The translations under genes and the position numbers were made by a program. Below are positions 1 through 64,000 of a stretch of 64,000 nt of DNA, piece by piece; within the stretch, counting starts at the first letter, position 1, and the number at the start of each line of letters is the position of its first letter. The DNA lies in assembly GCA_963732385.1 (NCBI GenBank), contig CAVSZB010000006.1, forward strand, positions 64,001 to 128,000, in the 5' to 3' direction. The notes beneath the pieces are model-generated. The model ran no database searches. It saw only the letters and a program-made list of their open reading frames with translations, and was not told the DNA's origin. Source of the stretch: an uncultured bacterium. GTDB taxonomy: Bacteria > Krumholzibacteriota > Krumholzibacteriia > LZORAL124-64-63.

Positions 1-2
1 TT

Positions 3-593
3 TCAGTCCGGCAGCGGCTGGGTGATGGTGAAAGCGCCGCGCAACTCGCCGGGGGCGAATCCGACCGCCCTGTCCTCGGGGTAGAGCTGACGGATCTTCG
101 CCATGAGCAGAGTGTCGATCGCCGCGCCGTGGCATTTCAGGCACGCCTCGCCCATCGGGATCGCCTTGAGATAGCGGTAGGCGCGCTTTCCGTCAGGTTG
201 TGTGACGACCTCTCCCTTCTCCATGCGGATCAGATTTTCGCCGGCCTTCTGGCGTGTCGCGAACTCGGCCAGCCCCTGCGCCTCCCAGGCGTCGGGTGCG
301 TTGGCGGCGTTGCGCACGCGCGGGCCGGTGCGCCCGACCTGCCAGCCGGTTTCCGCGCCGAGGCGCGCCGCGATCTCGGGAGCCTTGTCCCGGCAGGCGG
401 CGATGGCGCCCACCGGGCCCCCCTCCTTGAGTCCCCTGACCAGCTCCGCCCTCAGCGCAGCCTGGAAATTGTCCGTGGTGGCTCGGGCCGCCGCGGCCCG
501 CTCATCGGCGGCGCGGGCCACCGCCGCGTTGAGCGCGGCGATCGCCAGCAGGCAGACGATCGTCAGGCGCCGTCCCCGTGTTGCTGTCTTCAT
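3..593 (-). CDS. DUF3365/Tll0287-like periplasmic c-type heme protein
   Basis: C-terminal part of ORF 3..1268 starting MKTATR; signal peptide, GGPVGAIAAC, RNAANAPDAWE, single CLKCH heme motif, GELRGAFTI. Confidence 0.8.
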   Translation of the reverse strand: MKTATRGRRLTIVCLLAIAALNAAVARAADERAAAARATTDNFQAALRAELVRGLKEGGPVGAIAACRDKAPEIAARLGAETGWQVGRTGPRVRNAANAPDAWEAQGLAEFATRQKAGENLIRMEKGEVVTQPDGKRAYRYLKAIPMGEACLKCHGAAIDTLLMAKIRQLYPEDRAVGFAPGELRGAFTITQPLPD

Positions 594-676
594 TCCGCAC
601 CTCCTGTCGAGCCGTCGCCCGTCCCCGCGAGCCACGGCGTGTGAAGGGCGGCCGCTTCCGGACGGTCGCGCCGCCC

Positions 677-2050
677 TCAGCCATGATCGTAAACGCTCAG
701 CCCCTTGATGTTGACGAACTCGCGCAGCCCCTGGTGGGACAGCTCGCGGCCGAAACCACTCTGCTTGATGCCGCCGAACGGCAGGCGCGGGTCGGACTTG
801 ACGATGCTGTTGACGAAGACCGCTCCGGCCTCCAGGCGGCGCGCCACCCGCTCGCCGCGGGCGAGGTCGCGGGTCCAGACGCTCGCGCCCAGACCGAAGG
901 GGGTGTCGTTGGCCACGGCGATCGCCTCCGCTTCGTCCCGCACGACGAGCACCGGCGCGACCGGCCCGAAGACCTCCTCGCGCGCCGCCCGCATGGCCGG
1001 CGTCACCCCGGCCAGGACGGTGGGGGCGTAGAAGAAGCCGGGCCGGTCGAGGGGGCGGCCGCCCGTGACGAGCCGCGCCCCCGCCGCGAGACTCTCGGCC
1101 ACCTGCGCGGCGATCTCCTCGCGGGCGGCCGCGTTCACCAGCGGGCCGACCTGCGTCCGTTCGTCCAGCGGATCGCCCACGACGAGTTGCGCCGCCAATT
1201 CGCCGAAACGCGCCGTAAACGGCGCCGCCAGCGCCTCGACGACGATAAAACGCTTGGCCGCGATGCAACTCTGGCCGGCGTTCAGCATGCGGCCACGCAC
1301 CGCCTGGTGCGCGGTGAATTCGAGGTCGGCGTCGTCAAGGACGATGAAAGGGTCGGAGCCGCCCAGTTCCAGCACGACCTTTTTCAGCGCCCGGGCGGCT
1401 GTGGCGGCGATTCGCACGCCGGCCCCGGTGCTGCCGGTGAGGGAGACGCCGGCGATCAGGTCGCCGGCGACCAGATCGGCCACGGCAGCGTGGTCCGCGA
1501 ATACAGCGCGGAAGACATCACGGGGAAAGCCGGCCTCGCGGCAGGACGCTTCGATCGCGCGGGCGCAGCCCGGCACGTTGCTCGCGTGCTTGAGCAGACC
1601 CGCATTGCCGGCCAGCAGCGCCGGCACGGCGAAGCGGAAGGCCTGCCAGAAAGGGAAGTTCCACGGCATGACCGCCAGGATGACGCCGAGCGGTTCGCAG
1701 ACGACGCGGTGTCGCCGGCCGTCGGCGGCGACCTCCTCCTCGCGCAGCCAGGCTTCCGCGTTGGCGGCGCAGACCTCGCACAGCCAGGCGCACTTCTCCA
1801 CCTCGGCGCGCGCCTCGGTGATCGGCTTGCCCATCTCCAGCGTGATCAGCCGGGCGTGTGCCGGGAGGCTTGCGCGCAGGGCGCCGGCCAGGCGCAAAAG
1901 CAGGGCGGCTCGTTCAGGCAGGGGTACCTCGCGCCAGGCGCGCTGCGCTTCGCGCACGCACGAGGCGACGCCCGTGACCTCCGTCGGCGGCATGGTCTCG
2001 TAAGCGCCGGTCGTCTCGCCCGTGGCGGGATTGACGGTCTCGATACGCAC
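677..2050 (-). CDS. NAD(P)-dependent succinate-semialdehyde dehydrogenase (aldehyde dehydrogenase family)
   Basis: MPWNFPFWQ, LELGGSDPF, NAGQSC (catalytic Cys), EEVFGPV, PFGGIKQSGFGRE. Confidence 0.9.
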   Translation of the reverse strand: MRIETVNPATGETTGAYETMPPTEVTGVASCVREAQRAWREVPLPERAALLLRLAGALRASLPAHARLITLEMGKPITEARAEVEKCAWLCEVCAANAEAWLREEEVAADGRRHRVVCEPLGVILAVMPWNFPFWQAFRFAVPALLAGNAGLLKHASNVPGCARAIEASCREAGFPRDVFRAVFADHAAVADLVAGDLIAGVSLTGSTGAGVRIAATAARALKKVVLELGGSDPFIVLDDADLEFTAHQAVRGRMLNAGQSCIAAKRFIVVEALAAPFTARFGELAAQLVVGDPLDERTQVGPLVNAAAREEIAAQVAESLAAGARLVTGGRPLDRPGFFYAPTVLAGVTPAMRAAREEVFGPVAPVLVVRDEAEAIAVANDTPFGLGASVWTRDLARGERVARRLEAGAVFVNSIVKSDPRLPFGGIKQSGFGRELSHQGLREFVNIKGLSVYDHG

Positions 2051-2106
2051 GACGGCATGCTAGCATGAACGGCCCCCGACGGCCACGCCGACCGGGGCGG
2101 GACCAC

Positions 2107-2511
2107 TCAGGCTTCGCCTTTGCAGGCGCAGCGGCCGAAACCGCAGCCGGCGTAGTGGACGCGGACCGCCGGCAGACGCAGCAGACGCTCCATGCCGTCG
2201 TCATCCTCCATGGCGCGCCCGAGGAGATCGAGCCAGAAGCTGACGTTGCTCGTTGTGCAGGCGGCATCGGCCGGCACGAGCGCGGCCTCGATGGCGCCGA
2301 GATCGCACCCCACCTCGCAACTCGAGAAACATCCCGAGGAGATCTTGACCCGCCCTGCCTCGAGCTGCCCGGCCAGGCTGGCCGGCAGGATCGCGCCGCG
2401 GTTGCGCAACTCGTCCGCCCAGGCGGCCAGCACGGCCCAGCGCAGGCCGTACCGTTTCAGGACCTCGACTTCGACGCGGATCTGCGCGTCGCTTCTCTTC
2501 TCTTCCGACAT
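2107..2511 (-). CDS. Hypothetical Cys-rich protein (134 aa)
   Basis: Start MSEEKRSD behind a GGGA SD-like site; protein-like composition; GCFSSCEVGC and CGFGRCAC clusters. Confidence 0.6.
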   Translation of the reverse strand: MSEEKRSDAQIRVEVEVLKRYGLRWAVLAAWADELRNRGAILPASLAGQLEAGRVKISSGCFSSCEVGCDLGAIEAALVPADAACTTSNVSFWLDLLGRAMEDDDGMERLLRLPAVRVHYAGCGFGRCACKGEA

Positions 2512-2680
2512 TTCTGTCCCCTGTTCATGGCGACCTGGAGCAGCGTCGGCGAGGTCGTGTCGTATATAAGTGTACTCCGGCCCGCGTTCGAAAGACAACC
2601 GGGGGCGGTCCGGTTTCAGCAAGCACAACGGGCAGTGGATGTTGCATTCCGGCCGGATGGACGGAGGCCTTCCGGGCGGA

Positions 2681-3928
2681 TCACGGCAGGCGGCGCAGCA
2701 GCGGCCAGCGCCACCAGGCGAAGCCTGCGAACAGCAGCAGCAGCGAGGCGCCGCCCGCCACGGTGGCAGGCTCGCCCCAGCGGTGCGCGGCAAAGCCCGA
2801 GGCGAGGGCGCCGAGCGGCATGCTGCCGAAAAAAACCATGGTGTAGATGCTCATCACGCGGCCGCGCAGGGCGTCGGGCAGGCGGGTCTGCAGGAGGGCC
2901 AGCGTGGTGTTGACGATCACCATGAAACTCCAGCCGACGCCCACCAGGGCCGCTACCGCAGCCGGCAGCCAGCGCAGCACCGCGAACAGCAGCAGGGTGA
3001 GCGGCAGCAGCAGGGTGCCGAGCGTGAGCAGCCGGCCGCGGAAACGGCGCCGGCCAAGCGCCGCGATCATGAGGGCGCCGACCAGCGCGCCCGCGCCGCG
3101 CGCCGACAGCAGGGCGCCGTTGAGCCGGACCCCGCCGTGCAGGATGTTGACCGACCAGGCCGGCATCAGCGTCACCAGTCCGACCGCGATCACGCTCACC
3201 ACGCCGACCGTGGCCACGAGCGCGCGCGCCGTGGCGTCGGCGCCCATGTAGGCGAAACCCTCCCGCAGGTCGGCCAGCACCGACGCGCGCGGCGGGGCGG
3301 GCCGCGCTCCGCGCAGCCGCATCAGCAGCAGTCCGCCGATGACCGCCAGGTAGGAGACGCCGTTGATGGTGAAACACCACGCCGGTCCGAGCCAGGCGTA
3401 CACAGTTCCGCCGATGGCCGGCCCGACGACGGTGGCGGCGTTGAACATGGTGGAATTGAGCGCGATCGCGTTCGTGAGGTCCTCGCGCTCCACGAGATCG
3501 ACCACGAGCACCTGCCGGGCCGGAGCGTCGAAGGCGTTCACCACGCCGCCGCAAAGGGCCAGCGCCAGGATATGCCACGGCCGCACGGCCCCTGCGAACA
3601 CCAGCGTGGCCAGCACGAAGGCGAGCAGCATCATAGATGTCTGGGTGGCGATGATCAGGCGTCGCCGCGACACGCGGTCGGCGATCACCCCGCCATAGAG
3701 CGTGAACAGCCAGGACGGCAGTCCGGCGGCGAAGCCGACGTACCCGAGATAGGCCAGCGAATGCGTGAGCTGGTAGACGAGAAAGCCCTGCGCGGCGCTC
3801 TGCATCCACATCCCGGTGAGCGACACGAACTGGCCCCCGAACCACAGCCGGTAGTCGCGGTGGCGCAGCGCCGCGAACGTTTCGCGGAGCGTCGGGGGGG
3901 ACGGTGACGGTGACGTCGGGACGGACAT
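2681..3928 (-). CDS. MFS transporter (MFS_3 / transmembrane secretion effector-like)
   Basis: TFAALRHRDYRLW, GGVIADRVSRRRL, AFDAPARQ, LRGRVMS; about 12 hydrophobic segments. Confidence 0.9.
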   Translation of the reverse strand: MSVPTSPSPSPPTLRETFAALRHRDYRLWFGGQFVSLTGMWMQSAAQGFLVYQLTHSLAYLGYVGFAAGLPSWLFTLYGGVIADRVSRRRLIIATQTSMMLLAFVLATLVFAGAVRPWHILALALCGGVVNAFDAPARQVLVVDLVEREDLTNAIALNSTMFNAATVVGPAIGGTVYAWLGPAWCFTINGVSYLAVIGGLLLMRLRGARPAPPRASVLADLREGFAYMGADATARALVATVGVVSVIAVGLVTLMPAWSVNILHGGVRLNGALLSARGAGALVGALMIAALGRRRFRGRLLTLGTLLLPLTLLLFAVLRWLPAAVAALVGVGWSFMVIVNTTLALLQTRLPDALRGRVMSIYTMVFFGSMPLGALASGFAAHRWGEPATVAGGASLLLLFAGFAWWRWPLLRRLP

Positions 3929-4049
3929 CCTCAATAGATAGGCTGGAGCGGGGCGGAGGGACAGCGATCTTCGCTGCCGGGGGGGCGTCGCGCCGGCCGG
4001 CGCTGTCCGCGTTGGTGATCCGCGCCGGGCGATGAGGTAAGCTCCCGGC

Positions 4050-5261
4050 ATGATGCCCCGCACCACAAGGACGACCGGCGCCGCGCCGCCTGCCCGCTCC
4101 CTGCCCGCCGGCACCTGCGTGTTGCGTCTCGATGCGCGCAGCGGGCCGGGCGGGTGGCTGGTCTGCCGCGCGCCGCGCGGCGCGGTGGTCGCGCGGACGT
4201 CCGCCGAGGTGCCCGACCTGCTGCGGGAGGTGGCGGCGCAGACGGCCCGTGGGCAGGTCGCGGCCGGATTCGTGGCGTACGAGGCGGCCCCGGCGTTCGA
4301 TGCCGCGCTGACGGTCCGGACGCCGCGCGCCGGCGGGTCGGCGCCCGTCGTCCCGCCGGCGCATCCGCCGGTGGCCTGGTTCGGTTTCTATGACACCGCG
4401 TTGTTGAGCGCCCGGCCGCCGGTCGCGCGCCGTGCGGCCGTCTGGAGCGCCGGGCCGTGGCTTCCTTCCCTGTCGGCCGGTGCGCACGCGGCGGCGGTGG
4501 CCCGCGTGAAGGAGCACATCGCCGCCGGCGATACCTACCAGGTCAACCTGACCTTCCGTCTGCGGTCGCGTCTGCGGGGGGATCCGTGGGCGTATTTCCT
4601 CGCCCTGCAGCGCCGGCAGCGGTCCGGCTGCAGCGCGTTCGTCGATACGGGGGAGGACGTGGTGGTGTCGGCGTCGCCCGAGCTATTCTTCCGGCTCGAC
4701 GGCGAACGCATCGTGACGCGACCGATGAAGGGCACCTCTGAGCGCGGACGCGACGCGGCGCACGATCGCCGGCTGGCCGCGCGCCTGCGCGCCTCCGCCA
4801 AGGAATGTGCGGAAAACGTCATGATCGTCGACATGATGCGCAACGATCTGGGGCGGATCGCGCGGTTGGGCAGCGTCGTGGTGGAACGGCTCCTGGCGGT
4901 GGAGCGCTACCCGACGGTGTTGCAGATGACCTCCACCGTGGCGGCGCGCACCGGCGCGTCGCTGCCCGACCTCTTCGCCGCGCTCTTTCCCTGCGCCTCG
5001 GTCACCGGGGCTCCGAAGGCGAGCACCATGGGCATCATCGCCGACCTCGAGTCGACGCCGCGCGGCGTCTACACCGGAGCCGTGGGTTGCGTGCTGCCGG
5101 GAAGGCGCGCGCAGTTCAACGTGGCCATCCGCACGGTTCACGTGACCGCGGCGACCGGCGCCGCGGAGTACGGCGTCGGAGGGGGCATTGTCTGGGATTC
5201 CACCGCGGAGGCCGAATACGCCGAATGCCTGGCGAAGGCCGCCCTTCTCGACCTGCCCTGA
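4050..5261 (+). CDS. pabB: Aminodeoxychorismate synthase component I (chorismate-binding)
   Basis: GDTYQVNLT, SPELFF, RPMKGT, ENVMIVDMMRNDLG, FPCASVTGAPK, RGVYTGAVG. Confidence 0.85.
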   Translation: MMPRTTRTTGAAPPARSLPAGTCVLRLDARSGPGGWLVCRAPRGAVVARTSAEVPDLLREVAAQTARGQVAAGFVAYEAAPAFDAALTVRTPRAGGSAPVVPPAHPPVAWFGFYDTALLSARPPVARRAAVWSAGPWLPSLSAGAHAAAVARVKEHIAAGDTYQVNLTFRLRSRLRGDPWAYFLALQRRQRSGCSAFVDTGEDVVVSASPELFFRLDGERIVTRPMKGTSERGRDAAHDRRLAARLRASAKECAENVMIVDMMRNDLGRIARLGSVVVERLLAVERYPTVLQMTSTVAARTGASLPDLFAALFPCASVTGAPKASTMGIIADLESTPRGVYTGAVGCVLPGRRAQFNVAIRTVHVTAATGAAEYGVGGGIVWDSTAEAEYAECLAKAALLDLP

Positions 5262-5412
5262 TCCGCCGCCGATCCGCGGCTCCGATTTCTGACGGTCAAC
5301 AGAGCGTTTGCACTCCCCGGACTGGAGGCCGCGCTGGTATCGCCGGGCGGCGCGCACTACCTTGAGCCGCGCACCGGCGCGTTGCCGGCCGCGGAGGGAA
5401 GGGGTCAGACAG

Positions 5413-6288
5413 GTGGGGGAACTGTTCGCGCTGGGCGCCGCGGTTGTCTGGGCGCTGGCGATGATCATGCTCAAGAAAGCGGTCGATACGGTTTCACCGT
5501 TCGCGCTGAACCTGTACCGCGTGGTCGTGTCGTCGGTGATGTTCGTCGTGACGCTGGCGGTCATGGGCACGGCGCCGTGGGGCGTGGCGCCGCTGCGGGA
5601 CTGCCTGATCCTCGTTGCGAGCGGCATCATCGGCATCGCCCTGTCCGACACCCTGTTCCACGTCGGGCTGGACTACATGGGGGCCGGGCTGACGGCGATC
5701 GTGGACTGCCTCTATTCGCCGTTCGTCGTCCTGCTCGCCTTCTTCTGGCTCGATGAACGGCTCTCCGTCTGTCAACTCGGCGGTATGGTCCTGGTCATCG
5801 CGGGGATGCTGATCGCCTCGGGACACGCGCCGCCCCCCGGCGCCACCCGTCGGCGGCTGGTGATCGGTTTCGTGTGCGGGGCGCTGGCCATGCTGACGGT
5901 GGCGATCGGCATCGTCATCGCCAAGCCGATCCTCGAGCGGGTGCCGGTCATCTGGGCCACCGCCATGCGCCAGTTCGGGGCCCTGGCCGTGCTCGCGCCG
6001 ATCGCTGTCGTCTCCCGGAACCGCCGCATCCACCTCAACGCCCTGCGTCCGGGCCGCGCCTGGCGCCACCTGCTGCCGGCCGCGGTGCTCAGTTCCTACC
6101 TGGCGCTGATCCTCTGGATCGCCGGCATGAAGTTCACCCGCGCCGGCGCGGCGGCCATCCTCAACCAGACCAGCACCATCTTCGTGCTGATCCTCGCGGC
6201 CTTCCTGCTGCGCGAGCCGTTCACCCGGCGCAAGATCGCCGCCTGCCTGCTGGCGTTCGGCGGCATCATCATGGTCACGCTGGGCTGA
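5413..6288 (+). CDS. DMT/EamA family transporter
   Basis: GTG start GELFALGAAVVWA; 10 TM segments in two EamA repeats. Confidence 0.85.
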   Translation: MGELFALGAAVVWALAMIMLKKAVDTVSPFALNLYRVVVSSVMFVVTLAVMGTAPWGVAPLRDCLILVASGIIGIALSDTLFHVGLDYMGAGLTAIVDCLYSPFVVLLAFFWLDERLSVCQLGGMVLVIAGMLIASGHAPPPGATRRRLVIGFVCGALAMLTVAIGIVIAKPILERVPVIWATAMRQFGALAVLAPIAVVSRNRRIHLNALRPGRAWRHLLPAAVLSSYLALILWIAGMKFTRAGAAAILNQTSTIFVLILAAFLLREPFTRRKIAACLLAFGGIIMVTLG

Positions 6289-6296
6289 GCCTCAGG

Positions 6297-6316
6297 CGGC
6301 GCGTCAGGGCCGGGCC
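6297..6316 (+). repeat. 20-bp direct repeat, copy 1 (CGGCGCGTCAGGGCCGGGCC)
   Basis: Identical to 8103-8122, which overlaps the rarD stop codon. Confidence 0.85.
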
Positions 6317-6410
6317 TGTCCCTCCCAATAATTCGATCCGGCAAAGGATCGGACCGATCCGCGGGTGAACCGCAACTGAGACAATGCGGACGGAGTTATT
6401 GGCAGGCGCA
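6317..6410. mobile_element. MITE-like 94-bp element with imperfect 18-bp terminal inverted repeats
   Basis: TGTCCCTCCCAATAATTC (6317-6334) pairs 14/18 with GAGTTATTGGCAGGCGCA (6393-6410); TG...CA ends; begins exactly after the direct repeat. Confidence 0.45.
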
Positions 6411-6457
6411 TTGTCGGATAGGACGAATCCGCCAACAGTACCGGATATGGTCGGCGG

Positions 6458-7765
6458 CTACCCCTGTCGATTCAAGGAACCGGCAAAATAGAGGGGGATG
6501 AAGCGTAACCGCTGTTCAGGCAGCTCAGCGAAGGGGGCGCAGGAAAGGACGATGCCGTCCCGGCAGCCCGGATGGTCTTTGAGTAGCTGGTGGAGGCTTT
6601 TCAGGCTGCCCGCACTCCCGCTCTTCACTTCGACAGGCTGGATGCCGTTGTGCAGTTCCACGAGATAATCCACCTCGGCGGTGCTGTTCTTTGACTCGCG
6701 CTTCCACCAGTGGAGTTCATGTCCCGGCAGGGAGGCGGCGAGTTCCTGCCCGACAAACTGTTCGGCAAGGGCCCCCCGATAGATGGCCAGCAAATCCTGT
6801 TGCGCCCATTCATCGGTGGCGGTGCGGTTGCAGACAGATTGCATCAGCCCGATGTCGCCCAGGATTGTTTTGATGCGGGGAGTCGCCACGCAACTCAAAG
6901 GGAGCCCGTTCGCCGAGGCGGCATAAACAGGACGCAGCAAACGGGCCGTCGAAAGGACTTGAAAGGCTTTTTTATTGGTGGTGCCTGAGTAATCCTGAGC
7001 CAGGCGGGCATAGGCGATTTGATCGCCCACGGCTTTGGCCGCGTTCGCCCAGACTGTTTCGAGACAGTGTCGGTCAACCCTCGGTGTGTATTTGGAGAAA
7101 TCCTGCTGAAGGGCGGACAGCAGATTGTTCTGTTCGGCACGCACGTCCAGAATGCTTTGCGTGTCCAACCAAGTTTGAACGCATCGGGGCATTCCGCCGA
7201 TCATCCAGTAGCGGCGCAATTCGTGCAAAAGGGTTTCATGGACGGCCGGGGAAAGGCGACAGGGCGGCGCCAGGAGCAGGTCGGCCATCGTGGTATGTCC
7301 GGTCGCGTTCAGATACTCACCGAAGGTCATGGGAAAGAGATCCAGAAACTGGACGCGCCCGACAGGGAAAGAGATGCTTTCCAGGGCAAAATCCAGGAGG
7401 GAGCCGGCAGCGGCAACATGCAACCCCGGCATCTGCTCGTAGAAGTAGCGCAACGACGCCAACGCGCGGGGGCATTGCTGAACCTCGTCGAAAACCAGGA
7501 GGGTTTTGCCCGCGCGGATCGGTTGCCCCAAAAGGAGTTCCAGTTCCGTAAGGATCCGTTTAGGGTCAAGGTCGGCTTCGAAAACCGACTGCCATTTCCG
7601 GCTATGCTCGAAGTCGATGAGGCGCAGGCCGCCTGGGAATGACGTGTTGGCGAACTCCCGGAGGCACCAGGTTTTTCCTGTCTGACGCAATCCCCGCAGG
7701 ATTAGCGGCTTCCGCTGAGGCGAGTCCCTCCACTGCCCCAACTTATCAAGGAAAAACCGTTTCAT
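6458..7765 (-). CDS. AAA+ ATPase (AAA_14) with C-terminal DUF4143 / nuclease-like domain
   Basis: Walker A GLRQTGKT, Walker B VFDEVQ, AAGS, GGMP, C-terminal EVDY...PVEVKSG; lower GC than flanks. Confidence 0.9.
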   Translation of the reverse strand: MKRFFLDKLGQWRDSPQRKPLILRGLRQTGKTWCLREFANTSFPGGLRLIDFEHSRKWQSVFEADLDPKRILTELELLLGQPIRAGKTLLVFDEVQQCPRALASLRYFYEQMPGLHVAAAGSLLDFALESISFPVGRVQFLDLFPMTFGEYLNATGHTTMADLLLAPPCRLSPAVHETLLHELRRYWMIGGMPRCVQTWLDTQSILDVRAEQNNLLSALQQDFSKYTPRVDRHCLETVWANAAKAVGDQIAYARLAQDYSGTTNKKAFQVLSTARLLRPVYAASANGLPLSCVATPRIKTILGDIGLMQSVCNRTATDEWAQQDLLAIYRGALAEQFVGQELAASLPGHELHWWKRESKNSTAEVDYLVELHNGIQPVEVKSGSAGSLKSLHQLLKDHPGCRDGIVLSCAPFAELPEQRLRFIPLYFAGSLNRQG

Positions 7766-7813
7766 ATCCTATACCTCACGTTTTTAGTCTGCTTCGTGCT
7801 GCGGGACGGGTAA

Positions 7814-7859
7814 ATAATACCACAATATTTAGAATTACCAAGGGTGTTTGTGGTATTAT
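7814..7859. promoter_or_regulatory. Perfect 12-bp inverted repeat upstream of the AAA+ gene (putative operator)
   Basis: ATAATACCACAA-N22-TTGTGGTATTAT in an AT-rich patch. Confidence 0.55.
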
Positions 7860-7977
7860 GATTGAGAAATACCAATGGTGTTTGCTGTGGCCAAGGACAT
7901 GATCCCGCGAAGGCGCTCATCTCCCTCCCAAAACTTCGTCCTCCTTGCCGGTGTGGCAGTTACGGCTGATTGGTCAT

Positions 7978-8109
7978 AATCGTCGGATCCACTTGGACGC
8001 ACTACGTCCGAGCCGCGCCTGGTGCCACATGCTGCCGGCCGCAGTTTTCAGTTCCTGCCTCGCGTTGATCTTCGGGATCGCCGGCATGAAGTTCAACCGC
8101 GCCGGCGCG
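7978..8109 (+). pseudogene. Decayed duplicate of part of the EamA gene (copy of 6019-6150)
   Basis: NRRIHLDALRPSRAWCHMLPAAVFSSCLALIFGIAGMKFNRAGA versus NRRIHLNALRPGRAWRHLLPAAVLSSYLALILWIAGMKFTRAGA; 112/132 nt identical by manual count. Confidence 0.85.
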
Positions 8110-8122
8110 TCAGGGCCGGGCC
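8103..8122 (+). repeat. 20-bp direct repeat, copy 2
   Basis: Identical to 6297-6316. Confidence 0.85.
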
Positions 8123-9006
8123 GGCGCGCGCGCATCGCGGATCGCGTCCACGGTGTAGATCGCGAGCGCCGTCCAGATGCAGCCGAAGGCCACGCGGTGC
8201 GCCGGCGTGAAGCGCTCCCCGAACGCCGTCACGGCGAGCAGGAACTGGAGCGACGGCGCCAGGTACTGCAGGAAGCCGATCGTGGCGAGCCGCAGGCGGC
8301 GCGCCGCGTTGGCGAACCAGAGCAGCGGCAGCGCCGTGATCGGGCCGGCCGCCACGAGCAGCAGGTCGAGCCCCGCGCCCCGGTGCAGGAACGCCAGCTG
8401 TCCGGTCGCGTGCGCCCGCACGAGAAACAGCGCCGCCAGCGGCAGCAGCAGCAGGGTTTCGAAGGCGAGCCCGGTCAGCGCGTCGGCGCGCACCTTCTTG
8501 CGCAGCAGCCCGTACAGGCCGAAACTCACCGCCAGCACCAGCGCCACGACCGGCACCTCCCTGAAGCTTGCCCCGAGCCAGGCCACTCCCACGATCGCCA
8601 GCAGCACGCTCCAGCGCTGCGCCGTCCGCAGCCGCTCCCCGAGGAAGAGGAAGCCGAGCAGGACGTTCACCAGCGGGTTGATGTAGTAGCCGAGGCTCGC
8701 CTGCAGCACGTGCCCGGTCGTGACGGCCACGATGAAGACGTACCAGTTGGTGGCGATAAGGACCGTCGTGGCGGCCAGCGTGAGCAGGGTGCGCCGGTGG
8801 CGGACGGCGGCTGCGAGCTCGCGCAACCGCCCGCGCGCGGCCGCGAACAGGAGCAGAAACAGCGCCGACCAGATGATGCGGTGCGACAGCACCTCGAGCG
8901 GCGTCACCGTCTGCACGGCCCGGAAATAGAGGGCGATGAACCCCCACCAGCCGTAGGCGAGAAAGCCGTAGAGGACGCCGCGGCGTGTTCCGGCGGTGTC
9001 GGTCAC
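8110..9006 (-). CDS. rarD: EamA family transporter RarD
   Basis: AYGWWG, LEVLSHRIIWS, QASLGYYINPLV, FGLYGLLRK, IGFLQYLAPSLQF. Confidence 0.9.
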   Translation of the reverse strand: MTDTAGTRRGVLYGFLAYGWWGFIALYFRAVQTVTPLEVLSHRIIWSALFLLLFAAARGRLRELAAAVRHRRTLLTLAATTVLIATNWYVFIVAVTTGHVLQASLGYYINPLVNVLLGFLFLGERLRTAQRWSVLLAIVGVAWLGASFREVPVVALVLAVSFGLYGLLRKKVRADALTGLAFETLLLLPLAALFLVRAHATGQLAFLHRGAGLDLLLVAAGPITALPLLWFANAARRLRLATIGFLQYLAPSLQFLLAVTAFGERFTPAHRVAFGCIWTALAIYTVDAIRDARAPARP

Positions 9007-9626
9007 CGGGCGGTCCCTTCCACGCTGGCGCTTTGGGGGCGCCGCCACGGGAAGAACGTCGGCACTTCGCGCCGGTACTGCGCGTAGGCATCGCCGAACT
9101 CCGCCATCAGCTTGCGCTCCTCGATCCGGACCCCGATGAGGAAGTAGAGCAGGAACACCGTGCGGTACGCCGCGCCGACATCGGTCACATCCCGCGCGAA
9201 CAGCACCACCAGCAGGCCGGCCCCGTACCACGGATGCCGCACCCGCGCCAGCACGCCGTTGCGCCGCAACTCGGCGGGCGCCGTGGCCCGGCCCGTCCGC
9301 CGCTCCGCGATCTGGCGCAGCCCGAGGAACGCCCGGCCGTCGTACGCCAGCGCTCCCGCCACCATGAGCGCCGCCGCCCCCGCCAGCGCCGTCCAGCGGA
9401 CGACGCCCAACACCCCGTCGAAGCGCATGATCGTGTGATGCGGCAGCCCGTGCACATACCGCATCAGCACCATCAGGCTCACCGCCGCCACGCAGACATA
9501 GACCAGACGCTCGAACGCCCCGAGCGCCGCACGCAGCCGCCGCTGCACGCCCGGGACGATCCACAGCGAGTGGACCGCGCACCAGGCGACCGTCGGCGGG
9601 ATCGCAGCGAGAGGATACGGGATCAT
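9003..9626 (-). CDS. Isoprenylcysteine carboxylmethyltransferase / PEMT-like membrane protein
   Basis: VHS, FLGLRQ, RVRHPWY, IEERKLMAEFGDAYAQYRREVP. Confidence 0.8.
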   Translation of the reverse strand: MIPYPLAAIPPTVAWCAVHSLWIVPGVQRRLRAALGAFERLVYVCVAAVSLMVLMRYVHGLPHHTIMRFDGVLGVVRWTALAGAAALMVAGALAYDGRAFLGLRQIAERRTGRATAPAELRRNGVLARVRHPWYGAGLLVVLFARDVTDVGAAYRTVFLLYFLIGVRIEERKLMAEFGDAYAQYRREVPTFFPWRRPQSASVEGTAR

Positions 9627-10192
9627 AAGGCCTCCTCGCGGTTTGGCGGACGTGGCCTCCGCAGCGCGAAGCCGGCCAGGCCGATCAGCCCGATCAAAGC
9701 CAGCACCGGCAGCGCGAGCGCGGCGACCGCGATCATCAGGGCCCCCGCCGACTCGACGCCGGCGAAGACCGGATTGGCCAGACCGCCGGTGGCGAACGTG
9801 GAGCCGAGCCGCACCGCCGCCGTCAACCCATGGAACAGTCCGGCGACCCCGCCCCCGGCGACGACCGCCAGCGTCCAGCGCAAAAATGGCGGCAGCGCGT
9901 CGGTCGCCGCCGCCAGGGCGATGACCCCGGCCGTGGCGGCCAGCGGCGCCCCTGCGGCATCGAGCAGGTGATCGAGCCACGGCAAGTGGTAGGCGGCGAT
10001 CTCCACCGTCGTCGCCACACCGAGCGCGATCAGGGCGGGGGTCGCGCCGAGCCAGGCGAAGCCTTCGGCCGGGGTGAAGTGCCCCGTGTGCGCCGCCGCG
10101 CTCATCACCAGCAGCGGCAGGAACACGCGCAGACCGCAAGCCGCGGCCAGCGCGATGCCGGCCAGAACCCCCAGAACGGTCTCGGAAACCAT
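9623..10192 (-). CDS. DUF4126 family membrane protein
   Basis: LAAACGLRVFLPLL, EIAAYHLPWLDHLLD, ATGGLANPV. Confidence 0.8.
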   Translation of the reverse strand: MVSETVLGVLAGIALAAACGLRVFLPLLVMSAAAHTGHFTPAEGFAWLGATPALIALGVATTVEIAAYHLPWLDHLLDAAGAPLAATAGVIALAAATDALPPFLRWTLAVVAGGGVAGLFHGLTAAVRLGSTFATGGLANPVFAGVESAGALMIAVAALALPVLALIGLIGLAGFALRRPRPPNREEAL

Positions 10193-10305
10193 GACTCCAC
10201 TCCCGCCGCGCCGTTGTTGCCCCGGCGATTCCTGCTACCATGTGCAGGCGCCCCGCGCGCGCCGCCGTCTCAGCGCATCATACCTGTCACGATCGGAAGA
10301 GAGCG

Positions 10306-10746
10306 ATGTCCATCTTCGAAGATCTCGCCGGCAAGCTGCAGGAAAAGTACGGACCGGGCGCCGAGGGCAACAAGACCGCCGCCCAGGCCCTGAAGCTGAT
10401 CGAGGGCATGGACAACGGCCTCGACGGCCTCGTGGCGAAGTTCGAGCAGGCCGGTTTCAGGGAACAGGCCCAGTCATGGGTCGCCAGGGGCAGGAACCTG
10501 CCGGTCACCGCCGCCCAGGTGAAGGCCGCCCTCGGCCCCGAACTCGAGAAGTTCGCCCAGAAGGCCGACCTGACGGTCGACGCCGCGGCCGCGAAAATCG
10601 CCGAAGTCATGCCGCTGATCGTCGACAAGCTGACCCCCGACGGCATGGCCCCGAAGGCCGCCGAACTGAAGCAGCAGCTCGGCCGTCTCGCCGACAGGCT
10701 GACCGGCAAGGGGGGCCCGGGACCGACGCCGCCGGCGGCGGGCTGA
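10306..10746 (+). CDS. YidB family (DUF937) protein
   Basis: GLDGLVAKFEQAG, QSWVARGRNLPV, PLIVDKLTPDG. Confidence 0.8.
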   Translation: MSIFEDLAGKLQEKYGPGAEGNKTAAQALKLIEGMDNGLDGLVAKFEQAGFREQAQSWVARGRNLPVTAAQVKAALGPELEKFAQKADLTVDAAAAKIAEVMPLIVDKLTPDGMAPKAAELKQQLGRLADRLTGKGGPGPTPPAAG

Positions 10747-10922
10747 GGCGGCCGCCCGCGCCAAGCTGAGCCTTATGCATTGTGGCGCAATGGCTTGGAT
10801 AATTCCGCAGGCAACTGCGCTTTGGTCCTGACCATTCCGCAGCCTTGAAGCGAACCGCGGCGACGCCTATTCCACCTTTGCCGCGCCCCCCGGTATTGCA
10901 CGCGGAAGCTGATCAGGAACGC

Positions 10923-10950
10923 GAAAGGGCGGCCCCACGGCCGCCCTTTC
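10923..10950. terminator. Rho-independent terminator between convergent yidB and aconitase genes
   Basis: GAAAGGGCGGCC-CCAC-GGCCGCCCTTTC perfect 12-bp stem, followed by CCCTTTT on +. Confidence 0.75.
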
Positions 10951-10974
10951 CCCTTTTCACGGCGTCGCCGGAGC

Positions 10975-12930
10975 TCAGCCGTTGCCCAGCGCCCGCCTGA
11001 CCTGGTTCTCCACGCCGCCCGCCACGACGATCTCCTGCACGGTCGTGCCGAGCGCAGCGAAGCCGTACTCGGTGCCGCGCCAGGTAGCGACGGCGCGGGC
11101 GAAGTCGAGGGTGAGCGTGTCGCCGGTGACGATGGTCTTGTCGCCCGACTTCACGCGCTGGCCGAAGGCGGTCTTCATCGCCTTCACCAGGTCGGGGCTC
11201 TCGACGCAGGCGTAGCCGTTGTTGAAGGCGTTGCGCAGATACGTCTGCGAGAAGCTGCCGGCGACGACGAGGGCGATCTTCGCGGCCTGCAGCGCGGTCA
11301 CGGCCTGCTCGCGCGAGGAGCCGGTGCCGAAGTTGAAGCCGCCGACGATCAGGTCGCCCGGCTGCATGATCGCGGTGAAGGTGGGGTCGTAGTTGGCCAT
11401 GACGACCTGGGCCATCATCGCGGGGGTCATGTCGTCGCGGTAGGTGTAGTCCTTGCCGTAGATGCCGTCGGTGTTGAGGTTGTCCTGCGGCAGGAAGAGG
11501 GCGCGCCCCTCGAGCTTGGCCGGGAAGCCCGGCACGATGTCGATCTTCACGGCGGCCTTGCGGGCGCTGAACTCGCGGAAGCGCTTCTCGAGCTTCATCG
11601 TCTCGACCTGCATCTCCGCGGGGCCGGCGATGTGGCCCGCCACGGCCGAGGCGGCCACGACGGCCGGGCTGGCCAGGTAGCACTTCGCCTCGCGGCTGCC
11701 CATGCGCCCCTTGAAGTTGCGGTTGGTGGCGGAGATGCCGACCTCGCCCGCTTCGAGCAGGCCGGTGCCCAGGCCGATGCACGGCCCGCAGCTCGGCGGC
11801 AGCGGCTGCGCGCCGGCCGCCACGAGGGTCTGCCAGGAGCCGTCGGCCTCGGCCGCCTCCTGCACCGACTTCGAGGCGGCGGCCACGAAGAACGTCACCT
11901 GCGGGGCCACTTTCTTCCCCTTGATCACCTTCGCGGCGGCCTGCAGGTCGGTCAGCCGGCTGTTCACGCAGGAGAGCAGGTAGGCCTTCTGCACCGGGAT
12001 CTTCAGCGCGGCCAGTTCGGAGAGCGGGGCCGCCTTCTGCACGCTGTCGGGGCCGCTCACGTAGGGGCTGACGGATGCCAGGTCGAGCACGATCTCGGCG
12101 GCGTAGGCGGCGTCGGGGTCGGAGCGGGGGGGATCGGCCGCCCAGGCGGCGATCTGCGGTTCGCTCAGCCGGTCGGTCAGGCCGCGCGCGGTCAGACTCG
12201 CCAGCCGCTGGCGCAGGTAGGCGATGGTGACGGCGTCGACCGGGAACCAGCCGACCAGGGCGCCCCACTCGGTGGTCATGTTGGCGATGGCGAGACGCTC
12301 GTCCACCGACAGGCTCGTCACGCCGGGCCCGGCGAACTCGACCGCGGCGTTGAGCACCTCTTCCGCATTGTAGAGGCCGCAGAGCGTGACGATGACATCC
12401 TTGCCGGTGACGCCGGGGCGCAGCGTGCCCTCGAGCACGACCCTGATCATGCGCGGCACCTGCCACCAGAACGTGCCGGTGACCCAGGCGGCGGCGGCGT
12501 CGGTGCGCACGATCGGCGTGCCGACCGCGCCGAGCCCGCCGTACATGTTCGAGTGGCTGTCGCTCGCCACGACGAAGCCGCCCGGCTTCACGAAGCCCTC
12601 TTCGACCATGACCTGATGCCCGATGCCGTAGCCGGCCGGGTGGAAACGGATCCCCTGCTCCTTCGCGAACGCCTCGATGGCGGCGTACTTCGCCAGGTTC
12701 TTGGGGTCGGTGTTCTGGATCTCGTGGTCGAGGGCGAACACCGGCTGCCCCGGGTCGCGCACCTTCTTCGCGCCGAGCCCCTTGAACTTGCTCAGCACCG
12801 CCGAGGTGTTGTCGTGCGTCATCACATGGTCGGGGCGGATCGTGACGAAGTCGTTCGCGTGGACCTCCCACCCTTTGGGCAGTCCCACCGCGTGCGCCTG
12901 CGTGATCTTCTCGATGACCGTCTGGGCCAT
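10975..12930 (-). CDS. lysF: Single-chain homoaconitase-like aconitase (fungal LysF/Lys4 type)
   Basis: QTVIEKI, MTHDN, LDHEIQN, GIGHQVMVEEG, DSHSNMYGG, NMTTEWGAL, SCVNSR, CGPCIGLG, TNRNFKGRMG, fused swivel domain NFGTGSSREQA. Confidence 0.8.
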   Translation of the reverse strand: MAQTVIEKITQAHAVGLPKGWEVHANDFVTIRPDHVMTHDNTSAVLSKFKGLGAKKVRDPGQPVFALDHEIQNTDPKNLAKYAAIEAFAKEQGIRFHPAGYGIGHQVMVEEGFVKPGGFVVASDSHSNMYGGLGAVGTPIVRTDAAAAWVTGTFWWQVPRMIRVVLEGTLRPGVTGKDVIVTLCGLYNAEEVLNAAVEFAGPGVTSLSVDERLAIANMTTEWGALVGWFPVDAVTIAYLRQRLASLTARGLTDRLSEPQIAAWAADPPRSDPDAAYAAEIVLDLASVSPYVSGPDSVQKAAPLSELAALKIPVQKAYLLSCVNSRLTDLQAAAKVIKGKKVAPQVTFFVAAASKSVQEAAEADGSWQTLVAAGAQPLPPSCGPCIGLGTGLLEAGEVGISATNRNFKGRMGSREAKCYLASPAVVAASAVAGHIAGPAEMQVETMKLEKRFREFSARKAAVKIDIVPGFPAKLEGRALFLPQDNLNTDGIYGKDYTYRDDMTPAMMAQVVMANYDPTFTAIMQPGDLIVGGFNFGTGSSREQAVTALQAAKIALVVAGSFSQTYLRNAFNNGYACVESPDLVKAMKTAFGQRVKSGDKTIVTGDTLTLDFARAVATWRGTEYGFAALGTTVQEIVVAGGVENQVRRALGNG

Positions 12931-13085
12931 GATCGTCCTCCGGGTAAGGCCTGAAGGGCGGGGGGTGGCGCCGGCACGGCGCCGTCCCCGGTGACTCCAA
13001 CTTGCGCGTTGGCGGCCGATTTTCAAGTCCGGAGAGGGGGCGGGGTCGGGCCGGGTGGACAGCCGGCGGCGCCGGCCGCCGCCGC

Positions 13086-14474
13086 CTAGGCCCGCCCGAC
13101 GGGGCGGTCAGCCGTCAGCCTGGCCATCAGATCGCTCACCAGCGGCGCCCGCTCCGCCACGGCCAGCGCCTCCTTCATCTCGCGCAGCCGCGCCGGCGTG
13201 CAGACCGGCTCGGCCAGCGCGTCGAACTTGACCTCGAGTTCGGCGTCGGTCATCGGATTGCGCGGATCCCCCTTGGGATAGTCGAGGGCGCGCGTCAGCT
13301 CGCGCCCATCGTTGGTGACGATCGTCACCACGACCTTCTGCAGCGCCGGGAATGCCGCCTCGATCTCGGGATCGGCCGTGACCTTCACCTTGGGCAACTG
13401 CGCCCGGATGACCGGGTCCATGATGCGCCCCGCCTCGAACTGCTCCGGCGTCACTTTCCGATCGACGATCGCCGCCGCGATGCAGTAGGGGAGGCTGTGG
13501 TCGGCCGTCTCCTTGGAGCGCGGATCGTACTTGCTCGGGTCGGCCAGGATGTCGGCCGCGCGGGCGAGCGAGCGGATCCGCACCTCGACCACCTGCTCCG
13601 GACGCAGATCGTGGTCGCGCACCAGATCGAGCGTGGCCGAAATCGGCGCATGCGTGAGCGCCTCGGTCGGAAACGACTTCATCCCGCACTTCAGGATGCG
13701 CCAACTCTCGCCGAGCCCGTCGGTGAGGATGTCCCAGCGCCAGTCGGTCCTGATGACGTGGCCCAGCCCCTCCTTCCCGTCGAGCACATGCTCGGGGCCG
13801 GTGTACCCCTGCTCCGCCAGCAGCGCAGCCAGCACCCCGCTCTGCGTGGCGAGCGGATCGACCGTGTTCTTCATCATGGTCAGCTTCCCCGCCGTGACCG
13901 ACCCCGGCGTGCAGTGCCGCGACGCCGAGATCCCGATCGCATGCTGGATCCGCTCCCCATCGAGCCCCAGCAGCCGCCCCGCCACGATGGGGGAGGCGAT
14001 CGCCGTCAGCGTGGCATGGTGCCACCCCACCTCCCGCACCCCGGGGAAGGAGACCTCGCACAACCGCTGCTCGATCTCATAGGCGATGGCGATCCCGACC
14101 ATCAGCTCGCGCCCCCCGAGCCTCTGCCGCTCCGCGATCGCCAGCGCCGCCGGAATGATGTCACTGGGATGCGACGGATCCTGCTTCCAGTAGATGTCGT
14201 TGTAGTCCATGACCCGGATCAGCAGGGCATTGGCCAGCGAGGCCGAGACCGGGTCCATGCGCGTGCCGGCCCCGATCACCGTGGCGAGGCCGGGGCCGGC
14301 GATCTCGCCGAGAACCTTCAGCGCGATCCGGCAGTCATGCTGCCGCAGCCCTCCGAGGGCGCACCCCACGCTGTCGAACAGGAAACGACGGCACTCCCGC
14401 ACCACGGCGTCGGGCAGATCCTCGTAGCGCACGGCGGCGGCCCAGTCGGCCAGCGGACGGGTCACGTTCGGCAT
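13086..14474 (-). CDS. prpD: MmgE/PrpD family dehydratase (2-methylcitrate dehydratase-like)
   Basis: DSVGCALGG, RVMDYNDIY, SHPSDIIP, ETADHSLPY, PKGDPRNPM. Confidence 0.85.
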   Translation of the reverse strand: MPNVTRPLADWAAAVRYEDLPDAVVRECRRFLFDSVGCALGGLRQHDCRIALKVLGEIAGPGLATVIGAGTRMDPVSASLANALLIRVMDYNDIYWKQDPSHPSDIIPAALAIAERQRLGGRELMVGIAIAYEIEQRLCEVSFPGVREVGWHHATLTAIASPIVAGRLLGLDGERIQHAIGISASRHCTPGSVTAGKLTMMKNTVDPLATQSGVLAALLAEQGYTGPEHVLDGKEGLGHVIRTDWRWDILTDGLGESWRILKCGMKSFPTEALTHAPISATLDLVRDHDLRPEQVVEVRIRSLARAADILADPSKYDPRSKETADHSLPYCIAAAIVDRKVTPEQFEAGRIMDPVIRAQLPKVKVTADPEIEAAFPALQKVVVTIVTNDGRELTRALDYPKGDPRNPMTDAELEVKFDALAEPVCTPARLREMKEALAVAERAPLVSDLMARLTADRPVGRA

Positions 14475-14620
14475 GACGGGTCAGCTCCTGATATTGGGGT
14501 CAGTGACGGTGAAGGCGCGGTAGGGGAACAGGCTAGGCATGGGGGGGCGGGGGCGCCACACGGAGTGGGCGATGCGTCGGCATGGACCCTGTCGGGACCG
14601 CCTTTCATATCAACACGGTC

Positions 14621-14649
14621 TTGACGATATGCCTAATCTGACATATGCT
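14621..14649 (+). promoter_or_regulatory. Sigma70-type promoter with an internal palindrome
   Basis: TTGACG-N17-TATGCT; ATATG...CATAT inverted repeat across the spacer. Confidence 0.55.
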
Positions 14650-14668
14650 CTCCCTCCTGCCCCCCACG

Positions 14669-14767
14669 GTGGAGGCCGCCGATCCAACGGTGACCGTCGA
14701 CCTGCTTCTCAAAGCCCTGCTTGCTCTGGGGATGACGAAGAAGCAACTCGCGAAGATTGTCGCCTGA
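14669..14767 (+). pseudogene. C-terminal remnant of an XRE/HTH antitoxin-like regulator
   Basis: Manual translation VEAADPTVTVDLLLKALLALGMTKKQLAKIVA*, resembling the EAGDPSVSLDLLxxxLLALG tail of HTH antitoxins. Confidence 0.55.
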
Positions 14768-14811
14768 AGATTCCGGTCTGGGGGCCGGGTCAATTGTTGT
14801 GGCGCACCATG

Positions 14812-15747
14812 CTATGATGGCCTGCGGCGCTGGATCACCCGACGCAATTCGTTCATGACTTCCGGACCGTCGAGAAACTGCCCGCCATCCGCCTGGTCGA
14901 TCCCTTTCTGTATGGCGCTGCGCAGGGATTGGTCAACCGTGCCTTTCCACGGCTCACCGGCCAGGAGCGCCACGAGCTTCTGCAGGACGGCATCGAGCGC
15001 GGCCTCGAAATCCCAGACGAAGCCGGGCCGAAGGAGCGGCCCCATGTCGTTGCGGAAGTCGGGATCGTTACGCTTGCCGGCGAGGTTCTCCTCGAACTGC
15101 GCGCGGGTGACGGTGCGGCCTTCTTCCGTCAGATAGCGCTGGAGGCACGAGAGGAGGACCTTCGGGTCGAGACGACCCAGCTCGAGCGCGTGCCAGAGGT
15201 CGAAGAGGTCCCGTCCCTTCCTGCGCTGGTAGAGCGCGCGGAGCTTGGTGCAGAGCAGCTCGTCGAGCGAGTAGGTCGCGACGTCCGCGGCGCCCGTGTA
15301 CCAAGGGTTGTCGACCCGGAAGGGAACGCGCACCACGCCCAGTTCGGTGAAGTGCTCACGCGTGTTGATCTCGACCTTGAGCCGCAGCCTCAACGGCGGC
15401 ACGTCCTCGGAATCGAAGCGGTACACCAAGCTGACCCGACCTTCCCTGAGGAGGCGGCGCGGAGCTCCCAGCCACGGATCGAGCACCGTCCGCGCCCGGT
15501 CGAGCGTGTGGCCGATGGGCTCGGGGCGGGCCTGCACCAGATCGATGTCCTCGGAGTACCTGGCCGGCGGGTCGAGGTAGAGCTTGTAGAGCGCGGTGCC
15601 GCCGCGGAAGACGAGGCTGTTCGCGATCTCCGGAACCCGGAACAGTTCCACGATCGCCCGGCAGATGATGAGGTCCTGCTCGACCTGTGCGTCGAGGAGC
15701 CACGGCGCCCGCGACCGCCATGCGGTGATGTGTGCTATCGGAATCAT
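14812..15747 (-). CDS. abiEii: AbiEii/AbiGii family nucleotidyltransferase toxin (type IV TA)
   Basis: QVEQDLII, FRGGTALYKLY, RYSEDIDL, KVEINTRE, KLRALYQRRKGRDLFDL. Confidence 0.9.
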   Translation of the reverse strand: MIPIAHITAWRSRAPWLLDAQVEQDLIICRAIVELFRVPEIANSLVFRGGTALYKLYLDPPARYSEDIDLVQARPEPIGHTLDRARTVLDPWLGAPRRLLREGRVSLVYRFDSEDVPPLRLRLKVEINTREHFTELGVVRVPFRVDNPWYTGAADVATYSLDELLCTKLRALYQRRKGRDLFDLWHALELGRLDPKVLLSCLQRYLTEEGRTVTRAQFEENLAGKRNDPDFRNDMGPLLRPGFVWDFEAALDAVLQKLVALLAGEPWKGTVDQSLRSAIQKGIDQADGGQFLDGPEVMNELRRVIQRRRPS

Positions 15748-16526
15748 GCGTCGGGCTCCACCTCGGCGTTGATGATGAGCTTCCACTTCGCGCTGCGTTT
15801 CGCCGACGCGATGGGCGCCGCGCGCCGCAGCGGCGTGTAGCTCTTCGCCTGGTCCCGGACGAAGGGCCCGATCGTCCTGGCGAGCTCCTCATGGCCGACC
15901 AGTTCGAGGAGGTAGCCGAGCCGCTGGGACCAGCTCATGGGCGACAGCCGCGCGACATCGAGCAGCTTGCCCGCGTCGAGTCCCTCGGCGAGCTCGGCCA
16001 CGACCGTTGCGACGTTGCTCAGGCCGCCGGCGTGGCTCGGGTAGCCGACGAGCTCGAGCGCCGTCACCTCCGGGGTCGCGTAGCGCAGGACACCAAGCGG
16101 CGTATTGACCGTGGCGACGGGCATCTTCTCCAGATCGCCCCGGGCGATGAACTCGACCCGCACCGCACCACACGACAGCGCCGCGCGGTTCTTCCGTACC
16201 ATCACCTGGCAGGCCTGCGGCCGCTGGTGCGCCGCTCCGTGCCTCTCGGCCGCCGACAGCAGCCCGAGGTAGTAGGGCTCTTCCCAGGATTGCATGAGCT
16301 GATGGACGAACTGCTCCGCGGGCAGGCAGCCGAGCCGCCGGTACTCGGGCGGCACGATCACGTGGAAGCTCCGCGCGGGCTCGGCGATGAGCCCCCGCTC
16401 CTTCAACCGGCGAAGCTGGGCTCGCACGGCGGCCCGGCTGCCGCCGATCGCCCCCAAGGCCTCGTTGGAGCTGAAGTGGTAGCGCCCGTTCGAGGCCAGC
16501 TCTTCGATGTACTCACGGGCTCGCAT
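15744..16526 (-). CDS. abiEi: AbiEi family antitoxin (type IV TA)
   Basis: N-terminal wHTH, IVPPEY, YYLGLLSAAERHGAAHQRPQ, TPEVTALELV; 4-bp overlap with the toxin gene. Confidence 0.9.
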   Translation of the reverse strand: MRAREYIEELASNGRYHFSSNEALGAIGGSRAAVRAQLRRLKERGLIAEPARSFHVIVPPEYRRLGCLPAEQFVHQLMQSWEEPYYLGLLSAAERHGAAHQRPQACQVMVRKNRAALSCGAVRVEFIARGDLEKMPVATVNTPLGVLRYATPEVTALELVGYPSHAGGLSNVATVVAELAEGLDAGKLLDVARLSPMSWSQRLGYLLELVGHEELARTIGPFVRDQAKSYTPLRRAAPIASAKRSAKWKLIINAEVEPDA

Positions 16527-16577
16527 GCGTTACGATCCTCAGTCATTATCACGTAAATGGTCATTGTCGCAAAGAAA

Positions 16578-16597
16578 CGTATCGCCCAAACGATACG
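16578..16597. promoter_or_regulatory. Inverted repeat upstream of abiEi (putative autorepression operator)
   Basis: CGTATCG-N6-CGATACG in the AT-rich promoter; AbiEi proteins are known to bind promoter inverted repeats. Confidence 0.5.
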
Positions 16598-16723
16598 ATT
16601 CATTAGCAATATAACGCAATGCTTTGCTTTTGGCAATAAATGTCTTGCGCCTGGCCGCCCCAGCACACGCCCCCCGATCTCCACGCCCCTTGAAGCCCCT
16701 ATTCGTGTAGTCAGGCAGCGCCA

Positions 16724-16798
16724 TCAGACACCCTTGTTCCTGTCGTCCCAGACCTTCGGCTCCCAGAGCTCGAGCTTGTTTCCGTCCGGGTCCATGAT
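16724..16798 (-). pseudogene. C-terminal remnant of a VOC/glyoxalase family gene
   Basis: Manual translation IMDPDGNKLELWEPKVWDDRNKGV* (DPDGNxxELWEP signature), joined out of frame to truncated rhuM. Confidence 0.6.
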
Positions 16799-16799
16799 T

Positions 16800-17498
16800 G
16801 GGGCCACCCGGCGCGTTCTTCCAGGTGGTCAGACCCATGTGGGGCCGGCCCGCGTCGGCACGCGCTCTGATGACCTCGGCGGCGGTACGGCCATGGATGG
16901 CGAAGTGCAGCTTGTTCTGCACGGTGGCGAAGAAGGTCTGGCTGATGAGCAGCGTCGGGTCGTAGTCGATGCTGGTGGCATAGATGTCGGTGATCTTCTG
17001 GTAGAACATCCGCTCGGAAGCACGAATGGCGCGGATGCGCTCCAGCAGCTCGTCAAAGTAGTCCGCCCCAATCGTGCGCCCTTCCTTGAGCCGCTCGTCA
17101 TCCATCGTGAAACCCTTGACCAGCAACTCGGAGAGCCGCCCCGTAGCCCACTGGCGAAAGGCCGTGCCGCGCGCCGAACGAACCCGGTACCCGACGGCGA
17201 GAATGGCATCGAGGCTGTAGTGATCAATAGCGCGGGAGACGTCGCGGGCGCCCTCAGTTCGAACTATCCGGAAACTCCGGATAGTTGCCCCGGGATCGAG
17301 TTCCCCCTCGCCGTAAATGTTGACCAGATACTCGCTTACGGTCTTGACCGACACCTGGAAGAGCTCGGCGATCAAGCGCTGGGGCAACCAGACCGTGCGA
17401 CCTTCTAGGCGGACCTGGAGGCGCGTGGCGCCGTCCTGATAAATCAGGATCTGGCCGTCCGGCAGGATGGGGTGGGGAAGATTGGCGTCAGCCAGCAT
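16800..17498 (-). pseudogene. rhuM: 3'-truncated RhuM family protein
   Basis: TVWLPQRLIAELF, YSLDAILAVGYRVRS, YFDELLERIRAIRASE, QNKLHFAIHGRTAAE, MGLTTWKNAP; similarity stops near 16800 and the ORF reads on into unrelated DNA to 16539. Confidence 0.75.
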
Positions 17499-17501
17499 AG
17501 T

Positions 17502-17579
17502 CTACCCCTTCAACCTTTCGCGCACCACCGCCATCAACCGCTCACCATCGTCAAGGCGCTCCTCCAACTCCGCCGGCAG
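17502..17579 (-). pseudogene. C-terminal remnant of a type I R-M methyltransferase (HsdM-like)
   Basis: LPAELEERLDDGERLMAVVRERLKG* ends 3 bp before the rhuM start; hsdM-rhuM adjacency is common. Confidence 0.4.
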
Positions 17580-17716
17580 TATTGCTCACCTCTCGGTGAA
17601 TAAGCGGTTCAGTATCGTGTCCAAGTGCTTTTCTGGGCGGGGAAGCCGATGCTGGGCGGCCAATGTCATCATTGCCATGTTGCTGGGCGGTATGGCGGGT
17701 ACTTGGGCGGTGACGT

Positions 17717-18340
17717 TCAACCGGAGTCGCCGCCCGGCGCCCGCACCAGTCGCGCCAGCCACAACACCAGCAGCGTCGCCACCGCCAGCAGGAAGGCGCC
17801 ATTGGCCTGGTGCGCCGTGGTGACGATGACGTCCGCGAGCGTGGGGGCTGCGTGGTTGGGGCGGTCGCCGGTGACGACCAGGGCGGCGACGCCCAGTGCC
17901 AGTTGCAAGCCGACCAAGATGAGCAGCAGTTTGCCGAGGCGGGGGACGGTCGGGAGGGTGTCGTGGATGGTCCAGGCGCGCACGTCGGTGATCAGGGCGG
18001 CCACGATGACGATGGCGGCGAACGACACGTGCACCAGCAGGCCGCCGGCGAGGTGGCGGAGGACGGCGCCCAGGACGAGTTGGACGATCAGCAGGGACAG
18101 GAGGAGGCGGGAGAGGCCGTGGTCGAGGGCGGTGCGCGGCAGGGTGCGGGGCGGGGAGGCGGCGCGCCAGGCGGGGGTGGTCACGCCGGCGAGGGCGACC
18201 ATTGCGCAGAAGAACAGTTGGCCGGTCACGTCGTGGACGATGGCCAGGAGCAGGCTGGGGGCGGTCTGTCGGGGGTCGTTGCCCATGGTGAAGTGGCCGG
18301 TGACGCGGAGGCCGCCGAGGAGGTCCTGCACCTCCGCTTC
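17717..18340 (-). pseudogene. ctaA: 5'-truncated heme A synthase (COX15/CtaA family)
   Basis: LLGGLRVTG, AIVHDVTGQLFF, QLVLGAVLRH, LQLALG, TTAHQANGAFLLA; N-terminal half missing and no credible start. Confidence 0.7.
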
Positions 18341-18488
18341 ACGGTACGTCCCGAGTCGCTGACGGTGCTGGTGGCCGCCGCGGACGCTCCGCGTCAGCCG
18401 CTGCCGATGTGTCAGGTGTTCTGGTTCGCGTGGCACGCGAAGCGGTCGGACATGTTGCCAGCATGCGCTGCCCGCACCGCCCGGAAAG

Positions 18489-18525
18489 GACAGCGCCCGG
18501 CCCCTGGCTGGGGACGGGCGCTGTC
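18489..18525 (-). terminator. Probable terminator downstream of the protease gene
   Basis: GACAGCGCCCG...CGGGCGCTGTC 11-bp stem followed by CTTT on the minus strand. Confidence 0.55.
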
Positions 18526-18577
18526 GCGAATGCAGGGACGGCGGCTTTGCCGGGTGGCGGGGCCGTCGCATCCTTTG

Positions 18578-19699
18578 CTAGTAGCCCACCATCGAGAAGT
18601 TCGAGCCGCACCAGGCCAGAACTTCGTTGATGGGGTTGGCGATGGCGGTGAAGCTGCTACCGGCGAACAGCAGACCGATCGCGTGCGGATTCGTGGCGAC
18701 GTCCTCCACCAGGAGCGAACCGGAGTCGCCGGAATACAGGAACTTGCTCGCCTGGTTGGCGATGATGATCTGACCGGTGAAGGTCTTCGTGAAGGCCGCT
18801 TCCCCGGCGCACTCGGTCTCGTAGGCGATGCTGACCGTGCCGTTGAGTCCGGTCACGTTGCTGCGGGTCAGGCCGGTCGTGCGGCCGCTCTTCTTGACGA
18901 GCTGGCCGATGAAGGCCGGGACGGTCGCCTTCGACAGCGTGCCGATCTCGAGGATCGCGCCGTCGGTGCTGACCATGCCGCTGATCGTCTTGGCGTAGGC
19001 GGCATCCACGTTGGCGGCCGGGATGCTGGCCATGGAGGACAGGGTCGCCACGTCCTGGGCGTTGGCGGCCTGGCAGCCGACATCGATCAGGCCGGGCTGG
19101 ATGATCGGATCGCCGATGGCCGCGATGCGGTTGTTGCCGCCGAGCTCGATGTCCATCGCGAACACGTGGGCGTTGCTCAGGATGTACTGGTTCGTGCCGT
19201 CGGTGAGCAGCGAACCGAGCGTGCCGCCGCAGCAGTAGCCGTTGGCCAGGTCATAGCGCCAGCCGCCGGAGGTGCCGAGCTGGATCGGCGGGGTCTGCTT
19301 GACAGTGTGCGAGGCGACAGCGGGCCTCATCGGCCTGATGACGCCGGTGACATACTCTAGCACCGGGAGACCATCGAGTTCCGTCGGCAGGCGGCCCTCG
19401 CCCAGCGGGCGGACCGTCAGCACGAGGATCGCCGGCTGGCCGTTTTCGGTCGCGCCGACGGCGGTGCCCACGACATCGGGCATGGCCATGAGGGCCGGGG
19501 TGTTGCGCTCCTGGACCACGATTGCCGCGGCCAGAGTCGGGTTGTTGGGGGCGAGAGCCTTTGCCTCGGACACGGAGGTCTGGGGCGCGATGACTGTTTC
19601 CTGATCCCTGCCGCAACCTGTGAACAACAGGCTGGTGATTGCCAGGACGGCGAGAAGCCCTGACAAAATCACCGTGCGACGAAGCCGTAGCTGCGTCAT
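18578..19699 (-). CDS. Lipoprotein trypsin-like (S1, Nal1-like) serine protease
   Basis: Lipobox LFTGC; propeptide PDVVGTAVG...LDGLPV; GTLG, ILSNAHV (His), VDAA (Asp), KSGRTTG, GDSGS (Ser). Confidence 0.8.
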   Translation of the reverse strand: MTQLRLRRTVILSGLLAVLAITSLLFTGCGRDQETVIAPQTSVSEAKALAPNNPTLAAAIVVQERNTPALMAMPDVVGTAVGATENGQPAILVLTVRPLGEGRLPTELDGLPVLEYVTGVIRPMRPAVASHTVKQTPPIQLGTSGGWRYDLANGYCCGGTLGSLLTDGTNQYILSNAHVFAMDIELGGNNRIAAIGDPIIQPGLIDVGCQAANAQDVATLSSMASIPAANVDAAYAKTISGMVSTDGAILEIGTLSKATVPAFIGQLVKKSGRTTGLTRSNVTGLNGTVSIAYETECAGEAAFTKTFTGQIIIANQASKFLYSGDSGSLLVEDVATNPHAIGLLFAGSSFTAIANPINEVLAWCGSNFSMVGY

Positions 19700-19849
19700 G
19701 TGGGGTCCTCCTGCGCACAATACGGGATGCTAAAAAATGGCGAGGTTGATCGCCTTTGATCTTATCCCACCATCGAGAGAGCCGTCAAGTAATTGTGACA
19801 ATAGGAGTTCGAAATTGAACACCATTCGCGGCGCGGGCCCCGGCATTGT

Positions 19850-20362
19850 TCACGCACACGCTGTTTTCTTCAATTTCAGACGAATCGCGGACCGGCGGTC
19901 CGAGTCGTTTCCCACGGCGCGAACGGTGAGATTGCGTCCCTTGCGCTGGTAGACGATCCGCTGCGGAAAATCGTGCGCGGGGTTCTCGAATACGGCGCTG
20001 GTCCTGCCGGAACTCTTGAGGCGGTACGAGACCGCCGGCTGGCCGAGCGGGTGGACGGTCAGGACGAGTCCCTCCGCCGCCTCGCGGATCTCCAGGAACT
20101 CGGCGGACACGGTGCGATCACTCTTGACGATCCGGCGGGCGCCGACGAGCGAGCCGCCGGCCGGCCTGCTCCACTGTTCGTCGACAACCCCTTCCTCTCC
20201 TTTGCCTCCCCAGCAGCCCGACAGCCAGGCCAGGCTGTCGATCGAACTGTCGGGCCCCCGGACGCAGCCCGGAAGGGAGCCGGCGAGCAAGGCGACGGTC
20301 AGCAGCGCGGCAGCGGCCACGAGGGGGCGGGGCGCGGGGAAAACGGCGGGAAAGCAGCGCAT
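19850..20362 (-). CDS. DUF6265 family lipoprotein
   Basis: LAWLSGCW, EQWSRPAGG, AVFENPAHDFPQRIVY. Confidence 0.7.
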   Translation of the reverse strand: MRCFPAVFPAPRPLVAAAALLTVALLAGSLPGCVRGPDSSIDSLAWLSGCWGGKGEEGVVDEQWSRPAGGSLVGARRIVKSDRTVSAEFLEIREAAEGLVLTVHPLGQPAVSYRLKSSGRTSAVFENPAHDFPQRIVYQRKGRNLTVRAVGNDSDRRSAIRLKLKKTACA

Positions 20363-20508
20363 GGCAGTCACTCCGGATCGACGCATTCTCAAGGTCGGCA
20401 CGGGTCGGCGCCGCCCGTGCGGATGATACGACAAGCTGTCGCGGCGCGCCGCAGGAATCGCGGCCGCGGTCCGGTACGGCGGCGTGGCGCCCGGGGCATT
20501 GTCCGGAA

Positions 20509-20853
20509 TCAGGTCGGGCCGGTACGACTGCGTGTCGAGCCGGCCGATGCCGACGCTTCGCCCCTGGCTGGCAGCTCGCGCGCCACGAGCGCCATCGCCC
20601 GGTCGATGGGGATGGCTGCGATTCCCCGCGCCCGGTCCACCCAGCGGTAGCCGTGCAACTGGGCCTCCTGGGCCGCCTGCACGGCGACCAGCTCTGCGGA
20701 GCGTTGCGACACGACCTCGCGCCGGTACTCGTCCCGCTCCGCCCGGGCGAAATACGCCTGGAAAAAGACGATCGCCGCGAAGAGCAGGATCGCCGCCACG
20801 ATGCCGACCATGACGACGGCCGGCGGGTTCAGTTCGACCTTCTCGGCCTGCAT
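20509..20853 (-). CDS. Alternative complex III small subunit (ActG-like)
   Basis: Single TM helix then LHGYRWVD...IPIDRAM; last gene of the act operon. Confidence 0.7.
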   Translation of the reverse strand: MQAEKVELNPPAVVMVGIVAAILLFAAIVFFQAYFARAERDEYRREVVSQRSAELVAVQAAQEAQLHGYRWVDRARGIAAIPIDRAMALVARELPARGEASASAGSTRSRTGPT

Positions 20854-20868
20854 GCGGGGCCTCCCGGC

Positions 20869-22089
20869 CTAGGCGTTCTCGAAGCGCAGCGAATCGTTCA
20901 GGCGCGGATCGTTGACCGGGACCAGCGGCCGCCGGCCCGCCAGGCGGACGAGTCCGGCCGCCCAGAGGCCGCCCACGCCGAGCCAGCACAACAGGTCGAG
21001 CGGATGCAGCGACGGAGCGCCGGGGCCCAGTTCCGGCATGATCAGCCAGTACAGGTCCACCCCGTGCATGACCAGCAGCCAGACCGCCCAGAACGTCAGC
21101 ATGCCGCGGTGGCGCTTGGCGTAGCGCGACACGAGTCCGGCGAACGGTGCGATGAAGTGGCAGAACAGCAGCGACAGCCCCACCACATCCCAGCCGTTCG
21201 ACTGCCGCCGCAGGTACCAGGTCGTCTCCTCGGGCAGGTTCGCGTACCAGATCAGCAGGTACTGCGAGAAGGCGATGTAAGCCCAGAAGAAGGTGAAGGC
21301 GAACATCAGCTTGCCCAGGTCGTGGTAGTGCTCGGTCGAGATGATCCCGGTCAGGCGCCCGGAGCGCTGCAGTCCGAGCGACAGCAGCGTCAGCAGCGCG
21401 AAAAAGCCGACCACGCTGCCGGAGAAGAAGTAGACGCCGAAGATGGTGCTGTACCAGGTGGGGTCGAGCGACATGACCAGGTCGAAGGCGGCCAGCGTCA
21501 GCGTGAGGCCGTACACCACCAGGCCCGGGGCGCTGATCTTTTCCATCCGGACCGTGATGGCGGGGTCGGCGCTGGTGTCCTGGGCCAAAGAGCGCCGCCA
21601 GAACCACCGCGCCAGCAGGCTCCAGAGCGTGAAGTAGAACGCCACGCGGAGCGCGAAGAACGCCGGGTTGAGCCAGACCCGCTTCTGCGCGATCAGGTGC
21701 GCGGCGTGGCTCTCCGGAGCGAGCGGACGGGCCCAGCCGTAGAGGTTGGGGATCGCCACCAGCACGGGGATCGCCAGCAGCCCGAGCAGCGGCAGGTTCA
21801 TGGCCGTGATCTCGGCCAGCCGTCGCACGACCACGCTCCAGCTCGAACGGGTGACGTGCTGCAGCGCGACGAAGAACAGCGCGCCCAAAGAGAGAGTCAG
21901 GAAGTACACGAAGGCGAGGAGGTAGGAGAAGCTCAGACGCCGCAGGCCGTCGCCCAGTCCGCAGCCGATCGCCGCCGCCGCGCCCAGCGCCACCAGGCCG
22001 ATCAGTCCGGCCAGGCGGAAAATCCGCGGTCCGGCGCGGCCCAGGGTCAGGTCCGCTCCCTCGAGGCTCGTCGCTTGCGTATGGGACAA
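20869..22089 (-). CDS. actF: Alternative complex III subunit ActF
   Basis: WSVVVRRLAE, WLNPAFF, MSLDPTWYSTIFG, HDLGKLMFAF, WAYIAFSQYLLIWYANLPEE. Confidence 0.9.
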   Translation of the reverse strand: MSHTQATSLEGADLTLGRAGPRIFRLAGLIGLVALGAAAAIGCGLGDGLRRLSFSYLLAFVYFLTLSLGALFFVALQHVTRSSWSVVVRRLAEITAMNLPLLGLLAIPVLVAIPNLYGWARPLAPESHAAHLIAQKRVWLNPAFFALRVAFYFTLWSLLARWFWRRSLAQDTSADPAITVRMEKISAPGLVVYGLTLTLAAFDLVMSLDPTWYSTIFGVYFFSGSVVGFFALLTLLSLGLQRSGRLTGIISTEHYHDLGKLMFAFTFFWAYIAFSQYLLIWYANLPEETTWYLRRQSNGWDVVGLSLLFCHFIAPFAGLVSRYAKRHRGMLTFWAVWLLVMHGVDLYWLIMPELGPGAPSLHPLDLLCWLGVGGLWAAGLVRLAGRRPLVPVNDPRLNDSLRFENA

Positions 22090-22119
22090 AGGTCCGCTCC
22101 CGTTCGTTGCGGCGCGCGC

Positions 22120-22761
22120 TCAGCGCAGCGCCGGCTGCTCCGCGGGCGGCACGTCCGCCACGCCGGCGTTCTGGCTCCGCTGCAGGGCCCTGACGTACGC
22201 CACGATGGCCCAGCGGTCCTCGGGCGGGATCTGCGCGCCGTAGGACGGCATGCTGCGGACCCCGTTGGTTATCGTGCTGAAGAGCTGTCCGGCCGGCAAC
22301 TGCCGCACCACGTCGGTGTGGAACGAAGCGGGGGGCGTCCAGGTCCCCTCCTGCAGGCGGTCGGCGCGTCTGGCCACCAGGCCGTCGCCGTAGCCCGACA
22401 GCCCGTGGCACGGAGCGCAGAAGACGCGGAAACGCTCCTGACCGCGCGTCAGCAGGGCCGGCGTGACCAACTGTGGGGAACGGGTCGCCCAGGCGCCGTT
22501 CTCGCGCCCGGCGTACAGCAGGCTGTCGGCGCGCGATTCGCCGCGGGCCACCGTGTCCGCCGGCGGCAGACGCATGGCGCGGCCGTCGGCGAAGAGCGGG
22601 TTGGCCTTCTGCGCCTTGAATTTCGGCTGGTTGTCCAGGTCCGGGATGATCTGGACACGCGGCCTGGACGACGGGGAGGCGCGGTCCCTGGCGATCATCG
22701 CCAGGGGCACCAGCCCCAGCACGAACAGCACGATCAGCACGTTGACGATCACGCGCGGCAT
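22120..22761 (-). CDS. actE: Alternative complex III monoheme cytochrome c ActE
   Basis: QPKFKAQ, FADGRAMR, CAPCH heme motif, MPSY, DRWAIVAYVRALQ. Confidence 0.9.
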   Translation of the reverse strand: MPRVIVNVLIVLFVLGLVPLAMIARDRASPSSRPRVQIIPDLDNQPKFKAQKANPLFADGRAMRLPPADTVARGESRADSLLYAGRENGAWATRSPQLVTPALLTRGQERFRVFCAPCHGLSGYGDGLVARRADRLQEGTWTPPASFHTDVVRQLPAGQLFSTITNGVRSMPSYGAQIPPEDRWAIVAYVRALQRSQNAGVADVPPAEQPALR

Positions 22762-22765
22762 CGGT

Positions 22766-23338
22766 TCACTCCTCCACGGCCTCGACGGGACTGCCGCCGA
22801 GGGAGGCCAGGAAATCATGCGTCGCCCCGGACTCGAAGCGGGGGTCGCGCGCCTCGATGACGATGTAGAAGCGGTCATCCGTGGCCCGTCGGAACGAAGG
22901 GTGTTTCAGCAGGGGGTGCGACCAGACCGGCAGGCCGTTGAGCATCAGCATGCCCACCACCGTGGTGATGGCCGCCAGCAGGACCGTCAACTCGAACGTG
23001 ACCGGGATGTTCGCGGGCAGGCTGAAGTACGGCTTGCCGCTGATCAGGTAGGGGTAGTCGTGCACGTTCATCCACCACTGCATCAGCAGGGCCAGGCCCA
23101 GCCCGGTCAGTCCGCCGACCAGCACGAACCACGGCAGCCGCGTGCCGTGGATGCCCATCGCCTCGTCCATGGCGTGCACGGGGAAGGGGGAGTGGGCGTC
23201 CCAGCGACGGTAGCCCGCGTCCCGCACCTTGCGCACGGCCGTGACGAAGTTGTCCACATCATCGAACCTGATCAGCAGGCCATACAGCGCGGGCGTCCCC
23301 CCGCTGTCAGCCCCGGCGGCTTCCGGCGTAGCCGTCAT
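22766..23338 (-). CDS. actD: Alternative complex III subunit ActD (DUF3341)
   Basis: DAHSPFPVH, YPYLISGKP, PVTFELTVL. Confidence 0.9.
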   Translation of the reverse strand: MTATPEAAGADSGGTPALYGLLIRFDDVDNFVTAVRKVRDAGYRRWDAHSPFPVHAMDEAMGIHGTRLPWFVLVGGLTGLGLALLMQWWMNVHDYPYLISGKPYFSLPANIPVTFELTVLLAAITTVVGMLMLNGLPVWSHPLLKHPSFRRATDDRFYIVIEARDPRFESGATHDFLASLGGSPVEAVEE

Positions 23339-23380
23339 CGCACGATCCCTTCTGCGCTCTGCCAGTGCGCGCGGCGGGGC

Positions 23381-24821
23381 CTAGGACCGACGCAGCCGCG
23401 CGCGCTCGTCATGGATGTCGCCGTGGTAGTCGCCCACCGGCCGGTGCACGCCCGGCTCGTGGGTCGCCGCCGGCAGGACCGTCTTGACCTCGGCCATGGC
23501 GACCATCGGCAGATAGCGCACGAACAGCAGGAACAACGTGAAGAACAGGCCGACGCTGCCGGCGAGGGTGAGCAGATCCACCCAGGTCGGGATGAACATG
23601 CCCCAGCTCGAGGGCAGGAAGTCGCGATGGAGCGAGGTGACGATGATCACGAACCGTTCGAACCACATGCCGACGTTGACGCACATGACGACCGCCATCG
23701 TCACGACCAGGTTCGTGCGCAGCTTCTTCGCCCAGAACAGCTGCGGCGCCAGCACGTTGCAGGTGATCATCGTCCAGTAGGCCCAGGCGTACGGCCCGAG
23801 CGCGCGGTTCAGGAAGACGAACCGCTCGTACCCGTTGCCGCTGTACCAGGCGATGAAGAACTCGGTCGCGTAGGCGTAGCCGACCATCGTCCCGGTCGCC
23901 AGGATGATTTTGTTCATGCTCTCGATGTGATAGAGCGTGACGATGTCCTTCAGCCCGAAGAACTGCCGGCACGGCACCATCAGCGTTACGACCATGGCGA
24001 ACCCGCCGAAGATGGCGCCCGCCACGAAGTAGGGCGGGAAGATCGTCGTGTGCCAGCCGGGGATGGACGACGTGGCGAAGTCGAAGCTGACGACAGAGTG
24101 CACGCTCAGCACCAGCGGCGTGGCCAGGCCGGCCAGCAGCAGGTACGCCTTCTCGTAGCGGTGCCAGTGGCGGTGCGAGCCGCGCCAGCCCAGGGCCAGG
24201 AAGCCGTAGATGAGGCGGCGCCACTTCGTGCGGGCGCGATCGCGCAGCGTGGCCAGGTCGGGCACCATGCCGGTGTACCAGAACATCAGCGACACGACCG
24301 CATACGTACCGACCGCGAAGACATCCCACAGCAGCGGGCTGCGGAAATTCGGCCAGACCGCGTTGAAGTTGGGCAGCGGCAGCAGCCACCAGACCAGCCA
24401 GATGCGCCCCACGTGGATGGTCGGGAAGATCAGGGCGCAGATGACGGCGAAGATCGTCATCGCCTCGGCGAAGCGGTTGATGCTCGTGCGCCACCTCTGG
24501 CGCAGCAGGAAAAGGATGGCCGAGATCAACGTGCCGGCGTGGCCGATGCCGACCCAGAAGACGAAGTTCGTGATGTCGAAGGCCCAGCCGACCGGGATGT
24601 TCAGCCCCCACACGCCGATTCCCTTGAGGACCAGCAGCGCGATCATGGCGAACAGGACGCCGGTCAGCGCCAGCGAGATCGCGAAGGCGATATACCAGCC
24701 GCGTGGCGGGCGCGGACGCTCCACGATCGAGCACACCTTGTCGGTGATCGTCGTGAAGGTGTTGTCGCCCAGGATCAGCGGCGTGGGCCGCGTCGGGTCC
24801 TCGAACGTGTTGTCGATCTCG

Positions 24822-24841
<20 letters not shown>
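23381..24841 (-). CDS. actC: Alternative complex III subunit ActC (NrfD/PsrC family)
   Basis: [61 protein letters not shown]. Confidence 0.95.
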
Positions 24842-28552
<3,711 letters not shown>

Positions 28553-28588
28553 AGAAATCCTCCGCTCAGAATTTTGCCTGGCCGCTCC

Positions 28589-28912
28589 TCAAACGCGGAA
28601 GGACGTTCCGCAGCCGCAGGATCGCTTCGCGTTCGGGTTGAGGAACTTGAAACCGCCTCCCAGCATCGCCCGCGAGAAATCGACCGTCAGCCCGTTGAGA
28701 TAGGGCGCCGATTCCTCGTCACAGGCGACCCGCAGGTCCCCCAACTCGAAAACACGGTCATTCTCGCCCGCCTCAGGCGCAAAGTCCATGCTGTATTGCA
28801 GGCCGGAACAGCCGCCGGCCTCCACGCCGAAGCGCACCAGCGCGTCCGGCTGGCTCTGCTCGGCCAGGAGCCGCTTGACCTCGGCCACGGCCGCGGGGGT
28901 CAGTTCTATCAT
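28589..28912 (-). CDS. A-type iron-sulfur cluster carrier (IscA/ErpA, HesB family)
   Basis: GGCSGLQY, FLNPNAKRSCGCGTSF. Confidence 0.95.
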   Translation of the reverse strand: MIELTPAAVAEVKRLLAEQSQPDALVRFGVEAGGCSGLQYSMDFAPEAGENDRVFELGDLRVACDEESAPYLNGLTVDFSRAMLGGGFKFLNPNAKRSCGCGTSFRV

Positions 28913-28972
28913 CGCGGAGCCACCTCTCCTCTATAAACATGAAGGCGGGGCGCCGGAAGCGGGCCGCCCCGT

Positions 28973-28997
28973 TAACTGGACGATTTTAATCCAGTTA
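28973..28997. promoter_or_regulatory. Rrf2/IscR-like 25-bp palindromic operator
   Basis: TAACTGGA-CGATTTTAA-TCCAGTTA, 60 bp upstream of the A-type carrier gene. Confidence 0.6.
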
Positions 28998-29112
28998 TTC
29001 GCACTTGATAAGTGGTCCGGCCGCGAACGTCAACCCGGTCGTGGCGAGGGGGTGGCGCGGGCCCTAGCTTATGCGGCGCAAGCCGCCCATCCCCCCAGCC
29101 CCCGGGAGTCGC

Positions 29113-31215
29113 ATGTCCGACCGCGCCACCCCCCTCACCCCTGCGCGGATCCGCCGCGATGGCAATGCCCTGCAGCGCGAAACCTCGCTCTACCTGCGTC
29201 AGCACGCCCACAATCCGCTCGACTGGCGGCCGTGGGGTGACGAGGCGCTCGAGCGCGCGCGGGTGGGCCGGCTGCCGATCTTCCTGTCGATCGGCTACGC
29301 GTCGTGCCACTGGTGCCATGTCATGGAGCGCGAGGTGTTCGAGAACGACGAAGTGGCGGCGTACCTGAACGCGCATTTCGTCTGCATCAAGGTCGACCGC
29401 GAGGAACGTCCCGACCTCGACGCCGTCTACATGGACGCCGTCCAGGGGATGACCGGCGCGGGCGGCTGGCCGCTGTCGGTCTTCCTGACCGCCGACGCGC
29501 AGCCGATCTACGGCGGCACGTACTTCCCGGCGCCGCAGTTCCTCGAACTGGCGCGCCGGGTGCGCGAAGTGTACGTGACGCGGACCGGCGAGGTGGAGGA
29601 GCAGGCTGCCGCCGTCGCGGCGCGCCTGCTGGCGGGCCCGACCTTCGCCGACGAAGCGGCCGGCGGCGTCATCGACGCCGAGCTGATCGACGCCGTCGCC
29701 GCGCGCGCGGTCGCGCTGTTCGACCCGGAGTGGGGCGGTTTCACCGGCCCGGCGAAGTTTCCTGTCCCGCCGCGCTGGCAGTTCCTGCTGCACCACCACC
29801 GCCGCACCGGCGACGTGCGGTCGGCCCGCCTGCTTGGCCTGACCCTCACCACGATGGCCTCGGGCGGCATCTACGACCACGTCGGCGGCGGCTTCCACCG
29901 CTACGCCACCGATGCGGCGTGGCTCGTGCCGCACTTCGAGAAGATGCTCTACGACAACGCCCTCCTGGCGAGCCTCTACCTCGAGGCCGGCCTGGTCCTG
30001 CAGCAGCCGCTGCTGCTGGCGGTCGCCCGCGACACGCTCGCCTTCCTGGTGCGGGAGATGAGCGGCCCCGAAGGGGGCTTCTACGCCAGCTTCGATGCCG
30101 ACAGTGGCGGCCTGGAGGGGAGCTACTACGTCTGGACGCCCGACGACCTCTCCCTCGTGGCCGGACCGGAGGACGGGCCGGCGCTGGCCGGCCTGCTCGG
30201 CGTGACCGCAGCCGGCAACTTCGCCGACGGCGCGAGCGTGCTGACCCGCCGCGCCGACCTCGCCGAACTGGCCGCGCGCCACGGTCGCGACGAGGCGGAG
30301 ATCGCCGCCCTCTTCAACGAATATCGCGATGAACTGCGCGACTATCGCGACCGTCGCGAAGGTCCCACCCTCGACACCAAGGTGATCACCGCCTGGAACG
30401 GCCTGGCCATCTCCGCCCTGGCCCAGGCGTACGGCGCCACCGGCGAGCCGGCCTGGCGCATCGCCGCCGAGCGCGCCGCCGACTGGCTCGAACAGGCCCA
30501 CCGCCGCCCCGACGGCCGCCTCCTGCGTGCCGGCACCGACGGCCCCGCCACCGGCGACGGCATTCTCGAAGACTACGCCTTCCTCGCCGTCGGCCTGCTC
30601 GACCTCTACCAGGCCACCGGCGATGAGTCGCGCCTGCGTCGCGCCCTCGAGCTGATCGACATCACCCGGCGCGACTTCGCCGACCCCGCCGGAGGCTGCT
30701 GGCTGACCGCCGCCGCCGCCGAAGTCCCCCTCGGCCGCAAGACCGAGCTGTTCGACAGCGTGACCCCCTCCGGCAATTCCGCCTTCCTCCAGGCCCTGCT
30801 GCGCGCCGCCGCCCTGACCGGCCGCGATGAGTACCGGGAAGAGGCCGCCCGCACGATTGCGCGCTACGCCGTCATCATGGAAAAAGCGGGGCTGGAGATG
30901 GCCTGGTGGTTCGATGCGGCTTTGCGGCTGAACGGACCGTTCTATGACGTGGTGGTGGCCGGCGATCCCGCCGACGCGGCGACGCGCGCGCTGACCGCCA
31001 CGGTCACCCGCCTGCTGCCGCCGCATGTGACGCTGGCGCGGGTGTCGGCGGCGGGAGCGTCTGCGGATCTCGCTGCCCTGCTGCCCGCCGCGACGGGCAA
31101 GGTCGCGCGGGATGGCGGGCCGTGCGCCTACGTGTGCGAGCACGGCGCCTGCCTCGAACCGGCCACGGACCCGGACGCGTTGCGCGAGCAGTTGCTGGCG
31201 GGGTGGGCGAGGTAG
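29113..31215 (+). CDS. Thioredoxin-domain protein, YyaL/SSP411 family
   Basis: YLRQHAHNPLDW, SIGYASCHWCHVMERE, KVDREERPDLD, GGFHRY, PHFEKMLYDNA, DTKVITAWNGL. Confidence 0.95.
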   Translation: MSDRATPLTPARIRRDGNALQRETSLYLRQHAHNPLDWRPWGDEALERARVGRLPIFLSIGYASCHWCHVMEREVFENDEVAAYLNAHFVCIKVDREERPDLDAVYMDAVQGMTGAGGWPLSVFLTADAQPIYGGTYFPAPQFLELARRVREVYVTRTGEVEEQAAAVAARLLAGPTFADEAAGGVIDAELIDAVAARAVALFDPEWGGFTGPAKFPVPPRWQFLLHHHRRTGDVRSARLLGLTLTTMASGGIYDHVGGGFHRYATDAAWLVPHFEKMLYDNALLASLYLEAGLVLQQPLLLAVARDTLAFLVREMSGPEGGFYASFDADSGGLEGSYYVWTPDDLSLVAGPEDGPALAGLLGVTAAGNFADGASVLTRRADLAELAARHGRDEAEIAALFNEYRDELRDYRDRREGPTLDTKVITAWNGLAISALAQAYGATGEPAWRIAAERAADWLEQAHRRPDGRLLRAGTDGPATGDGILEDYAFLAVGLLDLYQATGDESRLRRALELIDITRRDFADPAGGCWLTAAAAEVPLGRKTELFDSVTPSGNSAFLQALLRAAALTGRDEYREEAARTIARYAVIMEKAGLEMAWWFDAALRLNGPFYDVVVAGDPADAATRALTATVTRLLPPHVTLARVSAAGASADLAALLPAATGKVARDGGPCAYVCEHGACLEPATDPDALREQLLAGWAR

Positions 31216-31592
31216 GGGGGGCGTTCGCTGTCGCAACGCGGTGTGAAATCCTCCCGGTCGACCGGGGCCGGTTGTTACGCCCAGGCACCGCCCTTCTCGA
31301 CGCGCAGGTCCCAGGCGGGGTACAATGCAAGGAGGCGGCGGGATGCGTCAGGCGACCGCCAGGGGCGAGGCGCCTGTTCGTCCTCCCCGCCATGCGTTCA
31401 GCCGACGAGTCGGGGTGCACGCCATGTACGGGCTGGGGATGGGAAGCGGGGGTTTGCATGGGGACGCACAGTTCGCGCGGTGGCGGCCCGGTTGCCCGTG
31501 GCGTCGATTCGCCTGCGTCTCGGCGGGCACGCGAGCCATGGAGCGCGGGCCCATGAACGCTGCGGACAGGCGGCCGGCGCCGGAGGAACCGG

Positions 31593-33395
31593 ATGTCGGG
31601 CGCTGACCTCGCGGATCGCGGCCCCGGTCCGGCCCCTCCATCCCGCCGCACCAGTCTCGGCCGGTTGCTGCGCTATCTGAAGCCGCACTGGCGTCGGCAG
31701 GTCGTCACGCTGGGCTTCCTGGTCTCCGGAACTGGCGTCTCGCTGCTGGTCCCGCTGCTGATCAGGCGGATCGTGGACGTGGCGCTGCCCGCGCGGGACG
31801 GGGCGCAGCTCCTGCAACTCGTGGGCATGATGGCGGGCATCCATCTGCTGTCCGCCCTGCTGCTGCTCGCCACCGATTACTACTTCCTGCGCGTGAGCAA
31901 CGCCATCGTGCTCGATCTGCGACGCGACATGCACGACCACCTGCTGCGTCTGTCGCTCGATTATTTCGAGGGGAACAAGGCCGGCCAGACGATGGCGCGG
32001 ATCATGGGCGACGTGGACTCCGTGCAGATGCTGACCACGAACGCCTTCCTGATGCTGCTCACCGACTGCTTCTCCGTCCTGCTGATGCTGGGATTCATGC
32101 TGTACCTGAGCTGGCCCCTGACGCTGGTGAGCCTGGTGACGCTCGCGTTGCTGGTGTTGATCACGCGGATCTTCAGCCATCGTGTGCTGGCGTCGGCGCG
32201 GCTGAACCGCGAGAAGTACGCGGCGATTTCCGAGGACCTGCAGGAGACGATCGCGGGCGTGAAGGAGATCAAGGTGTTCGCGCGCGAACCGCTGCGCAGC
32301 GCGTTCTTCGCCGGGCGCCTGGCGGAATTCGCCCGGGCGAGCATCCGGCTCGGGATGTGGGGCTCGGCGTCCCGGCTGCTGAGCGTGCTCGTGATTTCGG
32401 TCGGTCCCGTGCTCGTCTATTACTACGGCGGCCGGAGCGTGATCGGTGGCACGGCCACCATCGGCCTGCTCGTGGCCTTCGTCATCTACCTCGAGCGGAT
32501 GTACGAGTCGCTGCATCGCCTCTCGTACCTGAACATCCAGGTCCAGTCGGCGCTGGGGGCGGTGGAGAGGATCTTCTCGCTGCTGGACGCGCCGCCGACC
32601 GTCCTGGATTCGCCGACCGCGACGGACCTGCCCGCTCCGCGGGGCGAGATCGAGCTGCAGGGAGTGACCTTCCGGTACGTCCCGGACCGGCCGCCCGCCC
32701 TGAAGGACGCCAGCCTGCGCGTGTGCGCGGGCGAACGGGTGGCTCTCGTGGGACGCAGCGGTTCGGGCAAGAGCACGGTGGCCAATCTCGTCTGCCGCTT
32801 CCACGACGCGCAGGAGGGGCGCGTCCTGCTGGACGGGCGGGATGTGCGTAACCTGCGCCTGGCCGATCTGCGCGCGGTGATCGGCATCGTGCCGCAGGAG
32901 GCGTTCTTCTTCCATGCCAGCGTCGCCGAGAATCTGCGCTTCGCCCGGCCGGAGGCGACGCAGGCGGAGCTCGAGGCCGCCACGCGCCAGGCCGACGCCC
33001 ACGATTTCATTCTCGCCATGCCTGCCGGCTACGACACGATCATCGGCGAGCGCGGCAGCCGGCTCAGCGGGGGACAGCGCCAGCGTCTCGCCATAGCGCG
33101 CGTCCTGCTGCGGGACCCCCGGATCGTGATCCTCGACGAAGCCACCTCCGCACTGGACGCCGAGACCGAACGGCAGGTCAGGGTGGCGATGGGGCGCCTC
33201 GCGCTCGGCCGTACCACCCTCGTCATCTCGCACCGTCTCTCCACCGTCGCCGACGCCGACCGGATCCTCGTGCTGGACGATGGCGAGATCGTCGAGGCGG
33301 GCGATCATCGCACCCTGATGGCGCAGGGAGGCGTGTACAGGCGGCTCTGCGATCAGCAGGCGCAGGGGCAAGCCGTCGTCGGCGAAGATTCCTGA
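31593..33395 (+). CDS. ABC exporter, fused TMD-NBD (MsbA/MdlB-like; no peptidase domain)
   Basis: Six TM helices, GRSGSGKST, LSGGQRQRLAIAR, ILDEATSALD. Confidence 0.95.
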   Translation: MSGADLADRGPGPAPPSRRTSLGRLLRYLKPHWRRQVVTLGFLVSGTGVSLLVPLLIRRIVDVALPARDGAQLLQLVGMMAGIHLLSALLLLATDYYFLRVSNAIVLDLRRDMHDHLLRLSLDYFEGNKAGQTMARIMGDVDSVQMLTTNAFLMLLTDCFSVLLMLGFMLYLSWPLTLVSLVTLALLVLITRIFSHRVLASARLNREKYAAISEDLQETIAGVKEIKVFAREPLRSAFFAGRLAEFARASIRLGMWGSASRLLSVLVISVGPVLVYYYGGRSVIGGTATIGLLVAFVIYLERMYESLHRLSYLNIQVQSALGAVERIFSLLDAPPTVLDSPTATDLPAPRGEIELQGVTFRYVPDRPPALKDASLRVCAGERVALVGRSGSGKSTVANLVCRFHDAQEGRVLLDGRDVRNLRLADLRAVIGIVPQEAFFFHASVAENLRFARPEATQAELEAATRQADAHDFILAMPAGYDTIIGERGSRLSGGQRQRLAIARVLLRDPRIVILDEATSALDAETERQVRVAMGRLALGRTTLVISHRLSTVADADRILVLDDGEIVEAGDHRTLMAQGGVYRRLCDQQAQGQAVVGEDS

Positions 33396-33413
33396 CGAAT
33401 GGCGAACCGGCGG

Positions 33414-34448
33414 CTACGTCTTCAGCGCGGTGCGATACAGGCAGAGCGGGACGGCAGCCCTGATGTCGCCGGTGTAGGCCAGCGCCGAGCCGCGGCAGCC
33501 GCCGCGGCAGTTGGGGTAGTTCTCGCAGCGGAGGCAGCGCCCGGCGATCTCGTCGCGCGCGAAATCAGCCATGACCGGCATGGCGGGGTCGGACCAGAGA
33601 TCGGCGATGCGCGTCTGGCGGGTGTTGCCGACCAGAAAGTCCGGGTGGACCAGGGCTGTGCACGGGTAGACGTCGCCGTTGGCCCGCAGATAGAGAGTGC
33701 GCGTCCCCGCGCTGCACTTGTGGAAGCCGAAATCCGGTGGCACAGGACCGAACCCGACGTCGAAGGAAATCAGGATGGACGGATCTTTTTGAGCCTGCTG
33801 GATGAAGGCGAGCAGGTCGGTCGCCTCCTCGGCGATGAGCAGACGCTGTCTGATCTGTTCCTGCTGGCCGCGGCCGGCCGGCGTGAAGCAGGAGAACCTG
33901 ATACTGTCCACCCCCTCCCGTTTGCCCAGCGCGATCAGTTCGCCTGCGTCCGCAAGGTTTTCACGGCCCACCACGGAGGCCATGATCACGCGGGCGCCCT
34001 GGCTCTTCGCCGCGCGAATGCCCTGCAGGACAGCCTGGAACTCCGCGTCGCTCGCACCGCGGATACGCCGGTTCAACTCCGGCGTGGAGCCGTCGAGGCT
34101 GACCTGGATGGTGCGGCAGCCGGCCTGGATCAGGCCTCGCGTCCGTTCGGGATCGAGCAGCACGCCGTTGGTCGTGATCGTGGAGTGGATCCCCTGCGCC
34201 CAGGCGTGCGCCGCCAGTTCCTCCAGGTCGCGCCGCAGGAGCGGCTCGCCGCCTGTCCAGCTGATCGTCCCGGCCCCCAGAGCGGCCAGGTCGTCGATGA
34301 GCCCTCGGCACTCGTCGGTGCCCATCTCGTCGCGCGGACGTTCAGCGGTGGCGCTGTAGCAGTGGACGCAGCGCAGGTTGCACAGGTTGGTGATTTCCCA
34401 GCCGACGATTTCCGGCTTTTGCGAACGGACGGCCTCGGGATCTGACAT
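33414..34448 (-). CDS. Radical SAM/SPASM enzyme (PqqE/MftC/NirJ-like branch)
   Basis: CNLRCVHC, TGGEPL, SLDG, SPASM motifs CSAG...GDVYPC...CLRCENYPNCRGGC...C. Confidence 0.9.
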   Translation of the reverse strand: MSDPEAVRSQKPEIVGWEITNLCNLRCVHCYSATAERPRDEMGTDECRGLIDDLAALGAGTISWTGGEPLLRRDLEELAAHAWAQGIHSTITTNGVLLDPERTRGLIQAGCRTIQVSLDGSTPELNRRIRGASDAEFQAVLQGIRAAKSQGARVIMASVVGRENLADAGELIALGKREGVDSIRFSCFTPAGRGQQEQIRQRLLIAEEATDLLAFIQQAQKDPSILISFDVGFGPVPPDFGFHKCSAGTRTLYLRANGDVYPCTALVHPDFLVGNTRQTRIADLWSDPAMPVMADFARDEIAGRCLRCENYPNCRGGCRGSALAYTGDIRAAVPLCLYRTALKT

Positions 34449-34484
34449 GTCAGGTTCCTCGTCTGCGCGGGGTGATGGGCGCGG

Positions 34485-35810
34485 CTATGTCTGTGCGGTC
34501 ATGGTTGCGCGGTAGGCGAGTTCCAGCATGTCCCCGAGATTGTACTTCCAGGGGGGGCACACGCCCTGGCTCGCGTCCGGCTGGGCCAGTCCCCGGGCCG
34601 GGCAGCCGCCCATGCAGACCGGAGCGTGGGCGCAGGAGCGGCAGCCGCTCAACGCCAGAGGTTGCCAGGCTTGGTAAGCCTCGCAGTTCGCCTGTTGCGC
34701 GGCGCTCAGCGTCTCGGAGAAGACGCTGCCGATCGACCGGTCGGCGTCCAGGGACAGCTCCTCCCAGCACTTGAACAGGTATCCATTGGGTCCCACGGAA
34801 TAGTAGCCGTCGGCGATGGCGCCGCACATCCCGCCAGATGCGATTTGGGGACGGTCGATCTTTTCGATGCCATTGGCCGCGAGTTGCCCGTACAGCCGCA
34901 CCAGGATGCGGGCGAATTCTGCGTTGTCATGGCAGCGGTCACGGATGTCGGCGCAGACCGCCCCGGACGGGAAGATTGGCGCGAAGGTCACCCTGACCTT
35001 GTCGAGCACGCCGCGCTCCTGCAGAACGGTCACGGCCGCCGGTGCGCAATCCACGTTGTCCTTGTCGATGTTGATGCGCACGTCGATGTCCAGGATCCCG
35101 GCCGCCGCACAGAGATTGTCGATGATGCGCGCGAACGTTCCCTGCCCGTTGTGCAGCTTGCGACGCCGGTCATGCATCTCCTGGGAGCCGTCGAGCGTGA
35201 TCTGGGCGCGCGTGATCCCCAACTCGCGCAGGCGCTGCGCCATGGCGACATCCAGCAGATATCCGTTCGTGATGATCTGGCCGGGATGCAGGTGCACCTG
35301 GTGTTTCTCGGCCAGTTCGAGGAACCGTTGCTGCAGCCTTTCGATCAGGGGGAAGCAGAGCGTCGGCTCACCGCCGAACCAGCAGAGGCGCAGGCCGTCG
35401 GCCCGGTACAGATGGCGATCGGTGAACGCCAGGAGCGCGGTCTGGGTCTCGTCGCTCATGCGGACGCTGGACCGGGATTCGAAGCAGTAGTCGCAGCCGA
35501 AGTTGCAGGCCAGCGTGGGCGCGATCGTCAGCGTGAGGACGGACCCCTCCAGCCTGTCCGTGCGGGCCCTCATTTCCAGGGCCGTTCGCTGATCGACTGC
35601 GTCCGGGATGAGAAAGCCGCCGTCGCGCAGGCACTGGAAATATTCCGCGGCCTGGCCCGCAAACGTCGCGTTGGGATTCGCCAGCACGTCCTGCACGAGC
35701 GGATGATTCTCGCCCTCGATTTCGGCGATGGCTCCCGAATAGGAGTTGTAGCCGAGCACGATCCGGCCATCGAGGATCGGAAAGAAGAAATTGAAGGGGG
35801 ACGGTTTCAT
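34485..35810 (-). CDS. Radical SAM/SPASM peptide maturase (Clo7bot / Cys-rich-peptide maturase-like)
   Basis: N-terminal MKPSPFNFFF...YNSYSGA (RRE-like domain of about 90 aa), TIAPTLACNFGCDYCFE, WFGGEP, QITLDG, KCW, CRSCAHAPVCMGGCP. Confidence 0.9.
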   Translation of the reverse strand: MKPSPFNFFFPILDGRIVLGYNSYSGAIAEIEGENHPLVQDVLANPNATFAGQAAEYFQCLRDGGFLIPDAVDQRTALEMRARTDRLEGSVLTLTIAPTLACNFGCDYCFESRSSVRMSDETQTALLAFTDRHLYRADGLRLCWFGGEPTLCFPLIERLQQRFLELAEKHQVHLHPGQIITNGYLLDVAMAQRLRELGITRAQITLDGSQEMHDRRRKLHNGQGTFARIIDNLCAAAGILDIDVRINIDKDNVDCAPAAVTVLQERGVLDKVRVTFAPIFPSGAVCADIRDRCHDNAEFARILVRLYGQLAANGIEKIDRPQIASGGMCGAIADGYYSVGPNGYLFKCWEELSLDADRSIGSVFSETLSAAQQANCEAYQAWQPLALSGCRSCAHAPVCMGGCPARGLAQPDASQGVCPPWKYNLGDMLELAYRATMTAQT

Positions 35811-35862
35811 GCTTTCCTCTGCGGAAGTGAAGCCGGCAGGCCGGCCGCAGGCGACAACAAAG

Positions 35863-35899
35863 ACCCGTGCGCCAACCGGCACGCGGTCGGCGCACGGGT
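35863..35899 (-). terminator. Stem-loop between the precursor and the maturase (attenuator/stabiliser)
   Basis: ACCCGTGCGCC/GGCGCACGGGT perfect 11-bp stem with further pairing inside; followed by CTTTGTT on the minus strand. Confidence 0.7.
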
Positions 35900-35919
35900 G
35901 AACGGCGGGCTACCGCATC

Positions 35920-36018
35920 CTAACGGTAGGTCCCGCAGAGAATCCGCAGCGGCGACTTGTACGTGCAGGGCATCGGCTTGGACACGAGGCCAAAGCCAGG
36001 CAGCGAGATGAGCTTCAT
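35920..36018 (-). CDS. Putative RiPP precursor peptide, 32 aa (MKLISLPGFGLVSKPMPCTYKSPLRILCGTYR)
   Basis: Manual translation; AAGGAG 8 nt before ATG; co-oriented directly upstream of the maturase; MKxIxxP leader-like start; two Cys. Confidence 0.7.
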   Translation of the reverse strand: MKLISLPGFGLVSKPMPCTYKSPLRILCGTYR

Positions 36019-36314
36019 TGCATGGTCTCCTTTTCGCGGAAGTGAAATGTTGTGGCGGACGAACGCGCGGCCTATTGGCAGCCGCCGTCCATCCTGCCCC
36101 TGCTGCGCGCGTGCCTTCGTCCCGAGCCGCCAGGATACGGATCATGGGACAAAAATAATCAGGAAACGACACACGCGGAGTCCTGATTTCTTCATTAAGT
36201 AATATTGTATTTTCCCTTCCGATTGACTGTCAATATCAAAACTTGTCGGTTCATTCCCGGGGCCTTGCTTCGGATGTGCGCAAGAGCGGCCCCGGCATAT
36301 CTGGAGGCATCGCC

Positions 36315-36425
36315 ATGACACATCGCTCCGGAACTGTCGGTATCCTGATCCTGGCGCTGGTCGGCGCGTTGATCGCGCTGGCGGTGCTGACGACGAGTCG
36401 AGCGGGGCGGGCCGGAATATGCTAG
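36315..36425 (+). CDS. Putative small single-TM protein, 36 aa
   Basis: GGAGG SD then MTHRSGTVGILILALVGALIALAVLTTSRAGRAGIC*. Confidence 0.4.
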   Translation: MTHRSGTVGILILALVGALIALAVLTTSRAGRAGIC

Positions 36426-36616
36426 AATCGATGCTCCTCGCACGAGGGCCTGGCCGGAGCCGGAGGGGCGTCGCCCCGCCCGCGCACCGGAGTCTGGCCC
36501 ATCAACGCTGACCTGATCCTCGCGCTTTCACCTGCCGGCGTGCGGCGGGGGCTGCCCGGTCGTGGTCCCGACGGGCGGCCGCTGCCGTGGGCGCCGGCGT
36601 CACCAGGGGGATCCCG

Positions 36617-37423
36617 ATGAGACGAACCTGCCGGTTCACCGCCGCCGTCTGGCCGCTGCTGATCACCATCCTGCTGCTCGCCCCGGGCTGCAGCTCCGAT
36701 CGTCCGCTCGATCCGGCCGCAGCGCTGCCGGCGGCCGACGGGAGCTCCACGACGTTGTCGGCGACTCCGGTCGTACCCGTCGATACCCTGACGTTCGTCG
36801 AGACCTTCGACAACAAGAGCAACGTGGGGGACTGGTCCTACTTCACGACCCACGATGCGACCATCGAGATGGACGGCGGCAATCCGGGCTGGTACCTGCA
36901 CGATGACTCCGTCGTCTCGTTCGCCCCCCATCCCGGATCCGGTCTGGGCGTGACCTCGGTCTTTGCCGGGAACTACCGGGAGCAGCGGGTCCTCAGCGTG
37001 GGCATCGACCTGCGGAGCTTCGATTACGACCTGAACGTCTCGTCCCGCTATCTCACGCTCCTGGTGATGAATGATGGCGGCACGCCCGACGACGCGAGCG
37101 ATGACCGGGGGGCGTACTTCATCGGTCCCGTCAAGGTTCCGTCGAAGTATGTGGAGATGAAGTCCGGCGCCGACAAGAACGCGGCCGGCTGGGTCTCCTA
37201 CGCATTCGAGATCGCGTCGCAGTCCAACGCGTATCCGGCGGGGTGGACGGCGTTCAGCTATGCCACCGGGGCCTCGGCCAAGTCGCGCGATTCCTGGCGA
37301 CAGCTGATGGAGAGCGTTTCCTACATCCAGTTCTGGTACGGCGATCCGACGCAGTACTACCTCCTGGACAGCTATGACCTGGGGCTGGACAACCCCCGGA
37401 TCAGCCGGGAAGTGGCCAGGTAA
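36617..37423 (+). CDS. Hypothetical lipoprotein
   Basis: Signal peptide with lipobox LAPGC; globular aromatic-rich domain (ETFD...GGNPGWYL...LGLDNPRI). Confidence 0.75.
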   Translation: MRRTCRFTAAVWPLLITILLLAPGCSSDRPLDPAAALPAADGSSTTLSATPVVPVDTLTFVETFDNKSNVGDWSYFTTHDATIEMDGGNPGWYLHDDSVVSFAPHPGSGLGVTSVFAGNYREQRVLSVGIDLRSFDYDLNVSSRYLTLLVMNDGGTPDDASDDRGAYFIGPVKVPSKYVEMKSGADKNAAGWVSYAFEIASQSNAYPAGWTAFSYATGASAKSRDSWRQLMESVSYIQFWYGDPTQYYLLDSYDLGLDNPRISREVAR

Positions 37424-37503
37424 GCTGATCGACATCGCCCGGCGCGACTTCGCCGACCCCGCCGGCGGCTGCTGGCTGACCGCCGCCGCTCTGACCGGCC
37501 GCG
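37423..37503 (+). pseudogene. Scrambled duplicate of an internal yyaL segment
   Basis: 37423-37489 matches 30650-30716 (2 mismatches) and 37482-37503 matches 30805-30826 (1 mismatch), joined at a GCCGCCGC microhomology. Confidence 0.85.
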
Positions 37504-37547
37504 GCGGCCCCATCCGGAGCCGCCGCCGTCTCTTTGACCGGCCGGGC

Positions 37548-40500
37548 CTATTGCGGCCGCTTCACCCGCACCGGGTCTGCCGGCTGCGGCAGGATCTTCA
37601 CCTCCTGCGTCGGCAGGAGGTCGAGGGCGGCCTTCACGGCGGCCTCGAGCTGCGCGTCACGGCCGGCGGCCGCGTGCTGCGGGGTCTGTTCCACCTCGAG
37701 GTCGGGCGGGATTCCCTGGCCCTCGACCGCCCAGTTCCCGTCGGTGTCGTAGAAGCCGCCGCGCGGGGCGGTCATGAAGCCGCCGTCGACGAGATCGGGC
37801 ACATCCCAGATGCCGACGAGACCGCCCCAGGTCCGCGTGCCGACGAGCGGCCCGAGGCCCAGCTTGCGGAACATGTACGGCAACATGTCGCCGCCGGAGC
37901 CGGCCATCTCGTTGATGATCATCACCTTGGGGCCCCAGATGGCGGCATTGGGTGCGGTGAAGGGCTGCTGCGCGCCCACGGGGTTGCTGAAGAAGCCGAG
38001 CAGGCGGCGTCCCATGACGTCCACCATGTAGTCCGCGATCGAGCCGCCGTGGTTGAAGCGCTCGTCGATGATGGCGCCCTGCTTGTCCTGCTGCGCGAAG
38101 TAGTAACGGGTGAAATTCGTGTAGCCGCCCTCGCCGGTGTCGGGCACCCAGACGTAGGCCAGCCGGCCGCCCGACAGCTCGTCCACCCTGCGGCGGTTGC
38201 CCTCGATCCAGGCGCGCTGGCGCAGCGCCGTCTCGCTGGCCACCGGCACCACGGTCACCTGGCGGGCGTCCTTGTGTTCGGGCTTCGCGTTGAGCGTGAG
38301 GACGGTCTGGCGGTCAGCGGTGCGGTCGAAGAGGCTGTACACGCTCACGGCGGACGTGAGCTCGACCCCGTTGACGGCCAGCAGGTAGTCGCCCTCGCGC
38401 GCGTCGATGCCCGGGCCGCTCAGCGGGGCGCGCAGCTGCGGGTTCCAGTTCTCGCCGGCGTAGATCCGGCGGAAGCGGAAGCGGCCGTTGGCCACCTCGA
38501 AGTCGCAGCCGAGCAGGCCGACCGGCACCTTTTCGACCTCCGGCTCGTCGCCGCCGCCGGTGAACGAGTGGCCGATGCAGGTCTCGCCGCCCAGGATGTC
38601 GAGCAGGTAGGTGAGGTCGGCGCGGTGCCGCACGCTGTCCACCCACGGCGCGTAGGCGCGCCAGGCCCAGTCCAGGTCGAGGCCGTGGACGTTCTTCACG
38701 TAGAAGTAGTCGCGCTGGAAGCGCCACGCCTCGCGGAAAATCTGCTTCCACTCGGCCGCCGGGTCCACCTTGAGGCGCAGGCCGGCCAGGTTGAGCGCGC
38801 CTTCACCCGGCTTCGGCTCGCCGGAGGCGTCGGCGAGGCAGTACTTCTTGCCGTCGGGGCTGTAGAGCAGCTTCTTGCCGTCGGCCGAGAGCCGGAAGCC
38901 CGTCACGCCCTCGATCAGCTGCTTCGCCTCGCGCTTCTTCAGGTCGTAGCGGTGCAGCGTCAGCCCCTCCTGATTGGGCACCTCCTCCGTATAGAATAAG
39001 AATCCCGCCTCGCCCGCCGTCAGATCGGCGAAACGGCGCGCAGGCACGTCGAGGGCGACGATGCGCTGGTCGAGGCCGTCGAAGTCGATCCTCACCCTGA
39101 CCGGTTCCGCAGCTTTGGCGTCCTCGCCGTCGTTCCCGTCGCCCTTCCTGTCGTGCTTCGCCGCGTCCTTCTTTCCGTCCTTCCCGTCCTTCGCCTGGTC
39201 GGAGGCCGGTTCCTCATCGTCGCTCTCGGGCTTCAGGGGCGATGGCTCGTCCTTCGCCAGCACGGCGAGGTAGATCGAGCGGTTCAACGGCTGGTTGAAG
39301 GAGCTCATGTCGAGCCAGCCGACGTTCAGGCCGTAGTCGGTGCTGGCCAAAAACGCCAGGTATTTGCCGGAGGCGTCCCACGCGGGGTGGAGCGCGTCGG
39401 AGAGGCCGTCGGTGATGCGCGTGGACCGGCCGCTGTCGAGAGAGTGGACGAAGACCGCGTTGAACTGGTTGGGCAGGCGGCGGCTGTAGGCGAGCCAGCG
39501 CGAATCGGGCGACCAGGCCGGGGCGATGAACCGGTCGGGCGGTGCGAAACCCTCGTCGTCGATGCGCGTCAGCTTGCCGGTGGCGACCTCCACGAACCAC
39601 AGCGCGCGGTTGGCGTCGCCGAAGGCGAGGCAGCGTGAATCCGGCGACCAGCGCGGCGTATAGAAGAATGTCGGGTCGGGGATCGGGATGACCCGCTTCC
39701 CGTTGCCGAACTGGTCGGCGATCACCAGCTGGTACTCGCCGCCCGCGTCCGAGAACCACGATACCGAGCGGCCATCGGGCGACCACGCGGGGGCGCGGTC
39801 GGCCGCCCCGGGATCGGCCGAGAGGTTGCGCGCGTCGCCCTTCTCGGCGGGCACGGTGAAGATCTCGCCGCGCGCCTCGAACACGGCCCGCTTGCCCGCG
39901 GGGGAAAGGGCGAAGTCGGTGATCAGCTTGGCGGCGTCGACCCAGTGCGGCCGTGCCCAGGGGAAGTCGCCGTGCAGCGTCACCGGCAGCCGGCGCGGTT
40001 CTGAGCCTGCGGCGTCGAGCGCGTAGAGCCAGCCGCCGTTCTCGAACACGAGGCGGCCGGCGCCCGCCGCGAGGCGCTTGCAATCGAACTCCTTGAAGTG
40101 CGTTCGCTGCCGCAGCTCCTGCGTGACGGTGTCGTACGACCAGACGTTGTTGGCGAAGTCACGGTCGCTCAGGAAGAAGACCGTATCGCCGAGCCAGGCG
40201 GGCGAAACGTCGTTGCTCCCCTCCCAGGGCAGCTTCGTCACCGCGAGCGACGCGAGATCGACGATGCGGATCGGCTGGGCCTGCCCGCCGCGGTAGTTGC
40301 GCCATTCCGTCTCCCAGGGGGAGACCATCCGGTAGGCGATGCGGCCGCCGTCGGGCGCGTAGGCCCCCTCGGAAACGCGCGGGATCGGCAGCGGCTCGGG
40401 CAGGCCGCCCCCCTCGAGCGCGACCGTCCACAGCTTCGGCTCCGGCCGGGGCACGCAGTCCCGGCCCGAGGCGAAGAGGACGCGCCTGCCGTCCACGGTC

Positions 40501-40841
40501 CAGCCGCAAACGACGTCGTCGCCGGGGTGCCAGGTCAGCCGTCGCGGCTCGCCGCCGTCGACACCGATGACGTAGACGTCGGCGTTGCCGTCGTACTCGC
40601 CGGTGAACGCGATCAGCCGGCCGTCCGGCGAGAAGCGCGGATCGGTCTCGGCGCCGGGAAACGTGGTCAGGCGGCGCGCCTCGCCGCCGTCGCGCCCCAC
40701 GATCCAGATGTCGTCGGCGTGGACGAAGGCGACCTGCGTAGCGCTCACGTCGGGCTGGCGCAGCAGGCGCGCCTCCCCGGCGGCGGGCGGCGAGCCGGGA
40801 ACCAGGGCGAACGGCAGCAGGAACAAGAGCGCGCATCTCAT
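37548..40841 (-). CDS. Tricorn protease homolog (S41 family; beta-propellers plus PDZ)
   Basis: LLRQPDVS, PD40 repeats, IIDERFNHGG, AGSGGD catalytic motif, GTRTWGG. Confidence 0.95.
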   Translation of the reverse strand: MRCALLFLLPFALVPGSPPAAGEARLLRQPDVSATQVAFVHADDIWIVGRDGGEARRLTTFPGAETDPRFSPDGRLIAFTGEYDGNADVYVIGVDGGEPRRLTWHPGDDVVCGWTVDGRRVLFASGRDCVPRPEPKLWTVALEGGGLPEPLPIPRVSEGAYAPDGGRIAYRMVSPWETEWRNYRGGQAQPIRIVDLASLAVTKLPWEGSNDVSPAWLGDTVFFLSDRDFANNVWSYDTVTQELRQRTHFKEFDCKRLAAGAGRLVFENGGWLYALDAAGSEPRRLPVTLHGDFPWARPHWVDAAKLITDFALSPAGKRAVFEARGEIFTVPAEKGDARNLSADPGAADRAPAWSPDGRSVSWFSDAGGEYQLVIADQFGNGKRVIPIPDPTFFYTPRWSPDSRCLAFGDANRALWFVEVATGKLTRIDDEGFAPPDRFIAPAWSPDSRWLAYSRRLPNQFNAVFVHSLDSGRSTRITDGLSDALHPAWDASGKYLAFLASTDYGLNVGWLDMSSFNQPLNRSIYLAVLAKDEPSPLKPESDDEEPASDQAKDGKDGKKDAAKHDRKGDGNDGEDAKAAEPVRVRIDFDGLDQRIVALDVPARRFADLTAGEAGFLFYTEEVPNQEGLTLHRYDLKKREAKQLIEGVTGFRLSADGKKLLYSPDGKKYCLADASGEPKPGEGALNLAGLRLKVDPAAEWKQIFREAWRFQRDYFYVKNVHGLDLDWAWRAYAPWVDSVRHRADLTYLLDILGGETCIGHSFTGGGDEPEVEKVPVGLLGCDFEVANGRFRFRRIYAGENWNPQLRAPLSGPGIDAREGDYLLAVNGVELTSAVSVYSLFDRTADRQTVLTLNAKPEHKDARQVTVVPVASETALRQRAWIEGNRRRVDELSGGRLAYVWVPDTGEGGYTNFTRYYFAQQDKQGAIIDERFNHGGSIADYMVDVMGRRLLGFFSNPVGAQQPFTAPNAAIWGPKVMIINEMAGSGGDMLPYMFRKLGLGPLVGTRTWGGLVGIWDVPDLVDGGFMTAPRGGFYDTDGNWAVEGQGIPPDLEVEQTPQHAAAGRDAQLEAAVKAALDLLPTQEVKILPQPADPVRVKRPQ

Positions 40842-41103
40842 CGCATGACTCCTTCAGGGCGGAAGACCGACCGCGGACTCTGTCGGGGGAGGGAGCGTGG
40901 CGGGGCGCCATTCTGCCACGGCGCCTCGGAGCGTGCAACCACCTGCTTGGAGCCATCGGGCGTTGCCGCCGGCTGATTATTGGCGCGTCCGTTGAGGGTC
41001 CGCACAGGGGCGGAGGGACATGTGGGCAAACGCAGGCGTTATCGAGGCGGTGTGCGGGCTTGCCGCATTCCGATGGCGGGGGATGTCGGGCGCCGGCGCG
41101 TCG

Positions 41104-41556
41104 CTACCGCCTGACCCCGCCCAGTACCTCCGAGGCAAGGGCTTCAGCCGCGAGACCGGCCTTGATCTCCGCGGTGGCGGCGATGACGACGTAGACGCGG
41201 ATGTTGTTGCTGGCTTCGTCCACGGGCGACAGGAAGAAGCCGGCGCGGCCGGGCTGGTACGAGAGGGTGTGGCCGCAGAGGAACTCCTCGTCGGAAAAGC
41301 GGACGGCGATCTTCTTGCCCTGGGCGGTGGCGGCGGGGGCGTCGAGGAAGCCGCGGAGGTTGGCGCGGTCCGGGTTGCCCTGCAGATCCTTGACGAAGAA
41401 CAACGCCTTGAGCTGATCCGTGCGTACCTCGATCGACGAACTGCCGTCGGCCGGGATGAGGTGGAAGCTCGGGCGATTCGGGGCGAAGTCCTGGGTGGTC
41501 CCCTTCAGTAGCTTGCCGTTGGCGAAGCGCGCGACAACACGGATTGTTTCAGTCAT
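41104..41556 (-). CDS. Conserved hypothetical protein (DUF6982-like)
   Basis: VVARFANGKLLKGTTQDF, LKALFFVKD, GFFLSP, SNNIRVYV. Confidence 0.7.
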   Translation of the reverse strand: MTETIRVVARFANGKLLKGTTQDFAPNRPSFHLIPADGSSSIEVRTDQLKALFFVKDLQGNPDRANLRGFLDAPAATAQGKKIAVRFSDEEFLCGHTLSYQPGRAGFFLSPVDEASNNIRVYVVIAATAEIKAGLAAEALASEVLGGVRR

Positions 41557-41652
41557 TGTTACCTCCGGATTGATCGATAATTATCGAACGGAGGTCGGCC
41601 TGGTTGAGAACTATTCTCTTCAAAGATCAAGGTGGCGCCGGCGCGGCATCCG

Positions 41653-42174
41653 TCAGCCGCCCGCCCTCTCCCGCAACAACTCGAAGTACGTCCGGTCCAG
41701 CAGGTCCGCGCGCGCGATACCGAGGCGTTGCATGAGATCGCGCGCGATGGCGGCGCCTGCGGCGGCGGTCTGGTCCTCCCGCAGGACGACTTCCAGTTCC
41801 ATGAAGCTGCCGAGCCCTTCCACCTCGTCGAGGTGGATGCGGGTCTGGCCGGTCAGGTAGACCCGACGCCGTTTGCGCACCACGCCGAGCTTCGGGAGCG
41901 TCGCGGTCAGGATGCGCAGCAGCGCTCCCGGATCCGTGGTGGGCGCGAGCGTGTAGTCGGAGGGGCGCGGATCTGTCCCTTCGGCGCGGAAGTAGAGGAT
42001 GAGCTCGCCGCGGTCCGGCGCGAGGAGGCGCAGTTTCAGCCGGCCGCGTGGGGCGGCGAAGAAGGTGTCCTCCTGGATGAGGATCTCGGGGCCGGTCGCG
42101 CCGAGCATCGCCACTGCCCGCTCCAGCCGTGCGGGATCGGCCACCCGCGCCTTGATTTCGATGTTGGTCGGCAT
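41653..42174 (-). CDS. CYTH-domain protein (class IV adenylate cyclase-like)
   Basis: NIEIKAR, QEDTFF, RLKLR, VRKRR, HLDEVEGLGSFMELE. Confidence 0.9.
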   Translation of the reverse strand: MPTNIEIKARVADPARLERAVAMLGATGPEILIQEDTFFAAPRGRLKLRLLAPDRGELILYFRAEGTDPRPSDYTLAPTTDPGALLRILTATLPKLGVVRKRRRVYLTGQTRIHLDEVEGLGSFMELEVVLREDQTAAAGAAIARDLMQRLGIARADLLDRTYFELLRERAGG

Positions 42175-42270
42175 GGGCGACATTGTCCCACGCGTCGGGC
42201 GGCGGGCCAAGGGCTGACCCGTCATCGCGGCAGATGCGTGTCTGATGTGCAGCCGACCGTACGCGATGGA

Positions 42271-42546
42271 TCAGGCAGGACGATCGGGGCGATGCGCCGC
42301 CGCGGCGCGCCAGAGGCGGAGGCGGCCGCCGAGGAACTGGCCGGTGAAATAGGCCCCGACCATCACCGGAAAGGTGATCAGCCGGAAGCCCATGCCGGAG
42401 GCGAGGCGCAGCGCCACGACGAGCGGCACCGGCGCGTGCACGGCGAGAATCCACGGCCAGGTGAACTTGCGGCAGCCGGCGCGCCAGAAACCGAACGGCA
42501 GGTTCAGCAGCAATACCAGGGCGGCGACGATCCAGAGTGTCGGCAT
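42271..42546 (-). CDS. Small conserved membrane protein
   Basis: NLPFGFWRA, WILAVHAPVP; three hydrophobic segments. Confidence 0.7.
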   Translation of the reverse strand: MPTLWIVAALVLLLNLPFGFWRAGCRKFTWPWILAVHAPVPLVVALRLASGMGFRLITFPVMVGAYFTGQFLGGRLRLWRAAAAHRPDRPA

Positions 42547-42690
42547 GGGGTCTCCGGCGCGGTTACGAGGGCGGATCGTCTCTTTGGCGATGCCGACGAC
42601 AACGGTAGGGATTCAGGTGGATTTCCGCCAGCGGAATGATTGCCGTCGGGGCGGGGCTTCGCCGCTCGCGGCGGCCGGGTATCCCGTCCC

Positions 42691-43044
42691 CTAGCCGTTG
42701 AAGCCGAATTTCATGATCATGGATTCGAAGAGGGAGCGGGCCGCGGGCGACACGCCTTTCAGCCGGAAGCCGACCCCGAAGTATTCGGGATTCACGTCGC
42801 GTCGGCACCAGACGCTGCGCGCTTCGAGCACGACGTCCGTGTGGCCATCCAGCGCCGACGGCATCTCCATCCGCACGCGCCAATCGGCCTCGACCGGCAG
42901 CGGTTCGTGGTTGATGAGCTGCATCCCCTCCGCCGTGAGATCCACGAGGTGGCCGAGCAGACGGCCGCTGCGCGCGTCGAACACCTTCAGGTAGTAGTAG
43001 AGGTGACGACGGCGATGGCGGCGGGGGCTCGGCTCCTGGCGCAT
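42691..43044 (-). CDS. PilZ-domain protein
   Basis: RRHRR and DLTAEG c-di-GMP-binding motifs; VWCR...GFR. Confidence 0.85.
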   Translation of the reverse strand: MRQEPSPRRHRRRHLYYYLKVFDARSGRLLGHLVDLTAEGMQLINHEPLPVEADWRVRMEMPSALDGHTDVVLEARSVWCRRDVNPEYFGVGFRLKGVSPAARSLFESMIMKFGFNG

Positions 43045-43278
43045 CACGATTCCTCCGTGGCGAGGCGGCGACGAGGGGTGTTTCGGTCGGGGCGCCCAAC
43101 GGCGCGCGCATCCGGAAACGATCTCAGACATAGCTGATGATCGGCCGGCGGATCGCCCGACTTGAGGCGTTGCCGGCGGATTTCCGCGGCGATTTGCGAC
43201 CGGCGCGGCCTTGCCACCGCCGGCCGGCTGCGTCACACTCCCGGCGGTCGCGGCCTGCGGCCGCGGGGGAGAGCCGGC

Positions 43279-44046
43279 ATGGAACTGATCGACACCCATT
43301 GTCACCTGTACGACGAGCCGCTGGGGCGGGACCAGGAGGCGGTCCTGGGCCGGGCGCGCGCCGCGGGGGTGACGCGGGTGGTGGTGCCGGCCTGGAACCT
43401 GGCGTCGTGGCCCGCGACCCGGGCGCTGGCCGTCTGCGACGGCGTGCATGTGGCGCTCGGCCTGCACCCCTGGGCGGCTCACGAGCCGCTCGACCCGGCG
43501 CGTCTGCGCGAGGAGTTGCAGGCCTGCGGCGCGGTGGCGGTGGGGGAGATCGGGCTCGATGCGCTGATCGACGGCGCCGATCTGCCGGCCCAGGCGCGGG
43601 TGCTGTCGGCCCAGCTGCGGCTGGCGATCGATCTGCGGCTGCCGGTGCTGCTGCACTGCCGCGGCGCGTTCGAGGAGTTGATCAAGGTGTTGCGCGACCA
43701 CGGATTCGGGGCCGGGGCCGACGGGCCGCGCGGCGTCCTGCACGCCTTCGCGCGGGGCCCGGAGCTGGCGGGGCGATTCCTCGAGCTCGGCCTGCATCTG
43801 GCGTTCGGCGGCGCGGTGACCCGCCCCGGCAGCCGCGCGCGGCGCAGCGCCGTCACGACTCCGCTCGCGCGCATGGTCCTGGAGACCGACGCGCCGGCGA
43901 TCGGTCTGCAGGACGTCGAACCGGCGCAGGTCGAGCCGCGCCATGTCCGCGAGGTGGCCGCGGCGCTGGCGGAATTGCGCGGCGAGCCGCCCGAGCGCAT
44001 CGCGGAGGTGACAACCGCCAATGCCCGCGCCCTCTTCGGAATCTGA
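43279..44046 (+). CDS. TatD family nuclease
   Basis: IDTHCHL, GLHP, VGEIGLD, LHCR, VLHAF, LETDAP. Confidence 0.95.
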   Translation: MELIDTHCHLYDEPLGRDQEAVLGRARAAGVTRVVVPAWNLASWPATRALAVCDGVHVALGLHPWAAHEPLDPARLREELQACGAVAVGEIGLDALIDGADLPAQARVLSAQLRLAIDLRLPVLLHCRGAFEELIKVLRDHGFGAGADGPRGVLHAFARGPELAGRFLELGLHLAFGGAVTRPGSRARRSAVTTPLARMVLETDAPAIGLQDVEPAQVEPRHVREVAAALAELRGEPPERIAEVTTANARALFGI

Positions 44047-44854
44047 CGACCGGCACGCCGGCGACGCCGGCAAGGCCGGCGAAGCTGGCGGCGTCGGAGC
44101 GGCCGGTCGCTTCACGCGTCTCGTCGACTACTACGGCGCCGCCGGCTTCGCCCGGGTGCGCGCCGCGCGCGTCGTGGTGATCGGACTCGGCGGCGTGGGG
44201 GCGCACGCGGCCGTGGCCCTGGCGCGCAGCGGCGTCGGACGGCTCGTGCTGGTGGACCACGACAGTGTCACCGTCTCCTCGCTCAACCGCAGCCCCGTCG
44301 CCACTCTGGAGGACGTCGGACGCCCGAAGGTGGAGGTGCTCGCCGGTCACCTGGCGCGGACCTGTCCCGACACCGCCGTCGAGACGCGCATCGAGTTCTG
44401 CCACGTCGACACTCTGGTGGCGCTGCTCACGCCGGTCCCCGCGGTTGTTGTCGATGCGATCGACGGCCTGACGCCGAAACTGGCGCTGCTGGTGCATTGT
44501 GTGACCGGCGGTCTGCCGGTCGTGTCGAGCATGGGCGCGTCGTCGCGACGCCTGACGGTCGGGCTGCGGATCGGCGACATTGCCGAGTCACGCACCTGCC
44601 CGCTGGCGCGCCGGGTGCGGCAGAGACTGCGGCGTCAGGGCATCGCGTCGGGCATCATGTGCGTCTGGTCGGAGGAACCGTCCGGGGGGGCGTTGCCGCC
44701 CGATCTCGGCGATCGCCTGTACGACCGCGGGCGCGTGCGCAATCGCCTGCCGAGCCAGATCAGCCTGCCCGGCATGTTCGGCTACGCCCTGGCGGCGCTG
44801 GCGTTGGAGCGGATCGCCGGGACCGACGGCGGCGCGGGCGGCACGGGGCCGTGA
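44021..44854 (+). CDS. tcdA: tRNA threonylcarbamoyladenosine dehydratase (ThiF family)
   Basis: GLGGVG, LARSGVG, SSLNR, VVDAID, SSMGA, CPLARRVR. Confidence 0.85.
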   Translation: MPAPSSESDDRHAGDAGKAGEAGGVGAAGRFTRLVDYYGAAGFARVRAARVVVIGLGGVGAHAAVALARSGVGRLVLVDHDSVTVSSLNRSPVATLEDVGRPKVEVLAGHLARTCPDTAVETRIEFCHVDTLVALLTPVPAVVVDAIDGLTPKLALLVHCVTGGLPVVSSMGASSRRLTVGLRIGDIAESRTCPLARRVRQRLRRQGIASGIMCVWSEEPSGGALPPDLGDRLYDRGRVRNRLPSQISLPGMFGYALAALALERIAGTDGGAGGTGP

Positions 44855-44961
44855 GGTGGGGGGTGCGCGGCCACAATTGCAGTGTCCGCCGCCGTGGCCG
44901 CAGCCCTCGCGATGGTGCTAGAATGTATGGCAACCCTTCCCGCTTTCACCGGAGGTTCGCC

Positions 44962-45846
44962 ATGTCCCGCCGGCTCTGCCGCGCCCGCTCCGCCGCCACC
45001 GCCCCTGTCCGTCGCCTCACGGCTGCCGCGGTCGTCGCGCTGCTGGCCACCCTCGGCCTGGCCGGGCCGGGGCTGGCGCAACGGGCGCCGAACAGTCTGT
45101 TCCGTCACGTGGCCGTGCCCGCCGGAGCGTTCACGCTGCTGGTGCCCGACGGATGGGTGATGGAGACCGACTCGACGGGGAACATCGCCCTGCGCGTGCG
45201 TTCGGCCGACGGCCGGGTCGCCCTGGTCCACTATCGGGACCGGGCGGGCGATCTCGCGGGGGGGCCGGCCCCGGTCGCGCGGCGACTGCTGGCCGACGTC
45301 GTGGCCCGGGACGCGCACCCCGGGGCGCGTAATCTGCATCTGGCCGACGCCCGGGCGCTGCCCGAGCTGGCCCGCGCCTGGGAGCGTCGCCTTGCTCAGG
45401 CGCGCGCGGGCGCCGGGGTGACGGGCGAGGGGGCGGTTATCGACCTGGAGTTCCAGGAGGACGAGCGGCTCTGCCGCGAGCGGCTCGTGGGGGTTGTCGA
45501 GAGCGGTCCGGACGGCTGGGCCGCGCGCGCGCTCTGGGGGGCGCGGGCGCCGGCCGAAGAGTTCGCGCAGTGGGAACCGCTGCTGAGCTTCGTGCTCGCC
45601 TCGGTCGCGCCGGCGCAGGCCGGTGGGGCCGATCTGGCCCGCAACGCGCTGGGGCTGGATCTGCCCGGGGAATCGCTCTGGCGGAACCCGCTCACCGGCG
45701 GGCTCGATGTCGGCTCGTTCCATTTCGGGCGTTACCGCTGGGTCAGCCCGGACGGGGACGTCGTCTACTCGTTCAACGAGACCTTCACGCCCAACAGTGC
45801 GCGGCTGCTCGGTCGCGACGACTGGCAGAAGAGCCTGCCGAAGTAG
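44962..45846 (+). CDS. Hypothetical secreted protein
   Basis: GGAGG SD; signal peptide; AFTLLVPDGW. Confidence 0.6.
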   Translation: MSRRLCRARSAATAPVRRLTAAAVVALLATLGLAGPGLAQRAPNSLFRHVAVPAGAFTLLVPDGWVMETDSTGNIALRVRSADGRVALVHYRDRAGDLAGGPAPVARRLLADVVARDAHPGARNLHLADARALPELARAWERRLAQARAGAGVTGEGAVIDLEFQEDERLCRERLVGVVESGPDGWAARALWGARAPAEEFAQWEPLLSFVLASVAPAQAGGADLARNALGLDLPGESLWRNPLTGGLDVGSFHFGRYRWVSPDGDVVYSFNETFTPNSARLLGRDDWQKSLPK

Positions 45847-45879
45847 GGGGCGGGCGGGCCGCGGCGCCGGCGGTCAGCC

Positions 45880-46221
45880 CTAGAGCCGGATCACCCGCGC
45901 GGCGGCGTGCTGCAGCGCCAGGATTTCGGCCATGTTCGACGGCCGTCCGACGGCGAGGGTCTCGCGCAGCCCGAACCAGTCGAGACAGGTTCCGCAGCAG
46001 ACGAGGTCCGTTCCGCGCGCCGCCAGCTCCCGCAGATCCCGCAGCGCCTTCGCCTCGGGCGCGCACAACTTCACGCCGGCATTCATGAACAGGACGCTCG
46101 TCGGCGGCGGGTCGAGCCGGCTCAGCGCGCCGACGGCCGCGAGCAGGAGCGCGGCGCCCAGCTCAGCGTCGCCGGTGCCGAGGCGGTCGGAGGCGATGAA
46201 AACAACGGTTCCGTTCGACAA
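45880..46221 (-). CDS. DsrE/YedF-like sulfur/selenium relay protein
   Basis: LGTGDAELG, FMNAGVKL, CCGTCLDWF, VGRPSNM. Confidence 0.85.
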   Translation of the reverse strand: MSNGTVVFIASDRLGTGDAELGAALLLAAVGALSRLDPPPTSVLFMNAGVKLCAPEAKALRDLRELAARGTDLVCCGTCLDWFGLRETLAVGRPSNMAEILALQHAAARVIRL

Positions 46222-46423
46222 GGCGATTCCTCCCAGGTAAGCCGCTCACGGTAACACGGATCCCGGCGCGGCGCCGCTGCGCCGTGCGCTGGCGCCCTGC
46301 TGTCGCGCCGCGCTGCGACGTTCCGGAGGGGCGTCCGCCGTGCTAGACTACCGCGCCCGAACGCGGCGCCCGCCGGGGCCGCCGCCGCCGCGACCCGCGC
46401 CCGCTGCCCGACGAGGAGATGTC

Positions 46424-47407
46424 ATGCCTGCTTCGCCTGTCCGCACTTCCGCCGCCCGACTCGCCGTGATCCTGCTCGTCCTGCTCCACCTAGCCGCGGG
46501 TTGCGGTCGCGGCAAGGCTCCGGAGGAGGGCGGCGCCGGCAAGCCCGTTCCGGTCATCGGGGTGTCGCTGCTGACGCGCACGCATCCGTTCTATCAGGAA
46601 CTCGAGGCGGGCCTGCGCGCCGCGGCCGACGAGCGGGGTTATCAGCTGCTCGTGCAGGCGGGCGAGTTCGACGTCGCGAAGCAGAAGGACCAGGTGGCCG
46701 ACTTCCTGGTGCGCAAGGTGGCGGCGATCGTGGTCTGCCCGTGCGACTCGCGGTCGATCGGCACTTCGATCAAGGCGGCCAACGATGCCGGGGTGCCGGT
46801 CTTCACGGCCGACATCGCGGTGCTCGATCCGTCGGTGAAGGTGGTCTGCCACGTGGCGTCGGACAACGAGGCGGGCGGTCGTCTCGCCGCGCGCGCGGTG
46901 GTGCGCGCGCTCGATGGGCAGGGATCGGTGGCGATCATCGACCATCCCGAGGTGGAGTCGGTCATCCAGCGGGTGCGGGGCTTCGAGGCGGAGCTCGCCG
47001 CCACGCCCGGCGTGCGGGTGGTGGCGAAGCTGTCGGGGCGCGGCGTGAAGGACGGGGCGTTTCGTACGGCCGAGGACATCCTGCAGTCGCACCGCGACCT
47101 CGGCGCCATCTTCGGCATCAACGACGACTCGGCGCTCGGGGCGCTTGCCGCGGCGGAGAAGGCGGGCCGGCAGGGGCGCGTGGTCATCGTCGGCTTCGAC
47201 GCGATCCCCGAGGCCCGGCGCGCCATCGCCGATGGCAGGATCTTCGCCGACGTCGTGCAGCAGCCACGCCTGATCGGGCGCCAGACCGTCGAAGCGATCG
47301 CCAGCTATCTTGCCGGCGAAACCGTGCCGGCGCAGATGCTCATCCCCTGCTCGCTCTTCACGCAGGAGGATGCGCGACGCGAGACCGTGGGCGGCGCGGC
47401 GCGATGA
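46424..47407 (+). CDS. Sugar ABC transporter substrate-binding lipoprotein (RbsB-like)
   Basis: Lipobox LAAGC, HPFY, SDN, INDDSALGA, VGFD. Confidence 0.9.
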   Translation: MPASPVRTSAARLAVILLVLLHLAAGCGRGKAPEEGGAGKPVPVIGVSLLTRTHPFYQELEAGLRAAADERGYQLLVQAGEFDVAKQKDQVADFLVRKVAAIVVCPCDSRSIGTSIKAANDAGVPVFTADIAVLDPSVKVVCHVASDNEAGGRLAARAVVRALDGQGSVAIIDHPEVESVIQRVRGFEAELAATPGVRVVAKLSGRGVKDGAFRTAEDILQSHRDLGAIFGINDDSALGALAAAEKAGRQGRVVIVGFDAIPEARRAIADGRIFADVVQQPRLIGRQTVEAIASYLAGETVPAQMLIPCSLFTQEDARRETVGGAAR

Positions 47408-48939
47408 CCGTGCTCGCCGGGACGACCGTGCTGCGTCTGTCGGGGCTGGAGAAGGCTTTTCCCGGCGTGCAGGCGCTGCGCGAGGCGTCGTTCGACGTGC
47501 GGGCCGGCGAGGTGCACGCCCTCGTGGGGGAGAACGGCGCCGGCAAAAGCACGCTGCTCAAAATCGTCACCGGGGCGCACCCGGCCGATCGCGGGCTGGT
47601 CGAGCTGGACGGCGTGGCGCGGCGTTTCACCGGCCCGCGCGACGCGCGCCGCCGCGGCGTGGCGGCCATCTACCAGGAACTGAGCCTTGTGCCGGCCCTG
47701 AGCGTCCGCGCCAATCTCTGCCTCGGCGTCGAGCCGCGACGCGGGCCGTGGCTGGACGAGGCGACCGAACGGCGGGAGGCGGTCGCGGCTCTGGACCGGG
47801 TCGGCGCGGCGTGCGATCCGGAGGCGCCGGTGCGCGACCTGTCGGTGGCCGCGCAGCAACTGGTCGAGATCGCGCGCGCCCTGCGCACCGATGTCCGCCT
47901 GCTCCTTCTCGACGAGCCGACCGCCGCGCTCACGCCGCGCGAGTCGGAGCGACTGCTGGCGCTGCTCGGCGAGCTGCGCACCCGCGGGCTGGCCATCCTG
48001 TTCGTGAGCCACCGGCTCGACGAGGTGCTGCGCATCGCCGACCGCGTCACGGTCATGCGCGATGGCGCCACGCTCGGCACCTGGACCGCCGGCGAGCTTA
48101 CGCGCCAGACGCTGATCGAGCGGATGGTGGGCCGCCCGCTCGGTCGGGAATACCCGAAGGTGGCGGCCGCTGTGGCCGCGCCCCGGCTCGAGGTGCGCGG
48201 CCTGCGGGGCGGCGCGGTGCGGGACGTGTCGTTCACCGTGCGCGCGGGCGAGGTGCTGGGGATCGCCGGGCTGGCCGGCGCGGGGCGGACCGGGACGGCG
48301 CGCCTGATCTTCGGCGCGGACCCCCGCGCCGGGGGGACGATCCTGGTCGACAGCCGTCCGGTCGATATCCGCTCCCCGCGCGACGCGGTGCGTCACGGCA
48401 TCTGCCTGCTGACCGAGGACCGCAAGGGACAGGGGCTGGTGCTCGGATTGTCGGCCCGCGACAACTTCGCGCTGCCGAACCTCGCCCGCTGGTCGCGCCA
48501 CGGCTGGATCGACGGCGCGCGTGAGACGGCGGCCTTCCGGCGCCATGTCGAGGCGCTGAACATCCGGATCGCCTCGCCGCGCCAGCGGGCCGGCGAGCTG
48601 TCGGGCGGCAACCAGCAGAAGCTGCTGGTGGCGCGCTGGCTCGAGAGCGACTCGCGCGTGCTGATCTTCGACGAGCCGACCCGCGGCATCGACGTCGGCG
48701 CGCGTCACGAAATGTACCTGCTGATCAACGCGCTCGCCGCGCGCGGCAAGGCGATCGTGATGATCTCGTCCGACCTGCCCGAGGTGCTCGGCATGAGCGA
48801 CCGCATCGTCGTCATGCACGCGGGGCGGATCGCCGGCGAGATCTCCGCGGCGTCCGAAGCGACGCAGGAGCGGGTCATGGAGCTGGCGGTGGGAGGGGAC
48901 GCGGCGGGGCCGCGGCCCGGAGGGGAGCGGCTGAATTGA
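47404..48939 (+). CDS. Sugar ABC transporter ATP-binding protein (RbsA-like, two NBDs)
   Basis: GENGAGKST, LLDEPT, LSGGNQQK, DEPTRGIDVGA. Confidence 0.95.
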   Translation: MTVLAGTTVLRLSGLEKAFPGVQALREASFDVRAGEVHALVGENGAGKSTLLKIVTGAHPADRGLVELDGVARRFTGPRDARRRGVAAIYQELSLVPALSVRANLCLGVEPRRGPWLDEATERREAVAALDRVGAACDPEAPVRDLSVAAQQLVEIARALRTDVRLLLLDEPTAALTPRESERLLALLGELRTRGLAILFVSHRLDEVLRIADRVTVMRDGATLGTWTAGELTRQTLIERMVGRPLGREYPKVAAAVAAPRLEVRGLRGGAVRDVSFTVRAGEVLGIAGLAGAGRTGTARLIFGADPRAGGTILVDSRPVDIRSPRDAVRHGICLLTEDRKGQGLVLGLSARDNFALPNLARWSRHGWIDGARETAAFRRHVEALNIRIASPRQRAGELSGGNQQKLLVARWLESDSRVLIFDEPTRGIDVGARHEMYLLINALAARGKAIVMISSDLPEVLGMSDRIVVMHAGRIAGEISAASEATQERVMELAVGGDAAGPRPGGERLN

Positions 48940-50337
48940 CTCCCGACCCTGGGGCGAGCGCGTCCTGCCGGGCCCGGCTGGCCGCCGGCTTCGCGCGGCT
49001 GGCCGGCGAATACGGCATGCTCGGCGTGCTGCTGCTGCTGTGCGCCTTCTTCTCGGCAGTGACGCTGCGGGAGCAGCAGCCGGACGGGGCTGCCGCCGCG
49101 GCCGCCGTGGCGGCGCGGATCGATCGCGAGGCGCCGCTGGCGACGATCGTGATCGTGGCGCGGCCGGGCGAGGAGGGGGGGCGGTTCGCCGCCGCGCTCG
49201 CGGCGCGGCGGCCCGGATCGGGACGCCTGGTCATGCTGCGTTGCGACAGCCCCGCCGCCCTGCGCGACGAGCTGGCGCGCATCCCGGCGTCCGAGGCAGG
49301 GGGCCCCGAGCCGGTCATCGCTACGACCGCCGACTACGCGCCCACGGTGCGGGGGGTGCTCGCCGCGCTGCCGGCGGGGGCCGTCGCGCAGGTGATCGTG
49401 CCGCCGTCGTACCGCTGGCCGACCTTCCTTCTGGCAGAGAACCTGCGCAACGTGGCCAACCAGATCGCGGTCATCGCCATCGTGGCGATCGGCATGACGA
49501 TCGTCATCATCACCGCCGGCATCGATCTCTCGGTCGGCAGTCTGATCGCCTTCGCGGCCGTGGCGGCGGCGTGGCTGATCGGCCGCTTCGGCGGCGAGGC
49601 GGCGACGACGGGGGCCATGCTGCTCGCCGGGGCGCTGGCGCGTCGTGCTGTGCGGCGGCGTGGGAGCGTTCTCGGGCCTGATGATCACGCGGTTCGGGGT
49701 GCCGCCGTTCATCGCCACGCTCGGCATGATGCAGGTGGCCAGCGGCGTGGCGTACATCGTCTCGCGCGGCAGGCCGATCTACGAGATCCCGGCGTCTTTC
49801 GTCGCGCTCGGGCGCGGGGCGGATCCGTGGCTCGGGGTGCCCCACGCGGTCGTGCTGATGCTGGCGCTCTACGCCGCGGCGCACCTGGTCATGTCGCGTA
49901 CGGCGCTCGGACGGCACGTGTACGCCGTGGGCGGCAACCCGGAGGCGGCGCGCCTGGCGGGCGTGCGGGTGAAGGGCGTGCTGATGTTCGCCTACGTTCT
50001 GTGCGGGGCGCTGGCGGGACTGGGCGGCGTGGTGACGGCGTCGCAACTGAAGAGCGGGGCGCCGACCTACGGGCTGATGTACGAATTGTACGTGATCGCC
50101 GCCGTCGTCGTCGGTGGCACGAGCCTCAGCGGGGGCGAGGGACGGATTTTCGGCACGCTGATCGGCGCGTTCATCATCGCGGTGATCCAGAACGGCATGA
50201 ATCTCACGAACGTGGAAAGCTACACGCAGAAGGTCGTGCTCGGGCTCGTCATCCTGGGCGCGGTCCTGCTGGACAGGCTCAAGCAGCGCGGCTGGCGGCG
50301 GGTCGGTCCCGGAGCGCACGGGGAGGCAGGGGCATGA
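48936..50337 (+). pseudogene. Sugar ABC permease (RbsC-like) split by a +1 frameshift near 49640
   Basis: First frame carries GMTIVIITAGIDLSVG; second frame (49645-50337) carries PPFIATLG, GGNPEAARLAG, IAAVVVGGTSLSGG. May be a sequencing error. Confidence 0.75.
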
Positions 50338-53300
50338 GAGGCGAACGGTATGGCGGCATGATCGTGGCGGCGATGATCATCCTGGCGGCGGCCCGGGCGC
50401 CGGCACGGGCCGACGACGACGCTCCGTCGCCGGTCCGTGAGCTGGACGTGGTCGCCACGTCGCACCTCGACACCCAGTGGCGCTGGACGATCCGCCAGAC
50501 GATCGACGAGTACCTCCCGAACACGCTGCGCGACAACTTCGCGCTGTTCGAAAAGTACCCCGGCTACCGGTTCAGCTTCGAGGGGGCGTTCCGCTACCTG
50601 CTGGCGCGGGAGTACTATCCGGCCGAATACGAACTTTTGAAGGGCTACATCCGCGACGGCCGCTGGCACGTCGCCGGCAGCTGGGTGGACGCGGTCGACG
50701 TCAACATCCCTGCGCCCGAGTCGCTGATCCGGCACGCGCTCCTCGGCAACGGCTTCCACCGGCGCGAATTCGGGAAGACCAGCCGCGACGTGCTGCTGCC
50801 CGACTGCTTCGGCTTCGGTTTCGCGCTGCCCACCATCGCGGCGCACTGCGGTCTGCTCGGTTTCTCCACGCAGAAGCTGAGCTGGGGCTCCGCGTACGGC
50901 GTGCCGTTCGACGTCGGCCTCTGGGAGGGGGTCGACGGCTCGACGCTCGTGGCCGCCCTCCAGCCGGGCGACTACGTGTCGCGGATCACCACCGACCTGA
51001 GCGCCGACACGACCGTGGTGGCGGCGATCGACCGCCAGGGGGCGGCGTCGGGTCTCTACCGCACCATGAAGTACTTCGGCACCGGGGACGTGGGGGGGGC
51101 GCCCGCTGAGTCGTCGGTGGCCTGGCTCGAGCGCAGCCTGCACGGGAGCGGCCCGGTGACCGTGCGCAGCGTGGCGTCAGACCGGCTGGCGCGCGACCTG
51201 TCGGCGCTGCCGGAGGCGGCGCGCGCTCAGCTGCCGCGCTACCGCGGCGAGCTGCTCATGACCAGCCACGGGGCCGGCTGCTACACGTCCGAGGCGGCGA
51301 TGAAGCGCTGGAATCGGCTTAACGAACGCCTGCTCGACGCGGCGGAGCGGGCCGCCGTGACGGCCGACTGGCTCGGCGCCTCGCCGTGGCCCCGCGCGGC
51401 GCTGGGCGAGACCTGGGTGCGCTTCCTCTGGCACCAGTTCCACGACGACCTGACCGGCACCAGCATCCCCGAGGCCTACGCCTACTCCTGGAACGACGAG
51501 GCGATCACGCTCAACCGCGCCGCCGGCCTGCTTGGCGAGGCGGTCGGAGCGGTGGCGCGGGCCCTCGACACCCGCGCCCGTGGCGAGGCGATCGTCGTCT
51601 ACAATCCGCTCTCGCTCGCTCGCGAGGATGTGGTGGAAGCGGAGATCGTCTGGCCTGGCGAGGCCCCGGCCCAGGTCCGCGTGCACGGGCCAAACGGACG
51701 CGAAACGCCGTCGCAGCTGCTCGCGCGCACGCAGCGGTCGGTGCGGGTGGCCTTCCTGGCGGCGGTCCCAGCGACCGGATTCGCGGTCTACGACGTCCGC
51801 CCGGCGCGGTCGGCGTGTCCTCTCGACACCGGCCTGGGCGTCGACGCGGCGGGAAGGCTCGAAAACGGGCGTTACCGCGTGATGTTCGACGCCGCCGGCG
51901 ACGTGGTCTCGGTCTTCGACAAGCGGCTCGGCCGCGAACTGCTGGCGGCCCCGCTGCAACTGCAGATCCTCGACGATGAACCGGCGAAGTGGGCCGCCTG
52001 GGAGATCGACCATGCCGACCTGATGGCCGCGCCGCGCGCGGTGGTGGGCGGCCCGGCGCAGGTGCGGGTGGCCGAGAGCGGCCCGGCGCGGGTGACGCTC
52101 GAGATCACGCGGCAGGCGGAAGGCTCGACCTTCGTGCAGCGCGTGTCGCTCGCGGCCGGCGGCGCCGGCGACCTGCTGACGATCGCCGCCGCCATCGACT
52201 GGCGCACGCCCGGCGGCCTGCTGAAGGCGGCCTTCCCGGTGGCGTCGGCCGCCCCGGAGGTGACGTACGACCTGGGCGTCGGCGTCATCCGGCGCGGCGT
52301 GAACACGGAGAAGCTGTACGAGGTGCCGGCGCAGCAGTGGGCCGACCTGAGCGGGGAGGACGGCGGCTTCGGCGTCACCGTGGTCAACGACTGCAAGTAC
52401 GGATGGGACCATCCCGATCCAGGCACGCTCCGCCTGACGCTGCTGCATACCCCGCGCGTGAACGACAACTGGACCTGGGTCGGCGATCAGGGGTCGCAGG
52501 ACCTCGGCCACCACCAGGTCACCTGGGGCGTGGCCGGGCACGCCGGCGGCTGGCGCGCCGGCGCCGCGCCGTGGCTGGCCGACCGGTTGAACCAGCCGCT
52601 GCGCGCCTTCCAGGCTCCCCGCCACGGCGGCCGGCTGGGGCGGACCTTCTCGCTGGTGCATCTGGAGGCCGCGTCGGCCGCCGCGCGGGCCGCCGGGGCG
52701 CTGCCGCCGGTGGCGATCCGGGCGGTGAAGCTGGCGGAGGAGTCGGACGAGATCGTGGTGCGGTTGCAGGAACTCGCGGGCGAGGCGGTCGACGGGGTGC
52801 GGGTCGTCTTCGCGCGCCCGGTCACGGCGGCGCGCGAGGTCAACGGCGCCGAGGAGCCGCTCGACGGCCCGGTGATGGTCCGCGATGGCGTGCTCGTCTG
52901 CGCGCTGCGGCCGTTCCAGCCGCGCGCCTTCGCCGTGCGTCTGGCCGCGGCGCCGGTGCGTCTCGACGTCCCTGTGGCGCAGCCGCTCGACCTGCCGTGG
53001 AATCTCGACGGCGTGAGCGACGACACCGACCGCACCGACGGCGACTTCGACGGCGAGGGGCGCACCATCGCGGGAGAACTGCTGCCTGCCGTCCTCACGG
53101 TCACCTCCGTGCCCTTTCGCACCGGGCCGCGCGCACCCGGCCAGTTGAACGTGGTGGCCTGCCGCGGCCAGCGGATCGCGCTCCCGGCGGGCAAATGGGA
53201 GCGTATCACGCTGCTGGCGGCCGCCGTGGGGGGCGATCGCGAGGCGACCTTCCTGGTGGACGGTGCGTCGCGCGTGCTCAGGATCCAGGACCACGCCGAG

Positions 53301-54299
53301 CCGCTCGGGCAGTGGGACAGCCGTCTCGTGGCCGGCGAACTGCGCGCCGATCCGGCGCAGATCGCGCCGGGGTACGTCAAGACGGCGCCGGTGGCGTGGG
53401 TCGGCACCCATCGCCACGACGCGCGGGGGCGCAACGAGGCCTACGCGTTCACGCAGGTCTGCGGCTACCGCCTCGACCTGCCGCGCGGCGCGCGACAGGT
53501 GACGCTGCCGGACGACGACCGTGTCCGTCTGCTCGCCGCCACGGTGACGCGCGCGGGCAACGACGCGACCCGCCCCGCCTCGGTCCTGATCGAGCGTCCG
53601 CCCGCCTCGACCCTCACGATCCAGGCGTCGCGCCGCGGGTTCATCGATTCGCTGGCCGTGGCGCTCGCATCGCCCAACCCGGGCGCGGTCATCCGCTACA
53701 CCCTCGACGGCGTCGACCCCGGACCGGATGCGACGGAATATGTGGGTCCGCTGGCGTTGCACAGTTCGGCTGTGCTGAAGGCGCGCGCGTTCGCTCCCGG
53801 TCTCGATGACCGGTACGTCGCCAGTGCCGCCTTCACGAAAATGACGCCCTGCGATGCTGCCGCGACTCCCCCGGCGTTACCCGTCCCCGGCCTCGTTTGC
53901 CGCCTTTACGCAGGCTCCTTCGACCGGCTGCCCGACTTCGGGGCGCTGACGGCGCCTTGCACGAGCGTGGAACCGGTTGTCGGTCTGCCGGCCGGGGCGC
54001 CACGGGAGCATTTCGCCCTCGTGCTGGCCGGTTGGCTGCGCGTGCCGTCCGACGGCATGTACACGCTCTCGCTGCGCTCCGACGATGGCAGCGTGCTCGA
54101 CCTCGACGGTCGGCAGCTGATAGATGCCGACGGCCTCCACGGTGAGGGCGACGCCCGCGCCGAAATCGCCCTGCGCGCCGGCTGGCACCCGCTCGAGGTG
54201 CGTTACTTCCAGGCCGGCTACGACGCGGCCCTGAAGCTCTGGTGGGAGGGGCCGGGCTTCGGGTGGGAAACGGTGCCTGCGGCGGCGCTGGCGCACTGA
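50334..54299 (+). CDS. Secreted GH38 alpha-mannosidase with FN3-associated and PA14 domains
   Basis: SHLDTQWRW, LPDCFGF, GTGDVGG, QFHDDLTGTS, IRYTLDG, RSDDGS. Confidence 0.9.
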   Translation: MRGERYGGMIVAAMIILAAARAPARADDDAPSPVRELDVVATSHLDTQWRWTIRQTIDEYLPNTLRDNFALFEKYPGYRFSFEGAFRYLLAREYYPAEYELLKGYIRDGRWHVAGSWVDAVDVNIPAPESLIRHALLGNGFHRREFGKTSRDVLLPDCFGFGFALPTIAAHCGLLGFSTQKLSWGSAYGVPFDVGLWEGVDGSTLVAALQPGDYVSRITTDLSADTTVVAAIDRQGAASGLYRTMKYFGTGDVGGAPAESSVAWLERSLHGSGPVTVRSVASDRLARDLSALPEAARAQLPRYRGELLMTSHGAGCYTSEAAMKRWNRLNERLLDAAERAAVTADWLGASPWPRAALGETWVRFLWHQFHDDLTGTSIPEAYAYSWNDEAITLNRAAGLLGEAVGAVARALDTRARGEAIVVYNPLSLAREDVVEAEIVWPGEAPAQVRVHGPNGRETPSQLLARTQRSVRVAFLAAVPATGFAVYDVRPARSACPLDTGLGVDAAGRLENGRYRVMFDAAGDVVSVFDKRLGRELLAAPLQLQILDDEPAKWAAWEIDHADLMAAPRAVVGGPAQVRVAESGPARVTLEITRQAEGSTFVQRVSLAAGGAGDLLTIAAAIDWRTPGGLLKAAFPVASAAPEVTYDLGVGVIRRGVNTEKLYEVPAQQWADLSGEDGGFGVTVVNDCKYGWDHPDPGTLRLTLLHTPRVNDNWTWVGDQGSQDLGHHQVTWGVAGHAGGWRAGAAPWLADRLNQPLRAFQAPRHGGRLGRTFSLVHLEAASAAARAAGALPPVAIRAVKLAEESDEIVVRLQELAGEAVDGVRVVFARPVTAAREVNGAEEPLDGPVMVRDGVLVCALRPFQPRAFAVRLAAAPVRLDVPVAQPLDLPWNLDGVSDDTDRTDGDFDGEGRTIAGELLPAVLTVTSVPFRTGPRAPGQLNVVACRGQRIALPAGKWERITLLAAAVGGDREATFLVDGASRVLRIQDHAEPLGQWDSRLVAGELRADPAQIAPGYVKTAPVAWVGTHRHDARGRNEAYAFTQVCGYRLDLPRGARQVTLPDDDRVRLLAATVTRAGNDATRPASVLIERPPASTLTIQASRRGFIDSLAVALASPNPGAVIRYTLDGVDPGPDATEYVGPLALHSSAVLKARAFAPGLDDRYVASAAFTKMTPCDAAATPPALPVPGLVCRLYAGSFDRLPDFGALTAPCTSVEPVVGLPAGAPREHFALVLAGWLRVPSDGMYTLSLRSDDGSVLDLDGRQLIDADGLHGEGDARAEIALRAGWHPLEVRYFQAGYDAALKLWWEGPGFGWETVPAAALAH

Positions 54300-54449
54300 A
54301 CCGGGACCGCCCGGCGCGGTGAACGCCCTACAGCGGAGTGATTCGCGGCCGATAAGAGTGGCGATTCGTCCGCTCGCGCCAGCGGTGGCCTGGGGTTTTC
54401 CGGCGGCCGCCCGCGGTCCAAACCGTTCGCTGGAAAGTCTGGTCCAGCC

Positions 54450-57188
54450 ATGTTCTCGCGTCTCGCCGCGCCGACCGATCTCCTGCTGCTGTTCAGCGGC
54501 ATTATTTTTCTGCTGGCCGCCGTGGAGGTCCATGTCCTGGCGCGGCGCCATCCGCGCCTGCTGCCGTGGGGCTGGCTGGCGGCGAATTGCATCGCGTGGG
54601 CCGCGCTCGCCTGGGCGGGAATGGTGGCGACCTGTCTGGGCGATTCCCACCTCCTGCAGTTCGTCCGCCCCGGGGTACTTGCCCTTTACCTATTCTGCCT
54701 GGTCGAGCTGCTGCGGAGGATCCTGGCCCGCAGGTCACGACGCGAGCTCGCGACGGTGCCCCGGCTGCGTCGCCTCTTCGTGCCGGCGACCGGTCTGCTG
54801 GCGGTCCTGCCTCTTGTCGACGGGTTGCTTGCGCTGATCGGTGCGGTCACCGCGGTGACGGTCTGCACGCTGCTTGGCCTGGTCATCGTGGTGTTGCTGG
54901 TGCTCGCGGCGGGAGAACCGTGCGTCGGCCGGGCGTGCGGTGATTTGACGTTTTCGCGCGCCGGGTCACGGTGGCGTATCGCGTTGGCGATGGGGCTGGT
55001 GCTGGCGGTCTCCGGAGCGCGGGCGCACTCGGCCGGTCGCGCGCGCGACGCCGAGGAACGTGGCGATCTGCTGGCGCAGGTCCGGCTGGCGGCGTCGTCG
55101 CTCGATCCCGCCGACCTGCGTGAACTGCGCGGCGAACCGGCCGACGAAGAAATCGTCGCCCATCAGCGCCTGCGGGCGCGCCTGATCGCGATGCAGCTCG
55201 CCAGTCCCCAGCTGCGCTGGCTCTACCTGATGGCGCCGCGCGACGGCGAAGTGATCTTCACCGTCGATTCGGTCCCCGTGGGGATGTACGGGCACGTCGT
55301 TCCGGGCACGCCCTACGACGAGGCCCCGGTGGAATTCCACCGGATATTCGTCACTGGCGCCGCGACCTCCTTCGGACCGTACACGGACGAGTGGGGTTCG
55401 TTCATTACCGGTCTGGTGGGGTTGCGCGACCCGGAAAACGGTCGGCTCTCGGCTGCGCTCGGCGTCGACATCAACGCTGCGCGGCTTGCCGCTGGCATTG
55501 CCGCGAGCCGTCTGGCGCCGCTCGGATTCGGCGCGCTGCTGGCGTTCCTGTTGCTGGGGATCCACGTCTGGCTGCTCAGGGAGCGCGCTGCGGCCGCGCG
55601 ATTGATGGCGTCCGAGCAGAGGCACCGCAGCCTGGTCGAGGGGGCGCCCAGCAGCATCCTGCTGTGCGACGGCAACGGCCGGATCCTGGCCGTGAACCGG
55701 GCCGGGGTGGTCGCGTTCGGGCGTGGCGAGGACGAACTGCGCGGCACCGATCTGGTCGCGCTGTGGTCGCTTCCCACGCGTCTGGCGGTGGCTTCGGCGG
55801 TGTCCGAAGTGCTGCGCGGAGGACAGCCCGCTTTCTGCGCCATGAGCATGCGTCCCGACGGGCAGGAACTTGTCTGGGAAGGCGTGCTCACGTCGATTGC
55901 CGGCGCGGATCCGAGCAACGGTCGCTTCATGGGCATCCTGACCGACGTCACCGAACGCCAGCGCGCCGAAGCCGAGCAGGCGCGGCTGGCCTCCGCGATC
56001 GCGCACGCCGGCGAAGCTGTGGTCATCACCGATCCGCAAGGGACGATCCAGTACGTCAACCCGGCCTTCGAACGGGTGACCGGCTACAGCCGCGAGGAGG
56101 TCGTGGGTCGGAACCCCCGCGTGCTCAGGAGCGGTCAGCAGGACGCCGCCTTCTACGCCGGTCTGTGGGAGACCATCCTGCGCGGTGAAACGTGGAGCGG
56201 TGTGCTGGTGAACCGCCGCAAGGACGGCACGCCGTTCGAGGAGGAGGCGACGATCTCCCCGGTGCGCGACACCGAAGGCCGTATCGTCAATTTCGTCGCG
56301 GTCAAGCGCGACGTCACCGCCCAGCGGCAGCTGGAAGGGCAACTCCGCCAGGCCCAGCGGCTGGAATCGATCGGCCAGCTCGCGGCCGGCATTGCGCACG
56401 AGATCAACACGCCGACGCAGTACATCAGCGACAACACCCGGTTCCTGCGCGACAGCTTCACCACGCTGCTGCCGCTCGCGCAGGGCTTCCGTGAACTGAT
56501 CGCGCAGGCGCAGGCCGGTCCGTTGCCCGGGGCCGTGATCGCCGACGCCGCGAAGCAGGTGAACGCCGCCGATCTCGATTTTCTGTCCGAGGAGATTCCG
56601 CGCGCGCTCGGGCAGTCGCAGGAGGGGCTCGGCCGGGTGACCCGCATCGTGCGCGCGCTGAAGGAGTTCGCGCATCCTGGCCGCGAGGGGAAGGCGCCGG
56701 TCGACCTCAATCGCACGCTCGAGAATTCGCTCCTCGTGGCGCGCAACGAATGGAAATACGTGGCGGACGTCACTCAGGATCTCGATCCGGACCTGCCCGC
56801 GGTGCCGTGTGTCGAGGGGAGTTTCAACCAGGTGGTGCTCAATCTGGTGATCAACGCGGCGCATGCCATCGGGGACGTCGTGGCAGACAGCGGTCGCAAG
56901 GGAACCATCACGGTGTCCACGCGCCGATGCGGCGAGTGGGTCGAGATCCGCATTGCCGACACCGGCACCGGCATCCCCGAGGCGATCCGCGAACGGGTGT
57001 TCGATCCGTTCTTCACGACCAAGAAGGTGGGCAAGGGATCGGGCCAGGGGCTGGCCATCGCCCGCTCGATCGTTGTAGACAAGCACCAGGGTGAAATCAG
57101 GTTCGATACCGAGATCGGCGTCGGAACGACCTTCATCATCCGCCTTCCGCTGGCCGATGTGCCGGCGCCCGAGCCTGTCGCCGCCTGA
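54450..57188 (+). CDS. Membrane PAS-PAS sensor histidine kinase
   Basis: N-terminal TM helices, periplasmic domain (GPYTDEWG), two PAS domains, AHEINTP, NLVINA, DTGTGI, FFTTK, GQGL. Confidence 0.95.
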   Translation: MFSRLAAPTDLLLLFSGIIFLLAAVEVHVLARRHPRLLPWGWLAANCIAWAALAWAGMVATCLGDSHLLQFVRPGVLALYLFCLVELLRRILARRSRRELATVPRLRRLFVPATGLLAVLPLVDGLLALIGAVTAVTVCTLLGLVIVVLLVLAAGEPCVGRACGDLTFSRAGSRWRIALAMGLVLAVSGARAHSAGRARDAEERGDLLAQVRLAASSLDPADLRELRGEPADEEIVAHQRLRARLIAMQLASPQLRWLYLMAPRDGEVIFTVDSVPVGMYGHVVPGTPYDEAPVEFHRIFVTGAATSFGPYTDEWGSFITGLVGLRDPENGRLSAALGVDINAARLAAGIAASRLAPLGFGALLAFLLLGIHVWLLRERAAAARLMASEQRHRSLVEGAPSSILLCDGNGRILAVNRAGVVAFGRGEDELRGTDLVALWSLPTRLAVASAVSEVLRGGQPAFCAMSMRPDGQELVWEGVLTSIAGADPSNGRFMGILTDVTERQRAEAEQARLASAIAHAGEAVVITDPQGTIQYVNPAFERVTGYSREEVVGRNPRVLRSGQQDAAFYAGLWETILRGETWSGVLVNRRKDGTPFEEEATISPVRDTEGRIVNFVAVKRDVTAQRQLEGQLRQAQRLESIGQLAAGIAHEINTPTQYISDNTRFLRDSFTTLLPLAQGFRELIAQAQAGPLPGAVIADAAKQVNAADLDFLSEEIPRALGQSQEGLGRVTRIVRALKEFAHPGREGKAPVDLNRTLENSLLVARNEWKYVADVTQDLDPDLPAVPCVEGSFNQVVLNLVINAAHAIGDVVADSGRKGTITVSTRRCGEWVEIRIADTGTGIPEAIRERVFDPFFTTKKVGKGSGQGLAIARSIVVDKHQGEIRFDTEIGVGTTFIIRLPLADVPAPEPVAA

Positions 57189-57216
57189 GCAGCCGGGCCA
57201 CCCGCGTCGGCTTCCC

Positions 57217-59502
57217 TCACGGCCGGAACAGATACTGCAACTTCAGGAAGTACGTCCGTTCGCCAAGCTGCCAGCTTTCCGGTCCGTCGTCGACCGCCGC
57301 GAAGCGGGAGTAGCTGCGCGTCGAGCCGATGTAGAAGATGGAGAAAGGGCTGATGCGGTACGTGACGAGGGGATCGGCCTGCCAGCTGGCCGCGAAGTCG
57401 TCGTACTGCACGACGAGACGCGTGGACAGTTCGCGCGACAGCTGCAGGTAGCATTTGGCGCGCGCGACATAGCCGTCGAAGAGGCGCTCGCCGGTGGCGA
57501 GATCGTCGCTGCGTATCCACTCGCCCGAGGTCGCGATGACCACGCGGTCGAGGGGGCGCAACTCGAACGTCGCCTCGACCGCGCGTTCGTTGCCCATGAC
57601 GAGATCACGACGGGCGATGCGGTGGCCGGTGCGTCCCTCGAGCGCGCAGAACAGCCAGGCGCTGGGCGTGCTTTTGACCGTCAGGCCCAGTTGTCTGATA
57701 CCGTCGAAATCGATCCCGCCGAACCTTTCGTTGCTGCGCAAGGCGCTGAGCGAGACCTGGGTCTGGGCGACGCGCAGACGGGTATCCAGCCCGGCGAAGA
57801 GCCATTCGTCCTTGCGCAGGCCGGAGAAATCCCACATGCGCGCGACGTTCACCGAGGGGTTGATCCATTCCACCAGCCCCGCCGTCCAGCGATGGATCCA
57901 GTACGCCGCCGCTTCGCCGTGGATCTGATCGTTGCGCGGTTCGAAGCCGGCGTCGGCGCGGAAGCCGGGGCTGCGCGCCCAGAATTCGGCGACCGCGCCC
58001 CAGGTGCGGGCCTCCTGCTCGAAAGCGGCGAAGATCGCGTGGCCGTTGAAGGTCTCGCCGTCGAACGTCGCCGTGTGACGGCCCCGGTCGAAGGTCAGGT
58101 CGGCCAGATCGGACGTGAGGGTCGTGTCGTTCGGTTCTGCGGTGTGCGTCAGCAGCAATTGCGCTTCGACCTGCGCCGTCCGGCCGAGGCGGATGCGTCC
58201 GTCGATGCCGCCGAGGGTGGAGGCCCCGCCGCCGTCGTAGCGACGGTCGGTGGCGGTCAGGCCGAGGTACGCCTGGTCGCCGAGGCTGTGCCGCACGCGC
58301 ACCAGGTTCGTCCAGCTCCGGTTCGCGTCCACGAAGCCGCTGCGCTCGGTGAACGGTACGATGATCGGCGTGCGCGCATCGCGGGCCGAGAGCACCGCCA
58401 TGTCCGTGCGACCCGGGCGTCCGGTCAGCTTGAACGCGAACTCGGGGTCGTTGATGGATCGCGTGTAGACGGTGTTGAACCAGGTGTTGAACATTTCCGC
58501 CCCTTCCAGGAAGAAGGGGCGTTTTTCGGGGTAGGACAGGGCGAAGGTGGTATTGGCGTCGATCTGCGCCGCGTCCGATTCCACCTGGCTGAAATCGGGA
58601 TTGACGGTCGCCTCCGCCGTGAAGGTTGACGTGGGGGAGTACTTGAAGCCCACCGACGGCTCGCCGCAAATATCCCCTTCGCGGAAGCTGCCGTCGTCGC
58701 TCCGCGACCCCTTCTGCCGCGCCGTGAAGGCCGGCAGCACCTCGATGCCGCGTCCGGCGCGCAGGTCCCCCAGGCCGACGAGCGAGCCCCACTGGCAGGC
58801 CCAGCACGATTCGTCGCGGTCGACCGCGGCCCACACGTACTGTTCGCGCGAGGCGCGCGGGCGGTTGCGCCAGACGTTCACCCGCCAGGTCTGTTCGGAC
58901 CGGTTGGGGAAACGCAGGCTGGCGAACGGGATCGCCAGCTCCGCCTGCCAGCCGTCGCCGGTGATCCGCCCGGCGCTGCGGTAGATCAGGTCGTAGCCCG
59001 TGTCCTCGCCGCTGGTGGGCGACCAGAGGATGTCCCCCTGGATGCCGAGCGGGTTGACGCCGATCTCGTAGGCCCAGCTCTGGGACGCGTAGGTGTCGAG
59101 CATGAGGATGATGTAGTCGTCGGTCCAGATGCGGTCGCGTTCGCAGAGCGAGGCGCGCACGGTGGAGGGGTCGTCGTGGCAGATGATCGCCACATAGAGG
59201 TTGTCGTCGTCGAAGGCGAACAGCGCCTCCGTGGCGACCGGCGGACGTCCGAGATCGCGCGGCGCGTACTCCGTGAAGCCGGTCGCCTGCTCCGCATCCG
59301 CCCAGCCGGCGTCGTCGAGCACCCCGTCGATACGGATCGGCGCGGTCACGCGCGCGCAGGTGACCGACGGCCGGAATTGCGGCGTGAAGCCGGCGTCGGG
59401 GGAGATCCGCGTGGCGACGGCGGGGTCGGCGAGGGTCAGGCAGACAGCCAGCGTCGCGGCCAGGCAGACTGCGGACGCGCAGCGAGGGACGATGGTCGAC
59501 AT
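57217..59502 (-). CDS. CBM9-like / DUF5916 outer-membrane protein
   Basis: IDGVLDDAGW, WQAELAIPFASLRF, TVNPDFSQVESD, YPEKRPFFLEG, aromatic C-terminal strand. Confidence 0.85.
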   Translation of the reverse strand: MSTIVPRCASAVCLAATLAVCLTLADPAVATRISPDAGFTPQFRPSVTCARVTAPIRIDGVLDDAGWADAEQATGFTEYAPRDLGRPPVATEALFAFDDDNLYVAIICHDDPSTVRASLCERDRIWTDDYIILMLDTYASQSWAYEIGVNPLGIQGDILWSPTSGEDTGYDLIYRSAGRITGDGWQAELAIPFASLRFPNRSEQTWRVNVWRNRPRASREQYVWAAVDRDESCWACQWGSLVGLGDLRAGRGIEVLPAFTARQKGSRSDDGSFREGDICGEPSVGFKYSPTSTFTAEATVNPDFSQVESDAAQIDANTTFALSYPEKRPFFLEGAEMFNTWFNTVYTRSINDPEFAFKLTGRPGRTDMAVLSARDARTPIIVPFTERSGFVDANRSWTNLVRVRHSLGDQAYLGLTATDRRYDGGGASTLGGIDGRIRLGRTAQVEAQLLLTHTAEPNDTTLTSDLADLTFDRGRHTATFDGETFNGHAIFAAFEQEARTWGAVAEFWARSPGFRADAGFEPRNDQIHGEAAAYWIHRWTAGLVEWINPSVNVARMWDFSGLRKDEWLFAGLDTRLRVAQTQVSLSALRSNERFGGIDFDGIRQLGLTVKSTPSAWLFCALEGRTGHRIARRDLVMGNERAVEATFELRPLDRVVIATSGEWIRSDDLATGERLFDGYVARAKCYLQLSRELSTRLVVQYDDFAASWQADPLVTYRISPFSIFYIGSTRSYSRFAAVDDGPESWQLGERTYFLKLQYLFRP

Positions 59503-59662
59503 GCGGGATCCTCTGTGGCGGGGGTTCGCGGCTCGCCGGGGCCGACGGGCCGGTCCCGGCGCGAACCGCGATTACGCAGGCCGGGGCTTCGGGTTGCAAC
59601 TCCGAAGTTGCGCGCGGCGGCCGGCGGACCGGCCGCCGCCGCGGTCAGGATCGGTGGGGCGC

Positions 59663-61426
59663 TCAGCGCACCAGGACAAGCTTGCGGGAATATGACGCTC
59701 CGTCCGCCTCCAGCCTGGCCACGTAGACCCCCGAGCTCAGCGCTTCTCCGCGCGCATCGGTGCCGTTCCAGACCAGGACGTGCGAGCCTCTCTCCAGCAC
59801 GCCAGCGGCCAGCGTCGCGACCTGGCGGCCCGCGATGTCGTACACGCAGAGACGTCCGCGGACCGCCCGGGCCAGCTCGAAGCTGAGGCGGACCAGCGGG
59901 TTGAACGGGTTCGGCCACGCCTCGAGCGCGCCCGTCAGGCTGGGGGTGGCGCCGGCCGGACCGGCGGCGTCGGCAAGCCGGAGCGCCGCGGCGGCCGGCT
60001 CGGTCGGGGCCGCGTACTTGACGGTGCAGGCGAGATAGTCGCCGTAGCAGGAATAGGCGCGGGGGCTGCTGTCGCGGGCCACCCGGACCCGGATCTCGCC
60101 GGCGGCCGAGACGAACGGCGCGGGCGTGGCGATCACGCAGGAGCGGGTCGCGTCGGTGGTGCCGATCTCCGCGACATCGACCGGCGACCAGGCGCCCGTC
60201 GTGAAATCGTAGAGGGAGAGGGTCTGCTCGCCGCTCTGGGAGTAGCTGCCGTTGTAGGTGATGGTGAGCGACACCGGCGTTTCCGCGATCGTCAGGCCGG
60301 CATACCAGTCGGTGTAGTAGCGCCGCGAAACCTTCGCGGCATTCACCCGCAGATAGGCGCCGTCATCCGCGGCCAGGCTGGCGTAGCTGCCGGCGCCGAC
60401 CGTGCCGATGAGCATCGTGACGTTGGTCGGGACGTAGGTCTTCGCCAGCAGTTCCTCGCCGCCGCCCGAGCCGTTGTGGTAGGTGTCGGTGAAGCCGTCG
60501 CCCGCCACCGTGTAGGCGGCTCCCGGCTCGGGGTCGGCCTGGACGACGATCGTGCCGCCGACCTTGTCCCAGCCGACGGTCGGATCGGCGCCCGAGCCGA
60601 GCTCGGTCCAGTAGGTCTTCACGCCGTGGTCGTGCAGCCGGGTCAGCGCCTCCGCCGTGGGGTGCCCGTAGGTGTTGTCCCCGACCGAGATCACGCTGAC
60701 CTCGGGCGTGGTGGAGGTGAGCCAGCTGTCGGAGGTGGAGGTGGCCGAGGCGTGATGATGGACCTTGTACACCTCGACGTCGCCCACGGCCGGCCCGACC
60801 GCGCTCTCGACGTCGTTGTCGGTGTCGGCGGTGAGATCCCCGCCCATCACCTCGTCGAAGGCGCCGTAGGTGACCCTGATGACGACGCTCTTGGCGTTCT
60901 CGTCGCTGCCGTCGACCGGGTAGACGCCCGCGCCGTTGAGGGCGAGGCAGCGGATCGTGACCGGGTTGGCCGACCCGGCGTCGAGCGTGATGGTCTGGTC
61001 GGCGGACAGGGTCTGCCGCTTCGCGCCCAGGGCGGTGGCGTAGTCGGTGTAGGTGGCGGTGGTGTAGCTGTAGCCGCGGTCGTACCCCGCGACGTTGAGC
61101 GCCACGCCGGCGCCGAGCAGGTCGTCGAGGCAGCCGATGTGATCGGCGTGATAGTGCGACGCGAAGTTGTAGTCGAAGCTGGTGATGCCCAGGCCGGTGA
61201 TGTAGTCCACGAAGGCCGGACAGTTCGAATAGGTACCGTCGTCGACGATGGCGAGCTGGCCGAGCGGGCTGACGATCAGCGCGCCGTCACCCTGGCCGAC
61301 GTCGATGTGGTGGATCTGCAGTTTGCCGTTGCCGGGCTGCGCCGCGGCGCCGGTCGTCAGCAGGACCGGCAGGAGCAGGGCGGACAGGGTTACGGCATGT
61401 CGCACGCGTGACGGGATGCTTCGCAT
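59663..61426 (-). CDS. Secreted ComEC/Rec2-like metallo-beta-lactamase-fold hydrolase with FlgD-Ig/T9SS-like C-terminal domain
   Basis: IDVGQGD, SHYHADHIG, GGD, KVHHH, NTYGHP; C-terminal WPNPFNP...VYDIAGRQV...WNG...SGVY. Confidence 0.85.
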   Translation of the reverse strand: MRSIPSRVRHAVTLSALLLPVLLTTGAAAQPGNGKLQIHHIDVGQGDGALIVSPLGQLAIVDDGTYSNCPAFVDYITGLGITSFDYNFASHYHADHIGCLDDLLGAGVALNVAGYDRGYSYTTATYTDYATALGAKRQTLSADQTITLDAGSANPVTIRCLALNGAGVYPVDGSDENAKSVVIRVTYGAFDEVMGGDLTADTDNDVESAVGPAVGDVEVYKVHHHASATSTSDSWLTSTTPEVSVISVGDNTYGHPTAEALTRLHDHGVKTYWTELGSGADPTVGWDKVGGTIVVQADPEPGAAYTVAGDGFTDTYHNGSGGGEELLAKTYVPTNVTMLIGTVGAGSYASLAADDGAYLRVNAAKVSRRYYTDWYAGLTIAETPVSLTITYNGSYSQSGEQTLSLYDFTTGAWSPVDVAEIGTTDATRSCVIATPAPFVSAAGEIRVRVARDSSPRAYSCYGDYLACTVKYAAPTEPAAAALRLADAAGPAGATPSLTGALEAWPNPFNPLVRLSFELARAVRGRLCVYDIAGRQVATLAAGVLERGSHVLVWNGTDARGEALSSGVYVARLEADGASYSRKLVLVR

Positions 61427-61840
61427 GGGGAGGCGCCTCCTTGATGACGGACCGAGCGACCCGGCAGGCGCGTCGTGGATTCCCGGGAGCGGTGCGCGGC
61501 TGGGGCCGCGCGCAGGCCGGTCGCGCGCGTCTGCACGCCTGGGGGGTGACGTGGCGCTGGACGAGGCCGCGGCGGGGCGAGGCGCGGCAGGTCAGGTCGG
61601 GATCCCGTGGGCGATGGCGCGGAGCGTAGCGCAGGCGGCGCGACGATTCAAGCGGACGGCGGCACAGGAGCGGGCAGATCCCGCAGGAAAGGGGAGAGGC
61701 GCAGGACGAGTTCGGCGACGAGACCTCGGCAGTCCCGTCTGTATCCGCCCGATCGCCCGGGACGCTGGACCAGCCTTTGTTGTAGCGATTTCCTGATCGG
61801 GTCCCATTTCAAGCAGGGCTGGGTGAATAACCACTCGTCA

Positions 61841-62383
61841 TTATTCCGAAGGGTCTTCGAGTAGATCTCCAAAGCTTCCAAACTTCATGGTGAAGCGGCA
61901 CGCGGCGAGCTGATCCTTGATGCAGTCAGCCTCGGCGACTGTAAGAACGCTGTTTCGAATGCAGCTAAGGAGGATTCCCGGCGTGGTCAGAAGCCTGTTC
62001 GGTCCGAGCCTTCGCTCGATCTCCCGTCTCGCCCGGCGGTCATCGCTTGCAACTGCCCATCCCCTCGCCGAAGCCACCGCGATCGCCGCGGCCTCGCCCC
62101 TGCCCAGAAAGTCGTGCAAGATCGCGAACAGGCTGATCTCTGCTGGAGCCGTGAGTTCAGTTTCCTCGAGTTCCCCCGTCGCGATGGCCGCACTGACCTC
62201 CGAGAGCTGCGTTGTGTCAGTCAATTCACCGGGCAAGTTTGCAGATCCTCGCAGGTGCTCTGTGAACATGAAGCAATAGTTCCTGTGCTGGCGAAGGAGA
62301 TCCAATCGCCCGACGCGCAGGAAGTTGATGACGACATCCGTGTCGGATACAACGAAGATGCGTCTGTTCGGCGTGCGTTCCAT
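61841..62383 (-). CDS. PIN-domain protein (DUF3368-like)
   Basis: VVSDTDVVINF, LGRGEAAAIAVA, VASDDRRAR. Confidence 0.8.
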   Translation of the reverse strand: MERTPNRRIFVVSDTDVVINFLRVGRLDLLRQHRNYCFMFTEHLRGSANLPGELTDTTQLSEVSAAIATGELEETELTAPAEISLFAILHDFLGRGEAAAIAVASARGWAVASDDRRARREIERRLGPNRLLTTPGILLSCIRNSVLTVAEADCIKDQLAACRFTMKFGSFGDLLEDPSE

Positions 62384-62389
62384 AGGCCG

Positions 62390-63658
62390 CTACTCCGGCG
62401 TGATCGCGTCCACGGCTTCATCTTCGTCGCCATCTGATGCAAGGGCGGCCTCCACATCCTCCTCTGAAACGTCAAATTCCCCGGCAAGTTCGAGAAGCCT
62501 GTTCCGAGAGATCTCACTACGTCGATAGGCTTCGAAACCCAAATGGAGAACCTGATTTGCAAGTGACCAGTGCGCGTTCTCGTCCCAATGCGCGATGCGC
62601 AACGCATGGGCAACGCGCATGCCGATGTTGCGCTGTTTCTTGAGAGTCTCGAATCTGTCGTTCGGGATAACCTTCAGGTTCAGCAGGTGGTACAGCGCAG
62701 CCTCGTAGCTCACTCCGAAGTGATGCGCTAGGCCTACCACATCGTGCACGCGAATAGTCTGACTTCCGGGTGGCATGCGCTTCTGGACGGAGATTTGCTC
62801 GGCCTGTTCCGCGAGGGCGGAATCGTCAAAAACCCCCTGAGTCTGGCGAGTCGATTCTCCCTTGCCCAGAGATTGCAGGAAGGCGCGCACACCAGCTTCA
62901 GGCATCAGGAAGTGAGCCGCAAACGCATTCGCCCTGATCTCAATCAGCTCTTCGCGGTTCAAGGTGCGGCTCACCGTGCCGGACCGTTGCCGATCGGCCA
63001 AGATGTGGCAGTATTCGTGTGCGTAAGAGAACAGACGGCGATTTCGTGGATGATCGTGATTGATCACGATCACCAGCCCGAGCTCGCGGCCATGAAGGGA
63101 CAGGCCCGAAATGTCGCCAGCCATCGGGTACTCTGCCACGCGAACTCCCTGCCCCCGGATGATCTCGGCTATCTCCCAGACCGGGGACAAGCCCAAGCCG
63201 ATGCGATTCCTTTCCTGCTCGGCCAAGATTCGACCCTGACAGATGGCTTCCCATTTCGTCGACGGCGACGGGAGCGAGTAGCTTACCGCCATCGCGGCGC
63301 CTCCTCTGGGACGTCCGAGGAGTTGTTCCAGGCGAGTCGCCTCTCGGCAGAGATTCGCGCACCTCCGAAGTTCGGCGCCCAATCGTGGATCGTCAGCGAC
63401 TTCGGGATTCATCCGGAACAGCGCAAGGACGGGGTCATCTTCGAAGGCGTCGTCGTTCATGAACTCCATGATTCCCCGGCCGTACAGGCGGGCCAACCTG
63501 TCGAGCTCAAGGCTGTTGACGGCTCGATTGCCCGCTTCGATCTGGACCACCGCCGTCCGGGTAAGCCCGGCAGCATCCGCCACATGCTTCTGGGTCAAAC
63601 CGCAGTTTTCCCGGGCTGCCTTCAGCCGCCGGGCGAGTTCGGTTGGCGTCACGGGCAT
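62390..63658 (-). CDS. XRE-family HTH fused to an ImmA/IrrE zinc metallopeptidase
   Basis: RLKAARENCGLTQ...IEAGNR, FSYAHEYCH (HExxH), EIRANAFAAHFLMP. Confidence 0.9.
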   Translation of the reverse strand: MPVTPTELARRLKAARENCGLTQKHVADAAGLTRTAVVQIEAGNRAVNSLELDRLARLYGRGIMEFMNDDAFEDDPVLALFRMNPEVADDPRLGAELRRCANLCREATRLEQLLGRPRGGAAMAVSYSLPSPSTKWEAICQGRILAEQERNRIGLGLSPVWEIAEIIRGQGVRVAEYPMAGDISGLSLHGRELGLVIVINHDHPRNRRLFSYAHEYCHILADRQRSGTVSRTLNREELIEIRANAFAAHFLMPEAGVRAFLQSLGKGESTRQTQGVFDDSALAEQAEQISVQKRMPPGSQTIRVHDVVGLAHHFGVSYEAALYHLLNLKVIPNDRFETLKKQRNIGMRVAHALRIAHWDENAHWSLANQVLHLGFEAYRRSEISRNRLLELAGEFDVSEEDVEAALASDGDEDEAVDAITPE

Positions 63659-63679
63659 CTGTATCGCCTCCCATGGCGT

Positions 63680-63883
63680 CTATTTTTGTCGGTTGTACGG
63701 GGACTGGTTGGTTGGCTTCAGGGGGACGTTCTCTCCGCTCGCCTTCTGCCGCACGGCATTCTCAGTCCGGCCCAGCTTGAGTCCGATCACGCGGGTCGGC
63801 GTGTTCTGTGCCGCGAGGGTCTCCAGACGGCGAACTTCTTGGTCGGTCCATTCCTTGTGATGACGTGGTGGCGTTTTGACCAT
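63680..63883 (-). CDS. Small conserved basic HTH/Myb-like protein (67 aa)
   Basis: GGAGG SD; WTDQEVRRL...NTPTRVIGLKLGRTENAV...LKPTNQSPYN. Confidence 0.75.
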   Translation of the reverse strand: MVKTPPRHHKEWTDQEVRRLETLAAQNTPTRVIGLKLGRTENAVRQKASGENVPLKPTNQSPYNRQK

Positions 63884-64000
63884 GGATGCACCTCCTGAAC
63901 GTGGCTGCCCATTAAATGCCTCGGAGCTTCCCGGCGAGTGCTTGAACTCGACTGGACTCCAGTTCGAGGGTTTCAGACGCAGCAACGGCTAGCGGGCCCA

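Follow-up and report, generated by a model that had tools for sequence, protein, structure and literature searches.

Radical SAM (rSAM) peptide maturases are a main source of new enzyme chemistry, and several described systems resemble parts of the locus presented here. CrpC of Methanococcus voltae (TIGR04463) is a ranthionine synthase that cross-links cysteines within four-residue motifs; its substrate, CrpA, is a Cys-rich 29-kDa repeat protein, and the system has a single rSAM enzyme (PMC13692751). The epimerases EpeE and YydG act on Ile and Val, with a cysteine of the enzyme as hydrogen donor (PMC5682303). In clusters with two rSAM enzymes the second has resisted assay, and TigD gave no product when tested alone (PMC10878394).

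The locus lies within a window of 64,000 nucleotides, the whole stretch of DNA that was analyzed, and has the following features.

36204..36233, minus strand: sigma-70-type promoter-like site upstream of the precursor, 11 of 12 consensus matches with an 18-nt spacer (a consensus match only)
35920..36018, minus strand: ORF of the 32-aa precursor, with an AAGGAG Shine-Dalgarno sequence 8 nt before its ATG
35863..35899, minus strand: terminator-like stem-loop between precursor and rSAM1, 16 pairs of which 12 are G-C
34485..35810, minus strand: rSAM1, 441 aa, ATG at 35810, with RRE, radical SAM core, seven-Cys SPASM domain and an extra Cx6C (C286/C293)
33414..34448, minus strand: rSAM2, 344 aa, seven-Cys SPASM domain, no RRE, unnamed family
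31593..33395, plus strand: peptidase-less ABC exporter, 600 aa, convergent with rSAM2
31221..36406, no strand: whole accessory module, 5.2 kb, bounds taken from comparison with the same-genus genome G002

The first-pass annotation had reported the precursor ORF, the hairpin, both rSAM enzymes and the ABC exporter, and all of them lie where it placed them. Its reading of the precursor-hairpin-maturase-exporter order as a RiPP architecture is supported, and we regard the locus as very likely a real RiPP cassette. The three cassette genes span about 2.6 kb, and the intergenic gaps are 109 nt (precursor to rSAM1), 36 nt (rSAM1 to rSAM2) and 18 nt (rSAM2 to ABC). A promoter scan gave two sigma-70-type sites against 0.5 expected in shuffles, and the 121-nt region folded around the hairpin has a z of -3.2, with 2 of 200 shuffles folding equally well. 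The cassette is an accessory gene module. In G002 a single contig runs across the site, and the counterparts of positions 31220 and 36407 are separated there by no more than a 42-bp remnant of the ABC gene; in G001 other genes occupy the site. The G+C content of the module is 66.8%, compared with 70.9% and 69.8% in its flanks. Two DNA sequencing runs contain short near-identical pieces of the ABC, rSAM2 and rSAM1 genes, none of which spans the cassette or covers the peptide, and no RNA run is listed as containing the locus. The cassette family is rare in the host phylum (2 of 201 genomes) and is found mainly in uncultured lineages.

The precursor has a leader of the M-K-[FL]-I type, two cysteines ten residues apart (Cys18 and Cys28), Lys21 and Tyr31 at the Cys+3 positions, and the tail motif Ile26-Leu27. 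Its family comprises 60 distinct peptides, often multi-copy, all encoded beside rSAM1 relatives, and the conserved short ORF that the first-pass annotation had proposed to seek beside close rSAM1 homologs is thus present. A profile HMM of 59 homologs, with the window peptide left out, puts the window ORF at the top of the genome's 63,050 short ORFs (E 0.00022; runner-up 0.45); with the four closest loci left out as well the ORF falls outside the top four. With the precursor HMM a peptide is found at 41 of 51 paired loci, and a pattern search adds 3 more (one locus, L096, which gave a short false match, is left out of this count). Searches of the host genome by tblastn and HMM revealed no further precursor copies, and NCBIfam and Pfam gave no match for the window peptide. 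It had been called hidden, and it is indeed absent from the ORF list behind that annotation, but an unnamed predicted protein of identical sequence is already on record. Nor is its having only two cysteines the anomaly that it was taken for, this being the family norm (45 of 60 peptides).

Two features of the peptide family point to sites of modification. Among short ORFs of paired loci chosen by the leader alone, 57 of 60 have a tail of the type [FYWL]-x-I-x-[PCS]; in several close relatives an I-I-C unit occurs two or three times over. The residue at Cys+3 is K, Y, F, W or H in 93 of 136 cases (mean 36 and maximum 54 in 2000 shuffles), a test which overstates the bias because the residue set was picked after looking and the peptides are related; in a sister clade, described below, the same holds for 85 of 136 cases (shuffle mean 30, maximum 44). 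The Cys+3 bias points to Cys18-Lys21 and Cys28-Tyr31 thioethers in the window peptide.

rSAM1 is predicted to be a Cys-to-(i+3) thioether synthase. An RRE fold is predicted at its N-terminus, where the first-pass annotation had suggested looking for one, and the locus has two elements expected of a ranthipeptide system, an RRE-bearing rSAM/SPASM enzyme and a Cys-containing precursor. The likeness to Clo7bot maturases that had been proposed stands as kinship to the Clo7bot and TIGR04463 families but not as membership: the best HMM is TIGR04463 (270.1 bits against a cut-off of 525), and TIGR04334 gives 248.9 bits against 600. Across the maturase family models neither rSAM enzyme reaches any cut-off, the generic SPASM domain model being the sole exception. 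All 109 family members retain the seven SPASM cysteines (329/348/403 and 390/393/399/418). In a fold search the best match is CteB (Z 27.2, rmsd 4.2, 405 residues aligned, RRE included), with which rSAM1 shares 2 of 6 catalytic-site residues (F,F,I,T,W,E versus F,F,T,S,H,Q).

The extra cysteines C286/C293, invariant in all 109 members and in 28 of 28 from the sister clade, might occupy the iron coordination site whose vacancy is considered necessary in thioether synthases. An auxiliary cluster with all its ligands in place would suit an rSAM1 that makes a Cys-aryl or C-C link in place of an aliphatic thioether, as would the dominance of aromatic residues at the first Cys+3 position (40 of 60 peptides) and a catalytic-site profile unlike that of CteB. 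We nevertheless judge this alternative improbable, as Lys (18 of 60) and Leu also occur at Cys+3, CrpC, which alone in the best-scoring family has been characterized, makes ranthionines to a range of acceptors, and the GYW motif of cyclopropane synthases occurs in 0 of 109 rSAM1 members. The motif occurs in 0 of 116 rSAM2 family members too, and a TigE-type cyclopropane synthase was rejected for want of it. Our preferred reading is that rSAM1 probably joins each core cysteine to the residue three positions on, the thioether probably not being at the alpha carbon.

An rSAM2 ortholog follows rSAM1 in 37 of 37 close loci, where close means rSAM1 identity of 41% or more across 300 aa, with 1.3 kb on its downstream side. 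Its best HMMs are MftC, AhbC and AhbD, and some database entries bear such names, which would fit a heme or cofactor enzyme (AhbD/NirJ/MftC-like) lying beside a chance short ORF, with no RiPP involved. That explanation is extremely improbable: the scores of 173, 169 and 169 bits are far under the cut-offs of 265, 650 and 500, the peptides form a conserved family that is often multi-copy, and the surroundings of the pair show no recurring heme or mycofactocin genes. The NCBIfam FlmE/OhkG model likewise gives 163 bits against a cut-off of 500, and a protein atlas returned generic rSAM/SPASM clusters only. A fold search ended in a tie at Z 26-27 between six enzymes of differing chemistry, and the fold of rSAM2 therefore does not tell its reaction.

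A separate rSAM1 clade provides a natural control. Its second enzyme scores best with TIGR04103/TIGR03913 (238-255 bits in 4 of 4 tested), models that we take to hold spliceases. Its peptides have Tyr-Gly in 36 of 41 cases and the Ile tail in 0 of 41. Second enzyme and tail motif thus change together, from rSAM2 with the Ile tail to a splicease-like enzyme with Tyr-Gly, a link that rests on two clades only. This lends indirect support to the first-pass suggestion that rSAM2 may bring an additional chemistry. A fusion of a TIGR04103/TIGR03913-type enzyme to a Clo7bot-like rSAM also exists (P0274). The splicease survey of Scott et al. 2022 may list this sister clade.

Against this background we think it likely that rSAM2 abstracts a hydrogen from the conserved tail Ile, Ile26 in the window peptide. 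The rSAM2 family might otherwise supply a second thioether synthase of the StsB/SkfB kind, joining sulfur to an alpha carbon and giving a mixed sacti/ranthipeptide by no new reaction. StsB is an example of an MftC-like enzyme that acts as a sactisynthase (PMC10288494), rSAM2 shares 3 of 6 StsB catalytic-site residues (Y,T,S), and SkfB is one of the folds tied for best match (Z 27.0). We consider such a role unlikely, however, given a score of 147 bits on the StsB HMM against a cut-off of 625, a peptide family in which 45 of 60 members have only two cysteines, both in the Cys+3 pattern common to the rSAM2-less sister clade, and a motif tracking rSAM2 in which Pro, not Cys, follows the Ile pair in 42 of 60 peptides.

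The rSAM2 family also has an additional cysteine, Cys186, in 115 of 116 members, at the place taken by Ile194 of barrel strand 6 in an alignment with MoaA, and this cysteine is a candidate hydrogen donor. The window copy has Ser186, with Cys at 187. Ser stands at 186 in 8 of the 26 top-scoring representatives, and a sequencing error is unlikely because the identical motif occurs on a second contig, though this may come from the same organism. The substitution would accord with rSAM2 being an accessory or decaying partner (a scaffold or electron relay), at least in the window copy, and with the product being a plain ranthipeptide. The predicted tight docking described below would suit such a helper, and TigD, the second rSAM of the TIG cluster, showed no activity toward its peptide (PMC10878394). 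The invariance of the SAM-binding cysteines, all seven SPASM cysteines, Q115, S117, D119, R184 and H243 in 116 of 116 members argues against this, as does the fact that the Ile tail is retained alongside rSAM2 but not in the sister clade, and we rate an accessory role as quite improbable.

For hydrogen abstraction at Ile26, the single likeliest named reaction is epimerization to D-allo-Ile, which we put forward tentatively. An oxidative outcome, desaturation and cross-link taken together, is given slightly more weight, at still well under even odds, and the remaining share falls to other reactions. Epimerization is mass-silent and would be missed by a -2/-4 Da mass-shift test. A three-residue cyclophane on an aromatic-x-Ile motif was rejected for the window copy because Leu stands at the aromatic position, as in 7 of 60 peptides.

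rSAM2 has no RRE, and in a model of the rSAM1-rSAM2 complex it docks on the rSAM1 linker just after the RRE. The model reaches an ipSAE of 0.80 (best of 3 controls 0.01), its runs agree in at least 98% of contacts and partner pLDDT is at least 86. Of 157 solved complexes, 116 attain the mark used, as do 2 of 215 mismatched pairs, figures which hold only roughly with the alignments used here; 7 of 44 blindly picked neighbors pass it too. Both main rSAM2 contact residues are well conserved in the family, P237 in 114 of 116 members and P238 in 109, and are mostly lost in more distant relatives. The rSAM1 interface residues D73/E74 are equally conserved in clades without a second rSAM and so lend the complex no support. 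On this model rSAM2 would, somewhat more probably than otherwise, dock on rSAM1 and share its RRE-bound substrate.

The exporter comprises Pfam ABC_membrane and ABC_tran domains, and Pfam finds no peptidase domain, in agreement with the first description of it as peptidase-less. Its inclusion in the cassette holds in part: the gene is lost together with the cassette in G002, but it is an addition specific to this locus, none of the 33 other loci of the cassette's type having an ABC gene in the 3 kb beyond rSAM2. The nearest related cluster (G008), with three precursors, has no ABC gene in 16 kb, and near the paired loci no peptidase, stand-alone RRE or transporter recurs beyond small groups of related genomes. 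This distribution would be expected of a passenger with another substrate, in a family working without dedicated export, a possibility that we hold doubtful in view of the shared loss in G002, the setting of the only close relative among 61 genomes (61%, G022) in another rSAM-peptide cluster, and a tree of 41 exporters in which the window ABC groups with exporters of rSAM1-family loci (support 0.937), apart from the housekeeping clade. The ABC probably exports the product at the window locus.

These elements can be assembled into a proposed mechanism. A leaky hairpin would leave the precursor transcript in excess. The predicted RRE of rSAM1 would bind the short M-K-[FL]-I leader, and rSAM1 would form the Cys18-Lys21 and Cys28-Tyr31 thioethers at -2 Da each. 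rSAM2, docked as modeled on the linker, would act on the shared substrate and abstract hydrogen from Ile26. The convergent ABC would then export the product, its leader either cut by an unlinked protease or kept. We hold the central part, from leader binding to hydrogen abstraction, in outline and in about even balance. More speculatively, the cassette may represent a plug-in architecture in which an RRE-bearing rSAM serves as cross-linker and docking platform and RRE-less rSAMs have been recruited at least twice; rSAM2 would be a stable heterodimer partner with an undescribed reaction on unactivated Ile-[Ile/Leu], where the sister-clade splicease acts on Tyr-Gly. If true, the RiPP class would be new, and so would this way for enzymes to share a leader-binding domain. 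The cassette suggests a possible reason for the resistance of second enzymes to assay, namely a need for the partner's RRE, and it offers exact candidate sites in Cys18-Lys21, Cys28-Tyr31 and Ile26.

We found no name or bench study for any member of the cassette family. The literature search, which covered mainly openly accessible papers, gave no description of the family or of an RRE-sharing rSAM-rSAM heterodimer, and the spreadsheet of PMC10288494 gave 0 matches. Among known systems, CrpA/CrpC resembles the cassette in that TIGR04463 is the best HMM for rSAM1, in the RRE and a 3+4 Cys SPASM domain with near-identical numbering, and in a Cys that precedes the acceptor in short motifs; it differs in that rSAM1 falls under the 525 cut-off and that a 32-aa two-Cys peptide and a second, RRE-less rSAM are present here. 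The Clo7bot system (TIGR04334/TIGR04333) has a similar M-K-[YF]-I leader, and distant loci carry Cys-rich Clo7bot-type peptides, whereas here the peptide has two Cys and an Ile tail, the cassette includes a dedicated second enzyme, and rSAM1 is under the 600 cut-off; TIGR04333 itself gave no match for the window peptide and a leader-only match for 1 of 14 peptides (E 0.91). Mycofactocin differs in the score of rSAM2 (173 bits against the MftC cut-off of 265) and in a Val-Tyr end that the window peptide lacks. GeoRSP (TIGR04280 with TIGR04303) and TigD/TigE likewise pair a short peptide with two unlike rSAM/SPASM enzymes. The make-up of GeoRSP, however, includes a stand-alone PqqD-like gene, and none recurs near cassette loci; rSAM1 and rSAM2 score 146.7 and 139.8 bits against its cut-offs of 400. 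The GYW motif of TigE (PMC10878394) is absent from both rSAM1 and rSAM2. EpeE/YydG take hydrogen from an enzyme Cys, and a candidate for that role in the rSAM2 family is the nearly invariant additional Cys of barrel strand 6, but EpeE is a distant fold match (Z 19.9 versus 26-27 for six others) and the window copy has Ser there. The spliceotide systems (PlpXY, RcsX/RasX; PMC10533398, PMC11626197) differ in that the window peptide is without Tyr-Gly, the letters X-Tyr-Gly occurring in 2 of 60 family peptides, and in that rSAM2 gives only 78 and 121 bits on TIGR04103/TIGR03913, as against 238-255 in the sister clade; they are alike in that the sister clade's splicease-like, RRE-less rSAM occupies the gene position of rSAM2, with its Tyr-Gly where the window family has x-Ile.

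All elements of the candidate RiPP system described in the first-pass annotation are in place in the window, arranged as follows.

36018-35920, minus strand: precursor ORF of 32 codons, with AAGGAG 8 nt 5' of the start
5' of the precursor: sigma-70-type site with 11 of 12 consensus matches
35899-35863, minus strand: hairpin of 16 pairs, between precursor and rSAM1
minus strand: rSAM1, radical SAM/SPASM enzyme of 441 aa, after a 109 nt gap from the precursor
minus strand: rSAM2, second radical SAM/SPASM enzyme of 344 aa, after a 36 nt gap from rSAM1
plus strand: ABC exporter of 600 aa without a peptidase domain, its gene end 18 nt from rSAM2

The best 159 of a larger number of loci around rSAM1 relatives (79 genomic, 80 metagenomic) were compared. 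Among the matches listed, the rSAM1 relatives are accompanied by short ORFs, placed either 5' of rSAM1 or between both enzymes and commonly in multiple copies (three in genome G008). The encoded peptides share an M-[KR]-[FLY]-I leader, followed by a core of the form C...[FYWL]-x-I-[IL]-[PC]. At least 60 of them are distinct, including that of the window, and 45 of 60 have two Cys. Since the seed pattern for the search demanded Ile, the tail was recounted with selection on the leader alone, and was still found in 57 of the 60 short ORFs so selected. An HMM built without the window peptide ranked the window ORF top of 63,050 short ORFs in its genome (E 0.00022; runner-up 0.45). When the four closest loci were also removed, the window peptide was no longer recovered from the same ORFs, and its family link thus passes through a subgroup whose tail reads I-[IL]-C, where an I-I-C unit recurs at ten-residue spacing in several loci. 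The expectation of a conserved short ORF near rSAM1 homologs is thereby borne out among the listed loci and, judged by these comparisons, the 32-codon ORF is a real peptide gene.

rSAM1 reached no cut-off of the curated families (bits/cut-off: TIGR04463 270/525, Clo7bot 249/600, CefB 181/600). In its AlphaFold model (pLDDT 89.6) the chain starts as three strands followed by helices, the pattern of an RRE, and aligns with the CteB fold over residues 4-436 (Z 27.2, rmsd 4.2, 405 residues aligned), so that the leader-binding fold sought at its N-terminus is indeed predicted. We favor a reading in which rSAM1 would link Cys to the residue three positions on, and rSAM2 would dock on rSAM1 and act on the Ile-containing tail. 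Across the precursors, one of K, Y, F, W and H stands at Cys+3 in 93 of 136 cases (background 24%; shuffled mean 36, maximum 54); this residue set was picked after inspection and counted over related sequences. At the first Cys+3 the residue is Y in 34 peptides, K in 18, F in 4, L in 2 and W in 2, and the window peptide obeys the pattern twice, at Lys21 and Tyr31. According to PMC13692751, CrpC, a TIGR04463 enzyme with the same SPASM cysteine layout as rSAM1, forms ranthionines inside motifs of four residues, CAGM and CPLV among them; it was the only characterized TIGR04463 enzyme that we found in the literature. Counting against thioether formation, rSAM1 has only two of the six CteB catalytic-site residues (site list from PMC10288494) and two extra, invariant cysteines, C286 and C293.

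rSAM2 lacks an RRE in its model (pLDDT 95.4) and matched no curated family (MftC 173/265, AhbC 169/650, GeoRSP 140/400). Among the matches listed, it lies 3' of rSAM1 in all 37 close loci of sufficient sequence length. Depositor labels assign the 36 listed genome loci of this type to Zixibacteria (17), Ignavibacteria (12), Acidobacteriota (4) and 'uncultured bacterium' (3), and the family occurs in just 2 of 201 genomes of the host phylum; it therefore spans more than one phylum. In a tree of 130 rSAM1 sequences every rSAM2-bearing locus falls in one clade (support 0.988), and loci with another partner enzyme form a separate, sister clade (0.96), with clades devoid of any second enzyme between them; one of the 27 loci initially binned with the sister set, L092, was placed elsewhere by the tree. 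The sister-clade partner scores highest on TIGR04103/TIGR03913 (4 of 4 tested), which we take to be splicease families. Tyr-Gly, the splicease target according to PMC11626197 and PMC10533398, is present in 36 of 41 sister-clade peptides. The invariant tail residue of the rSAM2-family peptides is Ile. Since partner family and peptide motif both differ between the clades, second enzyme and tail motif covary, across two independent events only.

The two window enzymes are predicted to bind each other. Their complex model scored 0.80 (ipSAE; runs 0.80, 0.82, 0.80) against 0.01 for the top control. Of 157 complexes with solved structures 116 attain the mark on this scale, as do 2 of 215 mismatched pairs; contacts agreed by at least 98% between runs and partner pLDDT was at least 86. 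The modeled interface joins rSAM1 residues 62-88, the RRE end and linker helix, to rSAM2 residues 237-240, 309-313 and 338-342. Strand three of the RRE (27-32), the edge at which leaders usually bind, stays unoccupied. P237/P238 of rSAM2 are family-specific, and D73/E74 of rSAM1 are conserved whether the partner is present or absent. Protein P0274 is a single natural fusion, joining a splicease-like domain to a Clo7bot-like rSAM.

For the reaction of rSAM2, epimerization is plausible but short of probable, and oxidative outcomes, taken together, are slightly likelier and still short of probable. Epimerases acting on Ile and Val use an extra enzyme Cys as hydrogen donor, according to PMC5682303. 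Cys186 lies on strand 6 of the barrel, aligns with MoaA Ile194 and is present in 115 of 116 rSAM2 family members; the window enzyme has Ser186 and Cys187, as does a second contig, and Ser occupies position 186 in 8 of 26 top representatives. TigE-type cyclopropanation is unlikely, the GYW motif (from PMC10878394) being absent. Because rSAM2-related domains occur in other proteins fused to B12-dependent rSAMs or TIGR04133-like domains, they suggest a portable tailoring module.

The ABC exporter lies outside the common gene set of the family: among the matches listed, 0 of 33 other loci have an ABC gene within 3 kb 3' of rSAM2, whereas 11 of 17 sister-clade loci have one. At the window locus, the exporter nevertheless reads as part of the accessory module (31221-36406), because the same-genus genome G002 joins window positions 31220 and 36407 in a single contig, where only 42 bp of exact ABC-gene sequence separate them. 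In G001 different genes occupy the site, namely a 305-aa ORF whose N-terminus looks MerR-like by eye and another ORF of 1336 aa (L203, G001:C44:8400-14600), which marks a variable insertion site. The window exporter has one close relative in 61 genomes (61%), inside another rSAM-peptide cluster, and groups with exporters from other rSAM1-family loci (support 0.937).

Several further features surround the module. A 67-nt direct repeat (97% identical; 30650-30716 and 37423-37489) brackets the variable region and is probably a relic of insertion or rearrangement; it is a piece of a YyaL/DsbH-family gene, duplicated directly 3' of a 278-aa gene, and its second copy is absent from G001. That 278-aa ORF (36587-37423, plus strand) is secreted or lipoprotein-like, had no match in Pfam or NCBIfam, and is kept in G002 and absent from the equivalent G001 site. 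A hydrophobic ORF of 36 aa (36315-36425, plus strand, GGAGG SD) runs divergently from the precursor and spans the right junction at 36407; it may be a truncated signal peptide left from a gene that was lost. Just beyond the module, a tricorn-type S41 protease with a signal peptide (37548-40841, minus strand) is conserved in the genus and thus not cassette-specific. On the opposite flank, a multiheme cytochrome is paired with an Fe-S protein (24822-28552, minus strand), in resemblance to ActA/ActB of alternative complex III.

Related clusters were seen elsewhere. The sister family (L023, L085-L178, about 27 loci; a second G008 cluster at C5:232-236 kb) combines a relative of rSAM1 with a splicease-like second rSAM and an ABC exporter. 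Its peptides are present in multiple copies and have the tail P-x-Y-G-[VI], and its product would carry thioether rings plus a ketoamide. Five acidobacterial loci (L062, L063, L065, L067, L077) have a single rSAM1 relative, an ABC gene on the opposite strand and as many as five peptides that contain the motif C-[SA]-E-D-P-R. The cluster that includes the ABC nearest to that of the window (L194:2940-8208, genome G022) is a different rSAM/SPASM type, with several short Cys/Pro-rich precursor ORFs and a TPR-containing protein. Two-domain radical SAM fusions, one sequence per protein, are P0245, P0247, P0248, P0259, P0262 and P0274; they pair an rSAM2-like domain with a second SPASM rSAM (TIGR04133-like in P0245, the single one scanned) or with a B12-dependent rSAM, or a splicease-like domain with a Clo7bot-like rSAM.

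The rSAM1-rSAM2 family reached the cut-off of none of the known systems with which it was compared; it shares with CrpC an RRE and the SPASM cysteine layout, and with ranthipeptides an RRE-bearing rSAM/SPASM enzyme beside a Cys-containing precursor. We found no description of it in a literature search with limited coverage of subscription journals. A new reaction together with a heterodimer sharing one RRE is a tentative proposal that we hold to be on the unlikely side. Radical-SAM RiPPs, clusters with two rSAMs and Cys thioethers are all already-known kinds.
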